From IMG/VR virus record IMGVR_UViG_3300002220_006884: 64,000 nt of DNA, one strand, 5' to 3'. The notes below the pieces were generated by a model that did not search any database, was not told the origin of the DNA, and saw only the letters and a program-made list of their open reading frames with translations. Positions within the stretch are counted from its first letter, which is position 1. Every line of letters starts with the position of its first letter. Below, piece by piece: positions 1 through 64,000 of the stretch. This stretch comes from an uncultured virus (IMG/VR IMGVR_UViG_3300002220_006884). Taxonomy: Duplodnaviria; Heunggongvirae; Uroviricota; Caudoviricetes. A program made the translations under genes and the position numbers.

Positions 1-675
1 ATGATGAATCAAAAATTATTATGGAATAACTTTTTAAATGAAGAATTTAATAAAGATTATTATAAAAAACTTAATTTTTTCTTGGAAAATGAATTAGATA
101 ATGGTAAAATTATTTACCCAAAAAAAGAAAATTGGCTAAATGCTTTATGTGTAAATCCTGAAAAAATAAAAGTTATTATATTGGGTCAAGATCCTTATCA
201 TGGAGAAAATCAAGCACATGGATTTTCATTTTCAGTTGAAAAAAAAATATCTTTACCTCCATCATTAAAGAATATTTTTAAAGAAATATCTTCAGAATTT
301 AATATTGAAATGAGTAAAAAAAATGGAAATTTAAATCCTTGGGTTGAACAGGGAGTAATGCTATTAAATAGTGTTTTGACAGTTGAAAAGGGAAATCCTG
401 CATCTCATAAAAATATGGGTTGGGAGATTTTTACTGATGAAGTAATTTCGTTTATTTCTAAAAATTTTGATAAAAAAGTTTTTCTATTGTGGGGAAACTA
501 TGCAATACAAAAGAAAAAATTAATTGATGAAAATAAACATCTAATATTAACTTCTCCACATCCTTCTCCTTTTTCTGCACATAATGGTTTTTTTGGAAAC
601 AATCACTTTAAGCTGGTTAATGAATATCTTAAAAATAATAATATCTCTATAATAGATTGGCAAATTAAAGACTAA
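1..675 (+). CDS. ung: Uracil-DNA glycosylase, family 1
   Basis: Catalytic motifs GQDPYH, LPPSL, LLNSVLTV, LLWG and HPSP(F)S. Confidence 0.95.
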   Translation: MMNQKLLWNNFLNEEFNKDYYKKLNFFLENELDNGKIIYPKKENWLNALCVNPEKIKVIILGQDPYHGENQAHGFSFSVEKKISLPPSLKNIFKEISSEFNIEMSKKNGNLNPWVEQGVMLLNSVLTVEKGNPASHKNMGWEIFTDEVISFISKNFDKKVFLLWGNYAIQKKKLIDENKHLILTSPHPSPFSAHNGFFGNNHFKLVNEYLKNNNISIIDWQIKD

Positions 676-1014
676 ACGATAAATCTTTTAAATAATCTTT
701 TTGGAGGAGTAACACTTTAGTAACACACATTGGTAAAAATGTGTGTTTTTTTATTTTAGTTTTTAATTATGTGTGTTTTTTCAGATTATAAACATAAGAA
801 GTGTTACTCAAATGAATTTTTTGTACATAGTAACGGGGGAATTTCTCATTTTGGTTTTTTCCAGCTTTTTTTATAAAAACTTCTTTTTTGTTTGAATGTC
901 AATAGCTTTAAATAATGAAATTATTGATTTTTGTTTTTTTGATTAATAGTTGGAGGAAAAATAAAAAAAACAGACCAATTGTTTAGGCCTGTTGTCTTGA
1001 TTAATATGATTTAT

Positions 1015-1674
1015 TTATTTTTGATATTTTTCTGTAAATCTTTTGAATACATTTGCTCTAACATCATTCCAAGAACCCTGTGGAATTAATACATTATTTC
1101 CTTTTGGTATTGTCTCTTCACCATAGTAGCAAGCCCATAGTGGAGAAATTCTTGTTTTAAGGTTGGTAATAAAGTAAATAACTTCTCGCATAGCTGTATC
1201 TATATGTTGTGGAGTTTTTCTTGTAACATCTATTGGGGTTTGGAAAGATACACTAATTGTTCTTGGAGCATTTCTTGCAGTTGAATCTGAACATAAATAT
1301 GAATCTTGCTGTGTCATAATAAGAGCAATATATAGCCATTTGTGTGTTTCAATTGGATTGTTTTCTTTTGCATAATAATCAGCCATCAACCAATAAAGTG
1401 GAATATGGCCTTCATATTGTTTAGCTTGTAAATATTTTATATATTGATCTTTGGAAACTTTATATTTTTTAATTTCTACAAAAAATTCTTGGTATTCACC
1501 CTTTTTTAAAAAACCTTCTAGGGTTTGGATTTGTTCTGATGTAAATGGAATAACTGCACTTTTAGCTTCAGCTTTTTGTTGAGTATTGTTCGGTAGAGTA
1601 GTTGTCATATTTTGTTCTGCAAAAGAATTAAATGACAACATGGAAGCAAGAGATAACATTATTATTTTTTTCAT
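1015..1674 (-). CDS. Exported hypothetical protein
   Basis: Signal-peptide-like N-terminus MKKIIMLSLASMLSFNSFA. Confidence 0.65.
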   Translation of the reverse strand: MKKIIMLSLASMLSFNSFAEQNMTTTLPNNTQQKAEAKSAVIPFTSEQIQTLEGFLKKGEYQEFFVEIKKYKVSKDQYIKYLQAKQYEGHIPLYWLMADYYAKENNPIETHKWLYIALIMTQQDSYLCSDSTARNAPRTISVSFQTPIDVTRKTPQHIDTAMREVIYFITNLKTRISPLWACYYGEETIPKGNNVLIPQGSWNDVRANVFKRFTEKYQK

Positions 1675-1742
1675 ATTAAAGACCTTATTGTTGAATGATA
1701 GAAATGATTAAACAATAAAAATAACCTTTAATCAATACTATA

Positions 1743-2393
1743 TTGAAAAACTATAATAAAGATATAGTATATATGTATGTAATCAATATGGAGAAAAACA
1801 ATATGGAAGAAAATAAAAATATAACATTATGGCACGGTGGAAGAGATTTAGAATTTAATTATAGAGATCCAAAACCTTCATCTAAAGGAAGGTGGGAGCA
1901 TGGCCCTGGGTTATACTTGACAACTCATTATGAAACCGCCAGAGATTATGCTAAAGGTGGTGGAAAAACATATAAAGTTGATTTTGAATTGGGAATTAAC
2001 ATTCAAAATGTGATGATTCCTTTAGAACAAGCTTTATTATTTATATATGATAATGCTACCAAGAAAAAACAAAAAACAATAATAGAAGATATTCACGAAA
2101 ATATGAAAAGAATGAATTTAATAGATAAAGTTGAAGCAAATGTTTTTTTGAATTTATTATTTAATTATGATGCAATAGTTGGTAGTAAAACTTTAAAATT
2201 AAATAGATTTCTTGTTGAAAATGGAGTAGATTATGGAGTTGTAAATAGATTTAAAGGTAGGGATGAAACTGTATTTGTTATTTATAATTTAGATAAAATT
2301 AAAAAAGTGAAACCTATAAGTGCGAAAGATGTTGACCTAAAGGATTTTGAATTGGAATTAAATTTAGATAAAAAAAATAAGTTAAAAATTTAG
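1743..2393 (+). CDS. Putative ADP-ribosyltransferase-fold protein (PolyVal-ART-like); true start probably 1788 or 1803
   Basis: LWHGG...GPGLYLTT...ARDYA pattern typical of H-Y-type ART folds; ends KNKLKI. Confidence 0.5.
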   Translation: MKNYNKDIVYMYVINMEKNNMEENKNITLWHGGRDLEFNYRDPKPSSKGRWEHGPGLYLTTHYETARDYAKGGGKTYKVDFELGINIQNVMIPLEQALLFIYDNATKKKQKTIIEDIHENMKRMNLIDKVEANVFLNLLFNYDAIVGSKTLKLNRFLVENGVDYGVVNRFKGRDETVFVIYNLDKIKKVKPISAKDVDLKDFELELNLDKKNKLKI

Positions 2394-2436
2394 TAGATAA
2401 ATATAAAAATAGTGGAGCATTTTATTGCTCCATTTT

Positions 2437-3309
2437 TTATGGTAAAGATTTTCTTATTGAATCAATAAATTTATCAATAGATAATAAAATGTATTCTTTC
2501 TTTAACTCATAATCTTTATTTCCAATCATTCTAAATTCAAAGTATCTTTGATTAATTATGTTTCTTTTGTCAACAATAGATATGTTTTTTCCAGAAATAT
2601 TTAATCTGTTTATGAAAGATTTTTTTATAAAGTTTTCATATTCACATTCAGAATTAAAAGATAATTTTGAAATTGTTTTTGGGTTATTTTTATTGTAAAT
2701 TAAACAGCCATAATTTATTTTATTTGATAAAAACTTTAATGATTTGTAATTATGTTTTTTATTAATCCAATAAAAATAACTTCTTTCTTTTGAGATGTTT
2801 CCGTTAATAATTATTGAAAATTTTTTGTTAAAAGTATTTATGCAATAGTTGTTTTTTGCTCTTTTAAATTCATTAAGTATTTCAGACTGTGGAACTAAGT
2901 TAATTAAATTTAAATAATCAATTTGTTCACTTTTATGTTCATCTAAAAAACTAATATTTATATGTAAACTACATGTTGAATTTGTTTTTATTTTCTTGTT
3001 TTCTTTCATCCAATCTAAAAAAGAGACTAAAAAAATTTTTGCATTATCATAATTAACTGGATTTGTTACAACTTCAACACCATAAAAATTATCATAATAT
3101 TTCTTAGAAAATTTTATAGTGGGATCTTCTTTTATTTCACTTATAATTTGAGATGAATTAGAAAAATAATCATTTATTTCTTGATAGACTTCAGGATAAA
3201 TATGTTTTTCAAAATAAATTGGTTTCTTTGTTTTTTTTGCAATACTCATATTACTTTGGATTTCTGGAAGCCAACCAAATTCAAATTCAAAACCTATTAT
3301 TATAGTCAT
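2437..3309 (-). CDS. Putative amidoligase (COOH-NH2 ligase-like)
   Basis: GFEFEF, D-x-T, GVEVVT, CSLHINIS and FEFR motifs. Confidence 0.55.
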   Translation of the reverse strand: MTIIIGFEFEFGWLPEIQSNMSIAKKTKKPIYFEKHIYPEVYQEINDYFSNSSQIISEIKEDPTIKFSKKYYDNFYGVEVVTNPVNYDNAKIFLVSFLDWMKENKKIKTNSTCSLHINISFLDEHKSEQIDYLNLINLVPQSEILNEFKRAKNNYCINTFNKKFSIIINGNISKERSYFYWINKKHNYKSLKFLSNKINYGCLIYNKNNPKTISKLSFNSECEYENFIKKSFINRLNISGKNISIVDKRNIINQRYFEFRMIGNKDYELKKEYILLSIDKFIDSIRKSLP

Positions 3310-3448
3310 TGTGTTTATTCTAAAAATATTATGGTAAATGTTTATGTGAAAGATTATAGCATAAAAAAATAGATTGTGTTGTGTGATTATGTTTGTATTA
3401 TAAAATAAAAAATCCCAACATTGTTGGGATGATTTGAATCATATTTAA

Positions 3449-4000
3449 TTAGAAAAAATCTTTTCTACTTACACCATGATATTTATATGGATCTTTATGA
3501 TATTGATAAGAGTCTCCAGCTTCATAAGCACCTTGACTAACTAAATCATCTAAATCTTTATGAACTGTTTTAATTAATTCTTTTAATTTTTCCTGATTTA
3601 CACCACCTTTATGAAATTCCATAATTGCAGCAGTTCCTACAGGAGCTTGCCAAGATTTTCCAGATTCCTCATCAAAATCTTCCTCCATGCTTCCATCGTA
3701 ACCACTAATAGTAGCAAAATTATCTTTAATACTTTTTGTTTTGGTGACATTATCACCTTCACAATAAAATTCATCCATATTTGCTTCAACAAAGTGATTG
3801 AAATCTTCATATTCTTCAGGATCAACATCGGGATTAAAATAAAAAACACTAGTTGATTCTGATGATGATGCTGAAATCATTACCCATGATGTTTCACAAA
3901 ATCCTTTTGCTTTTTGTTTTTCTGAACCAAAAATTGGTTCTGCTTGTATATCTTTTTTATTCATTTTTATTCTCCAGTAAAGATATATTAATTGTATCAA
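3449..4000 (-). CDS. Acidic hypothetical protein
   Basis: Open 183 aa ORF; likely start at internal ATG 3964 after GGAG. Confidence 0.6.
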   Translation of the reverse strand: MIQLIYLYWRIKMNKKDIQAEPIFGSEKQKAKGFCETSWVMISASSSESTSVFYFNPDVDPEEYEDFNHFVEANMDEFYCEGDNVTKTKSIKDNFATISGYDGSMEEDFDEESGKSWQAPVGTAAIMEFHKGGVNQEKLKELIKTVHKDLDDLVSQGAYEAGDSYQYHKDPYKYHGVSRKDFF

Positions 4001-4178
4001 AATGAATTATCTAATCAAGAATAGCAGTAATTAGAATTTTGAAAAAACAGGAGTTTAAATTTTAAATTGAATAAAAGTGAACACCACTCACATAATAATC
4101 CATTGTAGCTTATCCTGTTAAGCTATAGATAGAAAATAAAAAAGACCCTAGAAGGGTCTTATATGGTATTGTAAATAA

Positions 4179-4376
4179 TTAAGACTCTTTAACCTTTTTA
4201 CGTCCATCTTGCCAAGCAGCTAAAATATTTCGAAACTCAGGACGACTTGAACCAGCAAAAAGAATTTTGTATTGTTTTGGTAGGCACTTTCGTGTTGCGG
4301 CATTACGTCGTGAACGGTTAATGGTTTTGGTTGAAGATTTAGCAGGTGCTGGGGTAGCGGCTTTTTGTTTAGACAT
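4179..4376 (-). CDS. Small basic protein
   Basis: AAGGAG Shine-Dalgarno upstream, K/R-rich, hairpin downstream. Confidence 0.6.
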   Translation of the reverse strand: MSKQKAATPAPAKSSTKTINRSRRNAATRKCLPKQYKILFAGSSRPEFRNILAAWQDGRKKVKES

Positions 4377-4415
4377 GGATACTCCTTAAAAATTAAACAG
4401 AAGTGAATTATATGT

Positions 4416-4913
4416 TTGAAAAGAAATGCTGTCAACATTAAAATTAAGAAAAACAACAAAAATAACAAAATGAAACAATCTATAAAAGAAATAGAGATTT
4501 CCAGTAAATGGTATAAAGGTGATATCTATATTGGTTCACTTAGTGGATTACTTACTATGAATGGAGAAGCCTTAATAAATTACTTAAAAGAAAATATAAA
4601 TGATACGGGTGTTATATATAAGTGTGTTAACTGTATAGTAAGAGAGACATTAATTATTAAGTCATTAAATGTATTGGAAGAATATCAGGGAAAGGGTTAT
4701 GGTAAAAAAATATTGATAGACACAATGAATAAATATAAACCAGAGAGTATTATCCTTATAGCAGATATAGGTAAAAGACAAAGAGCGGGGTTTGATTTAG
4801 TAACTTTTTATAAGAAAAATGAATTTAAGGAAATTAGTGAATGTATGTTTTATCCATTAATGTTTTGGCCTATAGAGAAAGCAGATAAAATATTGATGGA
4901 AATAAATAAATAA
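4416..4913 (+). CDS. GNAT family acetyltransferase
   Basis: V...YQGKGYGK acetyl-CoA motif and FYKKNEF. Confidence 0.7.
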   Translation: MKRNAVNIKIKKNNKNNKMKQSIKEIEISSKWYKGDIYIGSLSGLLTMNGEALINYLKENINDTGVIYKCVNCIVRETLIIKSLNVLEEYQGKGYGKKILIDTMNKYKPESIILIADIGKRQRAGFDLVTFYKKNEFKEISECMFYPLMFWPIEKADKILMEINK

Positions 4914-4945
4914 TATGATAAAATATAAAAAATAAAGGTGATAAT

Positions 4946-5779
4946 ATGAAGAAAAAAATTGGTGTATTGAGTGATTTACATTTAGAAAGTTCTAATATGA
5001 AATTAGAGCTAAATTGTGATGTTTTAGTTTTGGCTGGAGATATTAGTCAAGATTTTGGTTTGTTATATAGATTTTTTGAACAAAATATTCCAGAAGGTAT
5101 GCCAGTAATATATGTTCCAGGCAATCATGAATATGAAGGTAAGAGAGATTTTGTTGTAATGGAAGAGCTTAAAAAAATAGAAAAAGAATTTCCAAATATA
5201 CATGTGTTACAAAACGAGTCTATAGATATAGAAGGAATTCGCTTTATTGGTAGCACACTATGGAGTAATTTTGAAGGTATGGGTATAACCAATAAAAAAT
5301 TAGTAAAAGATTGGTGTAAATTTAATGTAGTAGACTTTACTTATATTTTTAAAAAGAATCCAAGTAATATACATGGGGCAGTTCCATATACATCTTGGAC
5401 ACCAGATGACATGGAAAAAGAATTTAATAAGGCATATGATTTTCTTAAGTATGAATTAAGAAATAGGGAGACTGAGTTACCGAAATTTGTAGTTACTCAT
5501 TTTGCTCCCACAATAGAATCATTAGATCCTAATTTTAAAGTAGGTTTACACAGTGCATACTGGGTTAACAATTTACCAGAATTAATGGGTTTTTGTGATT
5601 ACTGGGTACATGGACATACACATAGTAGTTTTAATTATGATTATGAAGGAACAAAAGTAATTTGTAATCCAAGAGGTTATAGTAAATTATTTGACTTATC
5701 TCAAAATACAAAGTTTGATAGAAAAATGTATGTAGAAGTAGAAGTTTTAGAACAAACAAAGAAAATTAAATTAAAATAG
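4946..5779 (+). CDS. Calcineurin-like metallophosphoesterase
   Basis: DLH, GD, GNHE, THFAP and HGHTH motifs. Confidence 0.9.
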   Translation: MKKKIGVLSDLHLESSNMKLELNCDVLVLAGDISQDFGLLYRFFEQNIPEGMPVIYVPGNHEYEGKRDFVVMEELKKIEKEFPNIHVLQNESIDIEGIRFIGSTLWSNFEGMGITNKKLVKDWCKFNVVDFTYIFKKNPSNIHGAVPYTSWTPDDMEKEFNKAYDFLKYELRNRETELPKFVVTHFAPTIESLDPNFKVGLHSAYWVNNLPELMGFCDYWVHGHTHSSFNYDYEGTKVICNPRGYSKLFDLSQNTKFDRKMYVEVEVLEQTKKIKLK

Positions 5780-5787
5780 GTGAATAA

Positions 5788-6102
5788 ATGAAAAAAATAA
5801 TAACTTTAATTTTAATGGCTGCTATAAGTGTAAATGCAAATGCTGGTGTTTTTAAAAAAGATTCAGGAGAAGTGATTAAGAAAAAAATTGAAATAGAAGA
5901 ATTAAATAAACAAATTAAAAAAGAAAAAGAAGAAATAAAGAAAAAGAAAAAAGAGTATAGTGCGGATAAGAGATATGGTTTACATAGCGAGCTAAATGGA
6001 GACAAATTTAGATTAAATAAAAGTGAAGAGCAACTAAAGGCAACAAAATATAAGTTAAAGCAAAAAAAGATAGAATTAAAACTTGCAAAAAAGAATAAGT
6101 GA
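5788..6102 (+). CDS. Exported Lys/Glu-rich coiled-coil protein
   Basis: Signal peptide ending ANA followed by a K/E-rich helix. Confidence 0.6.
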   Translation: MKKIITLILMAAISVNANAGVFKKDSGEVIKKKIEIEELNKQIKKEKEEIKKKKKEYSADKRYGLHSELNGDKFRLNKSEEQLKATKYKLKQKKIELKLAKKNK

Positions 6103-6169
6103 AAATTCTTATTGCGAATAAAGGGCAATGATAAATAATTTGATTATTTTATTGTTGCTCTTTATTTAT

Positions 6170-7279
6170 TTAAAGATAATGTTCATAAGTTTCTGTAGAT
6201 ATTAATCCAAGGTTATGTTTTAAAGTTAGATCGTCAATAAGGTTAAAGCCAAACTGCTTCATAATTTTTCTCATAGTATGAGTTATTTTTGTAGGGTCAG
6301 AATAAAGAATGGTTTCAATAATCTCAGGAGTAAAAATAAGATATTCCCTAATAGGGATTCTTTTACCATCAAGAGAGGGAACTAAAATTTGATTAATTAA
6401 AACTTTCAAATTAGAAACTAAATCAATAAAAGCAGAATTTTTTTCACCTTCAGGAAAAACACTTATTAATCTAGAGATAACTTCAGAAACGTTTCCAGTA
6501 TGAGTGGTTGAGAAAACAAGTGGTCCAGTCATAGCGGCATAAATAGATGCAGAAATGGTTTCATAATCTCTAGACTCTCCTACCAAAACAATGTCTGAGC
6601 GAGTTCTTAAAGAATTTCTAACACCGTCAGCAAAAGAAGGTATATTAATACCTATTTCCATTTGAGATATAGTGGCAGTAGGTAAATCTAAATAATCATA
6701 AGTAAATTCAATAGGTTGTTCTAAAGTGGAAACTTTCAAATGAGCATCTAGAGCACTTAATCTCCAAGCAAGAATGGAGGCGAGTAATGTTGATTTACCA
6801 GAGCCAGTAGGTCCAGAAACATAAATGCTCCCCCTTTTAGATTTAAATGCATTTAGTAAGTCATCAGATAAAGATAGGTTTTCTAACAAAGGTGGTTGAT
6901 TATTAATAACTCTAATAGCTAAAGAGAAACCTTTATCCCCCAAAACAGAAATAGATTTTAAGTTAACTCTAAATCTATAAGTTGTATCACGATTTTCCTT
7001 AACAAAATAAGCATAATCTATTTGTTGTCCAGAATTTAAAATACTAATAGCACCATCACTATGTAATTTAGAAATAATACCAATTAAATCAGATTTAGTT
7101 AATTTTTTATTTAAAACCTTATGTTTTTTGCCATAAATTTCACAAAATAAAAAATCTTCATTTTGAATAGTAATATCGGAAACATTATTTTTAACAGCCC
7201 AAATCAAAAACCCATCTAAATCCTGAGCAGTTAATCTTTCAGAATTAGATGGATAAGATATAGGAGTGAATAAAGACAT
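6170..7279 (-). CDS. dotB: DotB/TraJ-like type IVB secretion ATPase (PilT/GspE superfamily)
   Basis: SDITIQ...EIYG, YRFRVN, Walker A GPTGSGKST, EQPIEF, VGESRD and His box STTH; N-terminus recalls Legionella DotB rather than PilT. Confidence 0.8.
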   Translation of the reverse strand: MSLFTPISYPSNSERLTAQDLDGFLIWAVKNNVSDITIQNEDFLFCEIYGKKHKVLNKKLTKSDLIGIISKLHSDGAISILNSGQQIDYAYFVKENRDTTYRFRVNLKSISVLGDKGFSLAIRVINNQPPLLENLSLSDDLLNAFKSKRGSIYVSGPTGSGKSTLLASILAWRLSALDAHLKVSTLEQPIEFTYDYLDLPTATISQMEIGINIPSFADGVRNSLRTRSDIVLVGESRDYETISASIYAAMTGPLVFSTTHTGNVSEVISRLISVFPEGEKNSAFIDLVSNLKVLINQILVPSLDGKRIPIREYLIFTPEIIETILYSDPTKITHTMRKIMKQFGFNLIDDLTLKHNLGLISTETYEHYL

Positions 7280-7316
7280 GTTGTTAATAGGGAAAAGAAG
7301 TTAAGAAGTAATAATA

Positions 7317-8309
7317 TCAACTAATAGTTGAATTAATATCAACAATGGGTTCTGGTCTACGAAGAACTAAATCAGGTTTAGCAGATCCAAAATAAACTCC
7401 AACCCCAACATATTTGGCATCAGGTCTAGGTGGTATATTGTTTTCAGTCATATCGGTATACTGAATAACAGACCCATCTTCCATTCTTGCAAAAGAATTA
7501 GGAATTTTTGAATTTTCTAATTCATCTTGTCTAGATTGAGAGAACCATAAAATATTAGGTTTTTCATTAAGACTAAAACCTTTAGGTATAGTTTTTTCAG
7601 TTGGAAAGAAACCTAATTTTTGAGAAGTTAGAATAATATTTTCAGAACCTTTGCGAATAGCATTAAAGGAGTTAATGTGTTTATCTTTTAAGTAAGCTAA
7701 AGATGGAGAAACAAAATCTAACCAAGTACTATAATTATAAGTTAAATAAGAAGCATGTTTAGATAAGGAATACATTTGAGAAAAGATCAAAGAAAAAGTT
7801 TCTTCATTAGATATGTGTTGAAAATCAACTTCTTTAAAATAACGAAGGAATTGTTCTTGTAAACGTTTGTAAGTATGTTCTCTAAAGAATGCATCTTGAT
7901 TATTAATTATTCTTTCAGAAGCAAAAATATGAGCTATTTGAATAGAAAGCAATAATGGGGAAAAAGATAAAGACCTATCCCAAATTGCAAAAGTTTTCTG
8001 AAGAAAGACTTTAGCTTGACCACGAGAGACAACAGGTTCATCACTCAAAGATTCAAAATAAGCTTTCAAAGAAGAAGTCAAACTTAATTTGGTAGTTAAA
8101 ATTGGATCTTCTTCATAAAACTTATCCCAACTAATATCAGCTAATGCCTCATAAAACTTATGCTTATCTTCCTCAGAGGGATCTTTTTCATTAATAAATT
8201 CAGAAATAGCTTCTTCTAGATCCATTAGGCTCAAAGTATTAAAATTAAAAGAAACCCAGTTAGATAAATCAAAAGCTAATGTATTTTTTATTTTGTTAAT
8301 AAAACTCAT
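7317..8309 (-). CDS. Hypothetical protein upstream of dotB
   Basis: 330 aa ORF with GGAG RBS, co-oriented with dotB. Confidence 0.65.
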   Translation of the reverse strand: MSFINKIKNTLAFDLSNWVSFNFNTLSLMDLEEAISEFINEKDPSEEDKHKFYEALADISWDKFYEEDPILTTKLSLTSSLKAYFESLSDEPVVSRGQAKVFLQKTFAIWDRSLSFSPLLLSIQIAHIFASERIINNQDAFFREHTYKRLQEQFLRYFKEVDFQHISNEETFSLIFSQMYSLSKHASYLTYNYSTWLDFVSPSLAYLKDKHINSFNAIRKGSENIILTSQKLGFFPTEKTIPKGFSLNEKPNILWFSQSRQDELENSKIPNSFARMEDGSVIQYTDMTENNIPPRPDAKYVGVGVYFGSAKPDLVLRRPEPIVDINSTIS

Positions 8310-8321
8310 TACTACTCCATA

Positions 8322-8939
8322 TTGTTATTTTTTAAAAGTGTAAAAAATTTTTTACACATATACAAGAGTTATATTGTCAAAAGGGGAAAAGAGAATTACT
8401 ATGTGTATATGACGGGGGGAAGTAAAATGAAAAAAATATTTATAGATACAGAATTTACAAATTTCCACAGTAAAGGATTAATTTCCGTTGGTCTAATTGA
8501 AATGGAAAGCGAAGAATATTTTTATATGGAATGCCTTGACTATAAGGTAGAGGAAAGTAGTGAGTTTGTAAAAGAAAATATAATTCCTTTATTAAGCAAA
8601 GAAGGAGAATCAACCAAAGAAGTAATAAGAAAAATGTTAACCTGGTTAGTTCAATGGGAAGAATATTGTTTTGTGGGAGATTCTGAAATAGATTATCAAA
8701 TAATAATAAGAGAAACGAAGCTACCAAAGAAATGTAAAGGTTTTATATATATAGAACACTATATAGAAGAAATATTAAACATAAGAAATGAAGAAATGAA
8801 AAATATAATTTTAGAAAGGTTTTCAGAATATTGTGATGAATACTTTTACAAGAACAATAAGAAAGCCCACCATGCTTTAGAAGATGCAAAAGCAAATAGA
8901 TGGGCATTTTTAAAAGCAATAGGTTTTGAAGATAAGTAA
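8322..8939 (+). CDS. DEDDh 3'-5' exonuclease (RNase AS/DUF5051-like); likely start 8427
   Basis: IFIDTEFT, D in EIDY, HHALEDA. Confidence 0.75.
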   Translation: MLFFKSVKNFLHIYKSYIVKRGKENYYVYMTGGSKMKKIFIDTEFTNFHSKGLISVGLIEMESEEYFYMECLDYKVEESSEFVKENIIPLLSKEGESTKEVIRKMLTWLVQWEEYCFVGDSEIDYQIIIRETKLPKKCKGFIYIEHYIEEILNIRNEEMKNIILERFSEYCDEYFYKNNKKAHHALEDAKANRWAFLKAIGFEDK

Positions 8940-8940
8940 A

Positions 8941-9708
8941 TTATTTAAAAATTTGATTAATAGCTTGTCGTTGTTTTTTAGAATCTCCCCCAACCAAATT
9001 AGAAATAGTCTGTTGTGGATTATCCATATTAATGCCAATTCTAGACAATCTTTCCTTTACTTCAGGTGGGGCTAAAGAAGTCATTTGTCCAATATAAGAT
9101 AATGGTTGATTAGAGAGTTGAGATATCTGGTCATTAGATAAAGAAGAAACATTTTTATTATTTAAATTATTAGGGATATTTCCATTAAAAGAAGGTGGTA
9201 TAGTTTGTTTATTAGGAATTGTTGAATTAGATGTTGAGTTGTAATCAACATTAGACTTATCAATAGAGTTATTGTTATTAGAATTAGAATCAGTAGCTTT
9301 CACTTCCCTATTCTCAGGATTATATTTTAATCCATTATTATCAATATGAATAACTGGTTTAGTTCCATCTTTAGGTGTAACTAGGTCATTAAATGTATTT
9401 TTGGCTGAACTTGAAGACAATGGGCTTGAAACATAAGGTTTAACAAAATTCATAACACCTGGAAAAAAATAAGAACCAGACCAAACAAAAATACAAATCA
9501 ACAATATTCTATTGAAAATAGATTTGAGAAGATTCTTAAAATTAAAAACAATATACATGAGTGCAACTGGAACAATCCAATATTTCCAATCAGTTAAAAA
9601 ATCTTCTGGCTTAATATCTGGCCTAAGATATAAAATAGCCCCGGTCAATATGGATAGTAATACTAGAAAAATAGCTAGTAAAAAGAAAAATTGCTTCATG
9701 TGTTTCAT
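8941..9708 (-). CDS. Membrane protein with Asn/Ser-rich soluble tail
   Basis: Three hydrophobic N-terminal segments. Confidence 0.6.
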   Translation of the reverse strand: MKHMKQFFFLLAIFLVLLSILTGAILYLRPDIKPEDFLTDWKYWIVPVALMYIVFNFKNLLKSIFNRILLICIFVWSGSYFFPGVMNFVKPYVSSPLSSSSAKNTFNDLVTPKDGTKPVIHIDNNGLKYNPENREVKATDSNSNNNNSIDKSNVDYNSTSNSTIPNKQTIPPSFNGNIPNNLNNKNVSSLSNDQISQLSNQPLSYIGQMTSLAPPEVKERLSRIGINMDNPQQTISNLVGGDSKKQRQAINQIFK

Positions 9709-9719
9709 GTTGTGCCTTA

Positions 9720-10073
9720 TTATGGTTGTTGTTCTATTACATCAAGATATTTTTTTGCCATCAACTCTGTGATACGCTGAGAACGTAGAGTTTCAATCTT
9801 TTGAATTTCTTGTGGAGTTAATCTAGATTGATTCTGAGCCAAAAACAATTCTAATTTTTTAATAATAGGATCAGTATTCTTATATACAGTGTAAGTTTGT
9901 TCTTCAGATAACATTTGATTTTGATTATTATGCTTAGAAGAGGAAGAATCTTCAACAACTAAAGTAGTAGTCATAAATGACAATATAAATAACCAAGAAA
10001 AAATAAATAATGACACAAAAAAAGATTTTATAAAAAAGGAAATATCTTTTTGATTTTTTAAAAAATTCTTCAT
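9720..10073 (-). CDS. Single-pass membrane protein
   Basis: N-terminal hydrophobic helix. Confidence 0.55.
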   Translation of the reverse strand: MKNFLKNQKDISFFIKSFFVSLFIFSWLFILSFMTTTLVVEDSSSSKHNNQNQMLSEEQTYTVYKNTDPIIKKLELFLAQNQSRLTPQEIQKIETLRSQRITELMAKKYLDVIEQQP

Positions 10074-10215
10074 AGGGATAAAAACTCAACATGTTAATTT
10101 ATTATTCAAATAATAAAACAAAAATAAATAAAATTTGCAAGAAATCAGATTTATTTAAAAAGTAAACGATATATTATATTTTTAATAAATTACTGATTTG
10201 TGATTATATTTAAGA

Positions 10216-10935
10216 TCAAATTTTTAAAACTTTTTTAATTTTAGAATAAAAAGGAATATCTGTTTCAAGATTATTTTTCAAATTAATGATAGATAGGTTT
10301 TTATAAATTAAGTCAATTTCTTGAGATAGTTCACTAGAATTTAAATTAATATTAAAATCTTTATAAAAATTATCATTTTTACGATAATGAATAATTTTAG
10401 AAAACAACTTAGAAAGGTCATCCATCTTGGTGATGGAATCAAACTCAGATTTAGAATAAAGAGACAAACTTTTCCATAAATCCCAAACTTGTGTATTTTT
10501 ATTGATAAAATATTTTGTATGCTGAGTATGAAATTCAGAGTTAGACCAAACAATAGTTGAATATTTTAAAATATTAGCAATTTGTGGTTCAGTAAAGCTA
10601 TATCTTGAGTAAATAGACTCAATTTTGTCGGAAGAAATAGGATGAAGAAATTCCAATCTGGTTAATAATTTAGAACGATGAAACTCCCAATCAAACTCAT
10701 CAGTTAAATTAGTTAATTGCAAAAGCCATTGAGAAGTATAGATGTGAAGTTCATTAAATAGCTCAGTGAAAGATAAAAGATTAACACCTTTAACAATAGA
10801 ATCTTTATTAGAAAAAAATAAAAACTCTTGAACATGAGTCGGGATAGGCTCCCTACGTGTAATCATAACTGCAATCTTATACACATAATCATCATTACGA
10901 GAAAAGAAGTTGCGATTAAAACTAAGGATATCCAT
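10216..10935 (-). CDS. Hypothetical protein with basic KI C-terminus
   Basis: 239 aa ORF ending KIKKVLKI. Confidence 0.6.
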   Translation of the reverse strand: MDILSFNRNFFSRNDDYVYKIAVMITRREPIPTHVQEFLFFSNKDSIVKGVNLLSFTELFNELHIYTSQWLLQLTNLTDEFDWEFHRSKLLTRLEFLHPISSDKIESIYSRYSFTEPQIANILKYSTIVWSNSEFHTQHTKYFINKNTQVWDLWKSLSLYSKSEFDSITKMDDLSKLFSKIIHYRKNDNFYKDFNINLNSSELSQEIDLIYKNLSIINLKNNLETDIPFYSKIKKVLKI

Positions 10936-10940
10936 TATAG

Positions 10941-11156
10941 TTAATTATGAGCTAATTGGAATCGTTTTTGAAAGGTAAAAAGATCTTTAGTCCAAAGATT
11001 ATCGGCTTCATCAATATAAGTGACTTTATTTTCTAGTTCTTCAGAAGAAGGTTTTAAGCTAACAATTTCAACTTCATGAGATGAAAAGCGCCCAATCCAA
11101 ATTTCACCTGGATTGATTAAGGAAGATTGCTTGATTTGAGTAGGTTGCTGCTTCAT
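10941..11156 (-). CDS. Small hypothetical protein
   Basis: AGGAGG RBS and upstream TATAAT. Confidence 0.6.
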   Translation of the reverse strand: MKQQPTQIKQSSLINPGEIWIGRFSSHEVEIVSLKPSSEELENKVTYIDEADNLWTKDLFTFQKRFQLAHN

Positions 11157-11275
11157 AATACCTCCTAAATTTTAATTATTATAACATGAAAGAATAGAAT
11201 TTTAAGAATTTTTTAGTTAGCCAACATAAGTAATTTTTTGGTATAATAGCGGTTCAATCACAATGGAGAATTAAA

Positions 11276-11650
11276 ATGGAAATTAAGTATTCAAAAGTAA
11301 GTCAAACCATTCCTAAAAAATGTTTCAAAATTGAGATTGAATATGAACATGGAGATGCTGATTCTCAAAATACTGATACAGTTACACTAAAAGATTGTTC
11401 AGAAGTAGATTTCATTGAATATGTTAAAAAATTTGATGAACTAAAAGAAATGATTAATCATAGTCGTAGTTATGGTGAGGAACTACCTGATGATTTTGAA
11501 TCAATGTGTAAGGTTGGTAAATATTATATCCCTGTAGAGTTAGATGCATATGCCAAGATGCACATGAGTGGTTATTATGCAAATATGAGAATTAATAGCA
11601 TTTCCTATTTTAATGAAAATGGAGAAGAATTTCTTGTGGAAATTAAGTAA
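11276..11650 (+). CDS. Hypothetical protein
   Basis: GGAG RBS, own GGTATAAT promoter. Confidence 0.65.
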   Translation: MEIKYSKVSQTIPKKCFKIEIEYEHGDADSQNTDTVTLKDCSEVDFIEYVKKFDELKEMINHSRSYGEELPDDFESMCKVGKYYIPVELDAYAKMHMSGYYANMRINSISYFNENGEEFLVEIK

Positions 11651-11718
11651 AAAAAGCTGTACAAGTTAGAAAATAGGTATATAATAACTACATCGCAAAC
11701 AAACAGGAGTAAATGAAA

Positions 11719-11868
11719 ATGCAAGGTTCCAAAGCTGATTCTTTCCAGAAGAATGCAAAGCGTAGCAAGGGTTTTGATGATGGTTACACAGGTCGTCGTA
11801 ACAATAAGAAGCAAGACTATCATCGTCAGGAACGTGTTAAAGGGAATAAACAAAAGTTTGCTGAATAA
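11719..11868 (+). CDS. 49 aa basic protein MQGSKADSFQK..., missed by ORF track
   Basis: CAGGAG RBS, TGTACA/TATAAT promoter, terminator-like hairpin after; paralog at 45355. Confidence 0.7.
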   Translation: MQGSKADSFQKNAKRSKGFDDGYTGRRNNKKQDYHRQERVKGNKQKFAE

Positions 11869-12057
11869 TTTAAAATAAAGAGTCCAGATAATTTCTGGAT
11901 TTTTTATGGAAAGAAAAAATGAAGAAGATAGTTATGACTGAAGATGACTATAAAGAGATAGAAAAAGGTAAAAGTGAGATTTCAGTAACAGATATGTATG
12001 GAATCTTAATTGTTTTATTGTTGGTAGTTTATTTTTGTTTTCAAATAAAGGGTTAAT

Positions 12058-12402
12058 ATGAAAATTCTAATTGCGATTATGTGTATGGCTATTAGTGCCA
12101 CAGTAAGTGCCAAAGGTTCATCACATGTTCAAGATGGAGATGAGTCAAAAGCTATTGGGTCATGTATGGTTAAAGTAGATGATGCTAATACCGTAAGATT
12201 TTTAAATGTGAATTACATCCGAGCAATTGAAATTGTTAAAGGTGAATCACGAGAAGCAGATCCAAAAGTTGTAGTAATTAGGATGGGTTCAAATTATAAC
12301 AATCGTTCTTCATATGCAATTGCTTATGCAAGCGAGCAAAAAGCAAATGATGCTTTAGAAGATTTCGCTTATAAAGTTAACAATTGTGGTAAAAAGAATT
12401 AA
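12058..12402 (+). CDS. Exported hypothetical protein
   Basis: Signal peptide MKILIAIMCMAISATVSA. Confidence 0.65.
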   Translation: MKILIAIMCMAISATVSAKGSSHVQDGDESKAIGSCMVKVDDANTVRFLNVNYIRAIEIVKGESREADPKVVVIRMGSNYNNRSSYAIAYASEQKANDALEDFAYKVNNCGKKN

Positions 12403-12448
12403 TCACTAATTGAAGATAAGAAAAAAGAGAACATTTAGTTCTCTTTTT

Positions 12449-13024
12449 TTATTTTTGCATTTTAGGTCTACGATTAAAATTAATTTCAACAATATGATCA
12501 CCATATTCATCTAACATATTTTTATTGAAATCAACTTTTCCCCAAACTTTTTGATAAAAAGCTATAGTGTCTTTCATATCTCGTTTGGCGAATGCAATTT
12601 TATATTTACATTCAAGTTCATCCATTTTATTTAAACAATCTTCAAGCAATAGTCTCCCAAAACCATTTCCTTGAAAATTTGTATCTATAGCAAAAAGTTG
12701 AAGTAAGCCTTTTTTAGAATCTACATTACCAACCAACAAATAAAACCCAATTATTTTTGATTCAGAAACAAGAACTTTCCAGCAACTCCAATCAACCCCT
12801 TTATTATCTAAGACTTCATACCAATCTTTTATATAAGCTGGGACATGAGGTAAAAATTTATCACCGATAGAGTTATTATATATATCAAGACAAAGATTAA
12901 CCTTATCTTGATTATTTAGATTTTCTGTATCTAGTTCTAATATTTGTATATCAGTTGTAGATTTATTCAGATAGCCTCCATTCACCAAACATATCATCGG
13001 CATAATAGACATTAAATTTTGCAA
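12449..13024 (-). CDS. GNAT acetyltransferase (paralog of 43745..44281); start uncertain
   Basis: LFAIDTNFQGNGFGR motif; near-collinear with the 43745 protein. Confidence 0.75.
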   Translation of the reverse strand: MQNLMSIMPMICLVNGGYLNKSTTDIQILELDTENLNNQDKVNLCLDIYNNSIGDKFLPHVPAYIKDWYEVLDNKGVDWSCWKVLVSESKIIGFYLLVGNVDSKKGLLQLFAIDTNFQGNGFGRLLLEDCLNKMDELECKYKIAFAKRDMKDTIAFYQKVWGKVDFNKNMLDEYGDHIVEINFNRRPKMQK

Positions 13025-13163
13025 GTGAAGATTTAAGGGAATAAAGACTTTCCAATGTTCCAGCCCAACCCCCAGAAACTTTATTGTTTACAATTTCAGA
13101 TAAAATAATGGACATAGCTTCATTTTGTCCATAATCTTCATATTTTTTTAAAAGATATTTCAT
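12963..13163 (-). CDS. Small hypothetical protein (paralog of 39611..39811)
   Basis: Shared GW-x-G...Y-x-DD-x-x-GEW pattern. Confidence 0.65.
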   Translation of the reverse strand: MKYLLKKYEDYGQNEAMSIILSEIVNNKVSGGWAGTLESLYSLKSSLAKFNVYYADDMFGEWRLSE

Positions 13164-13167
13164 TTAT

Positions 13168-13599
13168 TTAAGCCTTTTCAAAAATATAACCATCTAAACA
13201 GTTATCAATTTTTTCACCACAATGAGAACCCTTTTGGGAATCCCACATTTTAGTTAGTGCCTTTTCTGATAGGAATCCAACATCGAAAAGTTCAGCTAAA
13301 ATTTGCATATCAACATTTGTAGTCTTGCTGCGAATAGCATAGATATACATTACTGCTGAACCTGGAGACTGAGACAGATACATTAAAAAAACTTTAACAG
13401 CATCACTCATTTTTAAACCAATAAATTCTGCTCGCTTATCAATAAGTTGAAAAAGAAATTCTTTTTTAACTGATTCAAAATTCATATTTTGTTTGCGTTC
13501 AGCCATAATCAAATTAGTGAAAATAGAGGCAACCTCTTTACTCATAAGTTGATTGGCATTTTCAAAAAATTCTTTAGACCATTTTTTCATATCAAACAT
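13168..13599 (-). CDS. Hypothetical protein
   Basis: GAGG RBS, upstream TATAAT. Confidence 0.6.
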   Translation of the reverse strand: MFDMKKWSKEFFENANQLMSKEVASIFTNLIMAERKQNMNFESVKKEFLFQLIDKRAEFIGLKMSDAVKVFLMYLSQSPGSAVMYIYAIRSKTTNVDMQILAELFDVGFLSEKALTKMWDSQKGSHCGEKIDNCLDGYIFEKA

Positions 13600-13664
13600 A
13601 ATAAATCCTCGTTAGTTGAATGGGGTTATTATATCACAAGCAGATAGTAAAAATGTGAAAAATT

Positions 13665-14384
13665 TTATGATCTATAAGAATTTTGCTGAATAATTGGACT
13701 GTGTTTATTATTGTTGATTTCTTTCATATTAGTAGAAAAAGAATTTATTTTTTGAGCAATAAAGTTTTTATAGCTAAACCCAGTAAATCCGAGTAAAAAA
13801 TCAGCCATTATGAAAAGTGTTGAACCATAAACTATTAATCCAAATATTAATTTTACTTTATTGTGTTTTCTACGTTGATATAACTGTTGTTGATATAACT
13901 CATTATTTTGTTGTTGTTGTAATGAAGCTTGCTCAAAAAGTTTTACTAGTTCTTGTGGATATACTGTAGGTTGTTGAGTTGGTGGAGTTCTAGATTCTTC
14001 TTTATTTTTTCTCAATATTTGATTTTTAAAATGTTCATTTTCTTTATTTTTTTGAGCCAATAAATCTTCATATTGTTTTTTAAGAAATTTTTCCTTATTA
14101 GCCATTTTCTTTTGTTCTTCTATGCGAATTCGTTCTTCAATCTTGTTTTTTTCATTAATTTTTTGTTGGTTAATATATAAGTCATAAATTAATTTATCTT
14201 GTGGATTTGATAAGACAGTATATGCCTTATTAACCAATTTCATAAATTCTTGAGAATCAGTAGATGGATTTTTATCTGGATGATTTTTTTGAGCTAATAT
14301 TTTATAAGCAGCCTTAATGACTTCTGGGCTGGCATCAGTTCTTACTTCCAGTATTTCATAAAAATTTTTTTCCATAATAACCAA
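13665..14384 (-). CDS. J-domain (DnaJ-like) membrane-anchored protein
   Basis: NFYEILEV...IKAAYK...HPDKN J-domain, coiled coil, C-terminal hydrophobic helix. Confidence 0.85.
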   Translation of the reverse strand: MVIMEKNFYEILEVRTDASPEVIKAAYKILAQKNHPDKNPSTDSQEFMKLVNKAYTVLSNPQDKLIYDLYINQQKINEKNKIEERIRIEEQKKMANKEKFLKKQYEDLLAQKNKENEHFKNQILRKNKEESRTPPTQQPTVYPQELVKLFEQASLQQQQNNELYQQQLYQRRKHNKVKLIFGLIVYGSTLFIMADFLLGFTGFSYKNFIAQKINSFSTNMKEINNNKHSPIIQQNSYRS

Positions 14385-14483
14385 ATCTATAATGTTTGAA
14401 CTAACTTAAAAAAATAAAAAATAAAATCAACCAATCAAGAAAAGTATGTTAAAATAAATCATTAAAAATTTTGGAGAAAAATC

Positions 14484-15134
14484 ATGGGTATGGATGTTAG
14501 TCACTATATGGTTAAACGTGTAGTTCCAGAATCAGAAATTAAAATTCAGATTTCTGAAGGTGGTTGGATTGAGCTTCCTGATGGGTTCCATAAAATAGAT
14601 GTAAATAGTAGAACTATTGATTGGATGAATAAAAATTCTTTTGATGAGAAAAATATTCAAGTCATTCAAGAGTTTGATTGGGAGAAATGGGAAAAAGAAA
14701 ATCCACAATATGAAAATTATGATTTTTATGATTACTGTGTTTATGGAGATAATGAACACTGGATTCAGCTAACTTCTCCAGAAGGTGAAAGTATTCTGTT
14801 GAATGAAGGGTTTCCATATAAAAATGTTTCTTATATTGTGGTTGAATCAAAAGAGATTGGTTATATGAGAAAACCATTTCGTCATTCTGATGAAGAAAGT
14901 TATAAGGAAGGTGATGCCATTGTTATAACTGTAACAAACTTTTCAGAAAAGGGATTAGATGGTTATTCTGAATTAAAGAAAATGGATGAAGAACAAACAG
15001 AAAAAGCAAATGTTTATTTGTTTGATAAGAATCAAGTACGATCATTACAGAAGTATTCTTATGATGAAAAGGTTTACCAAAGTAATTTTATTGAAGATTG
15101 GACAGATAAAAGCTACATTAATTTTAATTGGTAA
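14484..15134 (+). CDS. Hypothetical phage-like protein (MGMD N-terminus)
   Basis: GGAG RBS; MG-x-D start and C-terminal W shared with 49932..50393. Confidence 0.6.
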   Translation: MGMDVSHYMVKRVVPESEIKIQISEGGWIELPDGFHKIDVNSRTIDWMNKNSFDEKNIQVIQEFDWEKWEKENPQYENYDFYDYCVYGDNEHWIQLTSPEGESILLNEGFPYKNVSYIVVESKEIGYMRKPFRHSDEESYKEGDAIVITVTNFSEKGLDGYSELKKMDEEQTEKANVYLFDKNQVRSLQKYSYDEKVYQSNFIEDWTDKSYINFNW

Positions 15135-15181
15135 GATTAATAATATTTAAGAAGAAAGCCTGGTTCCCCAGGCTTTTTTAT

Positions 15182-17395
15182 TTATATCTTCATTTTTTTA
15201 GCAGCAGGTTTATTATTATCTTCAATATCAGGAACAGTCTCTTTAATAGAATTATAGAAAATATATGATTTTAAGTGTTGATAAAAATTTTCGCTAACAT
15301 TTTGATTTTCAAAAAACTTATTAATAAATAGTGGAACTTCATTTTTCAAATCAATATTTCCAGAATCCATAATTTTAGCAAATTCTAAAGAAAAGTTAAT
15401 GTCATTGAAAAACTCTTTAGGTACAAGAGAAATAGTTTTAGGTTTTAATTGAATAAAGAAAAGAGCCATTTCTTGGTTATATTGTAATGATTCAGATACA
15501 TCTTGATAATTAATATTATCAAAACTAGTTAATCTTTTTACCAAAGGAATATTGTTTTTCAATTCTGGATGTAATGCATTATAAAAAGATTTAGTATTAA
15601 AATAATAATTTAAATGAAGATTATCAATATTATCTAATAACTCATTAACATCATCTAAAGATTTCATTTTTCCTAAAAGCTTATCTCTAGCTTTATTTTC
15701 TTTAGACCAATCATTTTTCTGAAAGAAAGAATATTCTAATTTGTCATATTTTTGATTAAAGGCAGCAATTTCATTAATATCATCAAAAACATAACGACCA
15801 CATTTCCCATTTAGACCATGTTCAATAAGGAATTCAACTTTAAATAATTCTTTATCATGAGAATCTTTATTAAGGAAATGTTTGGACATTACTTTTGTAG
15901 GAATATTATAAAGCTTAGTTCCACTTTGAGCGGCTAACATAATAACATCTAAATCTCCAGCAAATTTACTAAAAAGATTATTATTTTTAATTTGTTCATA
16001 GAAGTCCTGTTTTCTTTCCATAATATCCAAAACAAATTGTTTATCTATTTGATCTTTTTGAATAAAATTATGAACAATATCAGATATTTTATATGCTCTC
16101 ATAGAATGAGCATTTTTCAAAACAAAATCTTTATTAGAAAGAAGGGTATTAGTTACATTATTTTTATTCAATAAATTTTTAAATTCATCCATTCTAATAT
16201 GATTTAAAACAGGTGCTAAAATAGATTCATCATTAAATTTTTGAAGTGGAATTTTGAATAATTCATCAGAATTGATGTAGTAGTCATTATTCATAGTCTT
16301 ACTTGTAATTTGAGATATATATTTTTTAATAATGGTATTATCTTCTTTATACTTTGGTTCAAATAATTCATAGCAACCTGGCAAAGAAAATTCTTTATCA
16401 TATCTTGATGAACTACTGTGATATTTATCCATTAAATGTTCTACAACATTTTCTTGATTTATAAGTTTTTTAAAATCTATTTTAGCAAGAGATTCTTTAT
16501 GTGCATATTGATTTCTATTGTAACCTTGAGTGTTATTAATCTTAAATAACTCATCTAATAAAACGAATCTTTTATTATCAATATCATCTTGTATTTTCTT
16601 TAAAAACATAGGTTGAGAAAAATCAATAGAAAATATAGTTGGATATTTACTATGAATAATTACCTTATCTAAAAATGAATCATTTAGGTTTAGTAAGGAT
16701 AATTTAAATTCATCAGATTGAACAATAGAGTTATTAGCTTTTTTAATCAAATTAAAAAAATCATTTTCAGCAGTACTTTCTTTACCATACTTGTTACCTT
16801 TTAATATTTCTGTAACTTTTTCTAATAAGAAATTTTGGTTTGCATATAAATCGGGAGAATCTTCTTTCCAGAAAAATCTATCTTTTTCAGTAACTTTATC
16901 TTTTTGAGCTTTTTCTTCATTTGAGATAACTTTAGTTTGAAGAAAAATGGAACTTAATTTTCCAAGTTCAATATCTTGAGCCTTTTCAGGATTTTTATTT
17001 TGAACAGTCACATCATTTTTAATATCAATAAGCTTATGTCTTTTAATTAAGAGTGAGTTATCACCATCTTCAGTTAGTGAAAGAAGAATATTTGATTCTT
17101 TACGATATATGGACTTAATACATTCAAAAACACCATTTTCAAAAACATTAGGATTATTTAAATCAACAGAAATAAACTTTTGTTCAGTTGAATTAATGAT
17201 ATATAGAGCTAAATTTTTCAACAATTGCTCTTTCGTATCAGTAGATGGCTCAAAAATCTTCATTTGTTTTGGTTGTTCAACAAAATTTTTAATTTCATCA
17301 AGCTGAACAATGATTTTTTGATCACCATAATTAACACCATCAGTTAAAGGGTCAATTATTTTAATAAATTCTTTAGTTTTAATTTGAGTTTTCAT
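15182..17395 (-). CDS. Large helical-repeat protein (DUF4116-like repeats possible), basic KI tail
   Basis: Repeats such as LLSNKDFVL, LQYNQEMAL, FFNDINFSL; ends AAKKMKI. Confidence 0.6.
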   Translation of the reverse strand: MKTQIKTKEFIKIIDPLTDGVNYGDQKIIVQLDEIKNFVEQPKQMKIFEPSTDTKEQLLKNLALYIINSTEQKFISVDLNNPNVFENGVFECIKSIYRKESNILLSLTEDGDNSLLIKRHKLIDIKNDVTVQNKNPEKAQDIELGKLSSIFLQTKVISNEEKAQKDKVTEKDRFFWKEDSPDLYANQNFLLEKVTEILKGNKYGKESTAENDFFNLIKKANNSIVQSDEFKLSLLNLNDSFLDKVIIHSKYPTIFSIDFSQPMFLKKIQDDIDNKRFVLLDELFKINNTQGYNRNQYAHKESLAKIDFKKLINQENVVEHLMDKYHSSSSRYDKEFSLPGCYELFEPKYKEDNTIIKKYISQITSKTMNNDYYINSDELFKIPLQKFNDESILAPVLNHIRMDEFKNLLNKNNVTNTLLSNKDFVLKNAHSMRAYKISDIVHNFIQKDQIDKQFVLDIMERKQDFYEQIKNNNLFSKFAGDLDVIMLAAQSGTKLYNIPTKVMSKHFLNKDSHDKELFKVEFLIEHGLNGKCGRYVFDDINEIAAFNQKYDKLEYSFFQKNDWSKENKARDKLLGKMKSLDDVNELLDNIDNLHLNYYFNTKSFYNALHPELKNNIPLVKRLTSFDNINYQDVSESLQYNQEMALFFIQLKPKTISLVPKEFFNDINFSLEFAKIMDSGNIDLKNEVPLFINKFFENQNVSENFYQHLKSYIFYNSIKETVPDIEDNNKPAAKKMKI

Positions 17396-17517
17396 ATTTT
17401 GTACAATCTATATAAGTATTTATAAATTATATCAAAGCAAGCAGTAAACTCAAATTTTTAAGCAAAAAATATAGAATGATGTTATAATGAATTCATCTAA
17501 AAAAACAGGAGTAAGTC

Positions 17518-17889
17518 ATGAGTGTTCAAATGAATCAATATCTGGCCTTTGGTTACTATCTTGATTATAAAAAGTCAGATAAAGTCCTGCGTGAAAAGTA
17601 TAGTGAAGATGAGCGAGATGAAATCTTTGATAAGTATCATGATTCAGCCTTCAAAACTGAAATTACAGAAATCAATGGTTGTTCTTTAATTTCTGATGGG
17701 ATGAATGGTAAATATAACTTTTTTGGTAAGATTTTTGATAAATCAACAGTTTATGAACCACTTGATACACAATTTATGCCAAAAGTTACAAAAAAAATCA
17801 AAGAAAATCTTAAAAAAGAATTGATTGGAATTTTTGGAACAGATTTTGATATTGTTCCTGAAGTAATTATTCTTACTCACTACCGATAA
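17518..17889 (+). CDS. Hypothetical protein
   Basis: AGGAG RBS, promoter upstream. Confidence 0.65.
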   Translation: MSVQMNQYLAFGYYLDYKKSDKVLREKYSEDERDEIFDKYHDSAFKTEITEINGCSLISDGMNGKYNFFGKIFDKSTVYEPLDTQFMPKVTKKIKENLKKELIGIFGTDFDIVPEVIILTHYR

Positions 17890-17900
17890 TAAGGAAAAAT

Positions 17901-18302
17901 ATGAATAAAATTATTGATCATGCTGTAGATACTTTTTCAAGTATTGTTCGTTTTGACAAAGATGATGGTGAATGGATTGCTGAAAACATTAAAGAAATCA
18001 TGACAGATTTTTACAATATCAATCCAGGAAGCCCTGTATTTATTCAAAAATATGTTAAGGAAAAATTTGGCGAAGATAAAATAAAAGTAGTAATAACCAA
18101 ATTAACACCATATATTAGTGGTCCTTATGGTGTATTAGATATGACCTATGAAGATAAAGATGGAAAACTTGTTTCTCTCACATCTATTCGTAATTGGCTG
18201 GAAGATGAAACAGAAGAAGGTAAAAAGTATATTGTTGATGGCGAACAAAAATATACACCAGAAGAAGTTTTAGTAGTATTCCGTCGCAATGATAAAATGT
18301 AA
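17901..18302 (+). CDS. Hypothetical protein
   Basis: AAGGA RBS, operonic. Confidence 0.65.
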   Translation: MNKIIDHAVDTFSSIVRFDKDDGEWIAENIKEIMTDFYNINPGSPVFIQKYVKEKFGEDKIKVVITKLTPYISGPYGVLDMTYEDKDGKLVSLTSIRNWLEDETEEGKKYIVDGEQKYTPEEVLVVFRRNDKM

Positions 18303-18333
18303 GTAATTTCAACCTTAAATATAGGAGAAAAAT

Positions 18334-18543
18334 ATGGAACCAAAAACAAAAGTTCTAATTATTGAAAGTGAAGCTGGTTGGGGTCAAAAAGTTGATGAGG
18401 TATTGGAATTTCCAACACCAGAAGAAGCTGAAAAATATGTTCGTGAATATAATCGCAAACATAATCCAGTAATGGAAAATACACCAGAATGGTATATGTA
18501 TGCCAAATTAGAAAACGATAATGGATATGGAATGATGCGTTAA
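18334..18543 (+). CDS. Small hypothetical protein
   Basis: AGGAG RBS, followed by hairpin terminator. Confidence 0.65.
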   Translation: MEPKTKVLIIESEAGWGQKVDEVLEFPTPEEAEKYVREYNRKHNPVMENTPEWYMYAKLENDNGYGMMR

Positions 18544-18581
18544 TTGTGAAAACTTAAGCCTGCAATTGCAGGCTTATTTAT

Positions 18582-18776
18582 TTAAAAATAATTTAATAAA
18601 TCAATTTGTCGCCTACCTGAATTGATTCGTGAGTTTTTTCTACGATCATCAAAACGATAATCGTTAGGAATCTCCAAGGTTATTTTATTTCTATAATTCA
18701 AATCTAATTCAAAATATAATGCAGACATTTTCAAAAAAGAATGAACAATGTAGTTAGGATTGGCATCAAGTATCAT
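18582..18776 (-). CDS. Small hypothetical protein
   Basis: AGGAG RBS. Confidence 0.5.
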   Translation of the reverse strand: MILDANPNYIVHSFLKMSALYFELDLNYRNKITLEIPNDYRFDDRRKNSRINSGRRQIDLLNYF

Positions 18777-18872
18777 GATATTTCTCCTTTTAAAAAAAGA
18801 ACATAAACTCTAGTCTAATATATACAACTTTCAATAATATTAGTCAACAATTTTATTAATTTAGAAATAGTT

Positions 18873-19409
18873 TTACTTAGAATTTAATAGCTTCCAAGTT
18901 AAAATTTCTGCTACATCTCCAGGTGAAATGTAATTAACCCAAGCACCATCCATATTAAATTTTGCATCTTTAGTTCGTGATGCAGAAATGAACTCATAAA
19001 CTTGGCTTAAAGATTCTTTATCTTCTAGATTGATAAGTTTATACATATTAAGAAATTTTTTCTCAATAGAACGTTGGCAATCCCTGCAAAGGTGCCAATT
19101 ACTTTTAGCTTCATGAAATTTTGCAAGTTCAGTACGAGGGAAAATAGATTTAAGATGAAAACTCATTTTCATCCCTTTAAGTTTTGTTACATTCAAGATG
19201 TATTCTTTCCAAATGTGATTAAGTTCACCACGAAGAAGGTTTACACTTACTTCTCTTTTATGATAATAACCATCAATTTCTTTGGCATAAGCAACCAGAC
19301 AAGATGGAAAAGAATGTTCATTTAACAAAACTTCTTTGGAAAGATTCTTTGACCTAAGTTGATTTAACATAGTGAACTCTGTGTTGTGTTTACTTGGTAA
19401 TTCTATCAT
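18873..19409 (-). CDS. Hypothetical protein
   Basis: 178 aa ORF. Confidence 0.55.
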   Translation of the reverse strand: MIELPSKHNTEFTMLNQLRSKNLSKEVLLNEHSFPSCLVAYAKEIDGYYHKREVSVNLLRGELNHIWKEYILNVTKLKGMKMSFHLKSIFPRTELAKFHEAKSNWHLCRDCQRSIEKKFLNMYKLINLEDKESLSQVYEFISASRTKDAKFNMDGAWVNYISPGDVAEILTWKLLNSK

Positions 19410-19529
19410 ACTTAAACATTTTAAAGTGTAAAAGCCTACGAAAAAATAAATATATCAATCTGATATAATTTGTTTGTATTGGTTACTTGGAATACCATTG
19501 TATTTTAACTTTACTATTTCAACTGTAAG

Positions 19530-19558
19530 GCACCGTCCTTTAGGTGGGTGTGATTCAC
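19530..19558 (+). mobile_element. Solo IS200/IS605 right-end remnant
   Basis: GCACCGTCCTTTAGGTGGGTGTGATTCAC, 28/29 identical to the tnpB element right end at 23883-23911. Confidence 0.8.
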
Positions 19559-19673
19559 TATTAATTAACATTAGTCCTAGTATTACTAGAGTATTAAAAA
19601 AATGAAAAAACAGTTGTATTTCAAAAAAATCAGGATTATAATGGACTCATTACTTAGTTTGTAGGAGATAAAT

Positions 19674-19850
19674 ATGAAGCAATCCCCAAAATCATGTAGC
19701 TGTTCAGCATGTCGTCGTGGAAAAGGAACTAAAACTGGTAAGTTCTTTATGAAAAAAGAAGAACGTGGTTTTCGTCATAATGCTAAGGTTGCCTTAAGCA
19801 AAGGTAAAGAAGAAATTGGTGTAGCACCAATGGGTTCATACTACGATTAA
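19674..19850 (+). CDS. 58 aa basic Cys-containing protein, missed by ORF track
   Basis: AGGAG RBS, TATAAT promoter; MKQSPKSCSCSACRRGKG... Confidence 0.65.
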   Translation: MKQSPKSCSCSACRRGKGTKTGKFFMKKEERGFRHNAKVALSKGKEEIGVAPMGSYYD

Positions 19851-20018
19851 TCCAAGAAATGACTCATCCACCAGGATGTAGTTATTTTACTCTTAGTAAT
19901 TCAAGCAATTATTAAAACTAAAATAATTACTTCTCACAAAGAAGAATTTAAAATGTTAACTCAAAAAGTTATGAACAAAAACAAGGGGTAAAAATTTTAA
20001 TATTTTCAAGGATAAAAA

Positions 20019-20228
20019 GTGCATGAATTAATTATAGATAAAAATGTAACTAATTTCACCAGTTACATGAGTGATGAAAAAATGGCTGGCGGTCCAGAGT
20101 ATAAGTGTATCGTTGAGTGTGATATAAATGGTGTTAGATACAAAGTTGCTTTTGCCACCATAGATCCAGAGAATGCAATACAGTTTGCTAAATCCTATTT
20201 TAAAATGCTAAGATGGGAGCCTAAGTGA
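20019..20228 (+). CDS. Small hypothetical protein (paralog of 20922..21122)
   Basis: NFT-x-Y-x-S...C-x-VEC-x-I-x-G...DP-x-x-AI shared. Confidence 0.65.
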   Translation: MHELIIDKNVTNFTSYMSDEKMAGGPEYKCIVECDINGVRYKVAFATIDPENAIQFAKSYFKMLRWEPK

Positions 20229-20372
20229 AGTAATTGGATATTCCGAATACCCAAGTAATTTAATTAAAAAGTAAATAAGAAAAAAGCTCAGAGCATTCTG
20301 AGCTTTTCTTTTAAATGTTCAAAATATTATGAAAGACAAATATTTTGATTTTTTAGAATATCTTATTGAACT

Positions 20373-20780
20373 TTACTTACGTGAAAGAAATTTAAAAAAC
20401 CTAAAGCAAGTAGTGTAGATAATGGGAGCAGCTAAGAAAGCAAGTTCAAAATCAGACCAAAACTCTACTGTTGAAAGATAATAAAAAGTAAATCCAATTA
20501 CAATGAAGCCAAGAATATTCCTGATTTTTGCTGGCAGGATAGCTTTCACACTTTCTGTGCCATTGGATGTTACTGTTACAGAACCCAAGAAGATAACCAG
20601 AAGAATAAAGGTGATAATTGGATGGAAGGATGTGTAGTAAGCTGTCATAATAGAAGCTTGGTAACACATATAAAGAAACCAAACTACCATCATTAGTGTA
20701 ATAGCAAGGCCACCAAGGACAACAAATGGAACCATACGTGGAGAAACCTTGTAAGTCTTGTTAGCTTTAAGCTGAGTCAT
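20373..20780 (-). CDS. Integral membrane protein (about 4 TM)
   Basis: Four hydrophobic segments; AAGGA RBS. Confidence 0.65.
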   Translation of the reverse strand: MTQLKANKTYKVSPRMVPFVVLGGLAITLMMVVWFLYMCYQASIMTAYYTSFHPIITFILLVIFLGSVTVTSNGTESVKAILPAKIRNILGFIVIGFTFYYLSTVEFWSDFELAFLAAPIIYTTCFRFFKFLSRK

Positions 20781-20921
20781 GTATTATTCCTTTTGTTTGG
20801 ATAAATGAATTATAGCTTAAAAGTGTCTTGAGTGGTGATGTTTTTAGATTTTTTTCATGAAAAAAACATGTGAAAAATATCTACAAAAGAGTATAATAAA
20901 GCATTCACAAGGGGAAAGAAA

Positions 20922-21122
20922 ATGGAAAATTTCACAGGTTATGTTTCTCAAAAAAATTGGAAAGATAGCGATAAGTTGGTTGAATGTACAGTAGAATGTA
21001 ATATTGATGGAGCCAGGCACAAGGCTGTGGTAATGGCTCAAGATCCACTGGAAGCAATTCGTAACTGTCAAAAACATTTTCAATCTGTCACTTGGGAAAA
21101 GGTTGAAAAAATAAAAACTTAA
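20922..21122 (+). CDS. Small hypothetical protein (paralog of 20019..20228)
   Basis: Sequence similarity; own promoter and RBS. Confidence 0.65.
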   Translation: MENFTGYVSQKNWKDSDKLVECTVECNIDGARHKAVVMAQDPLEAIRNCQKHFQSVTWEKVEKIKT

Positions 21123-21140
21123 CCCAAAAAAAATTGGTTT

Positions 21141-21551
21141 TTGTTGTATAATAGAGCTATCCAAACAAAAGGAAGAATCCAAATGAGCATGAATCTTTAT
21201 ATTGAAGCAACTCGTAAAGCTTATGCCTTTAATGGCAAAGGAAAGAGGGTTTCTTTTAATGATCGTCGCAACTTTGATTGCTGGCAAACTCCTACCAAGG
21301 TTACTTATGATATTCTTGGTAAGAAGACAGAACAAGAAAAAGTAGATGCATATATTCAATGGGCTGATTCAGCATCAAAGCCATATGAAGATAATGTGTA
21401 TGATTTTGAAGCTGGTCCAGATGAAAATTTGGATTACCCTGTTATTGGTCGTAAAATGATCTATCCTGCCCAAGAACATGCAAATGCTCTTCGTGAGTTT
21501 CTAAGGGATTGTCATGAAGAAGGATTTAGTGTAAAATTCTACACACTTTAA
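21141..21551 (+). CDS. Hypothetical protein (paralog of 40022..40441); likely start 21183
   Basis: MSMNL...FD-x-WQTPT-x-VT...EEG-x-x-V-x-FY shared. Confidence 0.7.
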   Translation: MLYNRAIQTKGRIQMSMNLYIEATRKAYAFNGKGKRVSFNDRRNFDCWQTPTKVTYDILGKKTEQEKVDAYIQWADSASKPYEDNVYDFEAGPDENLDYPVIGRKMIYPAQEHANALREFLRDCHEEGFSVKFYTL

Positions 21552-21811
21552 TGATGTGAAAGTATAAGCCTGTTAGTAATAATAGGCTTATGTCAAATAA
21601 TTCAATCCAAGGAATCACAATGAAAAAACAAATGTTTTTCACAATGTTAATTGCTTCTTGTTTTCTAACTGCTTGCTCTTCAGGAACTCCTGAAGAAATT
21701 AAAAAGCAAAAAGAAGAATATGAGCAAAGGGAAAAGGCTCGTGAAGAAAAGCTAAACAATCCAGTTGTTAAAACCATTGGCGTTTTTGATGGCTGTGAAG
21801 TGAAGTTTTAT

Positions 21812-23911
21812 CCTCTAGCAACGAAAAACATCGCCCTTTAGGGCGGTGATGTAAGTTGCACAAACCTTTAGGTTTGGCATTACTAATTATAAATTAACTC
21901 AATATTTAATTGACAAATTTAATTTAATTAAGTAATCTATATTGATGAAGAAATTAAAGAAATCAATCGTTAAAATTAAAAACATTAACTTGTTTAAACC
22001 AGATGTTAAGTCATCACGTGTTACGATTGATTCAAGAGTTTGTAATGTTGATAAATTTAATGAATTTTTCGCTTTAATTGATAATACTAAAAACTATAAA
22101 AATACTATTTCTCAATATTGTTACGATAACCTATTATCTTTAGTTTCAGATTACAAGCCTTTTCTTACTCATTATAAATCCCTAGATAATTCTCAGCTAA
22201 ACTCTTGGGAAAGACAAACTATATTCCAGGAGATTGCAGGGCATTATTCTGAGACTACTACCAGATATTTAGATAAAGCTAAATTCATTGTTTCTAAGCC
22301 TAAATCTAATATCAATAATATAGCCCTATTCATTCATAATCAGTCTAGTTTAAAATTAACCAATAATATTTATGCTTTAGATTTTAATATTGAAGATAAT
22401 CTAATTCAACTTACTACTTATTTAGATAAATATAACCTTGAATTAAATCATAATAAAAACTTATTAGAGAATTTAGTTCAATCTAAAAAAGATAATTCAA
22501 CTGATGATATTAATAAAGAAATAAGTAAATTAGAAAGATTAATTAAATCCTACAATAAACTAATTGCTAACTATCATGAAATTCAACAGTTTAAAAGTAA
22601 TAAACCATTTATTTACAATAGATTAATTCAGTTAATCATTGATAAAAAGCTAAGGTTCATCAGCAAGGTTAAATTAGCCATTTATCAAACTGGAACCCAT
22701 GCTAGGCACTTAAATAATGCTCAATTATCCATTGTGAAAGATTTATCTAATAAAGATTATCAATATTTTATTAAAGTTAGAAAAGTATCAACTCTTTCTT
22801 CTAGAGAACCTAAGTTAAATAATAAAACTAAAGATAATTATCAAGAATTACTAGATAAATATAATGAAGATAATTTCATCTATCTACCATTAATATTTAA
22901 TCAATCAAGATTGAAATCTATAGGTAAAAGTATAGATAATGTATTAATTAAAGATAATCCACAAATATTGATTAAATCAGAACAATTAAGAAATAACTCT
23001 AAGAGCAGAAAAATCCATATAATCTTTAATTATGAATCTATCAACCCTTTAGCTAATACTATTGAATCTAGCATTAAAAATAAAGTTAATATTAATCCAA
23101 GCGAATTAAATACATTAGGTTGTGATTTAAATTTAAAACACAATTTAATAGCTGATTCTAAAGGTCACACTTATAAAGATATATTAAATAACAAGAATAA
23201 ATTTATTAATAATTTAAATGAAATTGTAGAACTATTCAGTATCAAAACAGAAGAAAGAACAGTTAAACAAAAATACCGTTATGAGAAATTACTACGTAGT
23301 AATGAAAGTTTATTGAAAACTTATTTATCTGGATTAATCAAGGATTGGAAAAACAGTAATATCTTACATTTAGTATTTGAAGATTTGAATATACTGAATG
23401 ATAAAAGTTATTATGAACATAAAGGTATAAAGATTAAATATTCTAGACTATCTAGACTATTGAGATTAGGACAGATAAAACATTGGGTAGCTAGTATGGC
23501 AGAAAAACAAGGTATTTTTACCCATTTTATCAATCCAGCTTATACCAGTCAGGAATGTTCAGTTTGTCATTACATATCAACAACAAATAGGACAAAGCAG
23601 GAAGAATTTATCTGTAAAAATCCAGCCTGTGCTAATCACAAAGTGAAGATAAATGCAGACAGTAATGCAGCTAGAGTAATTAAGAGTAGATTAATAAATA
23701 AAACCATAAGAAATAAGTTAGGCAAAGATAATGTTTATCAATGCAGCAGAACTAAATCAATAAACTATAAGTTAATTAAAAATATAGTTGAAGATGAGTA
23801 TAAAATAGGGGTCGTTACTGAACTTCTCCCCAATGCTAAATTAGCTAAATCAAAAGAAGATAGTGTGAGAAATCACACAGAAGCACCGTCCTTTAGGTCG
23901 GTGTGATTCAC
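21812..23911 (+). mobile_element. IS200/IS605-family (IS1341-like, tnpB-only) element, 2100 bp
   Basis: Left-end hairpin CATCGCCCTTTAGGGCGGTG, right-end hairpin CACCGTCCTTTAGGTCGGTG ending TTCAC, inserted 3' of TTTAT with no target duplication. Confidence 0.88.
21942..23906 (+). CDS. tnpB: TnpB-like RNA-guided RuvC endonuclease, unusually long (654 aa)
   Basis: RuvC-I LGCDLN, RuvC-II VFEDL, YTSQECSVC...CKNPAC zinc finger, RuvC-III NADSNAA. Confidence 0.88.
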   Translation: MMKKLKKSIVKIKNINLFKPDVKSSRVTIDSRVCNVDKFNEFFALIDNTKNYKNTISQYCYDNLLSLVSDYKPFLTHYKSLDNSQLNSWERQTIFQEIAGHYSETTTRYLDKAKFIVSKPKSNINNIALFIHNQSSLKLTNNIYALDFNIEDNLIQLTTYLDKYNLELNHNKNLLENLVQSKKDNSTDDINKEISKLERLIKSYNKLIANYHEIQQFKSNKPFIYNRLIQLIIDKKLRFISKVKLAIYQTGTHARHLNNAQLSIVKDLSNKDYQYFIKVRKVSTLSSREPKLNNKTKDNYQELLDKYNEDNFIYLPLIFNQSRLKSIGKSIDNVLIKDNPQILIKSEQLRNNSKSRKIHIIFNYESINPLANTIESSIKNKVNINPSELNTLGCDLNLKHNLIADSKGHTYKDILNNKNKFINNLNEIVELFSIKTEERTVKQKYRYEKLLRSNESLLKTYLSGLIKDWKNSNILHLVFEDLNILNDKSYYEHKGIKIKYSRLSRLLRLGQIKHWVASMAEKQGIFTHFINPAYTSQECSVCHYISTTNRTKQEEFICKNPACANHKVKINADSNAARVIKSRLINKTIRNKLGKDNVYQCSRTKSINYKLIKNIVEDEYKIGVVTELLPNAKLAKSKEDSVRNHTEAPSFRSV

Positions 23912-24221
23912 GAACGTGGCTATACTACAGAAAATTTTTACATTGCACGTTGTTCTAGCCAAAATTCCAAAACAAATACAACCACAAGTTTTAATAGGAC
24001 TGGTGGGAAGTATTCACGAGATGTTCCTGTGTTATCTATTACAGAAGAAGTTGATTCTATCAATAAAAATATTGAAGAATTAAATAAGAAAAAAATAGAA
24101 CTACTTCAAAAACAAAAAGAAGATATTGTGAACAATGCCAAGAAAAAGCTGACTAAGGAAGAAGCTGAAGCACTCGGTTTAAAATAAATTTCAATCATTG
24201 TTAATTAAGTTGGTGAAGGGT

Positions 24222-24920
24222 TTAAATTTTTAAACTTTTCACCTTATTTTCTTTTTCAGGTAATTTATCAAGAAGTTTTTTAGCTAGAATAGCTTTTTTT
24301 CTTTGTTGATAATTAGGAATGAACCACCAAGGTTTATAATTAGATTTTTCTGAAAATAAATCCTTCATATTATTTACCTTATAGATGTTCCAATTGGATA
24401 TATCCCCTTTAAATTTAGAGTTATAGAACATATTCTGAACATTTTTAATATTTTGGGTGTTCCAATTTGAAATATCTTGATTGAACTGAGAACTAAAAAA
24501 CATATAGCTTGCATCTTGAAGCTTAGATGTGTTCCAATTGGATATATTGTTATCAAATTTAGAATAATAAAACATGTTGCTCATATTGATAACATTAGAG
24601 ACGTTCCACTTGGATATATCTCCATTAAAGTGAGATTTACCAAACATGCCGTGCATATCAATGACATTAGAAGTATTCCATTGAGAAATATCACCTGTGA
24701 ATTTTGAATCATAAAACATATTCGCCATATTAATAACATTGGATGTATTCCAACGACTAATATCGCCATTAAAAAAAGTTTCATAAAAAAGAAAAGACAT
24801 ATCTTCAATTTTTGAAACATCAATATGATTCAAATCGCACTTAGAACCATTCTTATTTACTTCATTTTGAATAAGTTCTTTTAGATGTTTTTTATCAATA
24901 GCAATAATGGTAGTTTTCAT
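24222..24920 (-). CDS. DUF285/BspA-like repeat protein
   Basis: Repeated FNGDISxWNTSNVxxMxxMF units; ends KVKSLKI. Confidence 0.85.
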   Translation of the reverse strand: MKTTIIAIDKKHLKELIQNEVNKNGSKCDLNHIDVSKIEDMSFLFYETFFNGDISRWNTSNVINMANMFYDSKFTGDISQWNTSNVIDMHGMFGKSHFNGDISKWNVSNVINMSNMFYYSKFDNNISNWNTSKLQDASYMFFSSQFNQDISNWNTQNIKNVQNMFYNSKFKGDISNWNIYKVNNMKDLFSEKSNYKPWWFIPNYQQRKKAILAKKLLDKLPEKENKVKSLKI

Positions 24921-25045
24921 AATGGAGTTTAGTATTATAATTATTGTAGTAAAAAATTAAGTTGATTCAAAATATATCTAACTGCATGATTTATGTAAAT
25001 ATAGAGAGTAGATAAATAAAATAATAAAATTTTTTAAAAATAGTG

Positions 25046-25074
25046 TTGACAAAAAAAGAAACATGAGATAAGAT
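25046..25074 (+). promoter_or_regulatory. Sigma70-type promoter of the tRNA-array leader
   Basis: TTGACA-17 nt-TAAGAT. Confidence 0.75.
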
Positions 25075-25107
25075 ACAAGAACTGAATAAATTTTTAGGAA
25101 AAAAGAA

Positions 25108-25194
25108 ATGACACAAACAAACGTTTTATTAGGCTTAAGATTAAGAGGGATAAGAATATTATCTCCTGGCAGTCTTTTGTTAAATGAAATGTGA
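25108..25194 (+). CDS. Putative attenuator leader peptide, 28 aa (MTQTNVLLGLRLRGIRILSPGSLLLNEM)
   Basis: AGGA RBS; codons 7-18 are TTA TTA GGC TTA AGA TTA AGA GGG ATA AGA ATA TTA. Confidence 0.75.
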   Translation: MTQTNVLLGLRLRGIRILSPGSLLLNEM

Positions 25195-25266
25195 GTAGTG
25201 CAAAACTAAAAATAGCACGAAAGAATAAACAAAAGACAGTCAAATAAAAATGGCTGTCTTTTTTTT
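25168..25266 (+). terminator. Attenuator: antiterminator (25168-25181 with 25228-25241) versus intrinsic terminator (25231-25266)
   Basis: GGCAGTCTTTTGTT pairs 13/14 with AACAAAAGACAGTC, which alternatively pairs with GGCTGTCTTTT ahead of a T8 run. Confidence 0.75.
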
Positions 25267-25277
25267 GCTCTTTAAAA
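25266..25277 (+). promoter_or_regulatory. boxA-like antitermination site
   Basis: TGCTCTTTAAAA versus rrn boxA TGCTCTTTAACA; related copies near 25985, 27230 and 60894. Confidence 0.55.
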
Positions 25278-25379
25278 ATTTGTTAAGATTTATGATATAA
25301 TTTAAGTATTACTTTAATGTTTCAATGTAAGTTATTGAAAATAAAAGTAAAAAAGAATTAAGAAAAATGAAGAAAACAC

Positions 25380-25408
25380 TGTACAAATTAAAAAAGACGG
25401 TGTATAAT
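25380..25408 (+). promoter_or_regulatory. tRNA cluster promoter (TGTACA-17-TATAAT); same type at 25913, 27158 and 27763
   Basis: Same -35 variant and 17 nt spacing in four copies. Confidence 0.7.
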
Positions 25409-25455
25409 TCAAACATCAACTGGAGATGACCGAACCAGTAGATTAAAAGGTTGAT

Positions 25456-25532
25456 GCGAGGGTAGCTCAGTTGGTTAGAGCAAAGGACTCATAATCCTTG
25501 GGTCGCGGGTTCGAATCCCGCCCCTCGCACCA
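25456..25532 (+). tRNA. tRNA with CAT anticodon (Ile2 reading AUA, or elongator Met)
   Basis: Full cloverleaf, loop CTCATAA, encoded CCA. Confidence 0.9.
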
Positions 25533-25538
25533 TATATT

Positions 25539-25625
25539 GCCTTGGTGGTGAAATAGGTAGACACAAGAGACTTAAAATCTCTCGCTTTAAACGGCATGCC
25601 GGTTCGATTCCGGCCCAAGGCACCA
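25539..25625 (+). tRNA. tRNA-Leu(TAA)
   Basis: Class II cloverleaf, loop CTTAAAA, CCA; identical to 60923..61009. Confidence 0.95.
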
Positions 25626-25718
25626 TATTAAAATATATAAGTTATGTTCACGTGGAACATAGGTAACTGAAGGTGTCCTGAAGCTTGTATGTTTCAATAT
25701 GGTGTAGAATTTAGTAAA

Positions 25719-25786
25719 TGGACTTAACTTGATTTAATCGCAGAAAGTTGGCGAGTTAAGTGAAATAAACAACTGCTGTGAATTTT
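25719..25786 (+). ncRNA. Putative pseudoknot RNA, copy 1 (copy 2 at 28001..28067)
   Basis: Stem ACTTAACTTG/CGAGTTAAGT with compensatory changes in copy 2; loop GCAG..GTTG can pair with downstream CAACTGC. Confidence 0.55.
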
Positions 25787-25860
25787 GCGGGTAAGCTCAA
25801 GGTGAGACGCCAGCCTTCCAAGCTGTGCTGAGTGGAGTTCGATTCTCCCTACCCGCTCCA
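25787..25860 (+). tRNA. tRNA-Gly(TCC), atypical short D-arm
   Basis: Acceptor GCGGGTA/TACCCGC, U73, CCA, loop CTTCCAA. Confidence 0.75.
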
Positions 25861-25903
25861 AATTTAAGAGTTTTTGAAAAAGAATTTTTAAATTTGTAAA
25901 GTT

Positions 25904-26097
25904 AAAAAAAGCTGTACAAAGTGTAGAAGTTAGTATATAATCTCTACATGGTTGAGAAAGAAAGCGAAAGCAGAAATCTCAACAGTTCTTTTAAAATTGA
26001 AGATAATTAAAAGCCTTGGTGGTGAAATTGGTAGACACAAGAGACTTAAAATCTCTCGCTTAACGGCGTGCTGGTTCGATTCCAGTCCAAGGCACCA
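25904..26097 (+). repeat. About 195 bp direct repeat (promoter, leader hairpin, boxA, tRNA-Leu); second copy 27150..27342
   Basis: Near-identical sequence in both copies. Confidence 0.9.
26013..26097 (+). tRNA. tRNA-Leu(TAA)
   Basis: Class II cloverleaf, CCA; identical to 27258..27342. Confidence 0.95.
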
Positions 26098-26179
26098 AAT
26101 TAAAGCACATTGCCTTAACCTTAATTGGAGAGGTCGCAAGAACTAAATAGTGTGTTATAATTTGATATAAAGATTAATT

Positions 26180-26283
26180 CGGCCTATAGTTAAATGGATA
26201 TAACACGAGCCTTCTTAAGTATCTTTGGATAAAGGGTATTTAAGAAGCTTGTATTCCAAGTTCGATTCTTGGTGGGCCGACCA
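26180..26283 (+). tRNA. tRNA-Arg(TCT) with 29 nt insert (26216-26244) between positions 36 and 37
   Basis: Removing the insert gives CGAGC-CTTCTAA-GCTTG; normal D, T and acceptor arms, CCA. Confidence 0.8.
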
Positions 26284-26397
26284 AAACAAGTTCTAAGAAA
26301 TTAGAACAGCTAGTAGGATTGACTAGAAATTCAATCAAACTGTTTCAGAAGTCTTGAGTGAGAAACAGAATTAACTCTGATAGCTCTATGAGTTAAA
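26284..26397 (+). ncRNA. Four-hairpin RNA following the insert-bearing tRNA-Arg, copy 1
   Basis: Identical to 61309..61422; hairpins GTTCTAA/TTAGAAC, CTAGT/ACTAG, CTGTTTC/GAAACAG, TTAACTC/GAGTTAA. Confidence 0.6.
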
Positions 26398-26402
26398 TTT
26401 TT

Positions 26403-26476
26403 GCGGGATTAGTTTAATGGTAAAACAGCAGATTTCCAATCTTCGGTCATCAGTTCGATTCTGATATCCCGCTCCA
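26403..26476 (+). tRNA. tRNA-Gly(TCC)
   Basis: Cloverleaf, loop TTTCCAA, U73, CCA. Confidence 0.88.
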
Positions 26477-26521
26477 ACTTTAAGTGTTTTTAAAATAAGA
26501 ATTTTTAAAATTGGATTTAAT

Positions 26522-26606
26522 GCCTTTGTGGTGAAATTGGTAGACACGCCTGACTCAAAATCAGGTTCCGCAAGGAGTGACGGTTCGAGTCCGTCCAAAG
26601 GCACCA
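26522..26606 (+). tRNA. tRNA-Leu(CAA)
   Basis: Class II cloverleaf, loop CTCAAAA, CCA. Confidence 0.95.
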
Positions 26607-26741
26607 TATTGAAGTATGCCCATCGTGGACTCTGTGAAACTCAGATAGTATATAAGGCGGTTCCTGCAAGCCTTGCACTGAAAATGCTGAGTAAGGTGTA
26701 TTTCAATATGGTGATAAAATACTGCACCAAACAGTAGAATT

Positions 26742-26808
26742 AATATTGTGGGCCAGTTGGTAGGCTTTTGTTGGTAAATGTCGTGGGTTCAAATCCCATC
26801 AATAATTA
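26742..26808 (+). ncRNA. tRNA-like element lacking a proper anticodon arm and CCA
   Basis: D-arm GCC-AGTTGGTA-GGC and T-arm GTGGG-TTCAAAT-CCCAT. Confidence 0.45.
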
Positions 26809-26821
26809 ATTCATCATTATA

Positions 26822-26961
26822 GGTTATTAGTTATACAAACATGCAGTTACGAGTGGTTAGTATGAACCTAAGAAATGCTGCCTAATAAGTAATTGAAAAA
26901 TTACCGCTTGCGGGCGTAAGGTTAGGGTGCAGGTATGGATTACTAAATATAACTAATAATT
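26822..26961 (+). ncRNA. Stem-enclosed candidate ncRNA
   Basis: 14 bp closing stem GGTTATTAGTTATA/TATAACTAATAATT around a GC-richer non-coding core. Confidence 0.45.
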
Positions 26962-26963
26962 TT

Positions 26964-27150
26964 TAGTGCTTTTTAGGCTGGTTGCGGCAACAGTCAGAAG
27001 GTACTGAGATTTGGCTTCGGAATTGAGTAACTTTGCCGAGTGAAAAATGAAGATGTTGCATTCGTCTAGCGGAAGGACTCCCCCACACAAGGGGGAAACA
27101 TAGGTTCGAATCCTATATGCAAATTTCAAAGATCAGCCTAAAAAGCATTA
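26964..27150 (+). ncRNA. Stem-enclosed RNA containing a tRNA-like domain (about 27055-27123)
   Basis: 20 bp closing stem with 3 G-U pairs; inner D-arm, CCCCC-ACACAA-GGGGG arm, T-arm ATAGG-TTCGAAT-CCTAT, no CCA. Confidence 0.55.
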
Positions 27151-27257
27151 AAAAAGCTGTACAAAGTGTAGAAGTTAATATATAATCTCTACATGGTTGA
27201 GAAAGAAGCGAAAGCATAAATCTTAACAAGTTCTTTTAAAATTGAAGATAATCAAAA

Positions 27258-27342
27258 GCCTTGGTGGTGAAATTGGTAGACACAAGAGACTTAAAATCTC
27301 TCGCTTAACGGCGTGCTGGTTCGATTCCAGTCCAAGGCACCA
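27258..27342 (+). tRNA. tRNA-Leu(TAA)
   Basis: Class II cloverleaf, CCA. Confidence 0.95.
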
Positions 27343-27466
27343 TATTAAAAGGTATTAATACAACTGGCAGACTTGTTCGGAGAAAGTGAAATCCAGAAGA
27401 ACGTTTAATGCTTTTTAATATGGTTGAGAAATAACTATTCTCCCCATGCAGAATCATGATTCTGCT

Positions 27467-27560
27467 GGCTCATAGTGATGAAATAGGTAGACATAGGCCA
27501 GTAAAACGGTCGGGTGAAATAAACACACCGTAAGGGTTCAACTCCCTTCTAAATGAGTTA
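27467..27560 (+). pseudogene. Degenerate tRNA-Leu-like element
   Basis: Leu-type D-arm GTGATGAAATAGGTAGACA, long variable arm, T-arm AAGGG-TTCAACT-CCCTT; bulged acceptor, aberrant anticodon loop, no CCA. Confidence 0.5.
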
Positions 27561-27806
27561 TAATGGTTTAATGATTAAAGCAGTCAAATAGGTTGGTTGC
27601 CATAAGGTTGAAAATTGAGTGTTGATTCCACTTGAAATTCTTACTCCTTATGTACGGGTTCAAGTCCCGTAGTGTTTAAATAGAGTACATAGAATCAATA
27701 TCGTGGTAATCTCTAACTGTGCTGAAAGAATACAATTGAAGTAAGCAATCATTGAAAAAAGCTGTACAAAAGTAGAAAATTAAAGTATAATTCTCTCTGT
27801 AGTAAC

Positions 27807-27906
27807 GCAAGACATGGCTTGGTGATTGTTCATGTCTGAGATAGCTTAAATCACATGCAAGACAGAGCTTGGTTGTTGAATCTGTCTAAGATAGCTTAAA
27901 CAATCC
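27807..27906 (+). ncRNA. Two tandem 50 nt H-type pseudoknot repeats
   Basis: Exact 50 nt period; both stems show compensatory substitutions between copies. Confidence 0.65.
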
Positions 27907-27920
27907 GCGTAAGAATAAAT

Positions 27921-27996
27921 GGTCTAGTAGCTCAATTGGAAGAGCAGCGCCCTCTAAAAGCGTTGGTTGTGGGATCGTACCCCATCTAGATCACCA
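27921..27996 (+). tRNA. Putative amber suppressor tRNA (anticodon CTA)
   Basis: 76 nt cloverleaf, GCGCC-CTCTAAA-AGCGT, CCA; atypical T-loop ATCGTAC. Confidence 0.75.
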
Positions 27997-28000
27997 GTTT

Positions 28001-28067
28001 TGGACTCAATTTGATTTTATTGCAGAAAGTTGGCGAATTGAGTGAAATAAACAACTGCTGTAAATTT
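28001..28067 (+). ncRNA. Putative pseudoknot RNA, copy 2
   Basis: Homolog of 25719..25786 with stem ACTCAATTTG/CGAATTGAGT. Confidence 0.55.
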
Positions 28068-28153
28068 GGCTTGTTAGCTTATGTGGGAAAGCAGTCGCCT
28101 CTAAAACGACCCTAGAAGGATTCGAAAGGATTCGAACTCCTTACAAGCCACCA
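28068..28153 (+). tRNA. Second putative amber suppressor tRNA (CTA) with 10 nt internal duplication
   Basis: GTCGC-CTCTAAA-ACGAC, acceptor GGCTTGT/ACAAGCC, CCA; AAGGATTCGA repeated twice. Confidence 0.65.
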
Positions 28154-28162
28154 TATATATCC

Positions 28163-28194
28163 GAAGGCAGATCAGAAATGGTCTGCCTTTTTTT
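28163..28194 (+). terminator. Intrinsic terminator ending tRNA cluster 1
   Basis: AAGGCAGATCA-GAAA-TGGTCTGCC followed by a T run. Confidence 0.85.
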
Positions 28195-28267
28195 ATTTAT
28201 ACTTTATAAATCTATATTGTGCATTAATGTGCAGTAAATAAATGATATAAACCATTTTCTAGATCAA

Positions 28268-28522
28268 TTGGTATTTCATTGTGATAAAGTATTAGTGAAA
28301 CAAACCATAACTGAAGAAATGAAGTTTAGCTTAAAGGTTCGTAAGATTAAGAGAACTAATAAAAAGGGCATGTATATTGCAAATCAAAACAGTATATTAC
28401 TTGACCCAAGACATGTAGATAGTTTCCTACATGAGTTAGGTCATTGGTATCACACTTGGTTTGAAAAGGATGTTAAAGAAGAACGACAAGCAGAAGAATT
28501 TGCTGAAAATTTTTTAATTTAG
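28268..28522 (+). CDS. Short HExxH (zincin-like) ORF, possibly a 5'-truncated fragment
   Basis: FLHELGHWYH...EEFAENF; no clear RBS or ATG. Confidence 0.45.
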   Translation: MVFHCDKVLVKQTITEEMKFSLKVRKIKRTNKKGMYIANQNSILLDPRHVDSFLHELGHWYHTWFEKDVKEERQAEEFAENFLI

Positions 28523-28523
28523 A

Positions 28524-30725
28524 TTAAATTTTGTTTCTTTGTTTTAAATTTATAGTTAATTCGGTTTTTACCGTAGTATATTCCTTACATAAATTATTCC
28601 CTTTTTCAAATTCTGATAATAAATCAAAAATTGATTTTCCATCTTCATTAAATGCATAAATTGATATATTTTTTTCTTTTAGTTTATTTAGTCCAGAAGT
28701 AATGGTTTGTAATTCATAAGTTTTTTTATCAAAATTTAAATCTTTATTATTAGATTGGGATAAAAATATACAAAATGAATTAATTATTTCTTCGTTAGAA
28801 AATTTTATTTTATTGTCACTATAATTTAAAATTGAACGAGATAATTGAAATTGTTTTAAGTTTGAAAAAGAATTCAGTTTTATATTTGAATTCTTAAATT
28901 TATTATTAATATATTTGTTTGCATTAATAGATAATAGATGGCATTCTATGCTTTTACCATCAATATTAATATTAAGAAAATCTTGCATTGCATTTTTTTG
29001 TATATAAAAATTATGTTCTTTTTGGAATAAAAACTTTTCTAAATTTAAGAAATATTCTTCTATTGTTTTTATTGGTTCTTTCCATCTATTGGCACATTTT
29101 TTTGTTTTTATTTGTTCTATAATTTTCAATCCTAAATTATAATATTTATTCTCAATAAAATTTAATTTTTCTTTAATGTTTTCATCAAAATAAAATGGTC
29201 TGTTAAATTTTGGAACAAATAATTGAGATAAAATAGACGATCTTTCTCTAAAAATAAATGTTTGGTCACTTGAAAGCAAGTGATTGTTGTCAAGTAAGTG
29301 TTGAATTGCATGTGATTCTCTTATATCTTTATTGGTTCCAATACAATAACGATTTAGGCTTTCTAAATATTTACGATCTAGTGCAGAGTTATTAAAATAT
29401 TTATAATTAACTTTTTGAGTTAATATTTCTGGCTCTATTGTTGCAGATAAGCAAGAGAATACAAAATTATTTTTTTCAATAAAATACTCTTTTATATTGG
29501 TTCTTTCATTATCATTAAAATTATTATTAAATTTTTTTTCTAAATTTGATAGAATATAATTTATAATGAAATAGCAATTACTTTCTTCTGTTGTGTGGTT
29601 GTTATATTTTAAACTTATATTAGTCCATTCAACATTAGTTGAATCTGGATAAAAGTTGCATTTTATTTTTAAAATTTGATCTAACTCATTATTCTGAATG
29701 CAGTTTATAAATTTTTTAAAATAATCTGAATCTAATATTTTTTCACTAGAAATAATATCTTTATATTTTTCTAAATAATTAGTAAATTCATTAATTGTAC
29801 TTAATATAATATCTTTATTTTCTTTATCTTTTAAAAAAGATTGGAAATCTTTTGTTTTAGTTTGTATTATTGATAATTGTGTTAATTTTAATTTTTTTGT
29901 GTGTTGAATTGCTAAAAATTTTTCATTCTTATATTGAAATGACGATCTTTGTGTTGACATATTGGTATTTTGTTTTTCTAATTTAACTAAAGAATAGAAA
30001 AAAGAATCAATTAAAAAATCAATATCATAATTAATTATTAAATTCTTTTTAAGATAAATACAGTTTTTTTCTTCAGTGTTTCCAAATAAAAAATTTTCTA
30101 ATCTTATTTTTCTATTTTTACTCACTAAAAAAAAATCATTATTTTCAATTAGTAGTTCAATATTATTAGAATCTTTGGGAATATCTTTCATCCACTTATC
30201 GAAATTGTTCTTAAAAATATTGGTTCGTTTGGTAATAATATTTGGAGATGCAAATCCTTCTTTTTTGCCTTCTTCTTCAATAAATTGATTTATTTCTGGA
30301 TAATATTTTTTTAATTCGTTTTCTTTAAATGAAGGTATTTGATTAATTTTCTCAATATCATTATCTGTTAATTTAATAAATCCTAAAGAATGTAAAAATG
30401 TAAAAAGATTGTTAATAATGTTGGGATTACTTAAAAAAATTTCAGTATATCCATCTGGTGAATTTTTCATATATGATTCATATTCAACAAAATTAAATTT
30501 ATCATACATTAATTTAAGATTTAAAAATTGAGCATTTAAAATTTCATGAATAAACTTTTCAACAGATTCCGCATTTACTTCTTCTACTTCAAATGATGTA
30601 ACTTCTTTAAATGGAGTTGGATAATGTTTTGCAAATTGTTTTATTCTGTGTGAAGAAGATTTTTTTGTGTATCCAATCTTCATCAATCCCAAATCAGTTG
30701 CCGCTATATATACAATATTGTTCAT
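28524..30725 (-). CDS. Large protein with N-terminal GIY-YIG/T5orf172-like nuclease domain
   Basis: VYIA...MKIGYT...RIKQF...VEKFIH...YTEIF; ends KQRNKI. Confidence 0.65.
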   Translation of the reverse strand: MNNIVYIAATDLGLMKIGYTKKSSSHRIKQFAKHYPTPFKEVTSFEVEEVNAESVEKFIHEILNAQFLNLKLMYDKFNFVEYESYMKNSPDGYTEIFLSNPNIINNLFTFLHSLGFIKLTDNDIEKINQIPSFKENELKKYYPEINQFIEEEGKKEGFASPNIITKRTNIFKNNFDKWMKDIPKDSNNIELLIENNDFFLVSKNRKIRLENFLFGNTEEKNCIYLKKNLIINYDIDFLIDSFFYSLVKLEKQNTNMSTQRSSFQYKNEKFLAIQHTKKLKLTQLSIIQTKTKDFQSFLKDKENKDIILSTINEFTNYLEKYKDIISSEKILDSDYFKKFINCIQNNELDQILKIKCNFYPDSTNVEWTNISLKYNNHTTEESNCYFIINYILSNLEKKFNNNFNDNERTNIKEYFIEKNNFVFSCLSATIEPEILTQKVNYKYFNNSALDRKYLESLNRYCIGTNKDIRESHAIQHLLDNNHLLSSDQTFIFRERSSILSQLFVPKFNRPFYFDENIKEKLNFIENKYYNLGLKIIEQIKTKKCANRWKEPIKTIEEYFLNLEKFLFQKEHNFYIQKNAMQDFLNINIDGKSIECHLLSINANKYINNKFKNSNIKLNSFSNLKQFQLSRSILNYSDNKIKFSNEEIINSFCIFLSQSNNKDLNFDKKTYELQTITSGLNKLKEKNISIYAFNEDGKSIFDLLSEFEKGNNLCKEYTTVKTELTINLKQRNKI

Positions 30726-30826
30726 TTATTTTATTTTATTTAATATACTTATCATTATATGAAAAAAATATTTTAATACAAGAAATAATAAATCACATCT
30801 TATGTGACAAATAACACATTTTTAAA

Positions 30827-31831
30827 TTATATTTTATATTTTGAGTTATTATTTGAATCTACATTGCATAACTTTTTACCAACTTCTAAACATTCTTCAA
30901 GGGTTTGAACTTTATGTGGTTCTTTTAATAATATACTATCTAAATATTTTTGAACAGCATTTTCTCCACTATTATTTCTAATATATGCAACACTTTCGAT
31001 TACCATATTTATTGATTCACCAATATTGCTTGGGACATAATGTTCTTTCTTAGATACTTTTAATCTAAAGTGAGAAAATCTATTCATCCATTCTGGTGGA
31101 TTATTTAACATATTATCATAATCTTGTTTAATTTTATCTAAATTATTTTGTCCACTAGGATGACTATCAAGCCATTCTTGTGTTATTTTTTTAATTTCTT
31201 TAGTTCCAAACTCTAATGCTAAATTAACATTTAATCCTCTATCAATTAAATATATAACAATATCTTCATGTCCATTTTTAGATGCATTAATTAAATAATT
31301 GTCATTAAAAAGATCTTTTGCTCTATTACAAGATTCAAAATTATTCTTTAATATTTGTAAGTGACCATTTTTACAAGCTAATAATCCTGCATTTTTATAA
31401 TAAAGTCCCTCATATAAGTGATATGGTGTTGTATCATTATTGTTTAGCATTATAGAAGAGAAATCTATTTTTTCTGGATGTTTGAAAACTTTATCGCCAT
31501 AACGACAAAAAAAACTATAGTTTTTAGGTTCATAATCAAATATTAATGGATATTCCTGTTTAATGCTTCCATCAAAAAATTCTCTAATTTCTTTTATTGC
31601 AGAAATAACTTGGCTATTATACTTTTTTTTATTGGTCATTATCTTTGGTAACTCTTCAATTTTATCTGCTTTTACAAATGAATCATTTACAATTTTTTGA
31701 ATAAAATTATCACTATATTCAATATTTAAATTAAGGTTTTTTGACTTTATTGTTCTACAATCTATTTTTTTGCAAAGATTAAAACTATCTTCCATTATTC
31801 TTTGTTGTTTATCACTTCTAAATTCTTTCAT
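30827..31831 (-). CDS. Ankyrin-repeat-containing protein
   Basis: LACKNGHLQIL and LINASKNGHEDIVIYLIDRG; ends NSKYKI. Confidence 0.7.
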   Translation of the reverse strand: MKEFRSDKQQRIMEDSFNLCKKIDCRTIKSKNLNLNIEYSDNFIQKIVNDSFVKADKIEELPKIMTNKKKYNSQVISAIKEIREFFDGSIKQEYPLIFDYEPKNYSFFCRYGDKVFKHPEKIDFSSIMLNNNDTTPYHLYEGLYYKNAGLLACKNGHLQILKNNFESCNRAKDLFNDNYLINASKNGHEDIVIYLIDRGLNVNLALEFGTKEIKKITQEWLDSHPSGQNNLDKIKQDYDNMLNNPPEWMNRFSHFRLKVSKKEHYVPSNIGESINMVIESVAYIRNNSGENAVQKYLDSILLKEPHKVQTLEECLEVGKKLCNVDSNNNSKYKI

Positions 31832-31917
31832 GTATTTACCTTTTAATTACTTTCTTTTATTATAAGAAAAACATTAAAAATAACAAAATTATTTTAATAT
31901 TTATCATAGGAAATAAA

Positions 31918-33171
31918 GTGGCATATAAAAATCCAAAAAAAGAAAAATATTTAAAAAACTGTATAGATAAAGCAAAGATATACAATGGCTTATGTGTGTC
32001 TAAAGAGTTTGTTAATTCTAGAACTAAATTAGATTGGAAGTGCTGTAATGAAAAACATCCAATATTTTCTGATTATTATACAAATGTAGTAAATGGAATG
32101 AGTTGGTGTAAAAGATGTGAGCCACTTATATCTGATAAATTAGAGTTGGCTAAATTTTTAGCTAAATCTAAAGGTGGTGAAATTTTAGAAGAAAAATATT
32201 TAGGTTCTACAATAAGACATAAGTGGAAGTGTAAGGAAAATCATATTTTTGAAGTAAATTATAATGCTGCTGTACTTAGAGGTAGATGGTGTGTGTTTTG
32301 TGCAAATCAAGTAACAGAAAAAACAAATGTTTTAGAAGAAGGTAGTAACAATAGAATTGATAGATTAGATATTGCAAAAGAATTTGCAGCAAAAAAAGGT
32401 GGAAAATGTTTGTCAGAATATTATAAAAATAGCTCTTCAAAATTATTATGGAAATGTAGTAATGAAAAACATAAAGAATTTGAATCAACTTATAATTGTG
32501 TAATTAACCAAAGTAGATGGTGTCCAGAATGTAGTGAGTTTCATATACATGAAGAAAGAGTAAGAAATATATTAAACAATATTTTTAATGCTAAATTTAT
32601 TAAAAGTTATCCTAATTGGAATATAAATATTAAAACAGGAAAAATCTTAGAATTAGATGGGTTTTCTGAAGAATTAAATATTGCTTTTGAATATCAAGGT
32701 AGACAGCATTTTGAAGCCGCATTTAATAAAAGCATAGAAGAAGTGTTGATGCAAAAAGAAAGAGATAAAGTTAAAAAAGAAAATTGTAATAATAACAATA
32801 TTAAATTAATAATAATTAAAGCGAATCGTCACAGAGATAATTATAAAACTACTATGACTGCCATATTAGATGGTATAAAAAAAATAGGAATTAAGTTGCC
32901 ATTAAATCCATTGTTAGATAAAAAAAACGAAGAAATATATAATAAAACAACAAATTTTGTAACAGAGAAAAAACTAGAAGAATGTGTAGAATATGCTAAG
33001 TTAAGAAATGGAGTTTGTTTAAGTGAATCATATGTAAGTTCAAGAGAAAAAATGCTATGGAAATGTGAAAATAAAGATCATCATTCTTGGTTAAGAAGTT
33101 ATGAGGGAACTATAAAAAATAAAACCTGGTGTCCATCTTGTAGGAAAAAAGATAATTTTACCAAATGTTGA
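31918..33171 (+). CDS. Putative endonuclease with repeated zinc-ribbon units and a PD-(D/E)xK/Vsr-like core (paralog of 61821..63041)
   Basis: Repeats G-x-CLS-x-x-Y...W-x-C...H...WCP-x-C; LELDGF...IAFEYQG-x-QH. Confidence 0.7.
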   Translation: MAYKNPKKEKYLKNCIDKAKIYNGLCVSKEFVNSRTKLDWKCCNEKHPIFSDYYTNVVNGMSWCKRCEPLISDKLELAKFLAKSKGGEILEEKYLGSTIRHKWKCKENHIFEVNYNAAVLRGRWCVFCANQVTEKTNVLEEGSNNRIDRLDIAKEFAAKKGGKCLSEYYKNSSSKLLWKCSNEKHKEFESTYNCVINQSRWCPECSEFHIHEERVRNILNNIFNAKFIKSYPNWNINIKTGKILELDGFSEELNIAFEYQGRQHFEAAFNKSIEEVLMQKERDKVKKENCNNNNIKLIIIKANRHRDNYKTTMTAILDGIKKIGIKLPLNPLLDKKNEEIYNKTTNFVTEKKLEECVEYAKLRNGVCLSESYVSSREKMLWKCENKDHHSWLRSYEGTIKNKTWCPSCRKKDNFTKC

Positions 33172-33234
33172 CTTAATTCATGTATTTAAATATATGGATT
33201 ATAGATTAGCATGTAATTATTAGGATTAAAAAAA

Positions 33235-33837
33235 ATGAGTGATTATATTAAAAGTCGTTATTTAGATGTTCAAAATGAACAAAAAAATAGATATACATTT
33301 CTAGGAATACTTCAAGGTATTACGTGTGATGGAAATATCACAATAAGAGAAGTTGATTATATAGTAAATTGGTTAAAACAACATCCAATTGGTATTGATG
33401 AAATTCCTAAAATTAATAAAATAAAAGATTTATTAAATGGAATGTTAAGAAAACAAATAATTGTTGATTCTGAAGAATTAGAATTAAAGAATCTTTTAAA
33501 TGATATTTCTGGAAGTCAATGGGAGACTAATAGAGATACAAATAATATGCCAATTAAACTATATGCAAAAAATCCAAGTATTGTATTTAATAATTCTTGT
33601 TTTGTATTAACTGGAAATTTTGAATATGGAACTAAAAAATTATGCGAAAATGCGATTAATTCTTTAGGTGGGAAATGTGAATCGAATGTTACATCTAGAA
33701 CTGATTATTTAGTTATTGGTAAAAATGGGTCTAAAGATTGGACTCATAACGCTTGGGGAAACAAGATTGAAAAAGCTCACGAAACAAAAATTCCAATTAT
33801 TAGTGAAAAACAATGGTTAGAGGCTTTAAAAAAATAA
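33235..33837 (+). CDS. BRCT-domain protein
   Basis: FVLTGNF...LGG...VTSRTDYLVIG...KIEKA...IISE-x-x-W. Confidence 0.85.
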   Translation: MSDYIKSRYLDVQNEQKNRYTFLGILQGITCDGNITIREVDYIVNWLKQHPIGIDEIPKINKIKDLLNGMLRKQIIVDSEELELKNLLNDISGSQWETNRDTNNMPIKLYAKNPSIVFNNSCFVLTGNFEYGTKKLCENAINSLGGKCESNVTSRTDYLVIGKNGSKDWTHNAWGNKIEKAHETKIPIISEKQWLEALKK

Positions 33838-33905
33838 TGTTAGGTATTTCTGGATTGAAATAATACGAATACTCTATTTTATTAACAAAGGAGATTTAAT
33901 AGGAG

Positions 33906-34091
33906 TTAAATATTTTTTAATTCTATTTTTTTAGATTTTTTTAATTGTTCTGTATTACTATTTTGTGAAAAATCCACTTTAAAACATTTATCATAATAAA
34001 TGTTTCCATTATTGGGATTAATATGTTTTCCACCACATGCAAAACTTTGTGTTACACAAATCATTAAAACTAAAAAGACACTTTTTTTCAT
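33906..34091 (-). CDS. Small exported protein
   Basis: AGGAG RBS and signal-like N-terminus. Confidence 0.5.
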   Translation of the reverse strand: MKKSVFLVLMICVTQSFACGGKHINPNNGNIYYDKCFKVDFSQNSNTEQLKKSKKIELKNI

Positions 34092-34410
34092 TTCACAACT
34101 CCTTTAATATATTTATATAACGGATTTTTTAGTGAAATGTCAGATTTTTTTAATCACACCAGGCGAAATGCAATACAAAAAAGTAGTATTGCTGTTTCTA
34201 CAGGATATGGCACTTTATATATAAAAGAAGCCATGAATATTAATGGAAAAAAGATAATAACTTGGGATAACTGTTTTATAGCGGGAGAAAAAATAGTTAT
34301 TGGAATAACATGTGAATAACTAATCAACTGTAAAATAAATCCATTTTCTAAAACAAATAATTTACTAAAGAGTCCAAATATAATATATAATATCTTGAGT
34401 GAGAAGATAA

Positions 34411-34605
34411 AAATTACGGCCTAGATAAAAGCTTTTTGAATACCTACAATGGAACTCCGAAATACTTACTAATAACGTTCAAGGTAAGGACCGGCCATGA
34501 AGGAATGTTAGTTGATAGCTGCGACAAGGGCAGAAGTAAATACTAAACAAGAAGGGTACTCTTGGTGCAAGTCCAAGCAAAAAGCTTTTATCTAGACCGT
34601 AATTT
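34411..34605 (+). ncRNA. Standalone candidate ncRNA closed by a 28 bp stem
   Basis: Arms 34411-34438 and 34578-34605 differ at one position; inner T-arm-like CTTGG-TGCAAGT-CCAAG; TATAAT upstream. Confidence 0.6.
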
Positions 34606-34700
34606 GACGAAGTTGGTAGCAATACATTGCTAAAAGATATTAAGTATAATAGATAGTGAAAATGTGGTATAATTAATTCTTTATCTTATAGGGAATTAAA

Positions 34701-34952
34701 ATGGAACTTTTTGTTGAAACCTCCGCTAAAGAATTAGTTAAGTTGAACATGAGCAAAGAAGAATTGTCTCAATCAATTAAGGATAGTGTTTTAAAAAATG
34801 GATTCCCCTATAAAGATGGTAGTGGTTTTTGCACACCTGAAGATTTAACTGTTAATGTTTTTTTCAAAACAATTACTAATGAATCTAAAGTTAAAACAAA
34901 TGATGATATGAAAATGCTTGCTCATTTATGTTTTGGAAAACCTTTGGTTTAA
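34701..34952 (+). CDS. Hypothetical protein
   Basis: TGTGGTATAAT promoter, RBS. Confidence 0.6.
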   Translation: MELFVETSAKELVKLNMSKEELSQSIKDSVLKNGFPYKDGSGFCTPEDLTVNVFFKTITNESKVKTNDDMKMLAHLCFGKPLV

Positions 34953-35181
34953 TTTTAGATTAATAGTTCAATCAAATAAACAGAATACCCAAATGAATAT
35001 AGATATCATGCGCAAACGTTGTGAAACTCTTGTTATTGCAATGGTTGGAAAAGAACTGGCACCTAAATGGTGGAATGGAAGTAATAAAGCTTTTGAGGGA
35101 AAGAATCCAGAAGAGGCTTTTAAAGAAACACCAGAAAAGGTTTATTCTTATCTAATGAAATCATCAGAAGGTGAATGGTAA
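34918..35181 (+). CDS. Small protein resembling the MbcA/ParS/Xre antitoxin C-terminal domain; likely start 34993
   Basis: A-x-x-WW-x-x-x-N-x-AF-x-G-x-x-P...V-x-x-YL. Confidence 0.5.
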   Translation: MLIYVLENLWFNFRLIVQSNKQNTQMNIDIMRKRCETLVIAMVGKELAPKWWNGSNKAFEGKNPEEAFKETPEKVYSYLMKSSEGEW

Positions 35182-35833
35182 ATTTCACGCTATAATAGAA
35201 CCTGTCTTATTTATTGTAAGGAAAAACATGCTACAGAAACTCAATTTTAATTTTGCTCAAAACAAATTAGTGCAAGATGGAGCTTTGACTATTACACAAG
35301 AAGATGGCTTCACATTGATGATGACGGTTCCTGAACATGAGTTTTGGAAGGGGATTAATATTGAAGATAAAGAGCCTTCATGCTGTTTCTATATGAAAGA
35401 GATTGAACCAGGTATTTATGAGGCAGGTTTGAATTTTGAACATGATATAAATGATTTGACTCAGTTTAAAGTCATTGGAAGCTATGACCGTTTGGGAAAA
35501 GATGGTCTTTCCAAACGGTATGAACGCAATAGCCCTATGGTGGATTATTTTGATAATACTGTTGAATGCTATGGTGTTGCAGATAATATTGAGCAGATTA
35601 AAGAGTTTTATAAGGATCAAATTGCATCCAATAATCCAATTGTAATTTCCGTGACAGAAATTAATAAAAACACACAACCAGAAGATGGTGGTTGGCGTTG
35701 GCATAAGTGGGGTCAATATATTGGGACAATGGAGCCTCAGTGTGAATACATTTATGACGAACCTGAAATTGATTCAGTCTTTGTGTTTCATGCATACTCT
35801 GTTAAACTCCAAGAAGTTTTGGAAAGTGTTTAA
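35171..35833 (+). CDS. Hypothetical phage-like protein
   Basis: YGVADN...GGWRWHKWG-x-YIG motif. Confidence 0.65.
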   Translation: MNGKFHAIIEPVLFIVRKNMLQKLNFNFAQNKLVQDGALTITQEDGFTLMMTVPEHEFWKGINIEDKEPSCCFYMKEIEPGIYEAGLNFEHDINDLTQFKVIGSYDRLGKDGLSKRYERNSPMVDYFDNTVECYGVADNIEQIKEFYKDQIASNNPIVISVTEINKNTQPEDGGWRWHKWGQYIGTMEPQCEYIYDEPEIDSVFVFHAYSVKLQEVLESV

Positions 35834-35916
35834 AAGAACTTAGTTAAAAATATAATTATTGTATTATAAAATGTCAAAACCAGAACAATATCCAGGTTAT
35901 TTAAAGTAATAAAATT

Positions 35917-36117
35917 ATGAATAAAAAAATTAAAGAAATCGAAGAAAAAGCAGAATTATATGCTAATGAACAATGGGCAACTGATGATGTAGCAAAAGAA
36001 GATTGTTTTAGAACAAAATTTGCTGAATTAATTATTCTTGAGTGCCGTAGCCGTGCAACAGAATTTGGTGTTCTATCCGAAGAAATTGGTGAATACTTAG
36101 ATGAATTGTTAATTTAA
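35917..36117 (+). CDS. Small phage-like protein (paralog of 40759..40947)
   Basis: KFAELI/L-I-x-EC motif shared. Confidence 0.6.
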   Translation: MNKKIKEIEEKAELYANEQWATDDVAKEDCFRTKFAELIILECRSRATEFGVLSEEIGEYLDELLI

Positions 36118-36279
36118 ATAATGAATAAAGCTTTGAAATCTAATCGTCCACAAACAGTTTGGTTAAGTAGTGTGCAATAATACCTATAGAAACTTAATCA
36201 CATCGACCTAAAAAAACAACCTAAGTCGTAAGAATTGAGGTTGTTTTTTTGTTTTCAACTTAAGTTAACCGTACTTTAC

Positions 36280-36645
36280 TCAACCAATCGCAGCATGATT
36301 AGGTAGGCCTTGTACTTCCAGTTTACAATAGGCGATAGCAGCTTCAGCATCACCTTCAGCACCACGGTCACGTAATGCAAAGTATTCAGCTTGTCTCTTT
36401 CTATCAGCAGCAAAAGGGTCTACATACACAACCTCAGTGATTGTGCAAAGTGAATCACCAGAGGCTTTTTCTTCAGGTGATAGATACATTTGAAATTCAC
36501 AACCTCTGATTAAATCATCAGCCATGCCTAGAGATTTTGGAACAGACTTAATACTAGAAAACCATCGGAGAGAAAGAACCCACTTGGCAAAATCTAATCG
36601 GTTAAAGTTTGAATTAATTTTTACTGTGTAAGTTGTGTATTGCAT
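36280..36645 (-). CDS. Hypothetical protein
   Basis: GGAG RBS, TGTATAAT promoter. Confidence 0.6.
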   Translation of the reverse strand: MQYTTYTVKINSNFNRLDFAKWVLSLRWFSSIKSVPKSLGMADDLIRGCEFQMYLSPEEKASGDSLCTITEVVYVDPFAADRKRQAEYFALRDRGAEGDAEAAIAYCKLEVQGLPNHAAIG

Positions 36646-36757
36646 TTATTAATCTCCACGGAGTTCTTCATTTTAAAGATTAAATTATAACATGAAAACT
36701 GTGAAGGAATTATGATTTTAATTGTATAGAACAAAGATAGAAAAGTATTTTATTCAC

Positions 36758-37303
36758 TCATGGATGGCAGATATTTGATATAACTTTACGAAAAACGCTA
36801 TTGCTCTTGATTGGATATGAAGTTCCATCTCCCCAATCTCGTGCGATGAACCTTTCAGTGCTATTATTGATAAACCAATACACACTTTTTTCGGTCGTTG
36901 ACTCCATGTTATCACAATCAAAAACTAATCTTACCATTTTGTGGTTATACTTTCCTTCTAAAGTAGGGAGTCCGTTAATTGATTCTGGTCCAGTAAGTTC
37001 ATATAGAACTGTGAACCGAACTATTGGATAGTCGTCACGGTTAACAGTTTTTGAATCAATTAATACTGTGGTTGCTGGTTCATCTGTTATACGAAATAAT
37101 ATCATCCACTTTGCTGCTACCATGTTTGCTAATTCATCTTCTGCTGCTCCTGCGAAAGATGATAATGATAGAATAGTTAGAATGAATGCAACGACATATC
37201 GATGGATATGTGTTATGAAAGAACCCATTATTTTACAACTAATATTTAATATCTTAGTTGTTTTGTTATTATATTTACTAATTAAGTAGTTAGAATCTTG
37301 CAT
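36758..37303 (-). CDS. Exported protein, possibly surface-adhesin E-like fold
   Basis: Hydrophobic signal ending SSFA; W...ID-x-x-TV...FDC...IC pattern. Confidence 0.45.
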   Translation of the reverse strand: MQDSNYLISKYNNKTTKILNISCKIMGSFITHIHRYVVAFILTILSLSSFAGAAEDELANMVAAKWMILFRITDEPATTVLIDSKTVNRDDYPIVRFTVLYELTGPESINGLPTLEGKYNHKMVRLVFDCDNMESTTEKSVYWFINNSTERFIARDWGDGTSYPIKSNSVFRKVISNICHP

Positions 37304-37478
37304 TTTTGTGCCTTTAATATTTAGTTAATTATTAAATAATTTTAAATAATAATAAAAAATATAACATAAATTTTAATAATTTCAAATTTATCTATAAAAT
37401 TAAGATATAAGAAAACACAAAAATTAATATCTAATTATTCTGTTAATCTAACAAAGATTCTAGTTAACTTAATAATAT

Positions 37479-37562
37479 CTACCATGATGAACGTGGAAGC
37501 CTCTTGCGAGCTTCACCAATGGAAACCAATATGTTCCAAACTTTTTTTAGAAATTTTTTCAT
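37479..37562 (-). CDS. 27 aa peptide MKKFLKKVWNILVSIGEARKRLPRSSW
   Basis: One of three tandem paralogs; AAGGA RBS. Confidence 0.65.
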   Translation of the reverse strand: MKKFLKKVWNILVSIGEARKRLPRSSW

Positions 37563-37583
37563 TTTAAATCCTTATTTTTTAAA

Positions 37584-37676
37584 TTAATAGTAATGCCCAT
37601 ATTTCAATGCATGCTTATAACGAGCTTCACCAATGGAAACCAATATGTCCCAAGCTTTTTTTAGAAATTTTTTCAT
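37584..37676 (-). CDS. 30 aa peptide MKKFLKKAWDILVSIGEARYKHALKYGHYY
   Basis: Tandem paralog; AAGGA RBS. Confidence 0.7.
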   Translation of the reverse strand: MKKFLKKAWDILVSIGEARYKHALKYGHYY

Positions 37677-37697
37677 TTTAAATCCTTTTCTTTTTAA

Positions 37698-37790
37698 TTA
37701 ATAGTAATACCCATGTTTCACTGAATGCTTATAACGAGCTTCACCAACTGAAACCAATATATCCCAAACATTTTTTAGAAATTTTTTCAT
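37698..37790 (-). CDS. 30 aa peptide MKKFLKNVWDILVSVGEARYKHSVKHGYYY
   Basis: Tandem paralog; AGGTGG RBS. Confidence 0.7.
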   Translation of the reverse strand: MKKFLKNVWDILVSVGEARYKHSVKHGYYY

Positions 37791-37792
37791 TT

Positions 37793-37963
37793 TTACCACC
37801 TTTTTGAACCATGTTTATCAAACTCATGAGTCCAATATTCAACATCAAATATTGATTGTGGATTTTTACTGATTATATATTTCTCTAATTCACTTTGATT
37901 AATTGTGGGGTAAGGTTTTGGCTGAAACAACACAGATATTTTTGCGATAATAGTTTTTAACAT
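37793..37963 (-). CDS. 56 aa protein, DUF3563-like (tentative)
   Basis: LEKYIISKNPQSIFDVEYWTHEFD; AAGGA RBS; first gene of the peptide operon. Confidence 0.55.
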   Translation of the reverse strand: MLKTIIAKISVLFQPKPYPTINQSELEKYIISKNPQSIFDVEYWTHEFDKHGSKRW

Positions 37964-38026
37964 TTTTTTCCTTTGGTTAATTTTATAGGTGTAAACCCTT
38001 AGTAATTTTATTATATACTAGTTTTA

Positions 38027-38041
38027 TGTTGCATTGCAACA
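38027..38041. promoter_or_regulatory. Palindromic operator TGTTGCA-T-TGCAACA
   Basis: Perfect 7-1-7 palindrome in the promoter region of the peptide operon. Confidence 0.5.
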
Positions 38042-38171
38042 ATTGTCAAGATAAAACAGTTAAATAATTTAAATATATTTAACTGTTTAGCACTTAGTTA
38101 TGAAATTGTTGGTCACCAGGACAACTAAAGAAAGAGGAATGTTGAATGGGATAAGTTTGGGCTGTTAATTT

Positions 38172-38402
38172 TTAACGCATTAATGTTAATACATTTCCAT
38201 TTTTGTTTTCAAGAACAATTTTATTTTGTTCTCGCCGTTTATTAGCTTTTTCACGACTAATTTCATTATGAGCTTTCATGTAATAACCAATTTTAATTTC
38301 TTCAATAAAAATTTCGAAAGCTTTAACCTTATCATCATCTGTATTTTTGGAAGCAATAATTTCAGCAATTTTATGTTTAATGATTTTATCAGAAACAGTC
38401 AT
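38172..38402 (-). CDS. Small hypothetical protein
   Basis: AAGGGA RBS, TACAAT upstream. Confidence 0.55.
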   Translation of the reverse strand: MTVSDKIIKHKIAEIIASKNTDDDKVKAFEIFIEEIKIGYYMKAHNEISREKANKRREQNKIVLENKNGNVLTLMR

Positions 38403-38477
38403 TTTTTTCCCTTAAGTTTAATAAAGGTGTATTGTATCAGAAAAATAAATAAAAGTTTGGACTAATAATTATGTTTA

Positions 38478-38786
38478 TTGAACTACCTATTGTGCTATAA
38501 TAATTATATTCTAACAATGGGGTTTAATATGAAAAAAGTTTTCTTTGCAGCTATTATTTCTTTAATTGTATTGACTGCTTGTGGAAAGCGAGAAATGACA
38601 GTTGAAGAATTTAAATATAAGTCTGCTGAAATTGAAAAAATGAATAGCTATCAAGAAAGTGAAATTGTTGGAAAAGTTAAAGGTCGTGATGTATTAATTC
38701 ATAAATTTATTGATAAAGAAACAAATAATGTATGTTATTTTATTGAATATAATTTTCAGAATATGAGTTGCTTAAATATTAAATAA
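38478..38786 (+). CDS. Small lipoprotein; likely start 38529
   Basis: MKKVFFAAIISLIVLTAC lipobox. Confidence 0.7.
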   Translation: MNYLLCYNNYILTMGFNMKKVFFAAIISLIVLTACGKREMTVEEFKYKSAEIEKMNSYQESEIVGKVKGRDVLIHKFIDKETNNVCYFIEYNFQNMSCLNIK

Positions 38787-38817
38787 TGATTAATACACAA
38801 GAAGAAATGGAGCAGTT

Positions 38818-39054
38818 ATGAATGCAATTAATTGGTCAGAGATTGAAGAATGTGAATTAAATCCTGAATATGATTTGTGTGGAATATTTAATGGCAAATA
38901 TGTAGATGTGGTCAGAAGTGAATCAGGAAAATGGTCTACACTGTTTAATGGTGTAAGGATTAAAGAAAATATTAAAACAAGATTAGAAGCTAAAGAATAT
39001 GTTGAAAATGTTGATTTAATTGATGCCTTAACTAACCAACATGAGTATTCCTAA
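38818..39054 (+). CDS. Hypothetical protein
   Basis: GGAG RBS. Confidence 0.6.
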   Translation: MNAINWSEIEECELNPEYDLCGIFNGKYVDVVRSESGKWSTLFNGVRIKENIKTRLEAKEYVENVDLIDALTNQHEYS

Positions 39055-39205
39055 TAAATTAGGTCTTAACTAATATGAAAATTTGTAGAACAATAGTAGA
39101 GATTATTGGTTGGATTACAATTGCTTTTGCAATTGTTGGTTCAACAATTGATTCTTATGATTTCCGTTTTTGTTTAGCACCTACTGGAACATGTTTTAAA
39201 CCAAA

Positions 39206-39375
39206 TTGAACTACCATGCCCTAAAGGACATGGATTCCTGCTTCGCAGGACTTAGCCCTAGACTTCGATAAAAATAAAATGTGAAGTCTAATTTTTAGCT
39301 AAAATGGTTTTTTCATTTGTGGCAAAGAGATGGTAGTAATTTACCGGCACCGTCCTTTATGGAGGTGTGATTCAC
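39206..39375. mobile_element. Two outward-facing IS200/IS605 right-end remnants
   Basis: Plus strand GCACCGTCCTTTATGGAGGTGTGATTCAC (39347-39375); minus strand GCAGGAATCCATGTCCTTTAGGGCATGGTAGTTCAA ending at 39206. Confidence 0.65.
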
Positions 39376-39382
39376 CTATATA

Positions 39383-39595
39383 TTAAGTAATGCCATACTT
39401 GTCATACCATTTATATCTTTGAAACTTTGAAGTTTTTGAGTCAGCATAAGAAGCAAGATTAAAAGCTCTAGGCAAGCACCATTTGCCATCCTTAAAAAGA
39501 CAGTCACAAGAAAGTGAATCACCAAGGTGAATTTGAAACAAACCATCTTTTGGTGGTGGTGAAATATTAAATTTCTCAACATTAAGATATATCAT
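39383..39595 (-). CDS. Small hypothetical protein
   Basis: 70 aa ORF downstream of 39611..39811. Confidence 0.45.
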   Translation of the reverse strand: MIYLNVEKFNISPPPKDGLFQIHLGDSLSCDCLFKDGKWCLPRAFNLASYADSKTSKFQRYKWYDKYGIT

Positions 39596-39610
39596 TGGCG
39601 TTGTAATATT

Positions 39611-39811
39611 TTAGTTGTCTACATATGCCCATTCTCCATGAATGTCATCAATATAAAAAATATTATATTTTCTTAGTTCATTTTTTAATTTTTCTAAATC
39701 ATTAAAATTACCACCCCAACCTGTAGAAATATTTTTTTCAATTACTTCTCCTGCAATAATTGCTGCTGCTTTTTTCATTGTATAGTCTACATATTTTCTT
39801 GTTGTTGCCAT
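39611..39811 (-). CDS. Small hypothetical protein (paralog of 12963..13163)
   Basis: Sequence similarity; AGGA RBS. Confidence 0.65.
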   Translation of the reverse strand: MATTRKYVDYTMKKAAAIIAGEVIEKNISTGWGGNFNDLEKLKNELRKYNIFYIDDIHGEWAYVDN

Positions 39812-40021
39812 AACTATATCCTATATTAAAAATAATGGTGTATTGTATCATGATTTTAACTATTAAGTGTGTTTAATTGTTTGTTGTGGAATAGTTTAAT
39901 CAACTACAAACGAATTAATATGAATAAAAGAACTTAAACTTAAATCTTATGTTGAGTGTGTTGAAGATGTAATTAACCCGTCAAGTAACTATTTAAGTTA
40001 TAAGAAAAATCTATTGTTTTT

Positions 40022-40441
40022 TTGATTAATTTAATTTTTAATCCTATATTTTATGATATAATTGAATCTTTCAATAGAATGTTAATTTTGGAGTTTCATA
40101 TGAGTATGAATTTACATCTTAGTGGTAAACGTGAAGTAACCGTTAAAAAGACAGGAAAGAGTTCTGAGCAAAATATTAGTTTTGATTTGTGGCAAACTCC
40201 TACATCTGTAACAAATGATGCCTGTAATAGTTCGAATCCAAAAGATTCTTATGTTTCCTGGGCAAGCAAATTTGATAAAGATGAACAAGAGCCAATTTAT
40301 GCTGATGGGGATATTTTTTGTGAACAAGAGCCAATTGGTCATGAAATTAGAAATGATTTTAAATCCCATATTAAAGAGTTAGAGGAATGGTTGGTTATGT
40401 GTGAAGAAGAAGGATATGAAGTTGAGTTTTATTCACTTTAA
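40022..40441 (+). CDS. Hypothetical protein (paralog of 21141..21551); likely start 40100
   Basis: Sequence similarity; GGAG RBS. Confidence 0.7.
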   Translation: MINLIFNPIFYDIIESFNRMLILEFHMSMNLHLSGKREVTVKKTGKSSEQNISFDLWQTPTSVTNDACNSSNPKDSYVSWASKFDKDEQEPIYADGDIFCEQEPIGHEIRNDFKSHIKELEEWLVMCEEEGYEVEFYSL

Positions 40442-40450
40442 AGGATTATT

Positions 40451-41726
40451 ATGACAAAAACAAAACAATTAGAAATTGCAAATTATTGCTATGCTTTTGC
40501 ATCTGGAATGTTTGCAGAATTTCACAATCCAAATATGCGAGGGGATAAATTCACTTGGACTAATTTTCCTAGTATGGTAGAGAGATTAGCTAGGGCACAA
40601 GTATTCACTAGTGTTTCTATGACAAAAAAGACTCAGGTTGAAATTGAAGATAAAGCTGCTGAATATGCCAAGGAAATTGCTAATACTTTAATTAAGCGTG
40701 CTGGATATATTTAATTTCGTGAAAAATTTAGTTCATTAAACTAAGATAGGGAAAATAAATGAAAAAAAGAATTGATATTTTACTAAATGAGTGCACAGAT
40801 CAAAAAATGAAAAAACCTTGGCCTCTAATTGATGCTAAGAAGTTTGCTGAATTACTTATTCGTGAGTGTGCGATGGTAGCAGAAGAAGTGGATGGAGATT
40901 ATCGTGCAAGAAAATGTATTTTAGAGCATTTTGGAGTAACTGAATGACAAACTTAATGGGAATCGATTCATTAACACAATATGCAAATAAATTAAGAGAA
41001 AATATTTTTCCATCATTGGAAAATCAGAAATATAAATCATTAGGTGAATTTAGTTCTGATTGGAATACCTTTGTTTATTTTGAGAGTGCACGTGCAGCAG
41101 AACAAATAGGATATGGATTCCATCCTTTAGCATTCTTAAATGATGTGCTTTACACTTAATTAACTTTTATAATACTAGGAGATTTTAAAATGAAAACATA
41201 CGAAGAAATGATTCAGTATACGGTAGATAAAGTAGACAGTGGGATTTTGAGATATCAAGAGTGGACTGCTGTAATTTTGTTGTCAGAAGCATATGGTGTG
41301 AGTCAAGAAATAATTAGTTCTGATATTAAAGTAGAAAAAGAATTTCGTGAAAAGGCAAGGCTGGAAAAACGTCGGATGGAGAGTCGTGCAAGCAATGAAA
41401 AAAGACGATTAGCTAATTTAGAGTCTCAAGGTTAACATTTCTATTTTAAGTATTATGAAGGAAAATAAATGACAAATAGTACAAGGCTTACCATTCCAAA
41501 TGGGGCATTTAAACAAGAAGAACCATTTTTAAGCATTGGGAAAAAATGGATTTCTTATGCTCAAGAAGAATGTGATGTGAATGACATTGCAACTGCAATT
41601 TGGTCTGCAATTAAAGATGTTCAGAATGAACTTATTGTTAATAAATCATTAGGTGTATGCACTAAATTTGCAATGTGTGACAACTTGGCTTTTGAAGATA
41701 GAGAAAAAATATTAAATATTAAATAA
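40451..41726 (+). other. Run of five small hypothetical genes (40451-40714, 40759-40947, 40944-41159, 41190-41435, 41469-41726)
   Basis: Co-oriented, tightly spaced, each with a purine-rich RBS. Confidence 0.6.
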
Positions 41727-41743
41727 TAAATATGAGTCATTAT

Positions 41744-42220
41744 TTAAATAGTCATTCCCATCAATAACAATTTAGAACCTGGACTTAAAGAATTTTTTTC
41801 CTTTTCTTCATTATTTTCTCTAATCATTGTAATGTTTTTCATTACATTTAGTTTTTTTTCTATTAAATCTTCTGGACTCAATAAAGAATTTTCCTGTGTG
41901 AGTTTTTCTGATTTATCTTTTTCACTATTATATGAAATGTAAGTTGCTATAGATCCAACAATAGCTGACACACCTAATGCCAAAAAAGAACCCGCCCTTG
42001 GTCCAGTAACTGCTTGAGTTAATAGATTAATTACTGGTTTAAATGCGGAACTCTCAAGAATTACAGGACCAGCAATCAGATATGTTGATATAGCTCCAAT
42101 GACTCCTTTTGTGGCCCCAATAATGAAATGATTTGAAAATCTATCTTCATTTATGTGGTCATATTCTTTGATCATTTTTAATTCATCATCATTTAATTTA
42201 TCTAAGACTTTATTTTTCAT
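41744..42220 (-). CDS. Two-TM membrane protein
   Basis: Two Gly/Ala-rich hydrophobic segments. Confidence 0.55.
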   Translation of the reverse strand: MKNKVLDKLNDDELKMIKEYDHINEDRFSNHFIIGATKGVIGAISTYLIAGPVILESSAFKPVINLLTQAVTGPRAGSFLALGVSAIVGSIATYISYNSEKDKSEKLTQENSLLSPEDLIEKKLNVMKNITMIRENNEEKEKNSLSPGSKLLLMGMTI

Positions 42221-42451
42221 AACTAACTTCCAACTGTTTTATAAATATATTATATTATATTTATTTTTATATGCAAATAAATTAAACATTTTTCTAATGA
42301 GATTTAGAAAAGCTAGAGATTGGTTATAACTAAAATATAATAGCCATTAATAACTTCAAACTAAAGAAAAAAACTTTACTTTTAACAAGTTAAGTGTGTT
42401 ATAATAACCATTACGAAGTTAATTTTACTAATGAAATAGAAGGAGTTTTAA

Positions 42452-43057
42452 ATGGGTGCATGTTTTGATAGCCGAACTTTCAAGGCTTCTAGTGAAAAAA
42501 AATTGAAAGAAGATTTCGCAGAGTATCAAGAGCATATGTGTAACGAAAATGGCCAAGATTCATATGCTGGTCATATAGGTATTGCTAATGGATTGATTAT
42601 TGAAAATAAAACATTTAAAAATGAAAATGAAGCACATGATTATGTATCTAATCGTGCAGAAAAATGGCAAGCAGCCGTTGCAGTTAAGGTTGGCGACTTT
42701 AGTAAGGTATTTCCAGTAACAGCAACAGAAAAAAAAGAAGTATTAAAACTAGATGAATTGAAAGAACGAGTTTCTAATTTTCAAAAAGATTTAATTGTTC
42801 GTGTGAAGCAAAGTAAATCAACACAGCGTGGATGCAAAAAGTGTGGAAGTAAGATTTCAGTTAAATATGTTAAAGACATTTGCTGCCCTGTTTGTGGTGA
42901 TCATCATTTTATTGAAACAGAAACAGATACAAAAAATTTAACTAATTTAAAAGTTAAATTAAAAGAACAGCAAACCAAAGTAAATGTTATGTCTAAAAAG
43001 TATGATGAAAAAACAAAAGATACTTATTGGTTTGTTGGAGCATTGTGTGCTAGTTAA
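42452..43057 (+). CDS. Zinc-ribbon and coiled-coil hypothetical protein
   Basis: CKKCGS...CPVCG; AGGAG RBS. Confidence 0.65.
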   Translation: MGACFDSRTFKASSEKKLKEDFAEYQEHMCNENGQDSYAGHIGIANGLIIENKTFKNENEAHDYVSNRAEKWQAAVAVKVGDFSKVFPVTATEKKEVLKLDELKERVSNFQKDLIVRVKQSKSTQRGCKKCGSKISVKYVKDICCPVCGDHHFIETETDTKNLTNLKVKLKEQQTKVNVMSKKYDEKTKDTYWFVGALCAS

Positions 43058-43088
43058 TATATTTCTTATCGGTTAAGAAAAAAACAAT

Positions 43089-43568
43089 ATGGGATTTAAT
43101 ATGAAAATTAATAATGGTCGTGAAGATTGTGTGGTTGGTGAAAAGGGTATTAAATATTTTGAAGAAAAATATAATGCAAAATATATTGCAGATTTATGTT
43201 TGAAAACAGTTGATGGTGGTTGGGCAAATGAGCCTGCCGCAATTTTTTATCAAGAAACACCACCACAACAAGGATATTCAAATTACTTTGCAGTTTTTGT
43301 TCGTAATGGTCAAACATATATTACCAGTGGTCAAAGTGCAGTAGATGGAATTATTGCAGGAATTGAGGCTGATGATGGTGAGGTTATTTTTAGTCGTTAT
43401 CGTCATGATTATAGACAGTCTAAAGATGGTTCTGTATTTATTGATGGTGGAAGAGATTATGTGAAATCAAATAATCCATCTCGTTTAGTAGAAATTAAAA
43501 TTGATGGAGATGAAATGGTAATCCTGCCAAAGCTTAAAACAAGCATGAAATTAGGTAAGCCAAATTAA
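43089..43568 (+). CDS. Conserved-looking phage hypothetical protein
   Basis: S-x-YRHDY...FIDGGRDY motif. Confidence 0.6.
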   Translation: MGFNMKINNGREDCVVGEKGIKYFEEKYNAKYIADLCLKTVDGGWANEPAAIFYQETPPQQGYSNYFAVFVRNGQTYITSGQSAVDGIIAGIEADDGEVIFSRYRHDYRQSKDGSVFIDGGRDYVKSNNPSRLVEIKIDGDEMVILPKLKTSMKLGKPN

Positions 43569-43744
43569 TAGATTGTTGTTATTAGTTCTCTAGTTTTTTT
43601 ATCAAGCCCCTCTGAAACATTGTTGGAACACAAGTCGCTTGGTAGGGTTTGTTAAACCAAGCTGATAAACCTACACTATCCCAAGATAGATTATTCTATC
43701 TTGGGTTCTTTTGTTATTGGTTATTTTTTTAGTATACTTTATAT

Positions 43745-44281
43745 ATGAAAAATATTTTAATAACAAAATTAGACGAAAATAACGACACAAGAGAATCACA
43801 AATAACAAAATGTATTGATATATATAATCAATCAATGAGTGAGTCTTTTGCTAATCATGTTTTTGCAAACAGAGAAGACTGGAATGAAATTGTAGAAGAG
43901 ACTACAGTGAATTGGAATTCTTGTAACTTATTATTAACAGAAAATAAAGAAGTGATAGGGTTTTATTTAAGTGTAGGTAATTATTCAGCTAAAATGGGAT
44001 TATTGCAACTATTTGCGATTGACACAAATTATCAAGGTAAAGGATTAGGAAGGGGTCTTCTTGAACATTGTTTGGATGAAATGGACAACTTGGGTTTTAT
44101 TAATAAAATAACATTTGCTAAAAAAGAAATGCCTGAAACTTTAAAGTTCTATCAAAAAATATGGGGTAAAATAGATTTTAATAATCATCTTACCGATGAG
44201 TATGGTGATTCTATAGTGAAAATAAATTTCAATAAACGACCAAAGAAAAATAATAGGCAACATTTTAGTTCTTCAATGTGA
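43745..44281 (+). CDS. GNAT acetyltransferase
   Basis: LFAIDTNYQGKGLGR, FYQK. Confidence 0.8.
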   Translation: MKNILITKLDENNDTRESQITKCIDIYNQSMSESFANHVFANREDWNEIVEETTVNWNSCNLLLTENKEVIGFYLSVGNYSAKMGLLQLFAIDTNYQGKGLGRGLLEHCLDEMDNLGFINKITFAKKEMPETLKFYQKIWGKIDFNNHLTDEYGDSIVKINFNKRPKKNNRQHFSSSM

Positions 44282-44449
44282 ATATATTTCATATTGTCAT
44301 AATAGGAACGACACAATATCAATAGTTTAAGTATAAGAACAATATGTTGTTAATTTAAATCTTTTGTTTTTCATTTCATATTTGTTGAATAGTTGTTTGA
44401 ATTTTGATGTATAATGAACGCTGTATCAACTCTATAAGGTGGAACCATA

Positions 44450-44833
44450 ATGCTCAAATTTACAACCAAACAAATGATTACAGTCCAAGATTGGGATGAA
44501 TTAGTAGGAAAAACATATGGGCGACCTTACAGCTTCCAGCAACAAGATGGATGTAAAGAGCGTGGAACACACGACATTACCGTTCCAGATAAAGGATATG
44601 ATTCAAAAAATGAAACAATACCTGAAGAAATCAATGGTGATAAAATGGGTGTTAGTTTTGCAGCATGGTTAGCCCGCGATCCAAAAGAATGGAATGGTGA
44701 TTCTGAAGATAAGATGTTTATTGATATGTTTTGGGAGCGTAATTTTTACCCAGATGTGCAAATGATTGCAAATGACCTACATGCTAAAGGATTAATTCCA
44801 ACAGGGGAATATGTTATTGAAATTGATTGGTAA
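44450..44833 (+). CDS. Hypothetical phage-like protein
   Basis: AGGTGG RBS, own promoter. Confidence 0.65.
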   Translation: MLKFTTKQMITVQDWDELVGKTYGRPYSFQQQDGCKERGTHDITVPDKGYDSKNETIPEEINGDKMGVSFAAWLARDPKEWNGDSEDKMFIDMFWERNFYPDVQMIANDLHAKGLIPTGEYVIEIDW

Positions 44834-44933
44834 TGAAGAAGTTAATCACACTAAGTTAATGGATGGCACATTGGGGAAGTGCCTAGTGAATAAATGTGTT
44901 ATAATATCTTCAACATAAATATTTAAGAAAATC

Positions 44934-45281
44934 ATGAACTTTATCTCTAATTTATTCACTAAAAAGAATGTAGTAATTCCAATACAAGAACCAAATAGAT
45001 TTCCAGACTTTAATAATATTCCAACTTGGATGGAAGAAAAGGTTAATTATTTTGCAGTAAAATATCCAGAAAGTTTATTTCATCTTTTTTGTCCTTCAAT
45101 GGCTGATTATTTGCCATTAACGGTTACTGCTGGAACTAGTAAGGAACAGTTTTTCAAACATATTGAAACATATACTGCCTTAAAAAATAAATATCCTGAA
45201 GCTGTAAAAAAAGCTAAAGAAAATATTGTAAGTTGGAATATTTTCAATGGTGGTCCACAAGAAGATTACCATATTATTTAA
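44934..45281 (+). CDS. Hypothetical protein
   Basis: TGTTATAAT promoter upstream. Confidence 0.55.
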   Translation: MNFISNLFTKKNVVIPIQEPNRFPDFNNIPTWMEEKVNYFAVKYPESLFHLFCPSMADYLPLTVTAGTSKEQFFKHIETYTALKNKYPEAVKKAKENIVSWNIFNGGPQEDYHII

Positions 45282-45354
45282 TAATTAAACACAAAATTAT
45301 GGCATCGAAGGTATGCTATAATTATTACATCAAAAACAAAATGGAGTAATTAAA

Positions 45355-45513
45355 ATGCAAGGTTCAAAATCTGATTCTTTCCAAAAGGTATCAAAACAAA
45401 ATAAACATTGGGATGATGGCACTGGTAAGCGTCAAGATAATCGTAAGTTTAGTTCTGATAAATCAGCACGTCGTAGTAATCAAAAAAATCATGAAAAATC
45501 AATAATTAATTAA
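45355..45513 (+). CDS. 52 aa basic protein MQGSKSDSFQK..., missed by ORF track
   Basis: GGAG RBS, TGCTATAAT promoter; paralog of 11719..11868. Confidence 0.7.
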   Translation: MQGSKSDSFQKVSKQNKHWDDGTGKRQDNRKFSSDKSARRSNQKNHEKSIIN

Positions 45514-45574
45514 ATATTAGAATATTTAACAAAAAATAAGGATTTTCTGTTAGAAACCAAACCAAAAGACTATT

Positions 45575-45880
45575 ATGACTACTTATATTTACTCATTTAA
45601 AAACAAATTTTACTTAGGTGTTTATTCTAATATTTTAGAAGCAGACTTGTGTTTTAATAAGTTTTTAAACTCTAATGTTGCTAATCAAACGATTGTATCT
45701 ATTGATGCAGTTACAATGTATGAGCCAAAAATTGTTGTAATGAATGAGTCTTATTACGATAAAAATGGATTATATGTGGAAGATAAACGAGAAGTTCAAA
45801 AATTCTTTGTTAATTCTCAAGGAGAATACTTCTATGTTTTTGGTTCTTATGTCAATAAGTCAAAAATGATTAACTTTTAA
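45575..45880 (+). CDS. Hypothetical protein
   Basis: 101 aa ORF. Confidence 0.5.
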   Translation: MTTYIYSFKNKFYLGVYSNILEADLCFNKFLNSNVANQTIVSIDAVTMYEPKIVVMNESYYDKNGLYVEDKREVQKFFVNSQGEYFYVFGSYVNKSKMINF

Positions 45881-45906
45881 ATATTGTTATTCTTCCTGAT
45901 AAAAAA

Positions 45907-46305
45907 ATGACTAATACTGCAAAAATTTTTAGCGACAATTGCCCATACAATAACAGTTATCAAACTGGTGCAATGCGACTCCTTTTTGTTTGTAGTGTTG
46001 GGATGTTGCGATCTCCAACTGCACAAGTGGTAGCCAGCCAACGAGGTCATAATGCTCGTGCAGTTGGTTCTGATGTAGATATGGCACTAATTCCTTTAAG
46101 TGTTAATCTTATCAATTGGGCTGACCACATTATTTTTGTTAATAATGAAAACTATGTCCAATCATGTAATGAATTTGATAAGATTGGCTATAAAGAAGAT
46201 ATTATTAAGAAAGCAACTATTTGGAATTTACCTGATGACTATAGTTGGGGCGATAATGTTTTATGGAGAATTATTGAAGATAATTTACTTAAAATGGGAC
46301 TCTAA
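45907..46305 (+). CDS. Low-molecular-weight protein-tyrosine phosphatase-like protein
   Basis: LFVCSVGMLRSPTA (CX5R), WADHI, LPDDY. Confidence 0.8.
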   Translation: MTNTAKIFSDNCPYNNSYQTGAMRLLFVCSVGMLRSPTAQVVASQRGHNARAVGSDVDMALIPLSVNLINWADHIIFVNNENYVQSCNEFDKIGYKEDIIKKATIWNLPDDYSWGDNVLWRIIEDNLLKMGL

Positions 46306-46475
46306 TTTTAGTCTAAAGTGTATTTTGATTTAAATTCATTATTTTTTAATTAAAGTTGTGTGACAAATATTAATTTCACATCACAAACTAAAGCTAAGGA
46401 CCTTAATCTTCTTAAGTAAGGTTAAAAGAATATAGAAAGTGTGTGTAATTTTATTTAGAAAGGCTTTCTAATAGA

Positions 46476-47435
46476 TTATATGCAAACTTTTTGCATAATA
46501 TATTTAGCATACTCCAACTCATAGAATCCATCAGAATTAAGTTTGGTATCAAAACCTCCATATACAGCAACAAATTCATCTTTGGTTTGCAATTGAGTGT
46601 ATTTTACAACACCTTTATTTTTAGTGAAGTTTGTAATTTTAGGAAGAGAGTGTTCAGTCATAAATAACTTTGTAATCCAGCCATCAATAGTTAACTGACC
46701 ACCACTACCAACATTTTTTTGGGTAAATATATCTTTCCAAAAATCAATACTAATATCACCTTTTGAGGCAGAGATGAAATGCTCAAGAATAGGTTGAGCT
46801 TTTTTAAAATAGGAATGAAGAGATGGTTGGTTAAAAAGATGCACAAGGTCTTTAAAGCCTTGACTTACCTTTTCCCAATCTTGAACAGTTCCTAGGAGTT
46901 GAATTGATGGGATTCCACACATAAACATGCTGTAATCGTAATAGGGAGAAGCCATATCACAAAAAATAGCCTGGATGGTTTCTGAAATGATAGGTGTTTG
47001 TGTACTAAAATTTTGAAATAAGATTGAAGAATCAAAAAGAATATTTTTAGACACGGCATCAGATAGCACATTAATTGGTATTTCTGTCATTGAATCACTT
47101 GGAACAGTAATCATTTCTTTAGTTTCACTTTTAGTGAAAAGTTGACGATAGCTAGAGGTGTTTGTGGCAATTTCTTTGCTAATTTCTGAAAGAATAACAA
47201 CCCATAAGTCGTGTGGTGCAATAGCAAGTGGCAGATGATTTGAATAGCAATAACTAACGAGTCCAACAAATCCTTGGTTTGGCAAAGATGTTTCAACTTT
47301 ACCAGTTAAAAGTTTATAAGAAAAACGATTTTCACGAGAGTGTTGAGACTGAGAAAGTGCTAGAATATTATATGAAATATCTATTTTTTTAGTTTCTTCA
47401 ATAGCTTTAAGTTTAGTGTTTAGTTTGATTTTCAT
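46476..47435 (-). CDS. DUF4419-like protein
   Basis: YSNHLPL-x-I-x-PHDLW, FSTQT, YYDY..MCGIP-x-I-x-L-x-GT-x-x-DW, GWI motifs. Confidence 0.65.
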   Translation of the reverse strand: MKIKLNTKLKAIEETKKIDISYNILALSQSQHSRENRFSYKLLTGKVETSLPNQGFVGLVSYCYSNHLPLAIAPHDLWVVILSEISKEIATNTSSYRQLFTKSETKEMITVPSDSMTEIPINVLSDAVSKNILFDSSILFQNFSTQTPIISETIQAIFCDMASPYYDYSMFMCGIPSIQLLGTVQDWEKVSQGFKDLVHLFNQPSLHSYFKKAQPILEHFISASKGDISIDFWKDIFTQKNVGSGGQLTIDGWITKLFMTEHSLPKITNFTKNKGVVKYTQLQTKDEFVAVYGGFDTKLNSDGFYELEYAKYIMQKVCI

Positions 47436-47544
47436 TATTTATCCTAATGTTTGATAAAATTATAGCATTAATAATTAATTAATGAGTTGTTTATTTAGTC
47501 TAAGGATATAAATATTTATGATATAATGCTTATGTCTTAAAAAA

Positions 47545-49868
47545 TTGGAGGAAATGATGAAATCATTGAAAAGAAGTATTGAATTTTATAAAAAAATGTT
47601 TTGTCTTTTTGGACAAATTACTTTTCTTTGTTTGTTCTTCTTTGTAATTAGTTTTGTTGAAAGTATTTGGCAAGGTGAACCCTTAACTAAATTTACCATT
47701 TTAACTGGATTAAGTGCTTTGGTGTTATCTCTTCCTTCCATTGACTATTATCTTAATTTTAAATTTCTTGAAAATATTTTTGATGATGTTCCAGAAATTC
47801 CACAACACTTATACTACTCACGTAAATCATTTTAAATTAATTAACTAATTGAAAGAAAGAAAAAATGTTTAATATTTTTAAAAAAGAAAACAAAACAAAA
47901 AAAGAAATGATCGGAACTATTGAAAGAATTGGTATTGCACCTAGTTCAGAGTTCACATTAAAATATTTTTTAAAAATGAAGGATTGCCCTACTGTTTTTG
48001 AATATTTTATGGCTGGTCAAAATAGTTCAATGCTTGATGTTATCTTTGCAAAAGAAGGTGATAATGTTTCTTTTATTTATGGTAAAAGAAATGATGTTGA
48101 ACAAGAGAGTTTTAAAAACTTGAGCTATAAAGTTTAAATGGGGTAATTTAAAATGATAAAAAATAATGATATTATTGATAAAGAAAATATGAATACTGTT
48201 GCCGTTGGAACAGTTTTAGTAGAATATTTTCCTGGTTCAAAAGCAAAAGAAAAAAATTATGCAATTATGACAAAAGATGGGGTGAAATATTTTCAATATA
48301 GTTGGTATTTGAAAAGGTTTGCATATGATCCAGCAGAAAATGGAATTGGTATCAGTTGGACTATGTTAGATATTACAAAATTCAAAGTAGTTGAAATTAT
48401 TAAATTAAAATAATTATAGAAGGTATTTAGCTACCTTTAAATATAATAATTTATTTAAATTTAATGATTAAATGATGATATAATATCAACATCAAAACAC
48501 ATTTGGAGTTAACATGTTATCTACAAAAGATTTAGCAGAAAAAACAAGTGATTCATATTCTTATAATCGTTATAATTCATGGGAAGCTTGTGTTAAAAAA
48601 TTAAGAGCATTTGGCTGTAATGATAAAGAAGTTGAATCAATTCTTCGTTCAAAGTGGACTCGTTGGGCAGCCGATTCTTCAAATAATCCTTATGGTAAGG
48701 CTTCTGGTGTTGATTTAATGAATTACATTAAAAAATGTGAAACAAGAGCTTCAATTGAACAATTAACTAAAGAATCAAAAATAGCTTAAAAGAAATTTAA
48801 ATGTATTAATCGTAGGAGGTATTATGAAATCAGTTGGAAAATCAAATGATGGTCGTCAAATTTATTTATTGTGGACCACTACTGAAGACTCTAAGTTAGT
48901 CCAAGTGGAAGCCCTTAAAAATACAACAAATGAAGCTTATTGGGTTCCAAAACTTGGGTTTACGGGTAATTTAGGCACAAGTCTTTTTGAAGAAAAAAGT
49001 GGTGCTTACTATGCTGAAAAACAGAAGTTGTTAAATAAAGAACAATCTTTAGAAAAAAGCAAACGAAACCTTGAGTTAACAAAGTAATTAATTATTAAAG
49101 GAATAAAAATGAAAACAAATCATCAACGTAATTTTAAAAGTTCTTATAATCCACAAAGTTATAGAACTAAATATGTAGTAGGTGGAAATAGTATTAAATC
49201 AGAATTAGCAGATAGGACGATTAGTGCTGCCGCTTATTTACCAGATACAGAGACTCTTAGTGCCAAAAAAAGAACTAGGGAAAACAAAGCTGGGGCAAAG
49301 AAATATGTTCGCACAAGAGTTAGGTTTCATGAAAATGATGTGACTAAAAAATTGAGTAAAGAATATATTTAAGCGAGTGTAAAGTAGTGGTATAATTCAT
49401 TGTATGAAACCATACAATTATTTAAAATGAATATTTCACAAGAAATTAAAAATAAAATTAATAAGCATTATGAAGGTGCTTATATTAACTATGCAGATTT
49501 GTCTAATCATCTAATGCTAAATAGAATTGATAGTAGTGACCCAATTGTTAAACATAATGGATACGATAAGCCATTTAATGAGTTATATCCTATTGTTTTT
49601 TACTATGAAGATAATTCTATGCTAATTATTACTGGGAATACAGTAGTCGTCGCTAATAAAAACGAGGAATAAGAAAATGAAAGAAATATTTTTAAATGAA
49701 AATGAGGATTGCCAATGGTTAATGGAAACACATTTGAAAAATAAAGATTATCCTAAGTTTAAATCTTTTGTATTACATGGTAATGAAGATTGTCTAGAAA
49801 AAGTAGAATTATATTCTAATTTAGAACCAACAATTACAGATATTCCAAGTGTTATCAGTTTTGATTAA
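47545..49868 (+). other. Run of small hypothetical genes (47545-47835 membrane, 47865-48137, 48153-48413, 48514-48789, 48824-49087, 49109-49372, 49400-49672, 49677-49868)
   Basis: Co-oriented short ORFs with RBS and repeated TG-x-TATAAT promoters. Confidence 0.6.
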
Positions 49869-49931
49869 GTCAAAAAAATGAATTTTATGGTATAATCACA
49901 CTTTCAGAAACAATTTAATTAGGAGTTAATT

Positions 49932-50393
49932 ATGGGCCTAGATATGTATTTAAATGCGGAACGTTTCCTTAGTGATTATTTTACAAAAGGTGATGATGAA
50001 AAGGCAGCCCAAATTCAAAAGCTATTCCCTGAATTAGTTAATGCCAGGGTTCGTAAAGTAATTTTTGAAGTTGGTTATTGGCGTAAAGCTAATTCTATTC
50101 ATAATTGGTTTGTAACCAATGTTCAAAATGGAGTTGATGATTGTGGTGATTATCGTGTTTCTAAAGAAAAACTAAAAGAACTTAAAACTCTAGTTAGTGA
50201 AGTTATTAAGAGTTTCAATAAGAAAAACAAAAGTGTGGTTAAATCAATTTTGCCACCAACAAGTGGATTTTTCTTCGGTAGCACAGAAATAGATGAATAT
50301 TATCTTGAAGATATGAAAACCACAAAGAAGATTTTAAATGAAGCTTTAAAAATGCCAGATAATGTTGAGTTTAAATACCATTCAAGTTGGTGA
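49932..50393 (+). CDS. Conserved phage protein (MGLDMY...YWRKAN-x-IH-x-WF type)
   Basis: Motifs MGLDMY, YWRKANSIHNWF, GFFFGS, Y-x-SSW. Confidence 0.7.
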   Translation: MGLDMYLNAERFLSDYFTKGDDEKAAQIQKLFPELVNARVRKVIFEVGYWRKANSIHNWFVTNVQNGVDDCGDYRVSKEKLKELKTLVSEVIKSFNKKNKSVVKSILPPTSGFFFGSTEIDEYYLEDMKTTKKILNEALKMPDNVEFKYHSSW

Positions 50394-50407
50394 TGATGGT
50401 GTAAAAA

Positions 50408-51058
50408 TCAAACCCTTTTTTTGTGTATATTAATTGGATTTGGTTTTATGCTTAATATTTCAATATTTTTTTCATTTATTCTATTCTTAGAATAAATGAA
50501 TTCATATGAGTTATTATTTGTAATAGCATTATATTTCGCTTGAGTTTTAGAAATTATTTGTAATCTTCTGGCTGTATTGTTTTCTACTAATTCAATAAGT
50601 TTTTCTTTCATAATTATATTGTCAATATAACTTGGTTGATGTTGTTCAAGTTCTATTTCTTCATAATTTGATAATTCATTATTACCTGGTTTAGCTTTAT
50701 ATTTTACATTTTGAACAAGAGGTCGAAATGAATTTGGCATAATAGTTACTAAATTATAAACATCTTCATTTCTATTTTTAGTTAATAAAAATAGAATATT
50801 TTCTTTTTTTAATTCTAAAAAAACATAATCAGAATTAAAACCATAGTTTTCATATAGTTTTAACATGTTTTCTGTATTATTTAAATATGATTTATTTTCT
50901 TGGCAATCCTCAAAAATTTGATTAAATATATACTTAATTGGAGCAAAACCTTGATTTCTTTCCCAGGTTTTTATTTCAATAATATTATTACAAAATTGAG
51001 GGAAACGTTCTTGTAATCTCTCTACAGCATGGAAGGTTAATTTATAATTTAATTTCAT
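50408..51058 (-). CDS. Hypothetical protein with T-x-HA-x-ER N-terminus (BECR/RelE-like fold possible)
   Basis: LTFHAVERLQERF...LVTI. Confidence 0.45.
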   Translation of the reverse strand: MKLNYKLTFHAVERLQERFPQFCNNIIEIKTWERNQGFAPIKYIFNQIFEDCQENKSYLNNTENMLKLYENYGFNSDYVFLELKKENILFLLTKNRNEDVYNLVTIMPNSFRPLVQNVKYKAKPGNNELSNYEEIELEQHQPSYIDNIIMKEKLIELVENNTARRLQIISKTQAKYNAITNNNSYEFIYSKNRINEKNIEILSIKPNPINIHKKRV

Positions 51059-51186
51059 AAATTAATTATATTAAATAATTTAAATATTTCAATAGTAACT
51101 AAAGGTTAGAATGATAGTTTAAATGAATATTTGAAGATTAAAATCAATCGTTCTAAAGTAGGAATTGACTACATTAATGTAGTTAG

Positions 51187-51831
51187 TTACCAACCATAGC
51201 TGTGAATAAACTGATACCCTTTATATTTATTCATGGGAATTGTCATGTCTATTTCATTGAATGGTATTCCTCTTAGCTTTAAAACTCTTAGAAATTCATT
51301 TAAGACATGTTCTATTGCCGTATTTAATGCTATATCTACTTCTGCGAATTCTTTTCTGTTTAAAAAGTTAATATAGCTCATAGGGCAAGTCATTATAATA
51401 CTTTCACCACCTGATTCATATTTAGGCGTAGCCATACAAGTGAGTTTAGCAAATTGTGCAGAATAAACATGTAATGGAAGTGGAGTTTCATAAGCAGGAT
51501 TTGCTATTTTTTCCATCCAATCTGCTGGAGCAAGAGGTAAATCTTCAAAATTAAACAATTTTCCTGTGAATGATTGTTTGGCTATACCTTCAAAATCATC
51601 TTTAAATTGTTCTGATATTTCTAAATTATTTTCTCTGATAATTTTTTGCCATTCATTAGCTTGCTTTGAATATGTTATTTGGGTTAAGTATCTAGCAATA
51701 GAATTTTGATAGCCTGAAGCAATCATTAAGAATAAGGCAATAGGAATATTGCCTTTAGAACCAATAAAGTAAGTGTATTCTTCTTTGTGGTAATTATCTT
51801 CTTTTCTTATTCCTAATTTATTTAAATTCAT
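51187..51831 (-). CDS. Hypothetical protein
   Basis: 214 aa ORF operonic with 51846..53840. Confidence 0.6.
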   Translation of the reverse strand: MNLNKLGIRKEDNYHKEEYTYFIGSKGNIPIALFLMIASGYQNSIARYLTQITYSKQANEWQKIIRENNLEISEQFKDDFEGIAKQSFTGKLFNFEDLPLAPADWMEKIANPAYETPLPLHVYSAQFAKLTCMATPKYESGGESIIMTCPMSYINFLNRKEFAEVDIALNTAIEHVLNEFLRVLKLRGIPFNEIDMTIPMNKYKGYQFIHSYGW

Positions 51832-51845
51832 ATGTATGTAACCTT

Positions 51846-53840
51846 TTAAAAAAAATGATTAAACTCAGTTAGTGTGTTAGCTTTTCTTGTTCTATTAAAT
51901 CCATTATCATTTTGAGATAATGTTGAATCAATAATGTTGTCTTTTTTCATTTGTTCCCATGCCATATTTTTCAATTCAAAAAAATTATAATCAAGGTTGG
52001 TAAAAATATCTGCATAATGAAATGGTTTTTTTGCTATGGCTGAGCATAATCTAAACATATTGGCTTGATATGGTCCAGACCAATTAATAGAGTTGATTTC
52101 AATGGGAACAACTGATTGATGTTCGTCAGACCAAGCAATATCTAATACATAGTTTTTATACTCTGGATACTTTTCTTTCATTTCTTTACAAAATGTTCTT
52201 AAAAATTTAGCATATTGAAATGTCCTATTCCTATCAATGTTTGTATCTGTAGCGTTGTGTCCATCAGACAATCTTGGATCAAATCTTCCATTTAACCAAC
52301 AATTGAGTGGGACAGTATTTCTAAAGCAAGCTGTCGTTGAAACAGGTTTATGATCAATAATGAAGGTTCTATATTCATTTTGTAAATTTAAAACTTCACT
52401 AACAAAAAAACATTTTAAATCACGAGTAAACCAATGGCTAAATAGGTTTCCCTCTAAGTTATAATCAAATATTAATTTACTATTTAGTAAAGTAAAAAGT
52501 AAAGATTCTGTGAAGAAGTTTAAAAATGAAAGATGACTATACTTAGGTTCCTCTTGATACTTCCGAATTACATCTAAAGGGTTAAAAAATGTTAATGATT
52601 TATGTGAGCCATTATTCTTTTTGAAAAATCCAAGAGAAGAGTCTTTTTTGGGATTAATTATTTCACAATGAGTTTTGTGAGCAATTGTTTTGTAAAAAAA
52701 AGAGCAAACATTAAGTACTTCATCTGTTTGAACATTTGAAAATTCAAAATCGTGACTACAATAATTATTATTAATTAATTCATCTAAGTTAGTTTTTTGA
52801 TTTTCGGTTAAAATTTCTTTTGTTTGATTCAATAAAAATAAAGCTAAATCACGAAAGCTAGCTAAAAAATTATTTCTTTTGCAGTATTTTTGGAATACTT
52901 CATTTTCCCAAAAGTTTTCAACATTAATATTAGTTAATGGATTTATTTTACAGTCTTCTTTTTGTGATAAAAGCAATGCTGGAACAAATGAATTGCCTTT
53001 AGGAACTCCTAATATAAAATCAAAATCATTTTTATTTAATTGAGAAAATTTTTCCCAGGCCAAAGTATCTCTACTAATAGGAGCAGTTAGCGTATATACA
53101 TCACCAAAAGTTGTTTCTCCAATAAAAAAACAATCACCATATTGAGTGGAGGCAATAATAAAAGAAATTTCATCAGAAATATGATGGAAAAGTCCTCTAG
53201 ACTTAATTTTAACCCAATCATCATTAGGCCATGGAAAAGAAAAGTTAGAAAGAGGTATGATTAAGTCTTTTAAATCAAATAAATTATTTGGACTTAAATT
53301 TTTTAAATTTAAAGTGGTGTTTTGGTTTTTTTGATAATGAAACTTTTCAAAAGTAATGTCTGGAATATTATTTTTATTCCGAATATAATTATTAATGTAA
53401 AGAGTTTGCCATAATAAGTTACTAGATTCAATATTTGTATCTTTAGGTAACCATTTTGTAAAATCTTCAATTAATAGTGGATTAATCAATCCACCTTCTA
53501 AATAAACTCCAAATTTAATATTTTCAGTAAGATTATATGGTGAGTTATCTGTTAATTCAATAATTCGGTGAAATAATCCAAGAGAAAAAGTATAAGTAAT
53601 TAACTTACCAAAAGAAAATGAGTCAAGATTGTAAGTGGAATAAATATTTACTTTAGAAAGAAAATCTATGATTTTCTCATTTAAAGTATTAGTTGATTTT
53701 AATTCTATTTTAGTGAATTTAGTATCAATTAAGAATTGAATAAGCCAATATTCTAAGGTTGTAGTATTAAATGGATTATTCTGAGATAAAACTTTAATAT
53801 TTTTATTATTTAGGTGAGTTAAATTAAAATTTAAAAGCAT
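51846..53840 (-). CDS. Large protein with C-terminal ATP-grasp (R2K/DUF4343-like) domain
   Basis: FVSEV...EYRTFI...YVLDIA...PIEINS..WSG-x-Y. Confidence 0.6.
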   Translation of the reverse strand: MLLNFNLTHLNNKNIKVLSQNNPFNTTTLEYWLIQFLIDTKFTKIELKSTNTLNEKIIDFLSKVNIYSTYNLDSFSFGKLITYTFSLGLFHRIIELTDNSPYNLTENIKFGVYLEGGLINPLLIEDFTKWLPKDTNIESSNLLWQTLYINNYIRNKNNIPDITFEKFHYQKNQNTTLNLKNLSPNNLFDLKDLIIPLSNFSFPWPNDDWVKIKSRGLFHHISDEISFIIASTQYGDCFFIGETTFGDVYTLTAPISRDTLAWEKFSQLNKNDFDFILGVPKGNSFVPALLLSQKEDCKINPLTNINVENFWENEVFQKYCKRNNFLASFRDLALFLLNQTKEILTENQKTNLDELINNNYCSHDFEFSNVQTDEVLNVCSFFYKTIAHKTHCEIINPKKDSSLGFFKKNNGSHKSLTFFNPLDVIRKYQEEPKYSHLSFLNFFTESLLFTLLNSKLIFDYNLEGNLFSHWFTRDLKCFFVSEVLNLQNEYRTFIIDHKPVSTTACFRNTVPLNCWLNGRFDPRLSDGHNATDTNIDRNRTFQYAKFLRTFCKEMKEKYPEYKNYVLDIAWSDEHQSVVPIEINSINWSGPYQANMFRLCSAIAKKPFHYADIFTNLDYNFFELKNMAWEQMKKDNIIDSTLSQNDNGFNRTRKANTLTEFNHFF

Positions 53841-53843
53841 ATT

Positions 53844-54026
53844 TTAAAACATTGCTGCCATTTCTGATTTTCCAGCTTTAATCCCACGTTCATATGCTTC
53901 ACGTTGATAAAAGTCAATCATGCGAGAAAGGGTATCATGAATTTTACCTTGACCAATAGAAATACAAATTTCACCAACCCAAAAAGAAATTTGTTCTTTG
54001 CGAGATTTTTGAAGAATATGTTCCAT
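53844..54026 (-). CDS. Small hypothetical protein
   Basis: AAGGT RBS, first gene of operon. Confidence 0.5.
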   Translation of the reverse strand: MEHILQKSRKEQISFWVGEICISIGQGKIHDTLSRMIDFYQREAYERGIKAGKSEMAAMF

Positions 54027-54136
54027 TATTTACCTTTAGTTAATTTTTTAAAATTGAATTGTATCATAATTAAGTTGATTCCAATTTATTTTTTTGATAA
54101 TTAATTGAAATACAATGAATATGAAAGAAAATTAAT

Positions 54137-55006
54137 ATGAAAAACAAGAGAATTTTATATAAAAAATTATTAACAACAGTTGTTTTAATGACTTGTAGCC
54201 AGGCTTTCTCCACAACATGTACAGATATATCAGGACACTACTTTATAGGAGGGGTAACCCCTTCTTTGGCTCCTGGAATAGAGTCAGTTCTTGAGGCAAT
54301 GAAGATTAGTAATGGTGGACTTGCAGATAGTGAAATTAAAATTAATAATTCAGATACAGAAATTTCATTATGGATAAAGCGGGGTAGAAATAATAACTTT
54401 AGGGTTTCGCCAGATGTTCAATTACAAAATACAATAGATTTTGAATGTAAAGGAAAATCGGTTTTTTTAAAAACAACTCCACGTTCAGGAAAAAAGTTAG
54501 AAAATATATATTTAAAAGGTATATCTACAGTAAGATTAGAAAAAAATAACTCTCAAGGGTTAACACTTATATCTGAGTTTATTGGGAGTGAACAAGTAGG
54601 AATATACTCATATGAATCAGCAAACATATCAATTAACAAACTAGGAACAAAACAAATTATTAGAGATACAATTTTGTGGCCTATTTTCTCAGAAGATTTA
54701 CTATCAAAACCTGCACAAGTTGTTATTCCAGAAAATAAAGATATTGAAGCTGTTAGAAAATTACTGAGTGTTTCAGTAATGGGCAATATACCTATTGGTG
54801 GAATTAGAAAAGAAAAAAGTGAAGTTATCGTTACCTTAAATATTCCAAAAGAAAAAGATATTAAATCATTAGAAAATCGTTTAGTTCAAGCAAAAATTGA
54901 TTACAGAATAAAAGAGCAACCTAAGTGGTCTGATAGGGGATATTACACCTTAATAGTTGTTCAGCCTAAACCTCTTGCATCATATAGTAGTGAAGTTAAA
55001 AACTAA
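54137..55006 (+). CDS. Exported hypothetical protein
   Basis: Signal-peptide-like N-terminus ending SQAFS. Confidence 0.6.
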   Translation: MKNKRILYKKLLTTVVLMTCSQAFSTTCTDISGHYFIGGVTPSLAPGIESVLEAMKISNGGLADSEIKINNSDTEISLWIKRGRNNNFRVSPDVQLQNTIDFECKGKSVFLKTTPRSGKKLENIYLKGISTVRLEKNNSQGLTLISEFIGSEQVGIYSYESANISINKLGTKQIIRDTILWPIFSEDLLSKPAQVVIPENKDIEAVRKLLSVSVMGNIPIGGIRKEKSEVIVTLNIPKEKDIKSLENRLVQAKIDYRIKEQPKWSDRGYYTLIVVQPKPLASYSSEVKN

Positions 55007-55258
55007 GCTGTTAAGTTTTATTAAATATATAAATTTTATCATTATTTTGAGTAATTTAAAAAAATAAATAGAATTAATTAGTTAAAAATAGTATCGTGGA
55101 ACATATGAAAACTAAAGGTATTAAAATGAATAATCTTTTAACTAACATTAATATTTCTCAACAAATTTTAAATAAAATTAATCAGTATTATGAATAATGA
55201 AAAGTTACCAAAAATGTTGAAACTAAATTAAATAAACCAAAGATTTAATTTTTTCTAG

Positions 55259-55498
55259 TTATGAAATTAGAAACAAGAAAAAAAGAATGATTAGTATTGT
55301 AGTGATTGGTCGGGTTCTACAAAATCCATTGGTTATTTGAGCACCATCCATTAAATAGTAAAGAGGCTTATTAGGATGTGAAGATTTTATATGGAAGCAT
55401 AAAGAAGTTAAATCTTCATTACTTACATTATCCTTATTCGATGTAAGATTATTGTAGTTGGAAGATAATGATGAAGGTATATGATGAATGATTGTCAT
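55259..55498 (-). CDS. Small hypothetical protein with C-terminal hydrophobic tail
   Basis: AGGAG RBS. Confidence 0.4.
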   Translation of the reverse strand: MTIIHHIPSSLSSNYNNLTSNKDNVSNEDLTSLCFHIKSSHPNKPLYYLMDGAQITNGFCRTRPITTILIILFFLFLIS

Positions 55499-55713
55499 AA
55501 CACTCTCCTATTTGTTTAGAACTTCAGTGTGTCAATAAATAAACTGTGTGTCTGTATGCTAGCACACATAATATATTGATGCAACCACATTTAAGAGTAT
55601 TAATTTTAATATGTATTAAAAAAAAGTAAATAAAATAGTAAAAAATGAAATTTAACATTTTTAAAAAATATAGTGATATAATGAAGATATTAAATAATTT
55701 GAAAGATTAAATC

Positions 55714-56058
55714 ATGTTAAAAACAATGAGTTTATCAGGAGTTTCACTTGATTGGGCTGTAGCAAAAGCTAAGAATTGGGTTGAAGACTCAGATGTTGAA
55801 TGGTTTTTAAAAGAGAAACCATATTGTGTTTCAACAGATGAATCAAAAGGAAAGTCAATTATTGATAGTGAAAAAATTGAATTTTTCACACAAGATTCAT
55901 GGCAAGATATTCATGGGAATTTTTATTCAATTCCTTCTGCAAAACATCCATTAGGGAACAAGATTTTTCAAGGTGAAACAAAATTGGAAGCTGCTATGAG
56001 ATGTATTGTTCATGCATACTTAGGAGATGAAGTTAATATTCCATCATTGATTAAATAA
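55714..56058 (+). CDS. Phage NinX/DUF2591-like protein
   Basis: LSG-x-x-LDWAVAKA...ST-D...G-x-T-x-L-x-AAMRCIV...LGDEV-x-IP. Confidence 0.7.
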   Translation: MLKTMSLSGVSLDWAVAKAKNWVEDSDVEWFLKEKPYCVSTDESKGKSIIDSEKIEFFTQDSWQDIHGNFYSIPSAKHPLGNKIFQGETKLEAAMRCIVHAYLGDEVNIPSLIK

Positions 56059-56598
56059 TGGGTAGTATTTATTGAACAAATCAGGATAAAAAATATGAAA
56101 TTTTCATCTTTAATTGCTTTAACCATGATGTCGCTTTCATTGAATGTGTATGCATTCAATGAATATACTAAAAGAAAAATATGAAAGAGTGGATTGTAAT
56201 GATTGGGTTAGTCCTCAAGAAATTCACGAAACTAAATCATTAAATCAGGAGGATATTAAAGAAAAACAATGTCGTATTGATTAATACAAACTTTAAGATT
56301 CTTGCTTATTAATTAAATAATAGAGTTTCTTAATCAAAACAAAAAAAATTTAAGAATAATTTATGCTATAATAACATCAATCTAAACATCCAAGAGATAT
56401 AAAATGACAATTAAAGAATTTCAACCAAACAAGACAATTGGATCAAAATCTGTTAACTGTGCATATCTGAAAACAAATATTAATGCAGAAAAGATGAATG
56501 AAATATACACAAATAAACAAACTAATCAATAAGTTTGGTCTAAAAAATTTAACACTAGAATAATTCAGCACATAAATTTAATAATTAAGGAATATATT

Positions 56599-57000
56599 AT
56601 GCATAATTTCACAACAAAAACACTTGTTGGTTTTTCTATTATTGGCAAAATGAATATGAGCAATGTAGCATTTCTTCTTATGGGGCAATATGATTTAGAA
56701 ATGAAGTGTGCTTTCTTTTACACACATATGAAAAAACCCCCAACAAGCCTTGAGGATTTGGAAGTTCCTGAAGTATTAGAGACATTGGAACGGTTTAAAG
56801 ATATGTATCGGAAAGACGTTCAGATGATTTTTGCTCAAGCCGCTAAAGAAGATAAGCATCAACTTTTAGATAGTTTGAAAAATACCAATAAACCACATGA
56901 AATGGGAACTGTTACAGAAATTGCATTAAAATATAATGTGTCAAAAAGTGAGGTTCGTCGTCGCAAATTAGAGGGAACCTTAGCTGAATTGGCTGTTTAA
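56599..57000 (+). CDS. Hypothetical protein with C-terminal HTH-like motif
   Basis: TVTEIALKYNVSKSEVRR. Confidence 0.6.
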   Translation: MHNFTTKTLVGFSIIGKMNMSNVAFLLMGQYDLEMKCAFFYTHMKKPPTSLEDLEVPEVLETLERFKDMYRKDVQMIFAQAAKEDKHQLLDSLKNTNKPHEMGTVTEIALKYNVSKSEVRRRKLEGTLAELAV

Positions 57001-57016
57001 TATTTAAAGAAAATAT

Positions 57017-57091
57017 CGGTCTATAGTACAACGGATAGTGCAGTTGCCTTCTAAGCAATGAATGTGGGTTCGATTCCTGCTAGACCGACCA
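57017..57091 (+). tRNA. tRNA-Arg(TCT), uninterrupted
   Basis: GTTGC-CTTCTAA-GCAAT, cloverleaf, CCA, terminator after. Confidence 0.92.
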
Positions 57092-57207
57092 AGTTAAAAG
57101 CCTAAATGTTTATATTTGGGCTTTTTTAGTATAAAAATATACAATTATGATATTTAATAAACATTATTAGATATATAATAAAGAATGACTTTTAAGATTG
57201 GATTGTT

Positions 57208-57750
57208 ATGAAAATTGGAATTGAAATTAAATCTATTGGTTATACACATGATTATGGAGATTTAATTGGAGATTATGAAAAATATATTCGTGAATTTTCT
57301 GAAGAAGATTTAAGTGGTTTGAATGTATTAAATTTAAAATATTTCTCACCAAATACTTGGTCATCAATTCTTAATAATGAAGTTTTTAACATTGTTCAAT
57401 TTAAAGAACTGATGGAATTAACAACTTATGAGTGTCCATACACTCAACGTAATTATACTGCATTGGTTCCTATATCTATCTGGTCAAAAGATGTAGAAAA
57501 ATACTTTTCAACAAGTAGAAATAATTATATAAAAGATATGGCCTGCGACAAAGAGTGGAACTTAAGAGATGTTGAGTTGTCTAGCTTTAAAAATATTGAA
57601 TTGTCTAATATTCAAAAATTGCTATTGGGTTCTGGATATACTTATGGAACATCAATAAATGATGGTTCAAATAGTGTTGTTCCAGTTTTCATTGATTTAG
57701 ATAATGGCGACTTAATGTATGCTGCCACCTTTGTTTGGCATAATAAATAA
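57208..57750 (+). CDS. Hypothetical protein
   Basis: 180 aa ORF with own promoter. Confidence 0.6.
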   Translation: MKIGIEIKSIGYTHDYGDLIGDYEKYIREFSEEDLSGLNVLNLKYFSPNTWSSILNNEVFNIVQFKELMELTTYECPYTQRNYTALVPISIWSKDVEKYFSTSRNNYIKDMACDKEWNLRDVELSSFKNIELSNIQKLLLGSGYTYGTSINDGSNSVVPVFIDLDNGDLMYAATFVWHNK

Positions 57751-57776
57751 AATAAATATTGATATATTCTTTCATT

Positions 57777-59960
57777 TTATTCCTTCTCATTAAATTTTAA
57801 ATAATGGTTTCTAAAATTAATTAAATCAAGACAAGAATCAGAATCATCTTGAGGTCCATAGTTAGTAATGAATTTTTCATTACTAACTATTTGAAAATCA
57901 AAAGCTTCCCCATTATATTTAAAAAGAACAATTTCCAAACTATCTTTAATCACATTAAAATAAGATTTGTAAAAATTAATAAATAGTTGAAAATCATTAT
58001 GTGTAATGAAAACATAAGCATAAATATTAATATTGTTTTCTTTATTTTCATCACACCATATTTCAAATACAGGAAGGTTATCATTAGTTAGTCCTAAAGA
58101 AATAATAGGACCATCATAATAAAGAATATCCTTTAAAAATTTAAAATCTATTAGTTTATTTATTTTCATTTTGGTAGTCCTTAGTTTATTATTTAAAGTG
58201 TTCATTTTTATATTTAACTAACCAATCATGAGCAAATTTAGCTTCAGCTTTCCAACGAGGAATATATTGTTCAAATCCACCTACTTTTCCCCAATTTTCA
58301 CTAATGAAATCATCAGGATTAATTTCATAATTGTCTAAACTTAAAATTGCTTCTTCGATACTTTTTTCATTATATTTACCAAATGCTCCATTGATTTTAT
58401 AAGCAGAGTGCTTTCCTATGCCTGGCATAGTATTAATTCCAAGTAAAGATTCTGCTTGACACTTAGAGCATGAACAAGCAACACATGTGCAATCACCTAC
58501 ATGATAAGATTGTAATTCTTCAAGATAATGTTCTAATAGAGTATCACATCTTTTATCAATGGGAGACTTATCATCAGAAAAGTAATAGTCGGTATCAACT
58601 TCTTTTCTAGCCTTTTCTAAGTTGAAATATTTTTCTTCTAAATACATGGAGGCACTTGAAAGTAATTCTTCCATTTCCGAAATTTTTATTTTAAGCCATA
58701 ATTCCTTTTTTTCATATTCTTCTAGGTCAATAGTGGTGTAAAGTGGATTTTTGTTATAGTTAATTTTCATTTTAATTCCTTAATTTAATTGTTATATATT
58801 TAATTTATTGTGACTTCAATTGTTTCTGTTGGAAGTTGATTCTTTTCATACTCAAAGAGTTCATCCCAAGTGGCAGAAAAATAGTCATACTCATCTCGAC
58901 CATAAGGGTGTTCTTGAATCCAGGTTAAACGAATTCCGTTTTCATCAATATCAACCTCACTAGGTTCAAGATATCCACCCCAACGAGAACGAGGGCAAGA
59001 ATTGGCACTAATAGATAAATCATGAGCAAACCCCATATATTTTTCTTTAATTGCTTCAATTTCTTTTTCAACAGCATAAATTTGTGAGTTCATGTTTTTT
59101 TCAATAGTGGAAATTTCTGAATATAATTCAGCAGTTTTATCTTTCTTTTCTTGGGTAAGTTTTTTGAGTTGAGAAAAATGTTGATTAATAATGTTCATAA
59201 TAATATCCTAAGTTAATTTCCATATTTAGCTTGTAATTGAGCAAGTTGAGCACGCTCAATCTGTTCAAAACGTTCTCTTTCTTTTTGTTTCTTTAGTGAA
59301 TCTTCTTGTTCTTTTTTTAATTTAATTGCTGTATCTTTTTGAATTTGGATTTTTTTTAATTCTTCATATTTTTTATCTGATATATCTCTAATTAAGTCTG
59401 ATTCTTCATCAATATATAAAAGTTCTTCTTTAGATAAAAAATCATGATATTCATCTTCATTTAAACCATTAATTAAAATCGTAAATTCAGTATCTTCATT
59501 ATTAAATTTATTTTCACCCATAGCGTCACCAGCACTTTTAGTATCAGTAAAATATTGAATTTTTAATTCAGATTCTTTGCCACTATTGTAATCACCACAA
59601 CGGTCATGCCATCCCTCTTCACCAGGAATATAAGTAATTAATGTATAGATATTTTGTTTCATTTGATTTCTCCTTTTAAGTTTAACGAACAAAGTTTTGC
59701 ACACTAACATCTACACTGTTAAGGTGTATAAAAATGTTAAATACAAAGTGGTATAGCTCTAATGTAAGAATAACATTAGAGAAAATAGAACGAGATAATT
59801 TTTTGCTAGTGAAAGCAAAATTTAAAATAAAGTGTTTTGTTTTTTCTACAAGGATAATACTGAGAAGTATTCCAATAGTAGAGAGGATGTATAAATATAA
59901 AGAATGAGAAATAATTTTTACATATTGTAAAAACTTAAAGCCAGTTTGTGTTTGAAACAC
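57777..59960 (-). other. Minus-strand operon of hypothetical genes (57777-58205, 58189-58770 with C-x-C-x-x-C-x-C-x-x-C, 58800-59198, 59213-59710, possibly 59682-59960)
   Basis: Co-oriented adjacent ORFs with AGGA RBS. Confidence 0.6.
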
Positions 59961-60144
59961 ATTTGGGAAAATCTACATCATTTTATTTACCTTTTAAAGT
60001 TTATTAGTGTGACTATTATATTACTAAAATGAAATAAAAGTCAACAAGTTTTTTTATAAAATATAAAACTTATTAAAAAATGTGTTAATATGTTATAGCT
60101 TTGAAGCACAACATCGTAAAGCCAGTTAATTTAGGATATAAAAT

Positions 60145-60546
60145 ATGATAAAAGAAATTGATATATATAATGAATATATAGAAAAAATGAGATTACAAAT
60201 TAATCAAGTTATGGAAAAACTTTATATCTTTAAAAAAGAAGATAATAATACCGGAATGAACGAATGTAGTGATTTAGCTCAATTAGTTATGAGATTAGGA
60301 ACAGTAAGTGAGAAATTAAGGCCTTATACAAATAATAGGACACCAATACAATATCAATTGATTGATGATTGGATTGATATAATTGATGTTAAAAAATTAG
60401 ACTGTTTATTTTTAACTGCTTTTTTAAGATACACCTTTGTTGCTAAAAATGGATTAAAAAATTGGAGTAAATTAAGAGATGAAACTGCAATAAAAATAGA
60501 TTCAATAGGGAAAAATAGTAAAAGTTTGCTAAGGGGTTTGTTTTAA
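60145..60546 (+). CDS. Hypothetical protein
   Basis: AGGA RBS. Confidence 0.6.
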   Translation: MIKEIDIYNEYIEKMRLQINQVMEKLYIFKKEDNNTGMNECSDLAQLVMRLGTVSEKLRPYTNNRTPIQYQLIDDWIDIIDVKKLDCLFLTAFLRYTFVAKNGLKNWSKLRDETAIKIDSIGKNSKSLLRGLF

Positions 60547-60675
60547 AAATAGAAATAGTTGGTTATTATATCTTCAAAGACTTTCAGGTTTTTTTAGAAT
60601 GAGCAAGAACATTAGGATTTTTATCAAAATCATCTTAAAAAAATACAATTTAATGATATAATCATTGAATTGAAT

Positions 60676-60752
60676 GCGACATTAGCTCAGTTGGTTAGAG
60701 CAAAGGACTCATAATCCTTGGGTCGCTGGTTCGAACCCAGCATGTCGCACCA
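60676..60752 (+). tRNA. tRNA with CAT anticodon (probably Ile2)
   Basis: Cloverleaf, CTCATAA loop; 3' half GGTCGCTGGTTCGAACCCAGCA resembles enterobacterial Ile2. Confidence 0.9.
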
Positions 60753-60922
60753 AATTTATTTAGATATGTTAGAAGTTGAGATTGTCAGACTAGAATAATT
60801 AAAAAAATAAATTTTTAAATAATTTTTAAAAGTAGTAGACAAAAATATAAAAGTTGATGTATAATTCTTTCATCGGTTAATTAATTAATCAATAGCTCTT
60901 TAAAAATTGAAGATAATCAAAA

Positions 60923-61009
60923 GCCTTGGTGGTGAAATAGGTAGACACAAGAGACTTAAAATCTCTCGCTTTAAACGGCATGCCGGTTCGATTCCGGCCC
61001 AAGGCACCA
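60923..61009 (+). tRNA. tRNA-Leu(TAA)
   Basis: Identical to 25539..25625. Confidence 0.95.
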
Positions 61010-61118
61010 TATAAAAACACATCGAGGCAAAGGCCAAGCCTTGTTGTGAAACAGCCAAGCAATACGCGATTGCTTTGGTGGACGGTTAAACTCCGTTGAT
61101 GTGTTTTTATATGGTAAT

Positions 61119-61194
61119 GGGTTGTTAGCTCAGTTGGTAGAGCGTCTGCCTTACACGCAGAATGTCGGCGGTTCGAACCCGTCACAACCCACCA
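61119..61194 (+). tRNA. tRNA-Val(TAC)
   Basis: TCTGC-CTTACAC-GCAGA, cloverleaf, CCA. Confidence 0.95.
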
Positions 61195-61203
61195 AAGATT
61201 AAT

Positions 61204-61308
61204 CTGCCGATAGCTCAGATGGATAGAGCATCTGCCTTCTTAAGTATCTTTTCTTAAGGGTATTTAAGAAGCAGATGGTCGGGGGTTCGAATCCCTCTCG
61301 GCAGGCCA
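61204..61308 (+). tRNA. tRNA-Arg(TCT) with 28 nt insert (61241-61268) between positions 36 and 37
   Basis: Removing the insert gives TCTGC-CTTCTAA-GCAGA; otherwise canonical, CCA. Confidence 0.8.
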
Positions 61309-61422
61309 AAACAAGTTCTAAGAAATTAGAACAGCTAGTAGGATTGACTAGAAATTCAATCAAACTGTTTCAGAAGTCTTGAGTGAGAAACAGAATTAAC
61401 TCTGATAGCTCTATGAGTTAAA
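61309..61422 (+). ncRNA. Four-hairpin RNA following the insert-bearing tRNA-Arg, copy 2
   Basis: Identical to 26284..26397. Confidence 0.6.
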
Positions 61423-61427
61423 CTTTT

Positions 61428-61501
61428 GCGGGTAAGCACGAGGTGTGTCGCCAGCCTTCCAAGCTGCGCAGAGTGGAATTCGATTTTCCCTACCCGCTCC
61501 A
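61428..61501 (+). tRNA. tRNA-Gly(TCC), atypical short D-arm
   Basis: Homolog of 25787..25860 with compensatory T-stem change (GGAA/TTCC). Confidence 0.72.
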
Positions 61502-61549
61502 CTTTTAAGAATTTTTCAAAAAGAGTTTTTAAAAGTGGAAAAATTTAAT

Positions 61550-61634
61550 GCCTGAGTGGTGAAATTGGTAGACGCGGAGGACTCAAAATCCTCTTCCGAA
61601 AGGAGTGTCGGTTCGAGTCCGACCTTAGGCACCA
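61550..61634 (+). tRNA. tRNA-Leu(CAA)
   Basis: Class II cloverleaf, loop CTCAAAA, CCA. Confidence 0.93.
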
Positions 61635-61788
61635 GCACTTTGATAAAAAAGAAAAACCATAATACGAATGATGCCTAGCAAAAGGTGGTATGGTTCATGC
61701 AGTTTTGTCAAACAACCTAATGAAAAATAGGTTTAAGAATTAATGATTATTTTCAATTTTAGAGATTATTAAGTAGATATAAATAAGT

Positions 61789-61816
61789 AGCCCTTGAAAG
61801 AATCAAGGGCTTTTTT
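61789..61816 (+). terminator. Intrinsic terminator ending tRNA cluster 2
   Basis: AGCCCTTGA-AAGAA-TCAAGGGC followed by T6. Confidence 0.8.
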
Positions 61817-61820
61817 GTTT

Positions 61821-63041
61821 TTAAGATTTATTTTTTATTTTTGCGAGATTACTTTTTTCTTTTCCACATTCTGGACACCAACTACCTTTTTGAATATTTT
61901 GAAATGCTGAACTCCAAGTTGGGTGTAAGTGATTTTGACACTTCCATTCCATTTTAGTTTCAGAATTAATATAGTTGGTAGATAAGCACCATCCACCTTT
62001 ATTTATTGCAAGCTGTTTAGCTTTTTCTAAATAATTGTTTTGATGATTAGTATGCTTGTTTAAAAGAGATTCAATGATTGAAATATCAATTTTTTTATTA
62101 ATTTCAATATTGTTATACTTCAATAATTGCAAGATATAATTGATAATTTGTTGAGAATCATCTAATTTAAAATTATCATCAATAATAATTAGTTTCACCT
62201 GGTTATCAATACAATTTTTCTTTTTTATTGAATCTTTAAATTGAATATATTCAAGTTCTTCTTTTGTTTTTCCAAAAGATCCTACCTTATAATGATGTTC
62301 ACCTTGAAATTCAAAAGCAATTTTTAATTCTTCGCAATAACCATCTAATTCTAACCTTTTATTGGTTTTAGGATTAATGTTCCATTTTGGGCGAGATTTT
62401 TCAAATTTAACTTCCAATAAATATTCTAATATATCTCTAATTTTATGTTCTTTATAATAATAGGCAGAACATTGCGGACACCAACTATTATCTAATACAA
62501 CACTTTTATATTTAGTGTTCCATATATGATTATTTGCACATTTCCATATTAATTCTTTTTTAGCTCCGATATATTCAGTAGATAGGCAGTCTCCACCTTT
62601 GTTTTTGGCATATTCTTGGGCTAATTTTAATCCATTTTTATTTAGTGATCTTGTTGCATTTTTTAACTCATTACATTCTGGACACCAATGTTGACCAATT
62701 AAAATATTGTATTTTGCCTCCCAAGTATGACCATGAGAGCATTCCCATTTTAATTTAGAAATAGAATTAACATATTCAATAGAAAGACATTTTCCACCTT
62801 TAGCTAAAGCATATTGTTGTGCTCTTTTTATCCCTTCTTCTTTTGTAAAGTAACCTGCACATTGTGGACACCAAGAACCAAACATAACATTTTTAGTTGG
62901 AGCATCCCATTCATGTCCATGAGAACATTTCCAGGTTAGTTTTGAATTAGCTCCAAGATATTCAGTAGAAAGGCAATCACCACCTTTATTTTGGGCATAT
63001 TCTTTAGCCTTTGCTAATCTTAATATTTGGTCATTATTCAT
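61821..63041 (-). CDS. Putative endonuclease with zinc-ribbon repeats and PD-(D/E)xK/Vsr-like core
   Basis: Four GG-x-CLS...W-x-C...H...WCP-x-C repeats; LELDGYC...IAFEFQG-x-HH. Confidence 0.72.
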   Translation of the reverse strand: MNNDQILRLAKAKEYAQNKGGDCLSTEYLGANSKLTWKCSHGHEWDAPTKNVMFGSWCPQCAGYFTKEEGIKRAQQYALAKGGKCLSIEYVNSISKLKWECSHGHTWEAKYNILIGQHWCPECNELKNATRSLNKNGLKLAQEYAKNKGGDCLSTEYIGAKKELIWKCANNHIWNTKYKSVVLDNSWCPQCSAYYYKEHKIRDILEYLLEVKFEKSRPKWNINPKTNKRLELDGYCEELKIAFEFQGEHHYKVGSFGKTKEELEYIQFKDSIKKKNCIDNQVKLIIIDDNFKLDDSQQIINYILQLLKYNNIEINKKIDISIIESLLNKHTNHQNNYLEKAKQLAINKGGWCLSTNYINSETKMEWKCQNHLHPTWSSAFQNIQKGSWCPECGKEKSNLAKIKNKS

Positions 63042-63163
63042 TTGTAATAGTTAGATAAATAGTATTTTATTATATCATATTTTAGTTATATTTGGTTTTA
63101 AAAAAGTTATAAAAAACTGTTGCCAAAAATTAAATTTTAAGTTATAGTATCGGTTATGTTAAA

Positions 63164-63294
63164 TTGCTTTCTAAACGGGTGATATTAACAATTAATTCCG
63201 TAGATTAGCTAGTCCCGTTAATTTGCTTGAGTTAGTTGAAAAGGTTAAAAATCCACTGGGCATGGTTCTTTAGTATCACCCGTTTAGAAAGTAA
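63164..63294 (+). ncRNA. Standalone candidate ncRNA closed by a 25 bp stem
   Basis: TTGCTTTCTAAACGGGTGATATTAA / TTAGTATCACCCGTTTAGAAAGTAA, deviations are G-U on the plus strand; TTGCCA-17-TATAGT promoter upstream. Confidence 0.6.
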
Positions 63295-63560
63295 CTATAG
63301 CTTGTGAGTGAAACAAGCACTAATCATTATTTTTGATAACATATCTAAGGATAGATGATTGCAAGTAACTTGAGAAGCTGTTTCAAATTATCAAGTTCTT
63401 CACAAAGATAAATCAAAATTCATTTTTAAAGTATCCTTCCACAACAAATCTATCTATTTAATAATCTAAGTATCTTTAGCTTATTACAATTCTTGTAGTT
63501 TAGAGAAAGTATAATGGTATTGTGATATAATATAAACATCATACTTAATGAGAGAAAATC

Positions 63561-63965
63561 ATGACAACATTATACGAGCGAATTAGTAAAGTTAAAAGTA
63601 CAAATCCTTATTTTACAAAAGACTTAAAAAAGGCACAGGCTGCTAATAAATTTATTGGAAGAGGTTCTATGTTTTCATCTACACACAAGTATATGACAGC
63701 AGCAGCAGAATTAGGAAATTGTGGAAATTATGATTCAAGCGATTTGATTTTCATATCTGCTGAAGGGGCACGCAATGGTAGGTTGTCTGTTGATTATGTA
63801 GAACTTAAAAAAGCAGTAGATGCTGGAGCTAAATTTGTAACAGATGATAAATATAACCGTGAACGTCAATATAATGTTGGTGAAAGAGAAGTTAGTGTGT
63901 TTTTAGAAAAAAATGGTTATACAGATATTGGTAAAGGTTACTGGGAAAAATTAATTAAAAATTAA
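63561..63965 (+). CDS. Hypothetical phage-like protein
   Basis: 134 aa ORF with TGATATAAT promoter. Confidence 0.65.
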   Translation: MTTLYERISKVKSTNPYFTKDLKKAQAANKFIGRGSMFSSTHKYMTAAAELGNCGNYDSSDLIFISAEGARNGRLSVDYVELKKAVDAGAKFVTDDKYNRERQYNVGEREVSVFLEKNGYTDIGKGYWEKLIKN

Positions 63966-64000
63966 TTTAATTTAATAAAAATAAAACTTTACTTTTATTA

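Follow-up and report, generated by a model that had tools for sequence, protein, structure and literature searches.

The tRNA array and its setting

The window, which is the whole stretch of 64,000 nt analysed here (IMG/VR record IMGVR_UViG_3300002220_006884), has a GC content of 28% and its ORFs are mostly without assignment. It contains 17 tRNA genes, with four promoter-like sites in the array at 25.4-28.2 kb, where both hexamers of the promoter at 25380 are repeated at 25913, 27158 and 27763. As an earlier note on this DNA had claimed, the tRNA genes at 25539 and 60923 are identical to the letter, and so are those at 26013 and 27258. The tRNA-Gly gene at 25787 scores slightly below the Rfam cut-off, and the gene at 61429 could be identified solely as its repeat. 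Several of these tRNA genes run directly into a stem, either enclosing an insert (here called a cassette) or closed by a short loop. The main features are the following, with the number of positions that agree with the RNase III consensus (see below) in brackets:

25380..25408, + strand, sigma-70-like promoter TGTACA-17-TATAAT, a consensus match only
25539..25625, + strand, tRNA-Leu(UAA), letter-identical to 60923-61009, its CCA being the first three bases of cassette 1
25623..25702, + strand, cassette 1, 17-bp frame with a 46-nt insert (13/20)
after 25629 and after 25697, + strand, predicted cuts in cassette 1, giving a predicted RNA of 68 nt
25858..25897, + strand, insert-less frame after tRNA-Gly gene 25787 (14/20)
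26013..26097, + strand, tRNA-Leu(UAA), letter-identical to 27258-27342
26095..26165, + strand, cassette 5, 37-nt insert, predicted RNA 26102-26160 (15/20)
26474..26514, + strand, insert-less frame between tRNA-Gly(UCC) 26403 and tRNA-Leu(CAA) 26522 (14/20)
26604..26711, + strand, cassette 2 after tRNA-Leu(CAA), 74-nt insert, predicted RNA 26611-26706 (15/20)
26960..27154, + strand, 24-bp stem not started on a CCA, RNase III consensus reversed (18/24 scored positions)
27340..27423, + strand, cassette 3, 50-nt insert, predicted RNA 27347-27418 (15/20)
61007..61114, + strand, cassette 4, 74-nt tRNA-like insert, predicted RNA 61014-61109 (14/20)
61499..61538, + strand, insert-less frame between tRNA-Gly 61429 and tRNA-Leu(CAA) 61550 (15/20)

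The window also encodes a TnpB-like protein, HNH-type nucleases and a DotB-like ATPase. The top plasmid matches of the latter (36-39% identity) include 0.9-Mb Pseudomonas and Vibrio plasmids, and no relative of it was found among the viral contigs searched. None of the 33 window proteins scanned matched a PHROGs family of the virion categories. The window appears to belong to a giant mobile element, and a conjugative megaplasmid seems likelier than a phage. Sequencing runs with about half or more of the words of the array come from hydrocarbon, mine drainage and landfill metagenomes, or are unlabelled. Recoding is not supported despite the presence of two CUA tRNAs, since alternative genetic codes raise the coding density just from 0.63 to 0.64-0.67.

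Stems that start on the CCA

In a fixed-register test, the first C of the CCA opens a 17-bp stem in 8 of the 17 tRNA genes, five of them tRNA-Leu genes with inserts of 37-74 nt and three tRNA-Gly genes with loops of 6-7 nt. The same stem was found at only 5 of 671 other CCAs of the plus strand and at 2 of 867 of the minus strand, with 4 mirror images set aside. The four long stems that the earlier note had placed at 25621-25704, 26602-26713, 27339-27424 and 61006-61115 are all present, with loops of 42, 74, 46 and 70 nt and shuffling-based folding z-scores of -5.1, -4.1, -4.7 and -6.1. The fifth stem, at 26096/26164, is also there (26095-26165, z-score -3.3) and is a full member, with 15 of the 20 consensus positions, rather than the weaker one it had been taken for. 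Of the six Leu genes five have the stem and one (61550) lacks it, its stemless trailer having a folding z-score of -0.2. All three Gly tRNAs do have the hairpin devoid of cargo that the earlier note had described, and it too is registered on the CCA.

The deviations from pairing in the four long stems are nearly all G-U, as claimed, with 8 G-U and one A-C mismatch in 80 positions; a hand count over the eight 17-bp cores gives 18 G-U, 3 A-C and 3 other mismatches. The inserts are indeed richer in GC (0.40-0.50) than the window (0.28). The 24-bp stem at 26960-27154 encloses a degenerate tRNA-like module. Intrinsic terminators were rejected as an identity for the cassettes at 25.6-27.4 kb, none of which is listed by the terminator scan; in the wider family described below, at least five T within the next 8 bases follow 46 of 428 cassettes.

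A widespread cassette family

The stems share a frame, CCAUAUU^GAARCACAUU...AGUGUGYUUCAA^UAUGG, in which ^ marks a predicted cut. Viral and metagenome contigs were scanned with three patterns, which gave at least 120, at least 128 and at least 128 stretches, many matches of the first, loose pattern being due to chance; the stricter pattern found only 3 stretches in 185,579 prokaryote genomes, all on MAG contigs. In the window and 420 further loci, at least 452 distinct cassettes were catalogued. To be accepted, a candidate had to have 13 Watson-Crick pairs among its 17 and to agree with the consensus arm in 10 of 17 letters, which favours typical members; a few entries join arms of adjacent cassettes.

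Among the matches listed, 256 catalogued cassettes follow a called tRNA and 243 of these 256 start exactly on its CCA. The frame is not confined to tRNA-Leu. The upstream tRNAs are of many isotypes (the commonest among the matches listed are Lys, Leu, Glu, Gln and Thr), and the frame often holds the 5' GG of the next tRNA or follows an RNA that is not a tRNA. Among the matches listed, 77 of 449 cassettes share a GG with the next tRNA, the one that closes the 3' arm and opens the tRNA, and 11 more abut the tRNA. In cassettes without an upstream tRNA, a helix closes just before an N-CCA-like start in 99 of 158 cases versus 112 of 316 controls, and the non-tRNA RNAs found upstream include permuted tmRNA and GOLLD. 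In a first set of 270 cassettes, each oriented by the strand of its tRNA and scored strand-neutrally, the 17-bp cores contain 4142 Watson-Crick, 374 G-U, 50 A-C and 24 other pairs.

The inserts, at least 449, have a median length of 51 nt and a GC content of 49%, and they group into at least 266 clusters, with 180 singletons and 86 families among the matches listed. Counting the lack of a tRNA as a class, 57 of the 86 families follow more than one class of upstream RNA. A compensatory inner pair was found in 14 of the 22 families with four or more members; altogether 34 of 239 inner pairs are compensatory and 25 of 239 are broken in at least one member, counts that ignore kinship. A T-arm-like motif ends 28 of 449 inserts among the matches listed. 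Each of five long carrier contigs, two of them complete, codes for a T4-type capsid protein, and no RNase III is encoded on any of the five. A BLAST search of GenBank phages with three tandem cassettes returned only chance matches.

The RNase III signature of the stem

The weak consensus of E. coli RNase III given in the available text of PMC4357697, WNAGWGNNCWUNNN^NAWGNNCWCUNW, matches the frame on both strands in one register, at 85% of 20 positions over 270 cassettes. The 107 cassettes that match no seed pattern agree at 81% of the 20 positions in the same register, and 13 other registers reach 20-54%. When the order of the pairs was shuffled, 7.4 +/- 0.24 of the 20 positions agreed, versus 16.2 for the real stems. 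The eight window stems, with 13-15 of 20, lie below the family mean, measured against the consensus of E. coli.

Furthermore, arm position 16 is U-G in 196 of 270 cassettes and position 17 is U-A in 242 of 270, and U-G/U-A pairs are described in an excerpt of PMC1540722 as the optimal distal box of RNase III. The same excerpt indicates that one set of boxes on an 11-bp helix is enough for the enzyme, and that the loop does not set the cut site and needs no fixed sequence. The sequence of the loop would then be immaterial to RNase III, and therefore the inserts can vary. With a 17-bp core, of which about 10-12 bp lie inside the predicted cut, the helix reaches the minimum of at least 11 bp between cut and loop; its total length is at the short end, an RNase III substrate having about two turns. 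The identification of the stem as an RNase III site on sequence grounds is well supported, with cleavage itself as a prediction.

Cassettes in T5 and other cultured phages

In phage T5 the gene rnaIII (AY543070, 30284-30389), annotated as a stable RNA with unknown functions, lies between RNA I and tRNA-His, and a fully paired 17-bp stem runs there from the CCA of RNA I to the GG of tRNA-His. The annotated start of RNA III is base 8 of the arm and its end lies 5 nt before the end of the arm, in the register that had been predicted beforehand. The annotated ends, which may have been mapped or inferred, leave 3' overhangs in mid-helix of 2 nt for RNA III and RNA2H and 1 nt for RNA IV; RNA I does not end in mid-helix. 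The stem of RNA III agrees with the RNase III consensus at just 11 of 20 positions. Searched against the T5 locus, the inserts of the window gave only chance matches of 13-15 bases.

Cassettes started on a CCA were also found between tRNA-Gln and tRNA-His in phages EcS1, CHI14, JD18, Moon (15/20) and CR8 (17/20). In Bas42, Melville, PG7 and IT22 a stem precedes tRNA-His and does not start on the CCA of a tRNA, and PEi20 carries an insert-less form. A query with the Gln-insert-His region of EcS1 was covered by at least 80% in 145 of 50,697 GenBank phage records. No cassette was seen after the tRNAs in the tRNA loci of T4, PA5oct, CBB, Kp24, RHph_TM30, XM05 and XacN1, nor in two plasmid tRNA loci. 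According to the part of PMC5449768 available, phages of the CHI14 group survive in the laboratory deletions of 6.5-10 kb that comprise up to 13 tRNA genes, and these deletions presumably remove the cassette.

Inserts of the window and their relatives

The earlier note had tied its reading to conservation of the cargo loops, which proved to be divided, with relatives for inserts 3, 4 and 5 and none for inserts 1 and 2 beyond close strains. Insert 3 has a relative (L371) with 77% identity over 48 nt and one compensatory change within the insert, and a degenerate pattern made for it found no viral contig. Insert 5 matches in sequence a family present in four viral contigs (L014, L125, L136 and L141); compared with this four-locus family, its inner helix has no compensatory change and several breaks. 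Insert 4 is laid out as a short first hairpin, a closed hairpin at the anticodon position, a long arm and a T-arm. Its look-alikes are tRNA-like inserts in five loci (L003, L102, L120, L126 and L193), with a T-arm that covaries and low sequence identity. A true tRNA was rejected for insert 4, which is called only at a relaxed ARAGORN threshold and neither by default ARAGORN nor by Rfam; the T-arm is present, but the hairpin at the anticodon position is closed and the predicted end is not CCA. A sequencing run (X7) carries inserts 1 and 2 with one listed substitution each, one in a loop and the other compatible with wobble pairing. No swap of inserts among related strains appeared among the rows listed for four sequencing runs.

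Rfam has no family for any of the window inserts. At 20 carrier loci no insert family was among the best 150 of 185 rows, and the rows shown cover tRNA, GOLLD, tmRNA and a group I intron; at 8 loci of cultured phages no insert family was found either. A pattern for the tRNA-Arg insertion matched 29 stretches, all unrelated.

A predicted processing route

What the analysis shows is a stem that begins on the CCA of the RNA upstream, is paired at the RNA level, covaries and agrees with the RNase III consensus in a single register. We consider it probable that these stems are sites of the host RNase III and that they act as a standard frame within a multi-RNA precursor, with cleavage as a prediction. 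The host enzyme would cut twice, 4 nt past the CCA on one side and, on the other, 5 nt short of where the 3' arm ends, after which the 5-bp outer duplex would melt. The upstream tRNA would keep a 4-nt trailer, to be trimmed by exonucleases, and a downstream tRNA whose GG ends the arm would keep a 3-nt leader, to be removed by RNase P. Exonucleolytic trimming of 3' ends and removal of leaders by RNase P are established pathways. The cut proposed earlier to mature the 3' end of the tRNA would accordingly only begin this maturation, leaving CCA plus 4 nt, and would not complete it. One pair of cuts would also free the 5' end of the next tRNA where the GG is shared (the 77 of 449 cassettes among the matches listed), and the insert-less Gly hairpins would be punctuation alone.

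The insert would be released as an RNA of 55-100 nt with a 10-bp closing stem and a 2-nt 3' overhang, like the annotation of T5 RNA III, and would persist behind its 10-bp stem. The earlier idea of a tRNA operon from which a double-strand RNase cut frees a variable small RNA is well supported by the single RNase III register and by the annotated ends of T5 RNA III, the cleavage being predicted. RNase III would read the stem and not the loop, and therefore the inserts would be swappable. The conserved sequences of tRNAs and arms are the probable points of recombination through which inserts are swapped; in T4 the tRNA region is moved likewise by a homing endonuclease that targets tRNAs, according to an excerpt of PMC2330249.

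As for function, we tentatively propose, at somewhat less than even chances, that the inserts could be compact protein-binding decoys or tRNA mimics directed against host proteins of RNA binding, translation or defence. Decoys or mimics are favoured over base-pairing small RNAs because the inserts are compact folds with conserved loops; none of the results obtained hints at pairing with host targets. A wider and rather doubtful proposal is that large phages and giant conjugative elements might share a plug-in RNA system, an RNase III frame docked on tRNA ends with hundreds of families of decoy or inhibitor RNAs. Unrelated elements would pass these to one another as a counter-defence kit that evolves fast, some modules of the arrays would become circles, and the stable RNAs of T5 would be its first described members.

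Alternative explanations

The stem could serve as RNase III punctuation for tRNA maturation only, the inserts being decayed pieces of tRNA or selfish passengers protected by the closing stem. Insert-less forms do exist, in the three Gly hairpins and in phage PEi20, and among the matches listed most insert clusters are singletons (180 of 266) and 28 of 449 inserts end like a T-arm. The region is also dispensable in the laboratory for phages of the CHI14 group, as far as the available part of PMC5449768 goes. However, 86 families of inserts occur on more than one contig, the upstream RNA is of more than one kind for 57 of these, and 14 of the 22 families with at least four members have compensatory inner pairs. 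The Gln-insert-His query is covered by at least 80% in 145 GenBank phage records, and the inserts remain GC-richer than an element of 28% GC. All this makes such a restricted role for the stem unlikely.

That the stem is instead bound by another protein, or cut by an enzyme encoded in the element, as a lock that times tRNA maturation, seems to us very improbable. It would fit with a stem that hides C74-C75 and often also G1-G2 of the next tRNA, and the window, as a part of its genome, leaves room for a nuclease of its own. Yet the letters conserved in the stem agree with the RNase III consensus in a single register, T5 stable RNAs have annotated ends with the geometry of a 2-nt overhang, and no RNase III gene is present in two complete carrier genomes. 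If the arms were DNA-level inverted repeats of a mobile cassette, similar to a MITE or an integron cassette, inserting at tRNA ends, one would also expect inverted ends that are conserved, cores that vary, copies in tandem and identical tRNA genes followed by different inserts. This reading has hardly any probability left: no target-site duplication was found above the control, with a shared 4-mer at the unextended boundary in 0 of 428, G-U outnumber A-C pairs by 374 to 50 on the transcribed strand, and the arms vary in a compensatory fashion instead of being exact to the letter. A MITE proper was rejected, with neither target-site duplication nor letter-exact inverted repeats in the DNA.

Relation to known systems

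RNase III stems, phage stable RNAs and the very layout of T5 RNA III are already known. Like T5 RNA III, whose 17-bp stem begins on the CCA of RNA I, the five cassettes of the window have a 17-bp stem that begins on the upstream CCA and encloses a structured RNA. Unlike in T5, where the arm ends on the GG of tRNA-His, their 3' arms stop short of the next tRNA, and the sequences of their inserts are unrelated to RNA III. The T5 record names no processing enzyme and presents RNA III as a single RNA rather than as a member of an exchangeable cassette family. A similar helix is found in T7 at positions 5860-5887 (AAG-GU-CAUU...AGUG-GC-CUU against AAR-CA-CAUU...AGUG-UG-YUU in the cassettes), which we take to be the RNase III site R1.1 of the early RNA. 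There, however, the loop is short and the processing is that of mRNA, while the cassettes have a variable structured RNA as loop and their outer end on tRNA ends. In rRNA operons the RNase III processing stems around 16S and 23S bracket a released RNA, as the cassette stem does.

The species 1 and 2 RNAs of T4 (rnaC and rnaD) likewise belong to a phage tRNA cluster and are stable RNAs with no known function, in the account of PMC9697503 as far as available, but they are not enclosed by a CCA-started stem. According to the available part of a review (PMC4810235), E. coli RNase III participates in the maturation of T4 tRNAs. Theta ribozymes (minimal, HDV-like) are also placed directly behind a tRNA end, with a proposed role in the processing of 3' trailers according to an excerpt of PMC10879173. 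They are self-cleaving and have a conserved fold, whereas the conserved part of the cassette is a plain helix for a protein enzyme. A theta or HDV-like ribozyme was rejected for the window, with no match to a ribozyme family up to E = 10 over 25000-28300 and a trailer that folds as a long helix.

No published description of the standard frame, of its double registration on tRNA ends or of so large a repertoire of inserts came up in a literature search that was thin on subscription journals and on older T4 and T5 work. What the window adds is the exact register, the links to T5 and cultured phages, insert-less beside filled forms and a carrier that is possibly not a phage. The T5 and T4 stable RNAs of unknown function are thereby tied to a predicted rule of biogenesis and to at least 266 clusters of inserts, and the frame provides a search handle for small phage RNAs absent from Rfam. 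If the inserts were decoys for host proteins, tRNA arrays would double as RNA effector loci. Both the processing model and the function of the inserts can be tested in E. coli K-12, because the frame occurs in T5 and in cultured enterobacterial phages. The frame may also be suitable as a compact cassette to express structured RNAs in bacteria.

tRNA-Arg genes with an insertion in the anticodon loop

The tRNA arrays of the window contain two different tRNA-Arg(UCU) genes with an insertion in the anticodon loop, each followed by a structured segment of which the two copies are near-identical:

26180-26283 and 61204-61308: tRNA-Arg(UCU) genes with the insertion
26284-26402 and 61309-61428: 120-nt structured segment behind each of these genes

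The insertion (28-29 nt) is near-identical between both genes and seals the anticodon inside a 16-bp hairpin. In the contig comparison, a contig of sequencing run X7 spans 26068-26338 with a 29-base gap and one of run X3 has zero differences from the window, so the insertion looks polymorphic. No genes resembling this insertion-bearing tRNA-Arg were found in the viral contigs searched. The 120-nt segment had no match in Rfam and likely contains an H-type pseudoknot.

Signs of circles in the tRNA array

Contigs or joints of circle type were found at four spans:

26793-26960
26827-26953
27567-27753
27575-27750

In both RNA-labelled runs, X20 and X11 (the latter classed as probably DNA by run-typing in spite of its label), some contigs exceed the covered span by exactly 30 bases, a signature expected of circles, and the comparison also gave joints going back from 26953 to 26827 and from 27750 to 27575. 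Across these same places the contigs of the DNA runs X3 and X7 are linear. The circle-type contigs represent either circular RNAs or the product of ligation during library making; their junctions do not fit a clean 2-nt overhang.

Other features of the window

Further elements were located within and outside the arrays:

25719-25786 and 28001-28066: hairpin, two copies, each immediately 5' of a tRNA
26742-26807, 27055-27124, 27469-27556 and 27577-27678: degenerate tRNA-like modules
27921-27996 and 28068-28153: pair of CUA-anticodon tRNAs behind a promoter-like site of their own
34411-34605 and 63162-63296: inverted repeats of 27-28 bp enclosing non-coding segments of 139 and 81 nt, outside the arrays
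47545-49672: run of seven ORFs of similar size (86-96 aa)

The copies of the pre-tRNA hairpin differ by compensatory changes, and a pseudoknot is predicted as a possible fold. One of the four degenerate modules carries a long anticodon-loop insert. TAG is scarce as a stop in the window (2 of 61 ORFs) and recoding gives little gain in coding density. None of the seven ORFs had a match in Pfam.

Observations at other loci

Stems were also found in other phages and contigs:

L071 1213-1503 and L029 2305-2587: CCA-started stem of the cassette kind in phage permuted tmRNA genes, bracketing the intervening segment
L434 9429-9533 (phage T5): unannotated stem, 16 of 17 bp paired, matching 14 of 20 positions of the RNase III consensus

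Some RNAs located 5' of cassettes in L013 and L071 resemble, by eye, minimal HDV-type ribozymes. The T5 stem encloses ~70 nt directly before tRNA-Tyr, and this segment is a candidate for a further T5 small RNA.

Follow-up and report, generated by a model that had tools for sequence, protein, structure and literature searches.

Two tRNA-Arg(UCU) genes in the window, the 64,000-nucleotide stretch of DNA analysed here, are interrupted in the anticodon loop by short hairpin inserts, and sequence comparison places these inserts in what would be a distinct and apparently undescribed class of tRNA intron, outside the group I, group II, BHB/TSEN and Lak-type introns. The reading preferred here, with a probability of about 0.55, is that host RNase III would excise the hairpin and an ATP-dependent RNA ligase would reseal the tRNA. 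The original prediction had proposed a new kind of mini-intron whose removal might depend on a dedicated downstream RNA or on a nuclease plus ligase. The short hairpin class does prove distinct from the known intron types, and nuclease plus ligase is the best supported of the proposed mechanisms, through geometry, covariation, box-like pairs and the enzyme genes of other carriers.

Two interrupted tRNA-Arg(UCU) genes and their setting

The two tRNA-Arg genes (26180-26283 and 61204-61308) had been described as having different bodies that carry near-identical inserts between positions 36 and 37, and both genes and inserts are real (Table 1). The insert stems are identical in the two copies, which differ in the loop alone (5 versus 4 nt). 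Both genes are missed by ARAGORN and score 49.3 and 55.4 bits with the Rfam tRNA model; once the insert is taken out, a tRNA-Arg(UCU) is called. The predicted fold-back of both genes is far beyond chance, with whole-gene z-scores of -5.5 and -6.1 and 0 of 200 shuffles as good. A contig from sequencing run X6 equals the window sequence right across the insert. Run X7 (DNA, from another study) supplied a natural allele, a 242-nt contig spanning 26068-26338 from which precisely 29 nt are missing at 26216, and this allele fixes the 36/37 boundary independently. Of the four runs compared with 25950-26650, the other two, X9 and X11 (labelled as RNA but probably DNA), showed zero depth across the intron, which is no sign of its absence there. 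Other splice registers, which would give the anticodons AAG, UAG or UCG, were rejected, as only 36/37 agrees with the natural deletions and gives a 2-nt stagger. The exact insert pattern was found in 0 metagenome and 0 viral contigs. Looser palindrome patterns returned 35 viral and 89 genome loci, of which a loose T-loop filter left 11, none of them a tRNA by eye.

Table 1. Positions of the interrupted tRNA-Arg(UCU) genes and associated features in the window
Feature	Positions	Strand	Remarks
Candidate sigma70-like promoter, TGTACA-17-TATAAT	25913..25941	+	consensus match alone
tRNA-Arg(UCU) copy 1, 5' exon	26180..26215	+	positions 1-36; A20 identity element; ends CU-UCU
Copy 1 hairpin intron, 29 nt	26216..26244	+	11 bp, 5-nt loop, 2-nt 3' overhang AG pairing C35/U36; from fold and natural deletion in run X7
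tRNA-Arg(UCU) copy 1, 3' exon	26245..26283	+	A37 to encoded CCA
114-nt spacer RNA, copy 1	26284..26397	+	no Rfam family; independent of intron
Intron-free tRNA-Arg(UCU), same replicon	57017..57091	+	
tRNA-Arg(UCU) copy 2, 5' exon	61204..61240	+	different body
Copy 2 hairpin intron, 28 nt	61241..61268	+	11 bp, tetraloop, 2-nt 3' overhang; size and shape of RNase III minimal product
tRNA-Arg(UCU) copy 2, 3' exon	61269..61308	+	with CCA
114-nt spacer RNA, copy 2	61309..61422	+	identical to copy 1

The window is AT-rich (28% GC) and has the look of accessory DNA from a very large phage or an element of that kind. Its two tRNA clusters lie amid many small ORFs of no assigned role, and some ORFs match phage families. 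The promoter form of Table 1 occurs in four copies in the cluster, the listed copy lying upstream of a tRNA-Leu / tRNA-Arg / tRNA-Gly run. Near-identical DNA is present in runs from hydrocarbon, mine-drainage and landfill sources; tblastn with two window proteins gave matches in cultured phages that were all below 60% identity, none of them close. No ligase or RNase III was found among 66 scanned ORFs of the window. Endonuclease-like genes adjoin both tRNA clusters (28524-30725, 31918-33171 and 61821-63041; MUG113, and DUF4379/HNH phrog_559), those downstream of the clusters being 28524-30725 (MUG113) and 61821-63041 (DUF4379/HNH).

Several other features of the window deserve mention. Two CUA-anticodon tRNA genes (27921-27996 and 28068-28153) are amber suppressor-like, and TAG is the stop of only 2 of 64 window ORFs; an alternative genetic code in which TAG is read through raises coding cover merely from 0.73 to 0.76, and recoding is therefore not shown. 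Degenerate tRNA-like stretches in cluster 1 (26742-26807, 27055-27124, 27475-27560 and 27610-27678) are consistent with reshuffling of the cluster via recombination between tRNA parts. Two tRNA-Gly(UCC)-like genes (25787-25861 and 61427-61501) have a bulged anticodon stem (CGCCAGC/GCUGNGC) and are missed by ARAGORN; the former scores 28.8 bits with Rfam, just below threshold, and their counterpart in the relative L307 is interrupted by an intron of the class treated below. A TnpB/Cas12f-like gene of 654 aa lies at 21942-23906, and a 29-nt hairpin end, which we take to resemble an IS200/IS605 end, is found three times, at 19530, 23883 and 39347. A PilT-like type II/IV secretion ATPase is encoded at 6170-7279 in phage-like surroundings.

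The 114-nt element directly behind the intron genes had been put forward as a dedicated splint or ribozyme. It is indeed identical in its two copies (114/114) and missing behind the insert-free gene at 57017, and it does hold the junction sequence and its complement. The four-hairpin structure drawn for it is possible at -22.2 kcal/mol but is not the minimum fold, which reaches -23.7, and against shuffled sequences its folding is unremarkable (z -1.29, with 21 of 200 as good). The proposed dedication to splicing fails, as insert and element are found apart from each other at several loci. The X7 allele lacks the insert, yet its contig enters the element, and a second X7 contig covers 26309-26397; an intron-free DNA allele thus exists and retains the element. 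The closest relative found, L307, has the gene order of cluster 2 (Leu, spacer, Val, and Arg with a homologous insert), and behind its Arg gene, in place of the 114-nt element, comes the other spacer RNA of the window (87% identity to 25719-25786). In an alignment of six Aeromonas phages at the orthologous locus, which follows gene 57B, exactly the insert is missing from phiAS5, whose downstream RNA is common to 4 of the 5 insert-bearing Aeromonas relatives, phiWae14 having a different one. The splint word TTAGAA occurs within 120 nt downstream at 0 of 17 class loci, and the splint duplex (-4.0) is weaker than its own enclosing hairpin (-5.4). Because insert and element occur independently, the element is a spacer RNA, copied along with the tRNA 3' end and separate from the splicing device.

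Comparisons of the element with T4 rnaC and rnaD, the Aeh1 spacer and other window spacers revealed no sequence likeness. Rfam returned no ribozyme over 26284-26397, the sole entry being a DicF tail overlap (E 3.9, far below threshold); motif 1 of the element occurs at 7 viral loci, none beside a tRNA, and motif 2 at none. BLAST of 26170-26410 returned only tRNA-exon pieces in 13 phage records and 0 plasmids. In T4, tRNA-Arg is followed by species 2 RNA (rnaD, 119 nt; NC_000866), again an element of stable-RNA size (~115-120 nt) directly behind tRNA-Arg(UCU), but the T4 gene is intron-free and rnaD is dissimilar to the window element (shuffle p 0.37), so that T4 offers an architectural precedent only. 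Within 26310-26335, an alternative helix or a pseudoknot could form between the hairpin 2 loop, GGATTG, and a CAATC that lies shortly after it, and a variant of the element in run X6 has one base inserted at 26326. A second repeated spacer RNA of ~68 nt lies before tRNA genes at 25719-25786, 28001-28067 and L307 210-277; its copies are 87-90% identical, conserved in L307, and match no Rfam family.

A class of 36/37 hairpin introns in phages and spirochaetes

Genes for tRNA-Arg(UCU) with any insert of 15-45 nt after the anticodon were sought with the insert sequence unconstrained, and 64 viral and at least 117 metagenome loci (at least 181 in all) were returned. Among the matches listed, 120 loci pass tRNA stem filters and 61 of 181 are dropped; 103 of these 120 inserts have an initial A, which allows placement at the canonical 37/38 site, and they look like archaeal and eukaryote-virus introns. 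The 17 inserts that cannot be placed at 37/38 behave alike among the matches listed: all end in AG, as does only 1 of the 103 others, and all 17 pair best in a single register, whose 3' overhang of two terminal bases pairs with C35 and U36, with 8-10 of the first 10 pairs formed and a hairpin of ~11 bp. None of the 45 A-start inserts of at least 24 nt among the matches listed reaches 8 pairs in the 2-nt-overhang register. A second scan, which imposed Y..AG, adds at least 6 loci, with 107 of its 120 rows and the chance-like locus L353 left out, and BLAST added cultured Aeromonas phages. The class totals at least 23 unique introns in 11 families, 25-43 nt long, of which 4 of the 23 come from the scan that imposed Y..AG; the commonest length is 28 nt (9 of 23).

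The stem is maintained by compensatory change. In an alignment of ten 28-nt introns, 90% of 110 cells are paired and 8 of the 11 pairs change on both sides; the covariation score of 0.725 compares with 0.271+-0.044 for shuffled alignments (0 of 500 as high) and 0.10-0.17 for slid registers. Two members interrupt other tRNAs: the intron of a tRNA-Thr(UGU) gene (L555) ends in AC, and that of a tRNA-Gly(UCC) gene (L307), 37 nt long, ends in GG. The overhang, AG for Arg, therefore tracks anticodon bases 35-36. Both introns have U.G and U-A at pairs 9 and 10. The 22-row set that includes the Thr and Gly members is one from which 2 non-tRNA rows were dropped. A scan of non-Arg tRNAs found at least 76 unique tRNA-like genes with inserts, 3 of them flagged by geometry, with only L555 at 36/37, and a BLAST search with the Thr gene returned nothing full-length from cultured sources. 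In the sub-family formed by L350, L365, L390 and L397, a 4-bp stem is followed by a small internal loop, beyond which the U.G/U-A pairs are displaced by a single base in the 5' strand, a layout as in bulged RNase III substrates. Four further loci (L452, L497, L521 and L531) are tRNA-like with a CC-CUC start and share a 26-27-nt insert that does not fit the class.

ARAGORN misses 25 of 25 class genes; with the intron removed, tRNA calling identifies 25 of 25 as the expected tRNA (0 of 25 before removal). Exact intron-free alleles exist in run X7, phiAS5 and the spirochaete genome G517. The same intron is found in different tRNA bodies, namely in the two window genes, in L152/L192 versus L155, and in L173 versus L194, and it therefore probably moves between bodies by recombination in short shared flanks. 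The intron is probably a tolerated passenger, and its persistence may reflect neutrality, a shield against homing endonucleases or integrases, or the timing of tRNA supply.

Cultured carriers include the Aeromonas phages Aeh1 and PX29. The complete genome of Aeh1 has a single match to GCCTTCT..AAGC within 30 nt, the intron gene, and PX29 has no match to the intron-free tRNA-Arg(UCU) pattern. Their records label these genes as a 105-nt tRNA-Glu (Aeh1) and a two-piece tRNA-Lys (PX29); the available part of Nolan 2006 (PMC1524935) lists Aeh1 with Glu(UUC) and without Arg(UCU). The word "intron" is absent from the main text of PMC7162821, and no description of the class was found in the openly searchable literature.

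Four metagenome loci lie in a spirochaete-type chromosomal context, near FlaA-like, RelA-TPR and V-ATPase genes. Among 401 genomes of the order centred on the spirochaete G114 (presumably Treponematales), 3 hold this tRNA body: G539 with a 43-nt intron, G738 with a 28-nt intron, and G517, which has the same body and is intron-free. Two search patterns, for which G517 and G770 served as positive controls, found the intron gene as the only tRNA-Arg(UCU) in the draft assemblies G539 and G738. AGA codons need tRNA-Arg(UCU), and splicing would thus be essential in these two bacteria, if the drafts miss no copy. The replicon of the window also has the intact copy at 57017, so that splicing may be dispensable there. 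Within a treponeme genus of 40 genomes, 24 have intron-free genes only, 2 intron genes only, 1 both kinds and 13 no match; G770 carries two intron alleles and one free allele. A Spirochaetota sample gave 0 of 401 genomes with a match to the intron pattern or to the L229 tRNA body, and in the family of G114, where 35 of 42 genomes gave 36 matches, all 30 examined loci are intron-free. Among cells the class is rare.

RNase III and RNA ligases as candidate splicing enzymes

In the precursor as modelled, the last two bases of the intron would pair with anticodon bases 35-36, and U33 and U34 with A38 and A37, to give a single helix that would carry one splice site on each strand, with an offset of two base pairs. 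This fold is a continuous helix, in keeping with the earlier observation that no bulge-helix-bulge is present. Host RNase III would bind the intron side, where pairs 1-4 would form the proximal box and pairs 9-10 the distal box, and would cut both strands with a 2-nt stagger. A hairpin of 26-31 nt (up to 43 nt) would be freed; the 5' exon would end in a 3'-OH at position 36, and the 3' exon would begin with a 5'-phosphate at A37. These ends could then be joined without end-healing by an ATP-dependent RNA ligase of the Rnl1, Rnl2 or DRB0094 type, to restore a normal anticodon loop. We infer the cutting, the ligation and the identity of the enzymes from the sequences of the genes and their carriers.

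RNase III leaves 2-nt 3' overhangs with 3'-OH and 5'-phosphate ends, according to the available part of PMC3867540. In the available text of Pertzev and Nicholson 2006 (PMC1540722), cleavage of the minimal E. coli RNase III substrate releases a product of 28 nt, in which an 11-bp helix is closed by a tetraloop whose sequence is not constrained. The determinants are a proximal box of GC, W, AU, W, with its fourth pair adjoining the cut, and a distal box of UA, UG; a single set of boxes suffices. The positions assigned to the boxes, pairs 1-4 (proximal) and 9-10 (distal), were derived from that text, with the middle box (U12:G27, C13:G26 in a 34-nt RNA with a 6-nt leader) and the 22 bp between distal-box ends as anchors. 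The 28-nt product (RNA 6, of the minimal substrate uR1.1) is, on the same partial source, like the window intron in its 11-bp helix, tetraloop, 2-nt stagger, UA/UG box and A-U-rich proximal box. The window intron matches 5 of its 6 box pairs, the sixth being G.U for G-C, but here the hairpin lies within a tRNA anticodon loop, and its flanks must be rejoined.

The box-like pairs of the window intron are U-A, A-U, A-U and G.U at pairs 1-4, U.G at pair 9 (26224/26234) and U-A at pair 10 (26225/26233). Across the class, 15 of 23 unique introns, from 7 of 11 families, have U.G at pair 9 (p=1.5e-4 in a permutation test that allows for any column, a value that, like the others given here, is optimistic because the intron families are related), and 19 of 23, from 8 of 11 families, have U-A at pair 10; in the 28-nt set the figures are 9 of 10 and 10 of 10. 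Conservation of a wobble pair in a stem that otherwise covaries freely is hard to explain without a protein that would read it. Both window copies have 11 pairs between cut and loop, at least 11 bp being expected, and position 11 is paired in 18 of 23 introns. Opposite-strand sites with a 2-nt 3' stagger are found in 17 of 17 among the matches listed, and in both window copies and the Thr and Gly members. Pair 3 is W-W in 19 of 23 introns class-wide, a scarcity of G-C that is not significant (permutation p 0.16-0.20). On the sequence-level tests of stagger, helix length and distal box, the insert passes as a putative RNase III substrate.

Some features fit the E. coli rules less closely. Pair 1 is C-G in 9 of 23 introns and 6 of 11 families, and C-G at pair 1 is a catalytic antideterminant of E. 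coli RNase III that slows the reaction 7-14-fold (PMC1540722, available text). Cutting might be confined to one strand, since the exon side offers no more than a short helix in which C32 is bulged. Conservation of the distal box does not extend across species, and the box is without effect for the Aquifex enzyme.

As to the enzymes, all four near-complete carrier phages encode both PF09414 and PF09511 ligases, one of them of the Rnl1 type and one of the Rnl2/DRB0094 type, three of these four phages being related and T4-like. An RNase III domain was found in 0 of 15 phage records, and the cutter would thus be that of the host. The spirochaetes G539 and G738 encode RNase III and a DRB0094-like ligase, although in the treponeme genus this ligase is present in 18 of 40 genomes regardless of the intron. 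Genes for a DRB0094-like ligase and RNase III are convergent within ~600 bases at L616 445-2838 (G738) and L618 961-2907 (G517), an arrangement not seen in G539. The archaeal-type endonuclease EndA (PF01974) was found in 0 of 5 carrier records, G539 and G738 included, with 4 archaeal controls positive. RtcB was considered as a common ligase and set aside, being found in merely 1 of the 5 carriers tested. The co-occurrence of enzymes and intron is compatible with the splicing model, as weak agreement and not as proof.

Known introns and competing explanations

That the inserts are not normal group I or group II introns is borne out by their length of 28-29 nt and the lack of an Rfam intron match. 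Group I introns of the Arg.5Ug type are alike in their site after position 36, with U before and G at the end of the intron in Arg cases, but the class described here has no catalytic core and no U.G pair in P1 and is far shorter (the survey took introns of >=50 bp; Williams 2020, bioRxiv 10.1101/2020.01.27.920355). No Rfam match to a group I core (P3-P9) was obtained in the window at the gathering threshold or in 25600-28200 at E<=5. At the P1 position of the 5' splice site, U36 pairs with A, and C36 of the Gly member pairs with G; the terminal base of the intron is G in all Arg and Gly members and C in the Thr member, where C is complementary to base 35. Group II features (domain V, GUGYG...AY ends) are absent from the inserts, which are too short, have no Rfam match and end Y...AG.

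Archaeal BHB/EndA and eukaryotic TSEN introns are likewise short, removed by proteins and followed by ligation, but they differ from this class in site (37/38 instead of 36/37), in having a bulged rather than a continuous helix, and in their ends, which are predicted here to be 3'-OH/5'-phosphate. Cleavage at BHB/TSEN introns leaves a cyclic phosphate and a 5'-OH. The "enigmatic" tRNA introns of Lak megaphages share with this class the anticodon-loop site, presence/absence alleles and the lack of a known splicing route (Devoto 2019, PMC6784885, available part). A further likeness is a Thr intron that lies one base away from its predicted site. In 20 rows of Table S6 of that source, however, the Lak inserts are mostly ~80-140 nt with T-loop or tRNA-like parts, as against simple hairpins of 25-43 nt, and inspection by eye finds no 11-bp fold-back with an anticodon-pairing overhang. 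The intervening sequences (IVS) of 23S rRNA are also optional hairpin inserts removed by RNase III, but, in the available part of PMC8708148, they are of 100-200 nt, lie in rRNA and go unligated, whereas ligation is needed for a tRNA. By analogy, the intron would act like an rRNA intervening sequence that must be resealed.

Among the explanations that compete with RNase III excision and resealing, the one that deserves most weight, though it is unlikely, keeps the splicing and ligation and assigns the cut to another dsRNA nuclease with the same 2-nt stagger, such as Mini-III or an unrecognised phage or host enzyme. Geometry, covariation and the sole-copy facts would serve it equally well, and the frequent C-G at pair 1 and the poor exon-side half-site fit the E. 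coli RNase III rules badly. However, the UA/UG pairs at 9/10 and the 28-nt, 11-bp size match the distal box and product of that very enzyme, neither an RNase III domain (15 phage records) nor EndA (5 carrier records) turned up, and the presence of the class in unrelated phages and in spirochaetes favours a universal host enzyme. Less likely again is excision by RNase III with the halves left unjoined, as nicked tRNA or tRNA halves that might, for example, act as decoys and distract anticodon nucleases or sensors. Phages can often do without their tRNAs, and the window holds a spare intact copy; excised 23S rRNAs do stay fragmented (PMC8708148, available part). A break at 36/37 would stop decoding, however, yet an interrupted gene is the sole tRNA-Arg(UCU) found in G539 and G738, with a body as in the intron-free G517; the exons are canonical in 25 of 25 genes, and the tested carriers encode ligases for 3'-OH/5'-phosphate ends.

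There is a slim chance that the insert is never removed, being either a locked tRNA mimic or a device acting at the DNA level only, by interrupting the anticodon-loop site that a homing endonuclease or integrase would target. Endonuclease-like genes do stand behind both window clusters, an integrase-like fragment lies beside the gene at L268 (by sequence reading), and T4 SegB reportedly acts in the tRNA region; the fixed 2-nt stagger, the overhang that tracks the anticodon, the U.G at pair 9 and the bacterial sole-copy status would all be left unexplained. Protection at the DNA level could, nonetheless, be a reason why a spliced intron spreads. Least probable, and largely refuted, is action of the 114-nt RNA in cis as splint or ribozyme, or splicing of the insert, as a group I remnant, by a core in trans. 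To its credit are the identical element with junction and complement behind both intron copies and, from Williams 2020 (bioRxiv 10.1101/2020.01.27.920355), the U and G that border Arg introns at the Arg.5Ug site. Against it, insert and element occur separately, U36 pairs with A and not with G, Rfam detects no group I core, and the rule of U and omega-G is broken by the Thr intron, which ends in C, and by the Gly exon, which ends in C.

Excision by RNase III followed by resealing would, in its widest form, be an undescribed tRNA splicing route in bacteria and phages, with 36/37 hairpin introns cut by RNase III, sealed by ligases of the Rnl1, Rnl2 or DRB0094 type, and essential for AGA decoding in some treponemes; the odds for this wider statement appear about even. 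Bacterial tRNA introns are held to be self-splicing, and protein-based tRNA splicing is held to be archaeal or eukaryotic. If true, the route would represent a new tRNA splicing chemistry, the combination of RNase III with a 3'-OH/5'-phosphate ligase, in which the ends made by RNase III are rejoined. The natural substrates of Rnl2 and DRB0094-type ligases are, to our knowledge, unclear, and the route would give a physiological job to phage Rnl2 and bacterial DRB0094-type ligases. The class itself exposes an annotation blind spot for intron-bearing tRNA genes, and, if the model is true, tRNA supply in its carriers would depend on RNase III activity.
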